Below, one piece after another: positions 1 to 18,519 of a stretch of DNA of 18,519 nt. The DNA lies in the NCBI GenBank assembly GCA_030743915.1, contig JASLRP010000520.1, forward strand, positions 1 through 18,519, read 5' to 3'. The notes under the pieces were generated by a model that worked only from the letters and a program-made list of their open reading frames with translations, did no database searches and was not told the origin of the DNA. A program made the translations under genes and the position numbers. This stretch comes from SAR202 cluster bacterium (GTDB taxonomy: Bacteria > Chloroflexota > Dehalococcoidia > Lucifugimonadales > UBA1123). Numbering within the stretch: the first letter of the stretch is position 1; the number at the start of each line of letters is the position of its first letter.

Positions 1-587
1 ACCCTCTGCTGGGCGGCCCTGAGGACCGTCGAGCGCGTCACTTCGCCGAGTCCATAAGCGTGATGAAGGCGTTGTGGACGCAGGAGGAGGCATCGTTCCA
101 GGGCCAGTTCTGGCAATTCGAAGGGCTGTCCATGACTCCCAGGCCGGTGCAAAAACCGCATCCACCGCTGTGGTTCGGCGGACGCCATCCGGCAGGACTG
201 CGGCGCGCCGCCCGCCTGAGCGATGGATGGATGGGCGGAGGTTCCACCACCACGGCTCAGTTCTTGACGCACGTACAGATACTGAAGGATGCCCTGCAGT
301 CCAGAGGCCGCGACGCCGAGACCTTCCCCATATCCAAGCGGGTTTACCTGGCGATTGACAACGACGCGGACCGCGCCGAGCGCAGGCTCCGAGAGTGGTT
401 CGGCGCATGGTATGGCAATGCCGAGTTGGGGTCTCAGACGTCGGTGTGGGGCAGCGTTCAGCAGGTGGTAGACGGCCTCATGGAGATCGTCGAAGGTGGC
501 GCAGGCATGTTGATGCTCAACCCGGTGTTTGACTACATGGAGCAACTTGAACAGCTAACCGACGAGGTTATTCCGAAGCTGGGGTAG
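1..587 (+). CDS. Luciferase-like monooxygenase (LLM class, F420/flavin-dependent oxidoreductase), C-terminal ~195 codons; 5' end lies outside the window (reading frame phase 3; stop TAG 585-587)
   Basis: The frame stays open back to position 3 with no upstream stop, so the track's GTG start at 60 is internal. The C-terminal sequence shows the LLM-family pattern '...SISVMKALWTQEEASFQGQFWQFEG...PRPVQKPHPPLWFGG'. Confidence 0.7.
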   Translation, partial: PLLGGPEDRRARHFAESISVMKALWTQEEASFQGQFWQFEGLSMTPRPVQKPHPPLWFGGRHPAGLRRAARLSDGWMGGGSTTTAQFLTHVQILKDALQSRGRDAETFPISKRVYLAIDNDADRAERRLREWFGAWYGNAELGSQTSVWGSVQQVVDGLMEIVEGGAGMLMLNPVFDYMEQLEQLTDEVIPKLG

Positions 588-598
588 GTGAACAGAAG

Positions 599-639
599 CC
601 GCCATTCTGAGTCTGCGGACGAAGAATCTCGCCGTCAGT
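599..639. repeat. Copy 1 of a 41-bp imperfect direct repeat (CCGCCATTCTGAGTCTGCGGACGAAGAATCTCGCCGTCAGT), 11 nt after the LLM stop codon
   Basis: Aligns to 10927-10967 with 36/41 identities in the same orientation. Both copies lie immediately 3' of a + strand gene. Confidence 0.75.
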
Positions 640-753
640 AACACAACGGTTGATCTGCAACAACCAGATGCTTCACCGCCGCTCAGCAAGGCGACATATC
701 CCCGACTGCAAATACGCCCCTCCTGACACCCGAAAACCTGATACCTATTTACC

Positions 754-2457
754 TCAGAAAGCGTCCGGCTCCGACGCGATTCGTTCCATGTCTGCGGGAG
801 TGTACGACCCCAGCGAACGGAAATTCAACTCCGTGTAGTTCTTCGTCCACCGCATGGCGATCTTATATGCGCTCTCGTACCGGGCGACCTGAGCCTTCAG
901 CTCGGCCTGTGAAGCCTCGTCGGAGGGCGCAGCTTCATTGCGTCGGCTGATGATGTCCGCCAACTCTTCCTGGAGAAGTTGCTTTATCAGCGCGAAATCG
1001 TGAACCTGACCGGTATTGGCGTCCTTGGCCCCGTGCAGAATGCGCTGAGCAGTCTGAGCCACGGAGATTCTGCCCGTCGCCAGGTCTTCCATGAGAGCCG
1101 GGTGTATTCCGGGTTGGCCCTCCAGACTGTCGATTCCCTTGGCGCCGCGACCCATCAGCCAGCCCTCGGCATATTCAATGAGCATCCGCGCGTTGCGACG
1201 GGAGCCTTCGACGGTGATCGGCCCTTCTGGAGGCGTAATCTCCACAGGGTAATTCTCTGGAATGCGCATCTCATCGGTGGGCTTCCAGCCAGAAGCGGCG
1301 ACTTCCTTGAAGGGGTCTGCGGCGGTCTTCATGTGGAAAATGTGGGCCACCCAGCCTCGCAGGAACCCCTGCTGGGCCTCCCACTCCTTGTCCTGACGGA
1401 TGGACTGTCCGGCGGCCTCGTTCACCTCATCTTCTCGGCTAGGCAGGGCGGTGGCCATGCCTCCGATAGGGGCGGCTCCGTGCTGGAGACACACCGCCAC
1501 CAGACGCCGAAATATGTTGGTCATGAACTCTGTTGTCTTGATGTCAACGCCAAATCGGTCTGGCCAGACCTGAGCAGGGTCGGCCATCACGTACTCCAGA
1601 ATAGAGGCTTTCAGGTCCCAACGAGCGGCGTTCAGTCCACCGGCGTATGGGCCAAGCTCCCACAGAATTTCGTGCATGATGTACACGACGGGGAGGGACT
1701 CGACCAGCACCACGGCTTTGATAACGGCGTCCTCGGCATAGCCGAGACGCTCCACGCTGAAATCGAACAAGTCTCTATAGAAGCGAGCCTCTTCTATAAC
1801 TTCGATCTTCGGCAGGTAGAAATAGACGCCCTGGCCTCGTTTGGCCTGCTCGCGTCCGGCGTAGGCCAGCGTGAGCGCGGTCCCCAGAATTGCCGCTGGA
1901 ATCGGCTCTCCATCGATGGTGAAGTCCGGCTCGTCCAGGTGGGTCCCCCGCTCGCGGTGCATGAAGAACGGCAGGTCGCCATCGGCAATCTCGTAGGTCC
2001 GGTTTCGGACCGGATTATGGAAGCTCAGAGTTCGGGTCACGGCATTTCGGCGGTTCAACGCCGCCTGCACCGTGTCGCCAAGACTATGGCCTGCCGAGTC
2101 CTCGTCATCATCCAGATAACCTTCGGCGCGTTCGCCCTCGGCCCCTGGATTCAGGGCGTTGATCGCCATATTGGTGATGGATACCGGCCCGGAGATTTCG
2201 ATACCCGGCCTCAGCAAGTCATCGGGCAGGGATGGCACCTGCCAGTCGCCGGAGTTGATATCGGACTCCGGGGGGAAGGTCGGCGATTCATTCTGTTGAA
2301 GGGCTCGCTGGAGCAGAGCGTCTTTCTTGAAACGGATATCGGCGATGGCAGGCGCGAACTTATCGTAGGCTGCGACTATGTACTCCAAGAAATCAGGAGT
2401 GAAAAGCTCTTCCGCTCCAGGCACATTCGAAAAACTAACTCTATCTGCTTCAGACAT
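754..2457 (-). CDS. aceB: Malate synthase (class A-like, glyoxylate cycle), 567 aa
   Basis: Contains the diagnostic 'GVYFYLPKIEVIEEARFYRDLF' motif (YFYLPK(L/I)E...EAR..N..F of malate synthase A) and 'GGLNAARWDLKASI' (cf. the RWDYIFS region). ATG at 2455-2457 is preceded by AAGGGGA. The overlapping 535-aa + ORF (979-2586) is antisense and compositional. Confidence 0.8.
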   Translation of the reverse strand: MSEADRVSFSNVPGAEELFTPDFLEYIVAAYDKFAPAIADIRFKKDALLQRALQQNESPTFPPESDINSGDWQVPSLPDDLLRPGIEISGPVSITNMAINALNPGAEGERAEGYLDDDEDSAGHSLGDTVQAALNRRNAVTRTLSFHNPVRNRTYEIADGDLPFFMHRERGTHLDEPDFTIDGEPIPAAILGTALTLAYAGREQAKRGQGVYFYLPKIEVIEEARFYRDLFDFSVERLGYAEDAVIKAVVLVESLPVVYIMHEILWELGPYAGGLNAARWDLKASILEYVMADPAQVWPDRFGVDIKTTEFMTNIFRRLVAVCLQHGAAPIGGMATALPSREDEVNEAAGQSIRQDKEWEAQQGFLRGWVAHIFHMKTAADPFKEVAASGWKPTDEMRIPENYPVEITPPEGPITVEGSRRNARMLIEYAEGWLMGRGAKGIDSLEGQPGIHPALMEDLATGRISVAQTAQRILHGAKDANTGQVHDFALIKQLLQEELADIISRRNEAAPSDEASQAELKAQVARYESAYKIAMRWTKNYTELNFRSLGSYTPADMERIASEPDAF

Positions 2458-2500
2458 GAAATTCCCCTTCGCGTAACACCTTCAAAAAATTCCCCTCGGA

Positions 2501-2530
2501 ATATTAAGGGCGTTGAAAGTCTGCTGTCAA
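2501..2530 (-). promoter_or_regulatory. Candidate sigma-70 promoter for malate synthase (minus strand TTGACA-N18-TAATAT)
   Basis: On the minus strand, TTGACA (plus-strand 2525-2530), an 18-nt spacer and TAATAT (2501-2506). Predicted TSS is ~35 nt upstream of the ATG. Confidence 0.4.
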
Positions 2531-2926
2531 TGATTTCCGAATCGCCTACGAATCTTGAATCTTACTCTTGGAGCGCGAACGTTTAACTTTAGCTGTCGCG
2601 CATGCTCGCAGCTCATCTGCCTATATGTGCCGACATGCTAATTCTCGTCAAAATGGACCGCACATGGGACTGTTTTATGCCCGTATTCATCCCGATTCAA
2701 AATTCTTCACGTATCTCTCATGGACATTGTCACGACATTTTCATGCCATTACCGCTGATGGCCGATAACCTGAGGCGAATGGCAATGTAGCTGTCAGACA
2801 TAATCTGTAGCGTTATGAGGGGATGGGCACACAAAACTGCCCAACCCTCTTTCTTCACGTTATTTTTCTATAATACGTCGTCTGTCAGCGTTATTCTGAT
2901 GTTTATTGTTACGTAACTTTTAATAA

Positions 2927-2955
2927 TTGACAGTTTTCGTAATTGAGTGTAAATT
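2927..2955 (+). promoter_or_regulatory. Candidate sigma-70 promoter (TTGACA-N17-TAAATT) facing the giant gene; implies a ~620-nt leader
   Basis: Perfect -35 TTGACA at 2927-2932, a 17-nt spacer and TAAATT at 2950-2955, all inside an AT-rich patch (2860-2960). Confidence 0.4.
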
Positions 2956-3578
2956 GCGACGCAAGCCTTTGCGGGCTGGCGCCCAAAGCTATGGGTGTTG
3001 TCTCGCAGAAGTCTGGCAAAGTTAGCACACAATTTTGGTACGCATGTCTGAGCCTTTGTTGTTCGGCAGATTCTAAATAGCACAGGAGTTTTTGCCAGCA
3101 TTGCGGCGACCTTTCGTGGGCTGTGGCGGCATTGTGGTGTGCCGCCCGATCAGAACCGCCCGTTCGGTCCACCGCTTCGAACTTTGGAAAAGCGCTTAGT
3201 CTTACAACCTGATTAATACAGGCACGCCATAAAATCCGTTGAAATCTTGGCGCATTCAAGATATCTGCGTCAAGTTGGTCTGGATGAGGAACCAGCTTCA
3301 GATTTATGTCAGCCCGCCGAAATCAAGACTCCAATATACAACACGATAGTCGAATGACCTCGGCACGATCAGCAATTCTGCCTGGGAATGACCGGCGGTT
3401 ATTCACGTCGAGTCGTTTTGATGTTGTTGAAAATACGGCCAAATCGATGATCAACATTACAAATATCCGCGCAACGAAAAAACCGACGCAGCATCCGACA
3501 GCAAGGAGTCGGTAACGCTCAACGATCAGGAAACACATTCAGAACTCAATCTAGCCCCTGAAACGGAGGAGTTGTTGT

Positions 3579-3695
3579 ATGTCATTGAAGACAATATCAG
3601 CCTTTAGACACTGGAAGATCATCGGCGTTTTACTTTTGTTATTGACGATTGGAGTGTTTGGCGTGGAGTCCTCGGGCGTGCCTGTTGCGCATGCA
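3579..3695 (+). other. Predicted Sec signal peptide of the giant protein (aa 1-39)
   Basis: A basic n-region (K, R, H, K), then a run of Leu/Ile/Val, then AHA followed by DD. Confidence 0.6.
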
Positions 3696-6600
3696 GACGA
3701 TCCGACTCCAAATGATATTCCTCACGATCCTCCGCCCATGGCGAGCGCCATTATTGACAATGGCACCGTTCACATTGGCGTTTTAGATCAAGGTCATCTG
3801 GGAGTCGGAGTGCCTTATAGCAGCGACCCTGCCAGTATAGGCGCAGTGGGCCTTCGCTACGTCCCCATACCCGCTTCTGCGTCGACCGAACCGGGCTGTA
3901 TCTGTGAAGGATGGGGCGTTGCAGACGCTGGCACAGGCCAGAACGCTCACGCCGACGTCGCTGTCGGCGGAGTCTCCGGAATGACCGTCGACTCGTTTAC
4001 TTCCTCAGGTGTGTCACCATCCGGGGCGGTTGGCTCCGTCGGCACCCAGGCAGAATCGGTGGTGACAGCCTTTGGTCGGTTGAGGGTGACTCATGATTTC
4101 CATCCAACGCCTCTGACACCCAACCTCTATGAGGTGGATGTCACCATCGAGAATATCTCCACAACTGACGTCACAGACCTACGTTACACGCGCACTATGG
4201 ACTGGGACATCTATCCAACATACTTTGACGAGTACGTGACCATTCAGGGTGTCGGCAGCGCAGCCAACCTGCTCTATGCCGACGACAACGGGTTCCAGGA
4301 CCCGAACCCGCTGCTGACACGATCAGCCAGCAACGTCGGCAACATGGTTGACAACGGGCCAGACGACCACGGCGCTCATTTCGACTTTGGATTCGGCCCG
4401 CTTCCCGCTGGTGGAACACAGACGTTCAGAATCTACTACGGCGCTGCTCCAACTGAAGCTGGCGCGAATGCCGCGCTGACAGCCGTCGGCGCCGAGGCAT
4501 ACTCTTTTGGTCAGTCCAATGGGGGCCAAGTCACCGGTTCTCCAGTAACTTTCATCTTCGCATTCTCTGGCGTTGGCGGTTCGGTGTTGATCCCGCCCGA
4601 TCTGTTGCTGGAGCCCACTGCGGACACCAACAATGTCGGCGAGACTCACACGCTAACCGCCACTTTGACCGACGACTCCGGCAACCCCGTTTCCGGCGTC
4701 ACAGTGACCTTCGAGGTCGTCGGCGGCCCCAACACCGGAACGCTTGGAACAGCGGTCACTAACTCCAGTGGTGTAGCGACCATTAGTTACTCGTCCACCG
4801 TGACAGGGACCGACGCCATCGTTGCCAGCTTCGTGGATGGAGATAGCAATACTCAGAACTCCAACGGAGTCACCAAGGAATGGGTAACCCCGCCCAACGT
4901 GGCACCAACCGTATCCACCCCCAACTCCAGCGTCACGGTTGACGAAGGCGACACTGCCAACAATAACGGCAGTTTCTCCGATCCCGACGCCGGCGACAGC
5001 GTGACCATCTCCGCCTCTGTGGGCACAGTCACGCAATCAGGCTCTCAATCCGGCACGTGGAGCTGGTCTTTCAACTCCACAGACGGACCCGCTGAAAGCC
5101 AGACGGTGACCATCACAGCCACTGACGGCTCCAGCGCCATAGGGACAACAACATTCGGCCTGACGGTCAACAACGTGGCGCCCAACATCGATAAGGGCGT
5201 GGTCGATCTCAATACATGGACAGCCGAGAACATAAGCTCAGGCTCCGGCGTTTGGACCGTCGACGGCAGCGGCAATAGCGTGTTCCAGAGCGTCAACGGC
5301 AACCCGACGTTCTTCTACAGTGACTTCAGCTCTCTGGGCAGCCCGCTTCAAGGGACCATCAGAGTTGAGACCACAAGCGACGATGACTTTATCGGTTTCG
5401 CCATCGGGTTCAACCCCGGCGACACTGCCAACCCCAGCGCCGACTACCTGCTGGTTGACTGGAAACAGTATAATCAGCCAGACGCATGGGGCTATGGCGC
5501 TCAAGGCCTTGCCGTATCCAGAGTGAATGGAGTCGGAAGTAACCCAGATTTCTGGTCGCACAGTGGCGCGCTGACCGAGCTTGCCAGGGGCATCACCCTA
5601 GGGAACACCGGTTGGGGCGATTACCAGATCAACGAATTCCAGTTCGACTTCACGCCGACGAGACTTCGCGTTTTCGTCAACGGAACACTGGAACTGGACG
5701 TCACGCCTACCGGCCCGAACTTCAGCGACGGCAGGTTCGCATTCTTCAACTTCTCTCAGAGCAGCGTGCGCTACAGCGCGATACAGTCCGACTCAATTGC
5801 AGGAGTCGAAGCATCGCCTGTTTCGTTCAGCAAGAACTTTACAGACCCGGGTATTCCAGACACCCACACCGCCACCATTAATTGGGGCGACTCAGGCACA
5901 GGCGGAGAAACAGTGACTTCGCCGTCCGGCAGCACTCCGGGCACCGTCTCCGGGACCCATACCTACGCCGACAACGGCACATATACGGTCACAGTCACCG
6001 TCTGCGACAGCGACCTAGATTGCGACAGCGACACGTTCACTGCCACGATTGCCAACGTCGATCCCACAGTGGATGCTAATGGCCCTTACTCGGTTAACGA
6101 GGGATCCTCGGTGACACTTAACGCGACAGGTTTCGACGTGGCCGGCGCTGCCGACCCGCTGACCTACGCGTGGGACCTGGACAACAACGGGTCTTTCGAG
6201 ACTCCGGGCCAGAGCGCACCTTTCAATGGCATCGACGGCCCGTCCACCCACACGGTCAACGTGCAGGTCAATGACGGCGATGGTGGGACTGCAGTTGACT
6301 CCGCCACGGTCACCGTCAACAACCTGGACCCGGTCGTCACCGCGACTGGCGACACCATCAACGAGGGTGATACTGCGACGGTTAGCGGGACCATCTCCGA
6401 CCCCGGAACGCCTGACTCCTTCACGGTTGTCATCGACTGGGGCGGGAGTGAAGGTTCCGATACTCTGAGTCTTCCGGCCGGTTCGACTTCGTACTCGGCG
6501 ACTCACGTCTACGACGACGACGATCCCACCGCCACTCTGTCGGACAACTACGGAATCTCCGTGACGGTAACTGACGACGACGGCGGCATTGGCTCCGCCT

Positions 6601-9600
6601 CTGCGACCGTCACAGTCAACAACGTGGACCCGGTCATCGAATCGGGCGTGGTCGATCTCAACTCCTGGACCGTCGAAAACTCCAGCCCTGGTGCAGGAGT
6701 CTGGACCGTCGATGGCAGCGGCAACAGCGTATTCCAGAGTGTCAACGGCAACCCGACATTCTTCTACAGCGACTTCAATGCCCTGGGAAGCCCCCTTGAG
6801 GGCGCTATCGCGGTTGAGACTGGCAGCGATGACGACTACATAGGCTTCGCCATAGGCTTCGAGCCAGGCGACACTTCAAACCCCAGCGCTGACTTCCTGC
6901 TTGTGGACTGGAAACAGGGCGACCAGAGCGGCGCTCTGGCCGGTCTTGCGGTTTCGCGGGTTACCGGTGTGCCCACCGGCAGTGATTACTGGACACACTC
7001 AGGGGCCATCACCGAGCTTGCCAGGGGCATCACCCTGGGAAGCACTGGATGGGCCAATTATGCGTCCAACCAGTTCCTGTTCGAATTCTCACCCACGCGC
7101 CTTCGGGTATTCGTCAACGGCACTCTCGAACTGGACGTCACGCCTACCGGCCCGAACTTCAGCGATGGAAGGTTCGCCTTCTACAACTATTCGCAGTATT
7201 ACGTCCGCTACAGTGCCATACAATCCGACTCCATAAGCGGAAACGAAGCATCGCCTGTTTCCTTCACCAAGAACTTCACTGACGTCGGCATTCCCGACAC
7301 ACACACCGCCACCATTCTTTGGGGCGACACCAGTTCCAGCGCTGGCACAATCACTGAGCCCTCAGGCAGCACGCCTGGGACAGTCTCTGGGACCCATACC
7401 TACGCCGACAACGGCACGTACACCGTCACAGTCACAGTGTGTGATGACGACGGAGGTTGTGACAGCGACACGTTCACTGCCACGATTGCCAACGTCGATC
7501 CCACAGTGGATGCTAATGGCCCTTACTCGGTTAACGAGGGATCCTCGGTGACACTTAACGCGACAGGTTTCGACGTGGCCGGCCCCGCCGACCCGCTGAC
7601 CTACGCGTGGGACCTGGACAACAACGGTTCCTTCGAGACGCCAGGACAAAGCGTGCCATTCAACGGCATCGATGGCCCATCCACCCACACGGTGAATGTG
7701 CAGGTCAATGACGGCGACGGCGGCATCGCAGTGGACACCACCACGGTCACCGTCAACAATGTGGATCCGACGATTGTCACCACTTTCCAGGTGGCGCCGA
7801 TCCCTGAAGCGTCAGTATCAACCTCCGGTAACCTGGTAGCGCAGGCCACCGATCCTGCCGGCTCCAACGACCCACTCGCATTCGACTTCGACTGTGACAA
7901 CAACGGCTCGTACGAGACCCCGTCCAACCCCAGCACATCCGCTGCCGACTGCTACTTCGACGACAACGGTAGCTACACTGTGGGCGTCAGAGTGACTGAC
8001 GGAGACGGCGGACAGGCCATCGGGTCGGTCATCGCGGTCGTCACTAACGTTTCGCCGACCGCGTTCATACCCAACGTCGGCCCGGTGGACGAAGGCTCGC
8101 CTGCAGTGATCACCTTCGAAGCCGAGTTCGACCCGTCGGTCGCTGACACCACAGCCGGGTTCCACTACTCCGTTGCCTGCGACGGTCTGGCGAGTTCGCT
8201 GGCCGGGTCGTATGCGGCAGCAGGAACATCGGACAGCGTGAACTGCGTCTACGGCGACAACGGCACATACACCGTCATGGGGCGCATCTTCGACAAAGAC
8301 GATGGCTCCAACGACTACAGCGCCACTGTCACCGTCGTCAACGTGGACCCGGTCGTCACCGCGACTGGCGACACCATTGACGAGGCAGGCACGGCAACAG
8401 TCAGCGGGACGATCACGGACCCTGGATTCCTGGACACCTTCACGGTGGTCATTGACTGGGGTCCCGGCGAAGGCTCGACGACTCTGAGCCTTGGAGCGGG
8501 CGCGACGACCTACTCGGCATCCCATCAGTACATTGATGACGACCCGACCGCCACCCTGTCGGACGACTACGGAATCTCCGTGACCGTCACCGACGACGAT
8601 GGCGGCGTGGGCACAGCTTCGACAGTAGTCACCGTCAACAACGTGGACCCCGAGCTAACACTCGACCTGACAGGCTCACTGCCGTTCGTCGGTGGAGACG
8701 CCTTCATCGGTCGCAAGGGCGTCGAGCAAACTCACTTTGCAGACGCCACAGACGTTGGCGCCGACGATCTGACCTTCGATTGGACCTTCGCTCCGGATCC
8801 GACATTAGACCCGGAAACCTACCTCAATGGTGGATCAATCCCGATGTCGGCCTCGGATTCGGCTTCAGTGACTTTCGCAGCGCCGGGCATCTACACCGTC
8901 GAAGTGGACGTGACTGACGATGACGGCGGTTCCGCCGACGCTCTCAGTCAGACCAAGATCGTCACCGACGACTGCGACTGCGCCAAGTCCAAGGGCTTCT
9001 GGAAGCATCAGTTCAAGGCTTCGACCACTGGCAAGGGCAAACAGCACATCGACGACGCATCTCTGGAAATCTACCTGGACATCGTCGAATACGTCTCCAG
9101 TGTCTTCAGTGAGGATGTCGCTCTCGCTGGCATCATCGAAGCGCACAACGTCTTCGATCCACCCAAGTCCAACAACGGCGGAGGAACAGGCACCGGCTCC
9201 GGCAGCGGATCTGGCTCTGGCTCCAATGAAGCCACCAACCCGTCGACTACCGGATCCAAGAAAAAGAAGAAGGGCGGAGACTCCGGTTCCGGCTCTGACT
9301 CGGACACAGGATCAGGCTCTGACAAGAAGCTGGAAAAGAAGAAGCAGGACGCTCTCCAGCAGACTCTGGCCGCATGGCTCAACTTCGCCAAGGGCGGCAT
9401 CGACTGGGACGAGGACATCACCATAGACGGCGGAACGGGAACAGGATCCAACAGTGGCTCGGGCACAGGCTCCAAGCCTGCCACGCCTCCTGTGGTCATG
9501 GACTTCAGCGATCTGATCGCTGAGGTTGAGGCCATCCTGAACAACCCGCTATCCACCGCTGACGACTTCGAGCATGCAAAGGACCTGGCTGAGTCCGTCA

Positions 9601-9779
9601 ACAAGCACGACAAGGACAACCCTGACTGCGACACCGGCTCCGGCTCCAATAGCGGTTCCGGTTCTGGCAGTGGATCGGGAACGGGTTCCAAGTCGAGCAA
9701 GGGCGGAGACGACTCCGGCTCTGGCACAGGCTCCAAGTCTTCCAAGGACAACAAGAAGAACAAGAGGAACAGGAAATAG
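3579..9779 (+). CDS. Giant secreted cell-surface/adhesin-like protein (2066 aa). Domain order: Sec signal peptide, bacterial Ig-like (Big) domain, 2x [jellyroll/LamG-like module + PKD domains], further PKD-like domains, a Cys-containing C-terminal module, then a Gly/Ser-linker polybasic tail
   Basis: GGAGG lies 9 nt upstream of ATG 3579. The N-terminus 'MSLKTISAFRHWKIIGVLLLLLTIGVFGVESSGVPVAHA|DD' has a hydrophobic core and an AHA cleavage motif. PKD signatures include 'INWGDSG...GTHTYADNGTYTVTVTVCDSD' and 'YAWDLDNNGSFETPG...HTVNVQVNDGDGG'. A Big-like segment reads 'GETHTLTATLTDDSGNPVSGVTVTFEVVGG...ATISYSS'. The tail is rich in D, T, S, G and N, with no internal stops over 6.2 kb. Confidence 0.9.
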   Translation: MSLKTISAFRHWKIIGVLLLLLTIGVFGVESSGVPVAHADDPTPNDIPHDPPPMASAIIDNGTVHIGVLDQGHLGVGVPYSSDPASIGAVGLRYVPIPASASTEPGCICEGWGVADAGTGQNAHADVAVGGVSGMTVDSFTSSGVSPSGAVGSVGTQAESVVTAFGRLRVTHDFHPTPLTPNLYEVDVTIENISTTDVTDLRYTRTMDWDIYPTYFDEYVTIQGVGSAANLLYADDNGFQDPNPLLTRSASNVGNMVDNGPDDHGAHFDFGFGPLPAGGTQTFRIYYGAAPTEAGANAALTAVGAEAYSFGQSNGGQVTGSPVTFIFAFSGVGGSVLIPPDLLLEPTADTNNVGETHTLTATLTDDSGNPVSGVTVTFEVVGGPNTGTLGTAVTNSSGVATISYSSTVTGTDAIVASFVDGDSNTQNSNGVTKEWVTPPNVAPTVSTPNSSVTVDEGDTANNNGSFSDPDAGDSVTISASVGTVTQSGSQSGTWSWSFNSTDGPAESQTVTITATDGSSAIGTTTFGLTVNNVAPNIDKGVVDLNTWTAENISSGSGVWTVDGSGNSVFQSVNGNPTFFYSDFSSLGSPLQGTIRVETTSDDDFIGFAIGFNPGDTANPSADYLLVDWKQYNQPDAWGYGAQGLAVSRVNGVGSNPDFWSHSGALTELARGITLGNTGWGDYQINEFQFDFTPTRLRVFVNGTLELDVTPTGPNFSDGRFAFFNFSQSSVRYSAIQSDSIAGVEASPVSFSKNFTDPGIPDTHTATINWGDSGTGGETVTSPSGSTPGTVSGTHTYADNGTYTVTVTVCDSDLDCDSDTFTATIANVDPTVDANGPYSVNEGSSVTLNATGFDVAGAADPLTYAWDLDNNGSFETPGQSAPFNGIDGPSTHTVNVQVNDGDGGTAVDSATVTVNNLDPVVTATGDTINEGDTATVSGTISDPGTPDSFTVVIDWGGSEGSDTLSLPAGSTSYSATHVYDDDDPTATLSDNYGISVTVTDDDGGIGSASATVTVNNVDPVIESGVVDLNSWTVENSSPGAGVWTVDGSGNSVFQSVNGNPTFFYSDFNALGSPLEGAIAVETGSDDDYIGFAIGFEPGDTSNPSADFLLVDWKQGDQSGALAGLAVSRVTGVPTGSDYWTHSGAITELARGITLGSTGWANYASNQFLFEFSPTRLRVFVNGTLELDVTPTGPNFSDGRFAFYNYSQYYVRYSAIQSDSISGNEASPVSFTKNFTDVGIPDTHTATILWGDTSSSAGTITEPSGSTPGTVSGTHTYADNGTYTVTVTVCDDDGGCDSDTFTATIANVDPTVDANGPYSVNEGSSVTLNATGFDVAGPADPLTYAWDLDNNGSFETPGQSVPFNGIDGPSTHTVNVQVNDGDGGIAVDTTTVTVNNVDPTIVTTFQVAPIPEASVSTSGNLVAQATDPAGSNDPLAFDFDCDNNGSYETPSNPSTSAADCYFDDNGSYTVGVRVTDGDGGQAIGSVIAVVTNVSPTAFIPNVGPVDEGSPAVITFEAEFDPSVADTTAGFHYSVACDGLASSLAGSYAAAGTSDSVNCVYGDNGTYTVMGRIFDKDDGSNDYSATVTVVNVDPVVTATGDTIDEAGTATVSGTITDPGFLDTFTVVIDWGPGEGSTTLSLGAGATTYSASHQYIDDDPTATLSDDYGISVTVTDDDGGVGTASTVVTVNNVDPELTLDLTGSLPFVGGDAFIGRKGVEQTHFADATDVGADDLTFDWTFAPDPTLDPETYLNGGSIPMSASDSASVTFAAPGIYTVEVDVTDDDGGSADALSQTKIVTDDCDCAKSKGFWKHQFKASTTGKGKQHIDDASLEIYLDIVEYVSSVFSEDVALAGIIEAHNVFDPPKSNNGGGTGTGSGSGSGSGSNEATNPSTTGSKKKKKGGDSGSGSDSDTGSGSDKKLEKKKQDALQQTLAAWLNFAKGGIDWDEDITIDGGTGTGSNSGSGTGSKPATPPVVMDFSDLIAEVEAILNNPLSTADDFEHAKDLAESVNKHDKDNPDCDTGSGSNSGSGSGSGSGTGSKSSKGGDDSGSGTGSKSSKDNKKNKRNRK
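5166..6614 (+). repeat. Intragenic tandem repeat unit A (~1.45 kb: jellyroll module + 2 PKD + 1 PKD-like 'VVTATGDT' module)
   Basis: Begins 'NNVAPNIDKGVVDLNTW'. Re-aligns with unit B at an offset of 1449 nt (first part) or 1437 nt (later part). The 140 nt at 6061-6200 differ from 7498-7637 at only 4 positions. Confidence 0.85.
6615..7760 (+). repeat. Intragenic tandem repeat unit B (jellyroll module + 2 PKD), which lacks the terminal PKD-like module of unit A
   Basis: Begins 'NNVDPVIESGVVDLNSW'. The PKD portion is ~97% identical to unit A at the nucleotide level, and the jellyroll portion roughly 80-85% identical. Confidence 0.85.
8344..8650 (+). repeat. Third, dispersed copy of the PKD-like 'NVDPVVTATGDTI(N/D)E...TVVIDWG...ISVTVTDDDGG' module, which also occurs at 6324-6614
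   Basis: GTGGACCCGGTCGTCACCGCGACTGGCGACACCAT is shared between 6327 and 8343, and the protein alignment is clear. Confidence 0.8.
9170..9760 (+). repeat. Coding microsatellite-like (GGC/TCC/GGA/TCT)n tracts encoding (GSGSGT)n linkers interleaved with K-rich and short helical segments
   Basis: At least five runs are visible, at 9191-9226, 9280-9324, 9430-9470, 9631-9690 and 9711-9734. The C-terminal tail reads '...SKDNKKNKRNRK*'. Confidence 0.8.
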
Positions 9780-9813
9780 TTCGCCCTGACAATCGGATAG
9801 GCATTTAGCGGGA

Positions 9814-9850
9814 GGGCCGGTCACAAATTGTGACCGGCCCTCTCTTTCTA
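9814..9850 (+). terminator. Rho-independent terminator of the giant gene
   Basis: GGGCCGGTCACA (9814-9825), loop AAT, TGTGACCGGCCC (9829-9840): a 12-bp perfect GC-rich stem, followed by TCTCTTTCTAT. Confidence 0.75.
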
Positions 9851-9914
9851 TATCATTGAGGGAACAGGAATCTTTGTCTCACTCATACAAGATTCCAGAT
9901 TGAAGGAGGAAGAC

Positions 9915-10904
9915 ATGGCATTGTTGCTGGACCGAAACACAATTGAAGGTCTCCTGGATATGGACAAGATGGTCGAAATACTAGAGCAGGCGTTTGGCGA
10001 GCTGGCATCTGGAAGCGCGGTGATGCCTCCTCGGACGGCGGTTGTCGATGCCGATGTCAACGGCTGGTATGCCTTCATGCCCGCCCAACTCAAGAGCATG
10101 GGAGCGTTGGGCGTCAAAGCGGTCACCGTTTACAAGGACAATGCGTCCAAGCACAGCTTGCCCGTTACGCTGGCGACTATCATCATGCTGGACGGCGACA
10201 CCGGCCAGGCTATTGCGGTCATGGATGGCGGATACATCACTGCCATGAGGACCGGCGCTGTTTCGGGACTCGCCACCAAACATCTGGCGCGCTCCAACTC
10301 TAAAGTCGCGGGGGTCCTGGGGACCGGAGTCCAGGCCCGCGCTCAGCTTTGGGGAATGGCCGCCGGAGCCAGCCTGGACCGACTGATGGTGTTCTCAATG
10401 GACCCGATGGACGCTCAGAAAGCCTTCGCTGACGATGTCGCCAAACTCACCGGACTGCCCGTTGATCTGGCATCCAGCGCCCAGGAGCTTGTGGAGAGCG
10501 TGGACATCCTCGCGACGGCCACCACAGCCATTAATCCCATTATCGACGGTGACTGGGTGAGACCTGGAACTCACATCAACGGCATCGGCTCCCACGCCCC
10601 CGGAGTCAGAGAGTTGGACACCAAGACGGTCGTGAAGTCCAAACTGGTGTGCGACCAGAAAGAAGCGTGCCTGGCCGAGGCCGGAGACATCCAGATACCC
10701 ATCGAGGAAGGCGCCCTCAGCCCCGATGATATCTACGGAGACCTGGGCGACGTGGTGGCCGGGACGATTCCGGGCAGGGAGAATGACGACGAGATCACGC
10801 TGTTCAAGAGCGTCGGCCTGTCCATCCAGGACATTTCAGCGTCCTACTACGTCTACAAGCAAGCGCTGGAGCAGGGAGCAGGCACCGAGTTCAGTTTCTC
10901 TTAA
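9915..10904 (+). CDS. Ornithine cyclodeaminase / mu-crystallin family NAD(P)-dependent enzyme (329 aa from ATG 9915)
   Basis: Rossmann loop 'GVLGTGVQARAQL'; family-typical C-terminal 'ITLFKSVGLSIQDISAS' (cf. 'TLFKSVG.A..D' of OCD, mu-crystallin and archaeal-type AlaDH). AGGAGG at 9904-9909 sits 5 nt before ATG 9915. The track's TTG at 9900 lies inside the RBS and is therefore unlikely to be the start. Confidence 0.8.
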   Translation: MALLLDRNTIEGLLDMDKMVEILEQAFGELASGSAVMPPRTAVVDADVNGWYAFMPAQLKSMGALGVKAVTVYKDNASKHSLPVTLATIIMLDGDTGQAIAVMDGGYITAMRTGAVSGLATKHLARSNSKVAGVLGTGVQARAQLWGMAAGASLDRLMVFSMDPMDAQKAFADDVAKLTGLPVDLASSAQELVESVDILATATTAINPIIDGDWVRPGTHINGIGSHAPGVRELDTKTVVKSKLVCDQKEACLAEAGDIQIPIEEGALSPDDIYGDLGDVVAGTIPGRENDDEITLFKSVGLSIQDISASYYVYKQALEQGAGTEFSFS

Positions 10905-10926
10905 TCAAGCCCTCAGCCAATGTGAC

Positions 10927-10967
10927 CCGCCATTCTGAATCCGCAGATGAAGAATCTGGCCGTCAGT
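10927..10967. repeat. Copy 2 of the 41-bp direct repeat (CCGCCATTCTGAATCCGCAGATGAAGAATCTGGCCGTCAGT), 22 nt after the OCD stop codon
   Basis: 36/41 identical to 599-639. Its 3' end forms the 5' arm of the hairpin at 10958-10988. Confidence 0.75.
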
Positions 10968-10988
10968 TACCGTGGTTCACTGACGGCC
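10958..10988. other. Perfect 10-bp stem hairpin (GGCCGTCAGT, 11-nt loop, ACTGACGGCC) with no T-tract; it is built partly from repeat copy 2
   Basis: The inverted repeat was read directly from the sequence. Confidence 0.6.
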
Positions 10989-11007
10989 ATTTCCACGAAA
11001 ACAGAAA

Positions 11008-11062
11008 CTCCCCGAGACCTCTGGAGGATAATCTCGGGGAGTCAGTTTCGTTCCCGTTTGTG
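11008..11062. terminator. Bidirectional rho-independent terminator between the convergent OCD-family gene (+) and the pilin-like gene (-)
   Basis: CTCCCCGAG (11008-11016), 16-nt loop, CTCGGGGAG (11033-11041). On the + strand it is followed by TCAGTTTCGTTCCCGTTTGT. On the - strand the hairpin is followed by TTTCTGTTTTCG. Confidence 0.65.
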
Positions 11063-11066
11063 ATGT

Positions 11067-11101
11067 GCCCGGTCTCAGGTATTCATTCACTGAGACCGGG
11101 C
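11067..11101. other. Third hairpin (GCCCGGTCTCA, 13-nt loop, TGAGACCGGGC; 11-bp perfect stem), 23 nt after the pilin-like gene's stop on the - strand; possible additional or processing terminator
   Basis: The inverted repeat was read directly. No clear T-run follows on either strand. Confidence 0.5.
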
Positions 11102-11123
11102 GCTCATGCTTTCTGAATCGCTC

Positions 11124-12200
11124 TTAGTTGAGGTTCATTACGGTGTCGATGATGTCAGGCATGACTCGCTCGATCACTACCGTGCCGCCGTCCTCAGGTC
11201 GGACTTCCAGGTCCCACTTCACATCGCCAATCACCGGGTAGGTGTTCGACAGAGCTGTGAGGCTCACGGTCAGTTCCGCTTTCTCGCCAGCTTCCAGCAG
11301 GTCGTCGCTGTCGTTGGCTCCGATGAAGGTCTTGGACCAGTACACGTCCTTGATGACCTGGTTCTTGTCCGTGTAGGTCAGGATCATGGTGTGGCCACTG
11401 TCGGAGTCGGAGTTGCCATCGGCGTCGGCATCAGAAGGCTCAGAGACGTCGATGGGCTCGCCTTCCAGTGTGTTAGTGATGGTGACCAGCAGAGAGGTCG
11501 CCTGGCCCTGCGCAACCACTTCGTCCACGTTCAGAGTTATGGCGCCATCGTCTGTTACCAGATCAATGCCCACGCACTTGACCGCAGTCATGTCGGAGTT
11601 ATCAGTGATTGCCAGCGTGACCAGTTTCCATGTGTTGGCGACCAGCACAGGCAGGTCGATGTCTTCTAATGAGCTTCCGCAGGCCGCTGTGTCGTCGAGT
11701 CGTAGCTGCAGATCGCCTGCGGCGGTGGTCGTGCCGTACTTGACCCAGAGACTCACCGAGTCGATGCTGGACAGGTCCACGGTGGCGGACAGGTCCGAGT
11801 ATGCGACCAGCCCGGTGGTGAAGTCGGCATCAATGGCCATGTCGGCGCTGCCGGTGCCTTGTTTCTTGTCGGTTGTGTCTGCTGTCACAGTCGTGCTGGC
11901 AGAGCCGGTCCATGCGGAGTCGGCCAGGGAGAGGGTCTTGTTGCTGACGCCGTTGGCGACAACGCCACCCTTGAGTGCCAGGGAGCTTCTCGCGCCCTTC
12001 AGGCCTGCGTGGATCGTCTCTTTGCCGCGCTCGGCAGAGAAGATGCCCGTGGACAGGACCGTGAAGGCGAACACGGACGCTACGACCACGAACGCAATCA
12101 GGATGATGGCGGTCTCAAGACCGGTGACTCCCCGTTCCTGCTTTAGTGTCCTGCTCGCGTCAGCCAGAGGCTGGAAGCGGAACCCTTTCAAAAGTTTCAT
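11124..12200 (-). CDS. Class-III signal peptide protein with an archaellin-like (archaeal flagellin N-terminal) / type IV pilin-like N-terminus and a ~300-aa Ser/Thr/Asp-rich C-terminal domain (358 aa from ATG 12198-12200)
   Basis: 'MKLLKGFRFQPLADASRTLKQERG|VTGLETAIILIAFVVVASVFAFTVLSTGIFSAERGKE' carries a charged leader ending in G, Glu at +5, and a ~22-aa hydrophobic helix. It resembles the archaellin consensus (...GIGTLIVFIAMVLVAAVAA..VLINTSGFLQQKA..GKE..). GGAGGAGGG lies 8 nt upstream of this ATG. The 71-codon extension to 12413 in the track has no RBS and is Cys- and Pro-rich junk. Confidence 0.65.
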   Translation of the reverse strand: MKLLKGFRFQPLADASRTLKQERGVTGLETAIILIAFVVVASVFAFTVLSTGIFSAERGKETIHAGLKGARSSLALKGGVVANGVSNKTLSLADSAWTGSASTTVTADTTDKKQGTGSADMAIDADFTTGLVAYSDLSATVDLSSIDSVSLWVKYGTTTAAGDLQLRLDDTAACGSSLEDIDLPVLVANTWKLVTLAITDNSDMTAVKCVGIDLVTDDGAITLNVDEVVAQGQATSLLVTITNTLEGEPIDVSEPSDADADGNSDSDSGHTMILTYTDKNQVIKDVYWSKTFIGANDSDDLLEAGEKAELTVSLTALSNTYPVIGDVKWDLEVRPEDGGTVVIERVMPDIIDTVMNLN

Positions 12201-12288
12201 TGTGTGTGCCCTCCTCCGCGGATTCGTTTCCCTTTGAGATTCATTGACTTGAAATCTACGATACCGCTGTGGAGGAAAAATCAACATT

Positions 12289-12348
12289 GGGCAAGCACAC
12301 AAAGTGAAGGAAGGCAGGGACGCAATATTGATTGCGGGCAAGCACACA
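12289..12348. promoter_or_regulatory. Candidate regulatory architecture upstream of the pilin-like gene: direct repeat GGGCAAGCACACA (12289-12301 and 12336-12348) flanking the inverted repeat CGCAAT-N4-ATTGCG (12321-12336)
   Basis: The exact 13-nt direct repeat is spaced 47 nt apart, with a palindrome between the copies, 90-150 nt upstream of ATG 12200. Confidence 0.35.
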
Positions 12349-12599
12349 CCAACATTCACACGGAAGATGCTCATATCCGCCGGCCCCATCAGCGCTAGCG
12401 CCCAGGTAATCACACGGATGCAATTTGGAGGGCCACACGTGCCGAAGGTGTCGGCTAGGTGTCAGTTTTGGTGTAGATTAGAGCAGAAACGTCAATTGCT
12501 GACGCATGTACTGTAGCCGACTCTGGCCTAACGATTCCGAAAAACCAGTTATGAAGTTGTCCATATTTCTGACAATCTCCGTACATGGTCCATACTATG

Positions 12600-15500
12600 C
12601 TATCCACCCCAGTCAGGGAACATGTCATGGGCCGGGTTGTTGGAGATGTTTTGTTGTTCGGAACCATCGGCATTCATCACGTATATTTCGCGATTGCCGT
12701 CTCTGTCAGTCCAAAAAGTAATCATCGTGCCATCTGGGGACCAGTCAGGAGACGAATCTCTTCCTGAGTGATTTGTGAGATTCATTTGGGCCGAGCCGTC
12801 AACGTTCATCACGTAGATTTCTTCGTTGCCGTCTCGATCTGACTTGAAAGCGACCTTGCTCCCATCAGGTGAGAAGACGGGTTCGTCATCAATCCGCGAA
12901 CTGAACGTAATCCGAGTGGGGTTTGATCCATCGGCATTCATGATCCAAATCTGACCATCTGGAATGCCTCTATTCGACAAGTAAGCGATTTTCGCACCGT
13001 CAGGTGACCAACTAGGAACAGAGTCAACGCTGGAATTGTTTGTTAAGTTGGTCTCTCCAGATCCATCTGCGTTTATCACGTAGATTTCATTGTTGCGAGT
13101 AAATGCAACCTTAGAGCAGTCTGGTGACCATGCAGCGTGATCGGCCCCTACAGAACTGGCAACTAACAATGTCTTGTCTGAGCTGTCGGCGTTGATCGTA
13201 TATAGGCCTGTGCCTGGAACGGTAGATGAGTAGACAATTTTCTGGCTACTCCAGCACCAATCAGGTTGTGTGTTGGATGCAATTAGGTTAGTAACGTTGA
13301 CGACGCTAGAGCCGTCAGGGCTCATAGTGAAGATTTCATGGTTTGAAGTTCTGATTGACTGAAACGCGATTTTGCTAGCAGGTGCGGATTCAGTTGTAGG
13401 GCAAGTACTTGTTTGCGATGTTCCACCATCATTGAATGCTACCAACCTGTAACAGTACTGCGTCGACGCATTCAACCCTGCGTCCGTGTATGTCGTTGTG
13501 TTTGCAGGCAACGCCTTTGTCTGTGAGAACGTCCCGCTTGTGCCTATCGCCCTCTCTAGCTTGTATCCGTCTTCGTTTGTCGCATTGTCCGTCCATGTCA
13601 GGTTGATGCTGTCTGATGTGCTCACGCCCAAGAAATTCGTCGCTGCCGCTGGAATCGGTATCGGTGTTGGAGTGGGTGTCGATGCAGGTTCCGTCGTCGG
13701 ACACGTGCTTACTTCAGATGTCCCGCCATCGTTAAACGCGACCAATTTATAGCAATACTGGGTCGATGGTTCCAGGCTAGAATCCGTGTAGGTTGTCGTG
13801 TTCACCGACAATGCTTTTATCTGTGAGAATGTTCCACTTTGGCCGGTCGCCCTCTCAAGTTTGTATCCATCTTCGTTTGTCGCGTTATCTGTCCAGGTCA
13901 GATTGATGCTGTTTGATGTGCTCACGCCCAAGAAATTGGTCGCCGCCGCCGGCGTCGGGATCGGTGTGTGAGTTGGAGTGGGTCCGGGTTCCGTAGTTGG
14001 ACATGTGTTTACTTCAGATGTTCCACCATCATTGAACGCCACCAATTTATAGCAATACTGAGTCGATTCGTTTAATCCAGTGTCAGTGTAGGTGGTCGTG
14101 TCCGCCGACAACGCAGTTGTAGTGATCAGAGAGAACGATCCGCTTTGACCGACTGCTCTCTCAATTTTGTACCCGTCTTCATTTGTCGCGTTGTCCGTCC
14201 AAGTCAAATTGATACTGTCTGAAGTGCTTACCCCCAAGAAGTTGGTCGCAGCCGACGGCGTCGGGATCGGTGTATGAGTTGGAGTGAGTGTAATAGTTGG
14301 TGTCGGAGTGTCAGTAGGCACAACCGTTGTTCCGACAGGGATAGTCGTCGGTGTAGGCATAACAGTAGGAGTCAACGTCGGAGTGAGTGTAGGCGTGGGC
14401 GTCGTCGTGACCAATCTCGGGCTAGCCACAAATATGTTATCTGTTTCGTTGCTCTCGGCAATGCGATTGCCAACGTCCACGATCAATTCGATTGTGTGTG
14501 GTCCTGCTGAGATTATGGATATCTCCTCGTTAATCATACTGGCGATGCCATTGGAATCCAGACTGTTCACTGGGAAGGTTACAATAACCTCGCCATCAAG
14601 AGATATTCCGACGAGGAAAGGCTGCGTTATTGCCTGGTGAGACTCGTTCTTGACAGCCCAATGCACGAATATCTGAGACCCAAATACGAACTGGCTGCCA
14701 CCCGGTGGTGGTGTGTCCTGGAATGAACTGGGCCGATCGGAGACGACCAAAGCCGCATCCCATCGGTCTGGTTTGAACGGTATCAAGTTGATTGGCGCTG
14801 GCGTGGGAGTGACTGACGGCGTTTCGCCGGGCCGCAATGTCGCAGTCGGGCTGGGAGTTGGCGACGGCGTGTTGGTGATAATCGGCGCCAAAGTCGGCGT
14901 GACCGTAGGTGTCTGGGTCACAGTCGGAGTCACGGTCGGTGTTGTAGTCAAGGTCGCGGTCACGGTCGGTGTGACGGTGACCGTTCTTGTCGGAGTTACA
15001 GTTGATGTTATTGTCGGTGTTGTAGTCAAGGTCGGGGTCACGCTGGGCGTTACGAGAGCCGTTGGTGTCAGAGTAAAGGTCGCGGCTTCTATAGGCGTCG
15101 GAGACAAAGTCGCGGTGGGCGTGGGTGTTGGCGTTGCTTCGTTTCTCGAAGTCAGCGCGAAGACGCTGAGACTTCCCACAAGAGCGCTAGCTGTTTTGTT
15201 ATCAGGACCAACGGAGGTCTTCAACGCTACCCACTTCTGGGTATCAGTTTCAAAATGTTGAATCACCAGATTTGCGGTGTAACTTCCCGAATTGCGAATA
15301 CCTGCTTCATTGAGTGTAATTGTCACGGTGATGTTCCTCTCGAATTCGTAGTTTCCACCTTCAGGTTGCTGTGCGCTCACAACCTGAAGGTCAAATGCTT
15401 TCCCGAGAATGGAAAATCCAGAAAGAAAGTTAGCATAGTTCTGGGGTTCGACAGGCCGATACCAGAGGGTGATTGGTTCACCGGTCGAACCAACTGGCAC

Positions 15501-16037
15501 ATCTATTGTCACATTCCCATCTGGAGAGTTGAGTTGCGCTGCATTACCCGGTGTGACCTCCACGTATGGCACTGCAATAGGATCAGTTGGGTCGTCATCC
15601 GGAGGAAGAATGTCGAAGGCTACGAGCACTGCAACAACGACTCCGGCTATTGTGGCAACCGCAGCAACCACTTGCAGTAGCCTATACCATCCAGGACGAT
15701 GCCCACGCTCTTGAATGGGAACATCCAACACCTGACGATGGGCCACCATGCCCTCTTTTTCGACGAAAAACTGTTCTCGGCCTGACGTTCCCCGATAGTT
15801 CCCCTGCGGCCTGAACGCAAGCGTGATTTCGTAGTATTCCTCGGTCTCGTTATCTTGGACCGTCTCGAAAGCCATACGGACGCCTGAGAACTCACGACCG
15901 TAATCGCCAGGCGTTTCGGCTGCAGTTTGCATGGCGATGACGCGGGCCTGATCCAGCCCGATGTAGCCTATCGACTCACCCTCGTCGGTGAATTCGAAAG
16001 AATCGTCTTTGGTCTCGTCAGTATCGTCGCGTTCCAT
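12600..16037 (-). CDS. Large N-terminally membrane-anchored (type II) surface protein (1145 aa): ~120-aa acidic cytoplasmic domain, one TM helix, PT-rich linker, CARDB-like domain, PT-rich linker, three tandem FN3-like repeats, and a C-terminal TolB-like PD40 beta-propeller
   Basis: TM region '...QERGHRPGWYRLLQVVAAVATIAGVVVAVLVAFDILPPDDDP' has basic residues before it and acidic residues after it. CARDB-like segment: 'FVHWAVKNESHQ...ISLDGEVI...GPHTIELIVDVGNRIAESNETDN'. The FN3 unit 'ATNFLGVSTS.SINLTWTDNATNEDGYK.ERA.G.SG.FS......TTTYTD..L..STQYCY.LVAFNDGGTS' occurs three times. PD40 repeats: 'SPDGSKVAF.SDRDGN.EIYVMN.DGS....LT'. No strong SD sequence precedes ATG 16035-16037, so the exact start is uncertain. 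Confidence 0.85.
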   Translation of the reverse strand: MERDDTDETKDDSFEFTDEGESIGYIGLDQARVIAMQTAAETPGDYGREFSGVRMAFETVQDNETEEYYEITLAFRPQGNYRGTSGREQFFVEKEGMVAHRQVLDVPIQERGHRPGWYRLLQVVAAVATIAGVVVAVLVAFDILPPDDDPTDPIAVPYVEVTPGNAAQLNSPDGNVTIDVPVGSTGEPITLWYRPVEPQNYANFLSGFSILGKAFDLQVVSAQQPEGGNYEFERNITVTITLNEAGIRNSGSYTANLVIQHFETDTQKWVALKTSVGPDNKTASALVGSLSVFALTSRNEATPTPTPTATLSPTPIEAATFTLTPTALVTPSVTPTLTTTPTITSTVTPTRTVTVTPTVTATLTTTPTVTPTVTQTPTVTPTLAPIITNTPSPTPSPTATLRPGETPSVTPTPAPINLIPFKPDRWDAALVVSDRPSSFQDTPPPGGSQFVFGSQIFVHWAVKNESHQAITQPFLVGISLDGEVIVTFPVNSLDSNGIASMINEEISIISAGPHTIELIVDVGNRIAESNETDNIFVASPRLVTTTPTPTLTPTLTPTVMPTPTTIPVGTTVVPTDTPTPTITLTPTHTPIPTPSAATNFLGVSTSDSINLTWTDNATNEDGYKIERAVGQSGSFSLITTTALSADTTTYTDTGLNESTQYCYKLVAFNDGGTSEVNTCPTTEPGPTPTHTPIPTPAAATNFLGVSTSNSINLTWTDNATNEDGYKLERATGQSGTFSQIKALSVNTTTYTDSSLEPSTQYCYKLVAFNDGGTSEVSTCPTTEPASTPTPTPIPIPAAATNFLGVSTSDSINLTWTDNATNEDGYKLERAIGTSGTFSQTKALPANTTTYTDAGLNASTQYCYRLVAFNDGGTSQTSTCPTTESAPASKIAFQSIRTSNHEIFTMSPDGSSVVNVTNLIASNTQPDWCWSSQKIVYSSTVPGTGLYTINADSSDKTLLVASSVGADHAAWSPDCSKVAFTRNNEIYVINADGSGETNLTNNSSVDSVPSWSPDGAKIAYLSNRGIPDGQIWIMNADGSNPTRITFSSRIDDEPVFSPDGSKVAFKSDRDGNEEIYVMNVDGSAQMNLTNHSGRDSSPDWSPDGTMITFWTDRDGNREIYVMNADGSEQQNISNNPAHDMFPDWGG
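13400..14290 (-). repeat. 3 x ~303-bp tandem repeats (FN3-like domains) inside the 1145-aa gene
   Basis: Plus-strand units begin near 13436, 13738 and 14041 (CCAA(C/T)(C/T)TGTAACAGTACTG... / CCAATTTATAGCAATACTG...). Nucleotide identity between units is about 80-85%. Confidence 0.8.
14800..15140 (-). repeat. Low-complexity coding repeat encoding a ~115-aa (T-P-T-V/L)n linker; a shorter one lies at ~14280-14440
   Basis: On the + strand the sequence is a monotonous GGTGT(C/G)GG(A/C)GT series, and the protein reads 'TPTPTPTATLSPTP...TVTPTVTATLTTTPTVTPTVTQTPTVTPT'. Confidence 0.8.
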
Positions 16038-16180
16038 TGCTGCAAGTCCATGTTTCTTGAATTTTGATTGCGTTCATCAATTGTCAAATCAATCGCGACG
16101 AGGTCTTTTCTTACGGTTGATTCGCTTTAATGCGTATATTTATGGTATCCCCTAGTGTATGTGATGTTTCCACTCTATCG

Positions 16181-16197
16181 TTGCACACGGCGTGCAA
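16181..16197. promoter_or_regulatory. Operator-like inverted repeat TTGCAC-N5-GTGCAA in the 243-bp divergent intergenic region
   Basis: The palindromic half-sites were read directly. They lie 84 nt upstream of the SPFH gene's ATG and 144 nt upstream of the 1145-aa gene's ATG. Confidence 0.3.
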
Positions 16198-16280
16198 ATT
16201 CTCAAACTCCGTAATACACTTGAAAAAGACGCCCGGTTTGCCAGTCGGCGTCCAACAATTGGAGCCAGGAGATTCGAGCC

Positions 16281-18155
16281 ATGAGTATTTGCCCGTCTTG
16301 TCAGCAAGACACGCAGGACGATTGGAAGTTCTGCCGACGCTGCGGTCATCAGCTCCAGGAAATTCAAATGAGCAGTGACGAGTTTGTGCCTTCAGGGATC
16401 GTCGCTCGGCTGATTTCGCCTTCGGACATGGAAGGCCTGCTGAACAAGACTCTGGTGATTCAGGAAGGCCAGGCCGCAATGCTGATGGTCGATGGTCGGT
16501 TCGACACGACGCTTGGGCCGGGCCGGCATTCCATCGGCAACGTTCTGAGGTCCAAACCTCGGAACTCTACAGTCGCCCTGTACCGGACCTCCGACGTTCC
16601 GCTCCACCTGTCCATCCCTCGACTGCTGACCTCCGATCCTCTGCCCCTTTCCCTGGCTCTCCAGGTGACGCTGGCCCTGGAACGCCCGGAGCTTTTCTGG
16701 AGCAATCTGGCCCAGGGCCTGGAGACTTACGACGCAGATCGGCTCACCTCGACTGTATATCCCGTCATAGAAGAGGCGTGCCAGACCTACATCCAGGGCC
16801 GGTCCCTGCGGGAGTTGGACTCCGACACCCGGTTGGGAGACAACCTCAACCTGGCGATGGCCTCCGGCGCTCAGCCTGCCTTCTCTCACTGGGGGCTTCG
16901 GCTGGTTTCGGTTCGGGCCGTGGATATGGCCAGCGAGATTTGGGACGAGGTCAGCGATCAGCGCGTCCAGTACTCCGTGGGGATGCTGGAGCGTGAGGTC
17001 GAGCTTGAAGGCCGCAAGCGGCTGTTCGACGTGGCGATGGAAACGGACATTCAGGACCTTGCCGAGGAAACGGCGCGAGTCGCGGGAGTCGAGAAAAGGC
17101 TCGGTCTCTGGGAACGAATGCGACAGGCAGTTCTGACCAAAAAGCGGGGCGAGATCGCCTCCCAGGCAGAAATCGAAGATCTGGTGCGCGACGCCGACAG
17201 GGACCGCCTGCTCAAAGACACCGAACAGCAAGACCTGGTGCGCACGATTCAGGAGGCGAAGGACGACCACGAAAAATCACGAGAGTTCGCGCTTCGGCGC
17301 ATCGACGCCGAGCAGAACTTCGAATATGAAAAGCTGAGCATCGTCCATCGCAACGGATTGGAACAGGAACGCATCGCCCTGGAAGCCGCCAACGCCCGAC
17401 AGCAGATGGAGTCTCGCTGGTACATCGAGCTTCGAGAGCTGGACTGGCAGATTGAGCGCGACCGCCGAGCCGCCGACTTTCGCCGACAGCAGGAGGCCGA
17501 GGACCAGGACGCTCGAAACCAGGCACGACTCGGGCAGGCGCAGACCTCCTCAAGCATTGCCGATATTGAGCGCGGAGATGATCAGAAAGACCTGGAGATG
17601 CTTCTCCAGATCGACGCTCAACGCAGGCAGATAAAACGCGACGATCAGCAGGCCCAGCATATGGCCGAACTCGACGCCGACGACCGCCGCCAACAGATCG
17701 CCCTTGAAGGCGAGCGCCAGCGTCTGGACATGCGCATCCGAGAGGAACGCGAAAAGAGCGACGCCGAGCTTCGAAGAATCGACGCCCTGTCATCCGCCAG
17801 TATCGAAACTCTTATTGCCGTTTCAGGCACAGAACAGGCTCAGATGCTAGCCCAGCTAGCTCGCACAAGGGCGCTGGCCGGGCATTCCACCGAGCAGATC
17901 CTGGCCATGCAGGCCGCCGACAGCCCGGAGGTCGCCGGAGCCCTCAAAGAGATGCTCACCGCCGTCGCCGCCCAGGGCCAGCTTGAGCAGTACGAGCGGC
18001 TGGTGTCCGAGGTCAAGGAAAACGCCGAACTCAATCGAGAGGACTACCAGAGAAACATGCAAACTATGAGCGAGATGTTCAACACAGCTTTGGATTCTGT
18101 TAGGGACACCGCCACAGCCTTCGCTGGCAGCGGGGGCGGCGTTGTTCAGTCGTAG
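16281..18155 (+). CDS. Zinc-ribbon + SPFH (band-7/flotillin-like) domain + long Glu/Arg/Gln-rich coiled-coil protein (624 aa); no transmembrane segment
   Basis: AGGAG lies 9 nt before the ATG. 'CPSC-x14-CRRCGH' is a C4 zinc ribbon. 'TLVIQEGQAAMLMVDGRF.TTLGPGRHSIGN' matches the SPFH start (V.EG..AV...G......PG.H). A ~350-aa heptad-like, charged segment ('RIDAEQNFEYEKL...RQQEAEDQDARNQARLGQAQ...') follows. Confidence 0.8.
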   Translation: MSICPSCQQDTQDDWKFCRRCGHQLQEIQMSSDEFVPSGIVARLISPSDMEGLLNKTLVIQEGQAAMLMVDGRFDTTLGPGRHSIGNVLRSKPRNSTVALYRTSDVPLHLSIPRLLTSDPLPLSLALQVTLALERPELFWSNLAQGLETYDADRLTSTVYPVIEEACQTYIQGRSLRELDSDTRLGDNLNLAMASGAQPAFSHWGLRLVSVRAVDMASEIWDEVSDQRVQYSVGMLEREVELEGRKRLFDVAMETDIQDLAEETARVAGVEKRLGLWERMRQAVLTKKRGEIASQAEIEDLVRDADRDRLLKDTEQQDLVRTIQEAKDDHEKSREFALRRIDAEQNFEYEKLSIVHRNGLEQERIALEAANARQQMESRWYIELRELDWQIERDRRAADFRRQQEAEDQDARNQARLGQAQTSSSIADIERGDDQKDLEMLLQIDAQRRQIKRDDQQAQHMAELDADDRRQQIALEGERQRLDMRIREEREKSDAELRRIDALSSASIETLIAVSGTEQAQMLAQLARTRALAGHSTEQILAMQAADSPEVAGALKEMLTAVAAQGQLEQYERLVSEVKENAELNREDYQRNMQTMSEMFNTALDSVRDTATAFAGSGGGVVQS

Positions 18156-18356
18156 CCCCTCTGGTACGATGGTTTGAAATCCAGGGTGGTGTTTAGGTAG
18201 GAATTTAGACTACGTCTGGGCTTTCCCCCACGCTATCTTCACCATTTCAGACAATTCTCTTGACCGCCTGAAAGTTCAAAACAAGGATTACTTATCCTCT
18301 AAGCAGTCAACCAGTAACCTCACTTCGCATCGCTCACCCTTATAGGAGGTGAAAGC

Positions 18357-18519
18357 ATGGCCACTCAATCCAGCGCCGCTCTCGGTGACAACTCCGGGAT
18401 AGACAGCGACCTTCTGCTGGCCCAAAGCACACGGGTGCCAGACCTGCCCGGGGCGTTCAAGAAGAAGGCCGTGATCAACCCGGAAGAGACCGGGATGATA
18501 ACGTCCAACGGCTCGGTGT
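18357..18519 (+). CDS. 5' part (54 codons) of an unidentified protein; continues beyond the window
   Basis: AGGAGG at 18344-18349 sits 7 nt before ATG 18357. The open frame 'MATQSSAALGDNSGIDSDLLLAQSTRVPDLPGAFKKKAVINPEETGMITSNGSV' runs to the window edge. It is absent from the ORF track only because it is under 60 aa in-window. Confidence 0.45.
   Translation, partial: MATQSSAALGDNSGIDSDLLLAQSTRVPDLPGAFKKKAVINPEETGMITSNGSV

Follow-up and report, generated by a model that had tools for sequence, protein, structure and literature searches.

Features of the locus

The window, meaning the whole stretch of 18,519 nucleotides analysed here, originates from a SAR202 cluster bacterium. It carries, from left to right, an LLM oxidoreductase gene, malate synthase, a giant adhesin and an OCD-family gene. 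The 41-bp imperfect direct repeat reported at 599-639 and 10927-10967 in the initial annotation was real: the copies are directly oriented and share 36/41 nt, and a degenerate search of the window matched these two sites only (two or more matches in 0/200 shuffles). Their placement was likewise recovered, copy 1 beginning 11 nt past the LLM stop (585-587) and copy 2 beginning 22 nt past the OCD stop (10902-10904). Malate synthase, however, was found on the minus strand (754-2457), which corrects the earlier description and places both copies between convergent genes. A third copy, inverted and diverged, had been missed at 663-695; copy 1 is thus one half of an inverted doublet. The features are as follows.

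598-632, plus strand: long-type hairpin, arm A of copy 1 (CM R1 46.8 bits; structure reproduced by the MFE fold; family covariation)
601-603: head GCC of arm A
604-608 and 623-627: lower stem of arm A, ATTCT / AGAAT
609-610 and 621-622: GA/GA internal loop of arm A
611-613 and 618-620: upper stem of arm A, GTC / GAC
614-617: loop of arm A, TGCG
628-629: 3' CT of arm A
633-662, no strand: doublet spacer, aligning with the cassette of locus L112 in the same element orientation
663-695, minus strand: hairpin arm B, inverted, short type, partly degenerate (CM R1 37.8 bits)
696-753, no strand: copy-1 cassette tail (with AAAACCTGATAC at 733-744), homologous to the L112 cassette tail
10904-11004, no strand: segment with copy 2, absent from locus L156 (blastn blocks 9792-10903 and 11005-12469 only)
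10926-10960, plus strand: solo long-type hairpin, the arm of copy 2 (CM R1 49.0 bits; fold), with GA/GA, upper stem ATC/GAT and loop CGCA
10932-10936 and 10951-10955: lower stem of the copy 2 arm, ATTCT / AGAAT
10958-10988, plus strand: spacer hairpin of copy 2, stem GGCCGTCAGT / ACTGACGGCC (z = -4.5 for 10926-10990)

Both copies displayed a GCC head and a C directly 3' of the stem (C628 and C10956). Arms A and B form a (+,-) doublet, an architecture that is the norm in SAR202 loci; read on the minus strand, arm B is GCCTTGCTGAG-CGGCGG-TGAAGCATCT, with one U-U in the lower stem. The similarity between the copies extends to 41 nt because GCCGTCAGT (631-639, overlapping the end of arm A) is common to both. 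The perfect 10-bp hairpin previously noticed at copy 2 (10958-10967 / 10979-10988) was present, and a right arm was absent downstream of it. The copy-1 and L112 tails gave a local alignment score of 34 against a shuffle mean of 15 (0/500 shuffles equal), in agreement with the whole-cassette alignment. The copy-1 tail resembled the leader of the SAR202 ssn gene (see below) only weakly, with 47/500 shuffles as good, and homology between them is not claimed.

A dispersed and covarying hairpin family

Each copy is composed of a G(C/T)C head, a 5-bp stem ATTCT/AGAAT, a GA/GA internal loop and a covarying upper stem of 2-3 bp, followed by CT. Among 140 unique arms, the head was GCC in 99 and GTC in 38, the GA/GA loop occurred in 136 and the 3' CT in 137. 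The upper stem was fully complementary in 42 of the 47 Dehalococcoidia copies, with at least nine pair combinations. The covariation check on aligned copies proposed in the initial annotation gave a clear result, since 98% of cells were paired, double-sided changes occurred in 5/8 pairs, 0/500 shuffles were as good and slid controls collapsed. G-U pairs outnumbered A-C pairs (27 vs 17), counts that alone do not tell which strand or nucleic acid matters. MFE folds agreed with the arm structure, and longer subfamilies displayed extra terminal inverted repeats (GGCCTGATGGTGATCAAC...). Rfam covariance models, run on the whole window, on the copy-1 region of 176 nt and on canonical arms of two further loci, did not match the arms with E values accepted up to 10. 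CUGA...GAA was inspected by eye as a possible hammerhead and dismissed, since the core positions do not fit.

The two window copies differ at repeat positions 13, 16, 19, 22 and 32. Positions 13 and 22 pair with each other and show a compensatory change from G-C to A-T, and positions 16 and 19 lie at either end of the loop. The spacing of these mismatches by 3 nt is therefore due to hairpin geometry and not to codons, contrary to the third-codon-position pattern initially proposed.

The family was recorded at 75 genome loci, and 147 arms were verified by CM. Each of four SAR202/Dehalococcoidia MAGs harboured 10-11 exact-core copies, which is a lower bound, and hairpin copies also occurred in at least five other phyla. 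The prevailing arrangement was the inverted doublet: a right arm lay 30-37 nt downstream in 27/47 copies under a strict pattern, and in several more by eye. About two thirds of the elements were free of ORF overlap (crude ORF calls), in convergent, tandem and divergent contexts. The genome search thus bore out one earlier reading, that of a recurrent REP-like or structured motif after genes, as the copies are dispersed, mostly intergenic, hairpin-forming and covarying. In viral contigs, the sole match to a loose core pattern was an unrelated phage coding gene. Eight pattern matches in Clostridia and Bacteroidales were left out, their conserved flanks looking coding and their scores being low (21-29 bits). 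Literature searches by repeat sequence string returned primers only, and topic searches on SAR202 repeats and GIY-YIG palindromes returned nothing relevant.

Association with a GIY-YIG nuclease gene

A SAR202 GIY-YIG gene of 95 aa (locus L101/L131) was preceded, at a distance of 77 nt, by a doublet with arms of the GCC type, as in the window. An arm was found at most 91 nt upstream of the GIY-YIG start in all 8 independent metagenomic loci examined, five of which displayed an arm(+)-ORF-arm(-) organization; in three of these, an arm overlapped the stop codon. Likewise, the same hairpins were encountered beside a GIY-YIG gene of ~95 aa on a Planktothrix plasmid. Hairpin-encoded C-terminal tails (e.g. 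...DSSLRSE*) occurred in ~12 of 110 family proteins and arose in either orientation. The SAR202 protein was 50% identical (E = 3e-31) to the gonococcal ortholog of SsnA, which is flanked by NTS repeats (CGTCATTCCCGCGCAGGCGGGAATCTAG); the frame CGTCATTC...GAATCT is common to NTS and arms. The SAR202 ssn gene has its doublet on the upstream side only, which was counted against the association. No such arms were found beside the gene in the S. meliloti and Aeromonas homologs, and no ssn gene lies within the 18.5-kb window. NCBIfam and PADLOC provided no useful name for the nuclease.

Probable identification as Ssn-related motifs

The Ssn nuclease and its hairpin, the Ssn-related motif (SRM), were described by Chenal et al. 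(Nat Commun 2025, PMC11893778). Ssn cuts single-stranded DNA only, and one strand only; cutting is governed by the 3 nt upstream of the palindrome, and the C directly after it is the most crucial base for binding (PMC11893778). The positions with a published cleavage or binding role, the 3-nt head and the C after the stem, are the invariant ones in our arms. The arms further share with SRMs an imperfect palindrome of 20-50 nt that forms a hairpin, a conserved non-palindromic trinucleotide upstream of the stem (GTC in NTS), a single-domain cd10448-type GIY-YIG (ssn) gene flanked by repeats, and many copies per genome that are rarely in genes. We consider it probable, at roughly 0.8, that the 41-mers are copies of the SRM, an oriented DNA hairpin recognised by a small stand-alone nuclease of the Ssn family. 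By analogy with SsnA and NTS of Neisseria, the window hairpins would be predicted recognition elements of such a nuclease. On the same homology, doublets that lack the gene would behave as non-autonomous versions of the SRM-ssn-SRM unit, comparable to REPINs and RAYT.

The published SRM string, HGTCWYN(0-2)YYVSBRHN(0-5)WNVSBRGN(0-2)RNCYNB, gave 0 matches in the window and in L101, L112, L141, L145, L150, L151, L153 and L158, and nine in the Neisseria control L160. This string is a search heuristic derived from 29 genomes and not a biochemical definition. The GA/GA hairpin type is outside the published SRM definition.

A further extension appears possible but rather doubtful, namely that GA/GA doublets are an actively proliferating, non-autonomous REPIN-like population whose spread, inversion and loss in free-living marine Chloroflexota are driven by the single-copy SAR202 Ssn, and that doublets surrounding loci of variable surface proteins, in the window the giant adhesin block, would modulate recombination as NTS-gene-NTS arrangements do in Neisseria.

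Ssn is a hydrolytic nuclease without strand-transfer chemistry, a point that was counted against Ssn-driven mobility.

Alternative explanations

The elements might instead act in RNA, as 3'-UTR hairpins that stabilise the mRNA or signal termination or processing. In RNA, tandem G-A pairs form stably, the MFE structure is that of the arm, each window copy lies near the stop of the gene upstream and in sense to it, and solo arms in tandem contexts were sense by 8:1 (hand tally, crude ORF calls). Yet folding z-scores of the arms were unremarkable (-0.9 to -1.7), ~9 of 41 cleanly intergenic elements occurred in divergent (promoter) regions, and Neisseria SsnA does not bind RNA (PMC11893778). The terminator version suggested earlier fails in particular, as no T-tract follows the arms. 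Terminator scans pointed to 11037-11055 (plus strand) and 666-647 (minus strand, in the spacer), not to the arms, and true terminator hairpins, which are common to the window and L156 and start at 11005, lie downstream of copy 2 and independently of it. An RNA-level element is on balance unlikely, and the arms may have a secondary RNA effect.

A REP/REPIN family mobilised by RAYT, a Y1 HUH transposase unrelated to GIY-YIG nucleases, would account for inverted doublets of imperfect palindromes that are largely intergenic and high in copy number, and the doublets with a short spacer of 30-37 nt match this organization. A tblastn search with RAYT probe sequences recovered one RAYT-like pseudogene, in one SAR202 MAG. 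This gene (L107), however, carries an in-frame TAG, has its nearest arm 6 kb away and goes with a palindrome of another kind (GTAG-GGGAGGGTTTCAAACC). The arms do not display the GTAG (or CGTC) head, theirs being GCC/GTC-AT, and they flank Ssn genes, not RAYT, in 8/8 loci. This origin therefore seems quite improbable.

The initial annotation had also read the repeats as an attL/attR-like footprint, left when a 10.3-kb island with malate synthase, adhesin and OCD was inserted. Two direct copies do bracket a block with a variable giant adhesin, but dozens of copies are dispersed in related genomes and a Pfam scan of nine large window ORFs revealed no integrase. LLM-malate synthase adjacency was kept across copy 1 in L112, L113 and L157, the element itself being present between the two genes in L112 and absent in L113 and L157. 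In L157, LLM, malate synthase and OCD are contiguous without the adhesin; the latter two genes are therefore backbone and the variable block is only ~2458-9899, which the 41-mers do not bound. Presence or absence in relatives thus held for the adhesin block, and not for malate synthase and OCD as island cargo. Copy 2 is a private 101-nt indel relative to L156, an ortholog of 87% identity that has 32 unrelated nt in this place; no target site duplication was readable in its too diverged flanks. Hairpins were gained, lost or flipped at orthologous sites, the L112 cassette lying in opposite orientation to that of the window and L113, L157 and L156 being without the element. The island reading is accordingly refuted. 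Each window copy belongs to the dispersed population in its own right, and the two do not form a functional pair.

Constraint on a peptide, or stop-codon read-through encoding RHSESADEES(R/G)RQ, can practically be dismissed. In its favour, a spacing of 3 nt separates four of the five mismatches, and copy 1 does continue in frame past the LLM stop as VNRSRHSESADEESRRQ*. Against it, copy 2 shows no comparable reading frame with OCD, the arms of the family point either way and, judged by stop-to-arm distances, fall in each of the three frames after upstream stops, hairpin-encoded tails of GIY-YIG proteins occur in either orientation, and the changes are those of a compensatory pair and of loop ends.

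Implications

With the SRM reading, a false island call is removed, and mismatches that appear codon-periodic are seen to be possible products of pure hairpin covariation. The Ssn/SRM system, known since 2025, is extended to SAR202, other Chloroflexota, Planctomycetota and cyanobacteria. What is new here is an SRM variant with a GA/GA internal loop (and a GCC head in SAR202) that is missed by the published search string, so that SRM counts in the literature are probably too low. This variant would presumably cut ssDNA with a new and distinct specificity, a matter of interest as Ssn enzymes are under development as ssDNA tools. The polymorphisms at orthologous sites (present, flipped or absent) provide a handle on how the repeats move.

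Comparison with known repeat systems

NTS/SRM elements are the closest in kind: like the arms, they are oriented hairpins of ~30 nt with the frame CG(T/C)CATTC...GAATCT, a conserved 3-nt head and a conserved C after the stem, they are largely intergenic at hundreds of copies, and they flank a single-domain GIY-YIG gene of ~95 aa (SRM-ssn-SRM). Where NTS has a continuous CCCGCG/CGCGGG stem, that of the arms is interrupted by the conserved GA/GA internal loop and topped by a short upper stem that covaries, and the head is GCC in SAR202 instead of GTC. Arms are mostly arranged as inverted doublets, unlike NTS/SRM, and are unmatched by the published string. Their host is a free-living marine member of the Chloroflexota, whereas the high-copy hosts highlighted in PMC11893778 are symbionts and pathogens.

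The dRS3 repeats and intergenic mosaic elements of Neisseria (PMC11893778; L160) share with the arms an ATTC...GAAT core and repeat arrays around genes and variable surface-protein loci. Yet dRS3 is ATTCCC-N8-GGGAAT and also serves as a phage integration target, and no such integration was seen for the arms.

REP/REPIN-RAYT systems (Bertels and Rainey 2011, PMC3116915; Nunvar 2010) resemble the arms as non-coding inverted doublets of imperfect palindromes in many copies, together with a nuclease gene that has repeats on its flanks, is apparently present once per genome and has been kept vertically. The partner of the arms, however, is a hydrolytic GIY-YIG nuclease instead of a Y1 HUH transposase, and the GTAG head is lacking. 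MITEs such as Correia elements are likewise short and non-coding, with inverted ends and presence/absence polymorphism; unlike them, the arms displayed no demonstrable target site duplication and no classical transposase. Intrinsic terminators also place a hairpin just behind the stop codon, but the stem of the arms is AT-rich with mismatches and is not followed by a U-tract.

Repeat copies in the window

The repeat is an oriented, covarying hairpin that occurs in multiple copies, varies between relatives at orthologous sites and is physically linked to Ssn-type genes (Ssn being a family of small GIY-YIG ssDNA nucleases). The window 41-mers are probably (at about 0.8) the SRM-type repeat (Ssn-related motif) of such a system. 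Both 41-mers, at 599-639 (copy 1) and 10927-10967 (copy 2), were confirmed in direct orientation with 36/41 nt identical, 11 nt after the stop codon of the LLM oxidoreductase gene (LLM) and 22 nt after that of the OCD-family gene (OCD). Also confirmed were copy 2's perfect 10-bp hairpin (10958-10988) and the in-frame read-on past the LLM stop. A degenerate 41-mer matched only these two places in the window, and none of 200 shuffles gave two or more matches. The malate synthase gene (MS), corrected here to 754-2457 on the minus strand, places each copy between convergent genes: LLM>/<MS for copy 1 and OCD>/<archaeal-type flagellin-like for copy 2. Scanning the window with R1, a covariance model of the single hairpin unit (arm), uncovered a third copy, inverted and diverged, at 663-695, and no arms in addition to those listed here.

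Repeat copies and variable block of the window
598-632 (+) and 663-695 (-): copy 1 doublet (two inverted arms and spacer), plus a 58-nt tail
10926-10988 (+): copy 2, one arm and spacer hairpin, right arm absent
~2458-9899: real variable block, 1.1-kb AT-rich gap and 2066-aa PKD/Big/TSP adhesin, absent from L157 (from a 3.6-Mb contig)

Distribution of the repeat

A genome-collection scan with the core pattern GCCATTCTGA-N10-GAAGAATCT yielded 75 loci, in which R1 recognised 147 arms. Each of four SAR202/Dehalococcoidia MAGs had 10-11 exact-core copies, and doublets were also present in Syntrophales, Binatia, Brocadiaceae, Phycisphaerae/Tepidisphaeraceae and Oscillospirales. Across 219 kb around metagenomic MS homologs, arms occurred only in the closest relative (L112). 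Expansion of the repeat is lineage-specific.

The initial annotation had offered, as one reading, a recurrent REP-like or 3'-end element. Its first half is right, the repeat being dispersed and multi-copy, and can be named more precisely as an SRM-type repeat; the tie to stop codons is not strict. Judged by crude ORF calls, ORF overlap was absent from about two thirds of the elements and gene contexts were ~15 convergent, 17 tandem and 9 divergent, a spread that indicates a lean to gene 3' ends without a strict stop-codon link. For solo arms in tandem contexts, a hand tally of small numbers, based on the same crude calls, gave 8:1 in favour of the sense orientation relative to the genes.

Orthologous sites

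The alternative reading, in which the 41-mers are att sites of a 10.3-kb island, was refuted by the synteny of relatives. In L112 (MS 87% identical), the MS>/<LLM pair is kept with a homologous cassette (doublet plus tail) in between, yet the entire cassette (long arm, spacer, short arm and tail; L112 4115-4296 versus window 588-753) is opposite relative to the same convergent genes, through either in-place inversion or independent insertion. Extra inverted repeats, GTCAGGTTTT / AAAACCTGAC, were observed on both sides of it. L113 (MS 77%) has kept both LLM and MS, separated by ~1 kb of other DNA, and in L157 the LLM-MS gap is 12 nt; the arm is absent from both. OCD directly adjoins MS in L157 (divergent neighbours, 243 nt apart), so that the conserved backbone is LLM-MS-OCD and the only variable insert is the AT-rich gap with the adhesin, which is not beside MS in L112 or L113. 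This block is not bounded by the 41-mers, and the hairpin repeats do not mark its ends. At the second site, a relative with 87% identical OCD (L156) displays OCD>/<flagellin-like and the same downstream terminator hairpins as the window, but positions 10904-11004, i.e. the arm and spacer hairpin of copy 2, are missing. Variation at the first site and absence at the second thus indicate that both are independently polymorphic insertions.

The flagellin homolog (PF01917, archaeal-type; window 11124-12413, minus strand; L156 2330-3406) occurs in an apparent SAR202/Chloroflexota genome, and its position next to OCD is kept in L156. Classical terminator hairpins follow the adhesin (9812-9850, GGGCCGGTCACAAATTGTGACCGGCCC and a T-run) and OCD (11003-11100, CCCCGAGA...TCTCGGGG and CCCGGTCTCAG...CTGAGACCGGG). 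They are conserved in L156, so the genes possess terminators that do not depend on the repeat.

Structure and covariation of the arm

Successive elements of the arm are a G(C/T)C head, ATTCT stem, GA, upper stem, loop, upper stem, GA, AGAAT stem and CT. The N10 of the core nearly always consisted of 3 bp, a 4-nt loop and 3 bp, with upper-stem combinations GCC/GGC, GGC/GCC, GTC/GAC, GCG/CGC, GGT/ACC, ATC/GAT and others; all three pairs were complementary in 42/47 Dehalococcoidia copies, versus ~5% by chance. The covariation among copies sought by the initial annotation was found: in an alignment of 56 arms, pairing occurred in 98% of cells and both partners had changed in five of eight pairs, one of them the third lower-stem pair (U-A, C-G, G-C). 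The observed values were reached by 0/500 shuffles and the signal was lost when partners were slid. Among the 140 unique arms of the covariance model set, the GA/GA internal loop was retained in 136, CT 3' of the stem in 137, and the head was GCC in 99 and GTC in 38. Folding energies of single arms were unremarkable (z -0.9 to -1.7); support for the structure rests on covariation, not stability.

Of the window mismatches, 13 and 22 are partners in a single G-C to A-T compensatory change, 16 and 19 sit at the ends of the loop and 32 lies beyond the hairpin, so the third-codon-position pattern that had seemed weakly suggestive of peptide-level constraint is wholly explained by this pair and the loop ends, and the peptide reading is refuted.

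The heptamer GCGAAGC was found in many canonical arms of other phyla (e.g. the right arm of L039, and L150). It is an unusually stable DNA mini-hairpin, and its presence would fit a single-stranded DNA substrate.

Doublets and flanking modules

The norm in SAR202 is an arm with an inverted partner 30-37 nt downstream; the partner is of a second type, with a shorter upper stem and G-C or C-G as third stem pair. Left and right arms differ exactly at the covarying pair: each is self-complementary whereas pairing between them is mismatched there, so the doublet is an asymmetric unit copied whole. One doublet subfamily (SAR202 loci such as L039, L060, L104 and L109) lies inside a longer palindromic element of ~190 nt whose outer inverted repeats are GGCCTGATGGTGATCAAC / GTTGATGACCATCAGGCC, instead of which UBA1123 copies display AGCCGTCAGC-like heptamer repeats upstream. 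The hairpin core is therefore joined modularly to differing flanks.

The Ssn-type partner gene

The partner was found by tblastn with a GIY-YIG consensus, and the match was then verified. In L101, a SAR202 doublet is followed 77 nt downstream by a 95-aa GIY-YIG gene. Its product has at least 2148 small homologs with PF01541, and ~12 of the 110 inspected have hairpin-encoded C-terminal tails (e.g. ...DSSLRSE or ...DPSLRSG, then the stop). An arm was located at most 91 nt upstream of the GIY-YIG start in 8/8 independent metagenomic loci; five of the eight had an arm(+)-ORF-arm(-) layout with the ORF in spacer position, and in three of these five the arm overlapped the stop codon. Doublet arrays on both sides of the gene were seen at some metagenomic loci, and the same arm-gene arrangement occurs on a RefSeq-annotated Planktothrix agardhii plasmid. 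The SAR202 locus, SRAP - doublet - gene - aminotransferase, is conserved in all 10 places listed, out of at least 24 contigs with identical protein; hence the gene appears single-copy amid many gene-less doublets.

Tandem doublet arrays with a period of ~147 nt border an ssn-type gene on both sides in L145-L149 (e.g. L145 2039-3173). On P. agardhii plasmid p1 (L158), two doublets (745-909) fall within an annotated CDS for an MmeI-type restriction-modification protein, and the ssn-type gene lies between MmeI and DISARM drmA, a defence-island context. A RAYT-like (IS200-type Y1) gene in a SAR202 MAG (L107, 1-460) has an in-frame TAG at a position that is W in relatives; the GTAG-GGGAGGGTTTCAAACC palindrome inside and just after it is a second, distinct REP family in the same MAG.

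Comparison with the NTS/SRM-Ssn system

Identity between the SAR202 protein and the gonococcal SsnA ortholog is 50% (E = 3e-31). CGTCATTCCCGCGCAGGCGGGAATCTAG repeats flank the gonococcal gene (L160); these NTS (Neisseria hairpin repeats bound by SsnA) and the arms share a CGTCATTC...GAATCT frame. NTS are an oriented superset of dRS3. Together with related SRMs they border ssnA homologs in different phyla: 71% of these homologs have one or more flanking repeats, and 42% have repeats on both sides (Chenal et al. 2025, PMC11893778). SsnA, a 94-aa single-domain GIY-YIG (cd10448) nuclease, binds the hairpin as ssDNA only and on one strand only, with no RNA or dsDNA binding, and cuts a few nucleotides upstream of it; cutting is governed by the 3 nt 5' of the palindrome, and for binding no base matters more than the C on its immediate 3' side (PMC11893778). 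The system acts in N. meningitidis to restrict the integration of transforming DNA. The NTS-ssnA-NTS layout is IS-like, and the authors draw an analogy with REP/RAYT (PMC11893778).

By analogy, the odds are slightly better than even that the Neisseria-derived biochemical mechanism carries over to SAR202. The cognate Ssn would then recognise the arm sense strand as ssDNA and nick just upstream of the head, and gene-less doublets may have derived from SRM-ssn-SRM units as non-autonomous elements.

None of the arms studied here was matched by the published degenerate SRM string, versus nine matches in the Neisseria control, and the main text of PMC11893778 makes no mention of Chloroflexota or cyanobacteria. 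The GA/GA class, whose head in SAR202 is GCC, is a variant not covered by the published SRM heuristic; the practical value of the arm variant lies in its escaping that search pattern. The repeat probably belongs to the known Ssn/SRM kind, with moderate to low surprise, and the invariant arm positions (head and 3' C) are those that are biochemically important in Neisseria NTS/SsnA.

Follow-up and report, generated by a model that had tools for sequence, protein, structure and literature searches.

Results

Two related domain blocks lie within one long gene of a SAR202 cluster bacterium. The window, our name for the whole 18,519-nt stretch of DNA analyzed, carries an ORF (3579–9779; this and all features below are on the plus strand) for a 2066-aa, putatively secreted repeat protein, MDP6455175.1, assigned to a SAR202 cluster bacterium MAG. 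The full 2066-aa protein had no exact-match record and was reached through the 90% cluster of P0001. From the N to the C terminus its modules are a hydrophobic signal, an unassigned domain of ~300 aa, Big_1, Big_9, unit A, c1, unit B, X1, X2, c2, one further PKD module, and an end with a Cys motif and a Gly/Ser/Lys-rich stretch. The signal-like hydrophobic segment is visible in the translation, and a terminator-like hairpin with a 16-bp stem (9810–9844) starts 30 nt past the stop codon. Among anchor families, LPXTG and PEP-CTERM included, domain searches of the 2066-aa protein matched none. Judged by its domains, we infer that the product is a secreted carbohydrate-binding or adhesive surface protein.

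Units A (5187–6329) and B (6636–7766) are collinear and in frame, each consisting of a TSP_C-like jellyroll followed by two PKD modules, PKDa and PKDb. In unit A, the jellyroll (5187–5789, aa 537–737) belongs with the thrombospondin C-terminal, L-type lectin-like domains (Pfam PF05735, E 6e-9), and is followed by PKDa (5790–6056; Pfam PKD_4, E 1.8e-7) and PKDb (6057–6329; PKD_4, E 4.8e-7). The corresponding parts of unit B are a TSP_C-like jellyroll at 6636–7226 (aa 1020–1216; PF05735, E 5.7e-9), PKDa at 7227–7493 (best PKD_4 stretch aa 1222–1302), and PKDb at 7494–7766. The two jellyrolls score 36.4 and 36.5 bits for TSP_C (PF05735) against a Pfam gathering cutoff of 25.6, and the jellyroll is homologous to solved C-terminal structures of thrombospondin/COMP (thrombospondin-1 1ux6, profile match E 2.7e-12; 3fby, E 4e-10). 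The AlphaFold model of unit A is of moderate quality (pLDDT 65, with 35–70 in the jellyroll), so we count its fold matches as weak support only.

The blocks are embedded in a more complex arrangement than a head-to-tail tandem. The order is A-c1-B-X1-X2-c2, which replaces the ~1.45-kb tandem described in an earlier note on this DNA. Module c1 (6330–6635), which is PKD-like, adjoins block A, and its paralogue c2 (8349–8651) is separated from block B by X1 and X2 (7767–8348), two PKD-like modules present only after unit B. The earlier note had also reported a third copy of the terminal module; the recurrence is real (6302–6601 is found again at 8321–8620, with 76% identity at an offset of 2019), but there are two copies only, c1 and c2, and what follows unit B directly is X1-X2. 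Together X1 and X2 span 582 nt, exactly the gap between offsets 2019 and 1437, and X1 is distantly PKDb-like (43–46% aa identity). The c copies share 79% aa and 75% nt identity (pS 0.56) and are thus as diverged from each other as blocks A and B. A search for inverted repeats in 5000–8800 returned one weak pair only.

Silent sites are close to saturation along most of the A/B alignment. The two units align over 399 codons with a single 4-codon indel and are 78% identical at the nucleotide level. As previously noted, they realign at offsets of 1437–1449: direct repeats occur at a spacing of 1449 (5163–5462 and 6612–6911, 78% identity) and at a spacing of 1437 (5547–5846 and 6984–7283, 79% identity), and the offset shifts because of a 12-nt indel, the four codons (WGYG) at 5487–5498 that unit A has in excess of unit B. 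The jellyrolls are 75% identical by codon alignment or 78–79% in ungapped 300-nt blocks, below the 80–85% first estimated, with pS 0.61 and pN 0.14. Outside a 167-nt tract described below, PKDa shows 77% identity (pS 0.50, pN 0.14) and PKDb 83% (pS 0.55; 90% for the whole module, pN 0.03–0.05). Across the compared paralogous modules (jellyroll, PKDa, the rest of PKDb, and c1/c2), pN ranges from 0.05 to 0.14. Synonymous divergence outside the tract (pS 0.50–0.61, dS 0.8–1.3) is near saturation in the jellyroll and in both PKD modules, which indicates that the A/B duplication is old, not recent. Both jellyroll copies are under purifying selection (dN/dS about 0.1).

A short, sharply bounded tract at the PKDa/PKDb junction departs from this pattern. 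The putative conversion tract runs from the last strand of PKDa through an ANVDP linker to halfway into PKDb, and lies at 6024–6190 in unit A and 7461–7627 in unit B. Its copies differ at 2 of 167 nt (98.8% identity, pS 0.025–0.05). An exact run of 123 nt (6024–6146) ends at the sole differences, positions 6147 and 6149, which both fall in codon 857 (GCT Ala in A vs. CCC Pro in B, 7584–7586); mismatches resume at 6023 and 6191. The longest exact run far exceeds that found by permutation (123 nt vs. a maximum of 63 in 20,000 permutations), as does the run of unchanged silent codons (53 consecutive codons vs. a maximum of 45 in 100,000 permutations), and changed silent codons are depleted within the tract (1/54 vs. 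98/250 elsewhere; P = 1.7e-9, Fisher’s exact test). Further exact A/B runs (38, 29, and 26 nt) are no longer than those that permutation produces and give no reason to propose more tracts. The count of 4 differences in 140 nt between 6061–6200 and 7498–7637 given in the earlier note is exact, but its ~97% identity for the PKD parts as a whole is too high: only 6024–6190 reaches such a level. Its proposal that conversion acted on part of the repeat fits the data well, since divergence along the unit is strongly nonuniform (pS 0.025–0.05 in the tract vs. 0.50–0.61 in the flanks), with its cause at the DNA level.

We also considered whether the tract copies could be the template/variable pair of a diversity-generating retroelement. 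This candidate was rejected: the two mismatches are G/C and T/C and not adenine-specific, and a scan of neighboring genes found no reverse transcriptase.

Related sequences bear on the age of the duplication and on the tract. In a neighbor-joining tree of jellyrolls, unit A groups with L007 (100% bootstrap) and this pair groups with B (94%), with the orthologues L008, L009, and L010 outside. L007, from a strain about 92% identical, is accordingly a fragment of an A-type orthologue that branched from A later than the A/B split, A and B are closer to each other than to L008, L009, or L010, and the block duplication is, as far as these sequences place it, lineage-specific. Unit number varies across distant lineages, with one unit in L008, L009, and L010 and two in L012 and L015. 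A related lineage contributes L005, a relic copy of unit A. It sides with A on the 5′ side of the tract, at 9 informative sites against 3, and again beyond 6291 on the 3′ side, at 6 against 0, but within the tract it differs at 20 sites from the sequence that A and B share. Tract and flanks are therefore phylogenetically incongruent, a result that rests on this one short relic, whose distance of 12% in the tract is not significantly different from that of about 7% in the flanks. Close relatives were otherwise scarce: a metagenome contig scan found none (best match 57%), and a protein search with the unit B-specific part returned distant TSP_C proteins only, with no B-type fragments from close strains and no unconverted B-type orthologue among its matches. 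Many of these distant proteins are 250–280 aa long and carry a PEP-CTERM domain.

Comparable signs of exchange are seen elsewhere in the family. In L012, an alphaproteobacterial homologue, the tandem units show pS of 0.49–0.74 in the jellyroll and 0.12–0.22 in PKDa, with an exact run of 98 nt, and so form a mosaic like that of the SAR202 gene, with diverged jellyrolls and homogenized PKD sequence. L008 and L009, separate genes from Chloroflexota, are 95% identical to each other in PKDa only, and in L005 a patch of B-type sequence directly adjoins the tract on its 3′ side. On these comparisons, exchange looks recurrent. The homogenized segments overlap at the end of PKDa and the linker in three cases (SAR202 A/B, the L012 pair, and L008/L009); we set aside a junction hot spot drawn from this overlap, which with three long tracts is not statistically compelling. 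In natural populations, the SAR202 gene is also found with three different inactivating lesions, two IS insertions and one 46-nt frameshift deletion; the sites concerned are window positions 8045, about 5980, and 4910–4955.

Other contigs from the same population agree with the window. Four of them (L001–L004) match it at 99.99–100% throughout their overlap with it. Three extend into unit B, and a fourth ends within it. L001 and L002 cross both tract copies. L003 and L004 stop inside the B copy, at window position 7537 and at 7583 plus 4 nt, respectively, both within the 123-nt exact repeat. The assembly graph was evidently ambiguous at this point, because the last 4 nt of L004 (GCTG) are the A-type continuation after the B copy of the repeat. 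All sequences come from short-read assemblies (JGI metagenomes and NCBI MAGs), and the five contigs, counting the window, may share read sets. No copy-number variation was found among the four other contigs over their covered stretches, a small and nearly clonal sample, and unit number differs only between distant lineages; the suggested hot spot of length and copy-number variation thus finds no counterpart here. The predicted assembly hazard is real but smaller than thought. Collapse of a whole 1.4-kb unit is unlikely because the units are only 78% identical, and the hazard is limited to the 123-nt exact repeat in whose B copy two contigs end.

Discussion

We observed directly the layout of the repeat, its old silent-site divergence, the sharp bounds of the tract, and the silent-site nonconservation of that tract in orthologues, and with good confidence we consider that these observations are best explained by an old, diverged duplication of a domain block followed by one short, later patch of intragenic gene conversion. 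A block comprising the TSP_C-like lectin jellyroll, PKDa, PKDb, and ultimately c was duplicated in frame long ago, and both copies then diverged under purifying selection, with X1-X2 either arriving in the second copy by insertion or lost from the first by deletion. At a far later time, nonreciprocal recombination probably overwrote about 123–167 nt at the PKDa/PKDb junction, copying one block’s sequence onto the other. This event would be older than all sampled copies of the SAR202 population. Presumably a RecA-type strand invasion was resolved by heteroduplex repair, and such events probably start by preference at the longest stretches of identical nucleotides, which persist where the protein is strongly conserved. 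Since both tract differences lie in one codon, two adjacent patches or patchy repair fit as well as one tract with a later mutation.

Several other processes could in principle produce a near-identical stretch between diverged repeats. One possibility is an assembly artefact, in which simplification of a de Bruijn graph or a chimeric join made the tract copies look near-identical or gave rise to the layout of two units itself. Every sequence is a short-read contig, and the end points of L003 and L004, including the A-type 4 nt of the latter, lie where such an error would arise. Yet the window, L001, and L002 agree through both tract copies, as do L003 and L004 as far as they go, and these contigs derive from both JGI metagenomes and NCBI MAGs. 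With flanks about 22% diverged the units cannot collapse, and graph simplification could erase a few SNPs only in a stretch that was already near-identical, in which the GCT/CCC difference nevertheless survived. Similar mosaics also occur in unrelated assemblies (L012; L008/L009), and we regard an artefact as improbable. Slightly less probable still is conversion of both copies by a third paralogous PKD module elsewhere in the genome. The somewhat greater distance of L005 from the tract than from the flanking A- and B-type segments (12% vs. about 7%) is in its favor, and L008/L009 show that exchange between genes does occur in this family; however, the 18.5-kb window holds no third copy of the tract, and a single conversion is more parsimonious than two independent ones that share the same end points.

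The remaining alternatives concern rates of change along the repeat. The duplication was earlier described as recent, in which case the jellyroll would have diverged fast as the PKD part stayed unchanged. The jellyroll and PKDa have indeed changed more at the amino-acid level (pN 0.14) than PKDb has (pN 0.03–0.05), but rapid change of the protein cannot raise pS, and silent divergence is high everywhere outside the 167-nt tract, with pS 0.50 in PKDa and 0.55 in the remainder of PKDb. Divergence is just as high between the c copies (pS 0.56), and L007, an A-type fragment, left A after the A/B split. The silent-site profile already refutes a recent duplication, to which we accord very little credence. 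Least probable of all is constraint at the nucleotide level, whether from codon bias, an embedded RNA or DNA element, or an antisense gene, that would hold the tract identical in both copies. The tract does encode the part of the unit's protein sequence that is most conserved, and the independently homogenized segments of L012 and L008/L009 overlap the same junction. Against this, codons flanking the tract encode equally conserved peptides and carry many silent differences, and 65–69% of tract silent sites differ in two orthologues, L008 and L009 (pS 0.65–0.69), as they do in the flanks (0.54–0.78). An embedded RNA element was rejected specifically, given that the tract folds no better than shuffled sequence (z = 0.08) and an Rfam search of it found no family.

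An old duplication with a later conversion patch has parallels in other repeat-rich surface proteins. Leptospira ligA and ligB encode repeat-rich Ig-like surface proteins with identical 5′ parts attributed to gene conversion (PMC7821625), and as in the SAR202 gene one paralogous segment is near-identical and the rest diverged. The lig partners are two tandem genes built from Big_2 domains and share a long identical stretch (several domains plus upstream DNA), whereas the SAR202 patch of 167 nt joins two PKD/TSP_C blocks in one ORF. In eukaryotic repeat proteins such as spidroins and yeast FLO adhesins, coding repeats evolve in concert through recombination to yield chimeric or mosaic modules (PMC3933166, PMC3512402). 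The SAR202 gene shares this intragenic homogenization and mosaic structure, but in place of many near-identical repeats with frequent copy-number change it has a pair of old repeats, 78% identical, with a single small patch, and no variation in copy number was seen. Apilactobacillus kunkeei has giant extracellular proteins that, like the putative surface protein of SAR202, are very large bacterial proteins that arose by duplication and belong to the cell surface. Some of their gene variants have very low dN and dS, which is read as a sign of recent homogenization by homologous recombination (PMC12863079). That homogenization operates between strains and over whole genes, and the authors of that study observed no recent conversion among the paralogues of a single genome (PMC12863079), in contrast to the intragenic patch described here. 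In domain organization, the top Foldseek match of the unit A model is the ligand-binding region of staphylococcal SraP (L-lectin plus cadherin-like modules, PDB 4m00; E 4e-12, with low TM-scores of 0.25–0.32). Both combine a lectin-type beta-sandwich with Ig-like modules, SraP being a secreted adhesin and the SAR202 protein a putative one. Unlike SraP, the SAR202 protein has no serine-rich repeats or LPXTG motif, and its jellyroll belongs by sequence to the thrombospondin C-terminal and not the legume-lectin family.

A conversion patch between old repeats is ordinary evolution for repeat-rich surface proteins and calls for no new kind of biology. Annotators and builders of MAGs can anticipate that contigs will break at the 123-nt exact repeat rather than that whole units will collapse, and phylogenies built from the domains of such proteins will mislead wherever they cross the PKDa/PKDb junction. 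More speculatively, and in our view rather unlikely, the end of PKDa and the linker could be a preferred site of module exchange across phyla in TSP_C-PKD proteins; combined with the inactivating lesions, this could mean that selection fluctuates (e.g., through phage or grazers) and that recombination between modules is a selected source of surface variation.

SAR202 is an abundant uncultured lineage of the deep ocean. Our results suggest that this SAR202 gene encodes a secreted lectin-like/PKD protein in which both jellyroll copies are kept under purifying selection, consistent with two useful, possibly differently specific, putative binding modules. Recurrent exchange of PKD modules, together with recurrent disruption of the gene, hints at turnover of this putative surface protein.

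Domain Architecture of the Repeat Protein

The ORF for the repeat protein MDP6455175.1 (2066 aa, 3579–9779, + strand) lies on an 18,519-bp contig of a MAG from the SAR202 cluster (Chloroflexota). It opens with a signal-like hydrophobic segment and an N-terminal domain of ~300 aa without a Pfam match (3696–4598, aa 40–340), followed by Big_1 and then Big_9. Next, all on the + strand, come unit A, composed of a TSP_C-like jellyroll (5187–5789), PKDa (5790–6056) and PKDb (6057–6329); the PKD-like module c1 (6330–6635); unit B, with its own TSP_C-like jellyroll (6636–7226), PKDa (7227–7493) and PKDb (7494–7766); two more PKD-like modules, X1 and X2 (7767–8348); and the module c2 (8349–8651), after which another PKD follows. 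Past the last PKD, the C-terminal region (8976–9776, aa ~1800–2066) contains a DCDC...GFWKHQF motif (DCDCAKSKGFWKHQF) and then Gly/Ser-rich and Lys-rich low complexity; it has no Pfam family match and is also present in the homologue P0004. No recognised membrane or cell-wall anchor was found in MDP6455175.1, and a terminator-like hairpin with a 16-bp stem lies 3′ of its stop codon.

Sequence similarity places the jellyroll genuinely within the thrombospondin C-terminal (L-type lectin-like) family: its score against Pfam TSP_C is 36 bits (cutoff 25.6), and a profile from six jellyroll homologues matches thrombospondin-1 (1ux6, E 2.7e-12) and COMP (3fby, E 4e-10). The AlphaFold model is moderate (pLDDT 65), and its top fold match, with a low TM-score, is to staphylococcal SraP, in the binding region that combines lectin and cadherin-like modules. 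The domain content suggests that MDP6455175.1 is an adhesin. TSP_C-like jellyrolls are also very common in environmental bacteria as stand-alone small proteins of about 240–290 aa (P0152–P0250), many of them with a PEP-CTERM sorting domain (PF07589).

The Block Duplication Is Old

A repeat search of the window returned 300-nt blocks at spacings of 1449 and 1437 (78–79% identity) and the c module at a spacing of 2019 (76% identity). The offset changes from 1449 to 1437 because unit A has four extra codons (5487–5498). An earlier note had described a recent ~1.45-kb duplication at 5166–8650 and counted three copies of the terminal module; the repeat exists at these coordinates, with two copies of that module only (c1 and c2), and since no copy comes right after unit B the layout is A-c1-B-X1-X2-c2. 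In an alignment of 399 codons, A and B are 78.3% identical in nucleotides overall: 75% in the jellyroll, 77% and 83% in PKDa and PKDb outside one short tract, and 98.8% within that tract (6024–6190 in A, 7461–7627 in B). The figure of roughly 97% previously assigned to the PKD parts as a whole is thus reached in the tract alone, and the ~80–85% assigned to the jellyroll was too high, while the count of four differences between 6061–6200 and 7498–7637 was exact.

Silent sites indicate that the duplication is not recent. Divergence between A and B is pS 0.61 (dS 1.28) in the jellyroll, 0.50 (0.83) in PKDa and 0.55–0.56 (1.03) in the rest of PKDb, and c1 and c2 differ at pS 0.56. All parts outside the tract, with pS 0.50–0.61, are therefore equally aged and old, which fits one single duplication of a block including c; X1-X2 (582 nt = 2019 − 1437) would then have been either inserted into the second copy or deleted from the first. 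The low pN between A and B (0.03–0.14) implies purifying selection on both copies. A neighbor-joining tree of jellyroll modules unites A with L007, an A-type fragment from a related strain (92.5% nucleotide identity), at 100% bootstrap, and B joins at 94%, with the single-unit homologues L008, L009, and L010 outside. The duplication is therefore lineage-specific yet older than the split from the L007 strain.

A Short Tract Probably Homogenised by Recent Gene Conversion

The 167-nt tract comprises an exact run of 123 nt (6024–6146), one differing codon, and 41 more identical bases. Its limits do not match domain borders: PKDa contributes only its last strand, followed by the ANVDP linker and the N-terminal half of PKDb. 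Silent codons differ between A and B at 1/54 positions in the tract vs. 98/250 outside (Fisher p = 1.7e-9); the exact run of 123 nt (permutation maximum 63) and the silent-codon run of 53 (maximum 45) were reached in none of the permutations. With silent sites homogenised in the tract and diverged in its flanks, the earlier proposal of gene conversion acting on only part of the repeat holds.

Selective constraint does not explain this pattern. In the flanks, silent differences are numerous even where A and B encode the same peptide, and pS between the tract and its orthologues in L008 and L009 is 0.65–0.69, as in the flanks. RNA folding in the tract is no better than in shuffled sequence (z = 0.08), and Rfam gave no match anywhere in the window. 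A DGR does not fit either, given mismatches of the G/C and T/C type and no reverse transcriptase among the scanned neighbour genes.

It is also very improbable that short-read assembly produced the identity. Four other contigs of a near-clonal population, from two JGI metagenomes and two NCBI MAGs, match the window at 99.99–100% across the stretches covered. L001 (3495–8045) and L002 (361–8113) reproduce A, c1, B and both tract copies; L003 (2779–7537) and L004 (3065–4909 and 4956–7583) reproduce the A copy of the tract plus the part of the B copy that they reach. An assembler could not introduce 167 nt of identity where the sequence on either side is diverged. In favor of an artefact, every sequence comes from short reads and the read sets may have reads in common, L003 stops midway in the B copy of the tract, and L004 stops 4 nt past the exact repeat of B. 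Those 4 nt are the A-type continuation (GCTG), either because the assembly graph was misread there or because a variant has an unbroken tract. The hazard for assembly raised previously is real at this small exact repeat, where L003 and L004 end, but only local, since collapse of units 22% diverged is impossible.

This leaves intragenic gene conversion, in which a short stretch was exchanged non-reciprocally between A and B. With a dS of about 0.03–0.05 in the tract and a pS of 0.24–0.33 for the L007 split, the conversion is very young relative to both the duplication and that split. A search for a B-type orthologue without the conversion found none. The only two differences in the tract lie in one codon (6147–6149 / 7584–7586), GCT (Ala) in A and CCC (Pro) in B. 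All outgroups have Ala here, so the Pro of B is derived; it either arose after the conversion or escaped it, through two separate tracts or patchy repair.

Recurrent Partial Homogenisation of PKD Modules

Partial homogenisation is also found in other members of the family. The alphaproteobacterial MAG sequence L012 carries a clean 1203-nt tandem duplication of TSP_C-PKD-PKD-like units (6768–7989 vs. 7971–9198) with pS 0.49–0.74 in the jellyroll vs. 0.12–0.22 in PKDa and a 98-nt exact run; this is, in another phylum, exactly the mosaic that the earlier note described. L008 (P0004, ~1400–1700) and L009 (P0007, ~1440–1740), different genes from different metagenomes, are 90–97% identical over about 100 codons of PKDa up to the ANVDP linker (equivalent to window aa 732–829) vs. 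68–77% elsewhere, which indicates that a single module was exchanged between genes or genomes. Informative sites in L005/L006, a relic of a unit A-type copy in a related lineage, are A-like at 5980–6023 (9 vs. 3), B-like at 6191–6290 (14 vs. 3), and again A-like at 6291–6329 (6 vs. 0). These mosaics imply that PKD-module exchange is recurrent in this protein family. That three tracts overlap at one junction is suggestive but statistically not strong. Plausibly, nucleotide identity is least interrupted where the peptide is most conserved, and there, as is general for homology-dependent recombination, exchange would start.

A hot spot for copy-number variation is not supported: no difference in unit number was seen between L001–L004, whose source population is nearly clonal. 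At greater distance there is one unit in L008, L009, and L010, and there are two in L012 and in the acidobacterial MAG sequence L015. Both jellyrolls of each of the latter genes pair together (100% bootstrap), so either independent duplications or concerted evolution occurred there.

Apparently Disrupted Copies and Neighboring Genes

Several environmental sequences carry apparently interrupted versions of the gene. In L001 (JGI metagenome 3300035250) the match to the window ends at 8045, the X1/X2 boundary (junction region L001:4552–5701), and past it lies an rve-family integrase/transposase gene (HTH_32 + rve, 328 aa, opposite strand), an IS insertion cutting the protein to 1371 aa or, possibly, a chimeric contig. 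In a related strain, PKDa of unit A is interrupted at window ~5980–5983 by an IS1380-type element (DDE_Tnp_1_4 transposase), with the left junction in L007:907–995 and the right in L005:457–708 / L006. Its termini share a 13-nt inverted match (GTATTTCCCAGAT), and CATAC at both junctions looks like a 5-bp target duplication. Gene homology in L005/L006 ends at window 6399, followed by an amidohydrolase-like gene (L005:709–1299); this organism retains just a 420-nt relic of the gene, and two assemblies share these junctions. L004 (1840–1845) lacks window 4910–4955, 46 nt in the Big_9 region between two CCAAC microhomologies, dividing the gene into ORFs of 457 and 885 aa; unless the assembly is wrong here, environmental data thus hold a third, independent lesion that disables the gene.

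An adjoining 1145-aa ORF (12600–16037, −) contains PD40 beta-propeller repeats, three fn3 domains, and CARDB, with a 300-nt tandem repeat in the fn3 part (13417–14286, 2.9 copies, 79% matches) and a 78-nt repeat at 14899–15042; it is a second putative surface protein rich in repeats, old intragenic ones. Between both large repeat-protein genes sits a 429-aa ORF (11124–12413, −) matching the archaeal flagellin family (PF01917, E 2.8e-12), here in a Chloroflexota genome. A possible intergenic repeat element is a 44-nt sequence with copies at 599–642 and 10927–10970 (86% identity between them); one lies directly 3′ of a luciferase-like monooxygenase fragment, the other directly 3′ of an unrelated gene of the ornithine cyclodeaminase family.

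Relation to Known Systems

In Leptospira, gene conversion maintains partial identity between the paralogous Ig-like surface protein sequences of ligA/ligB (PMC7821625), and recombination is described as homogenising the giant surface proteins found in Apilactobacillus (PMC12863079) as well as spidroins and yeast FLO adhesins (PMC3933166, PMC3512402). Our literature search did not link SAR202 with PKD-domain proteins, and found SAR202 and adhesins named together rarely and in passing mention only. Overall, the earlier observation is partly confirmed and its interpretation partly supported, with partial conversion upheld and recent duplication not. The SAR202 repeat gene is a fresh example of a known process rather than a new kind of system.
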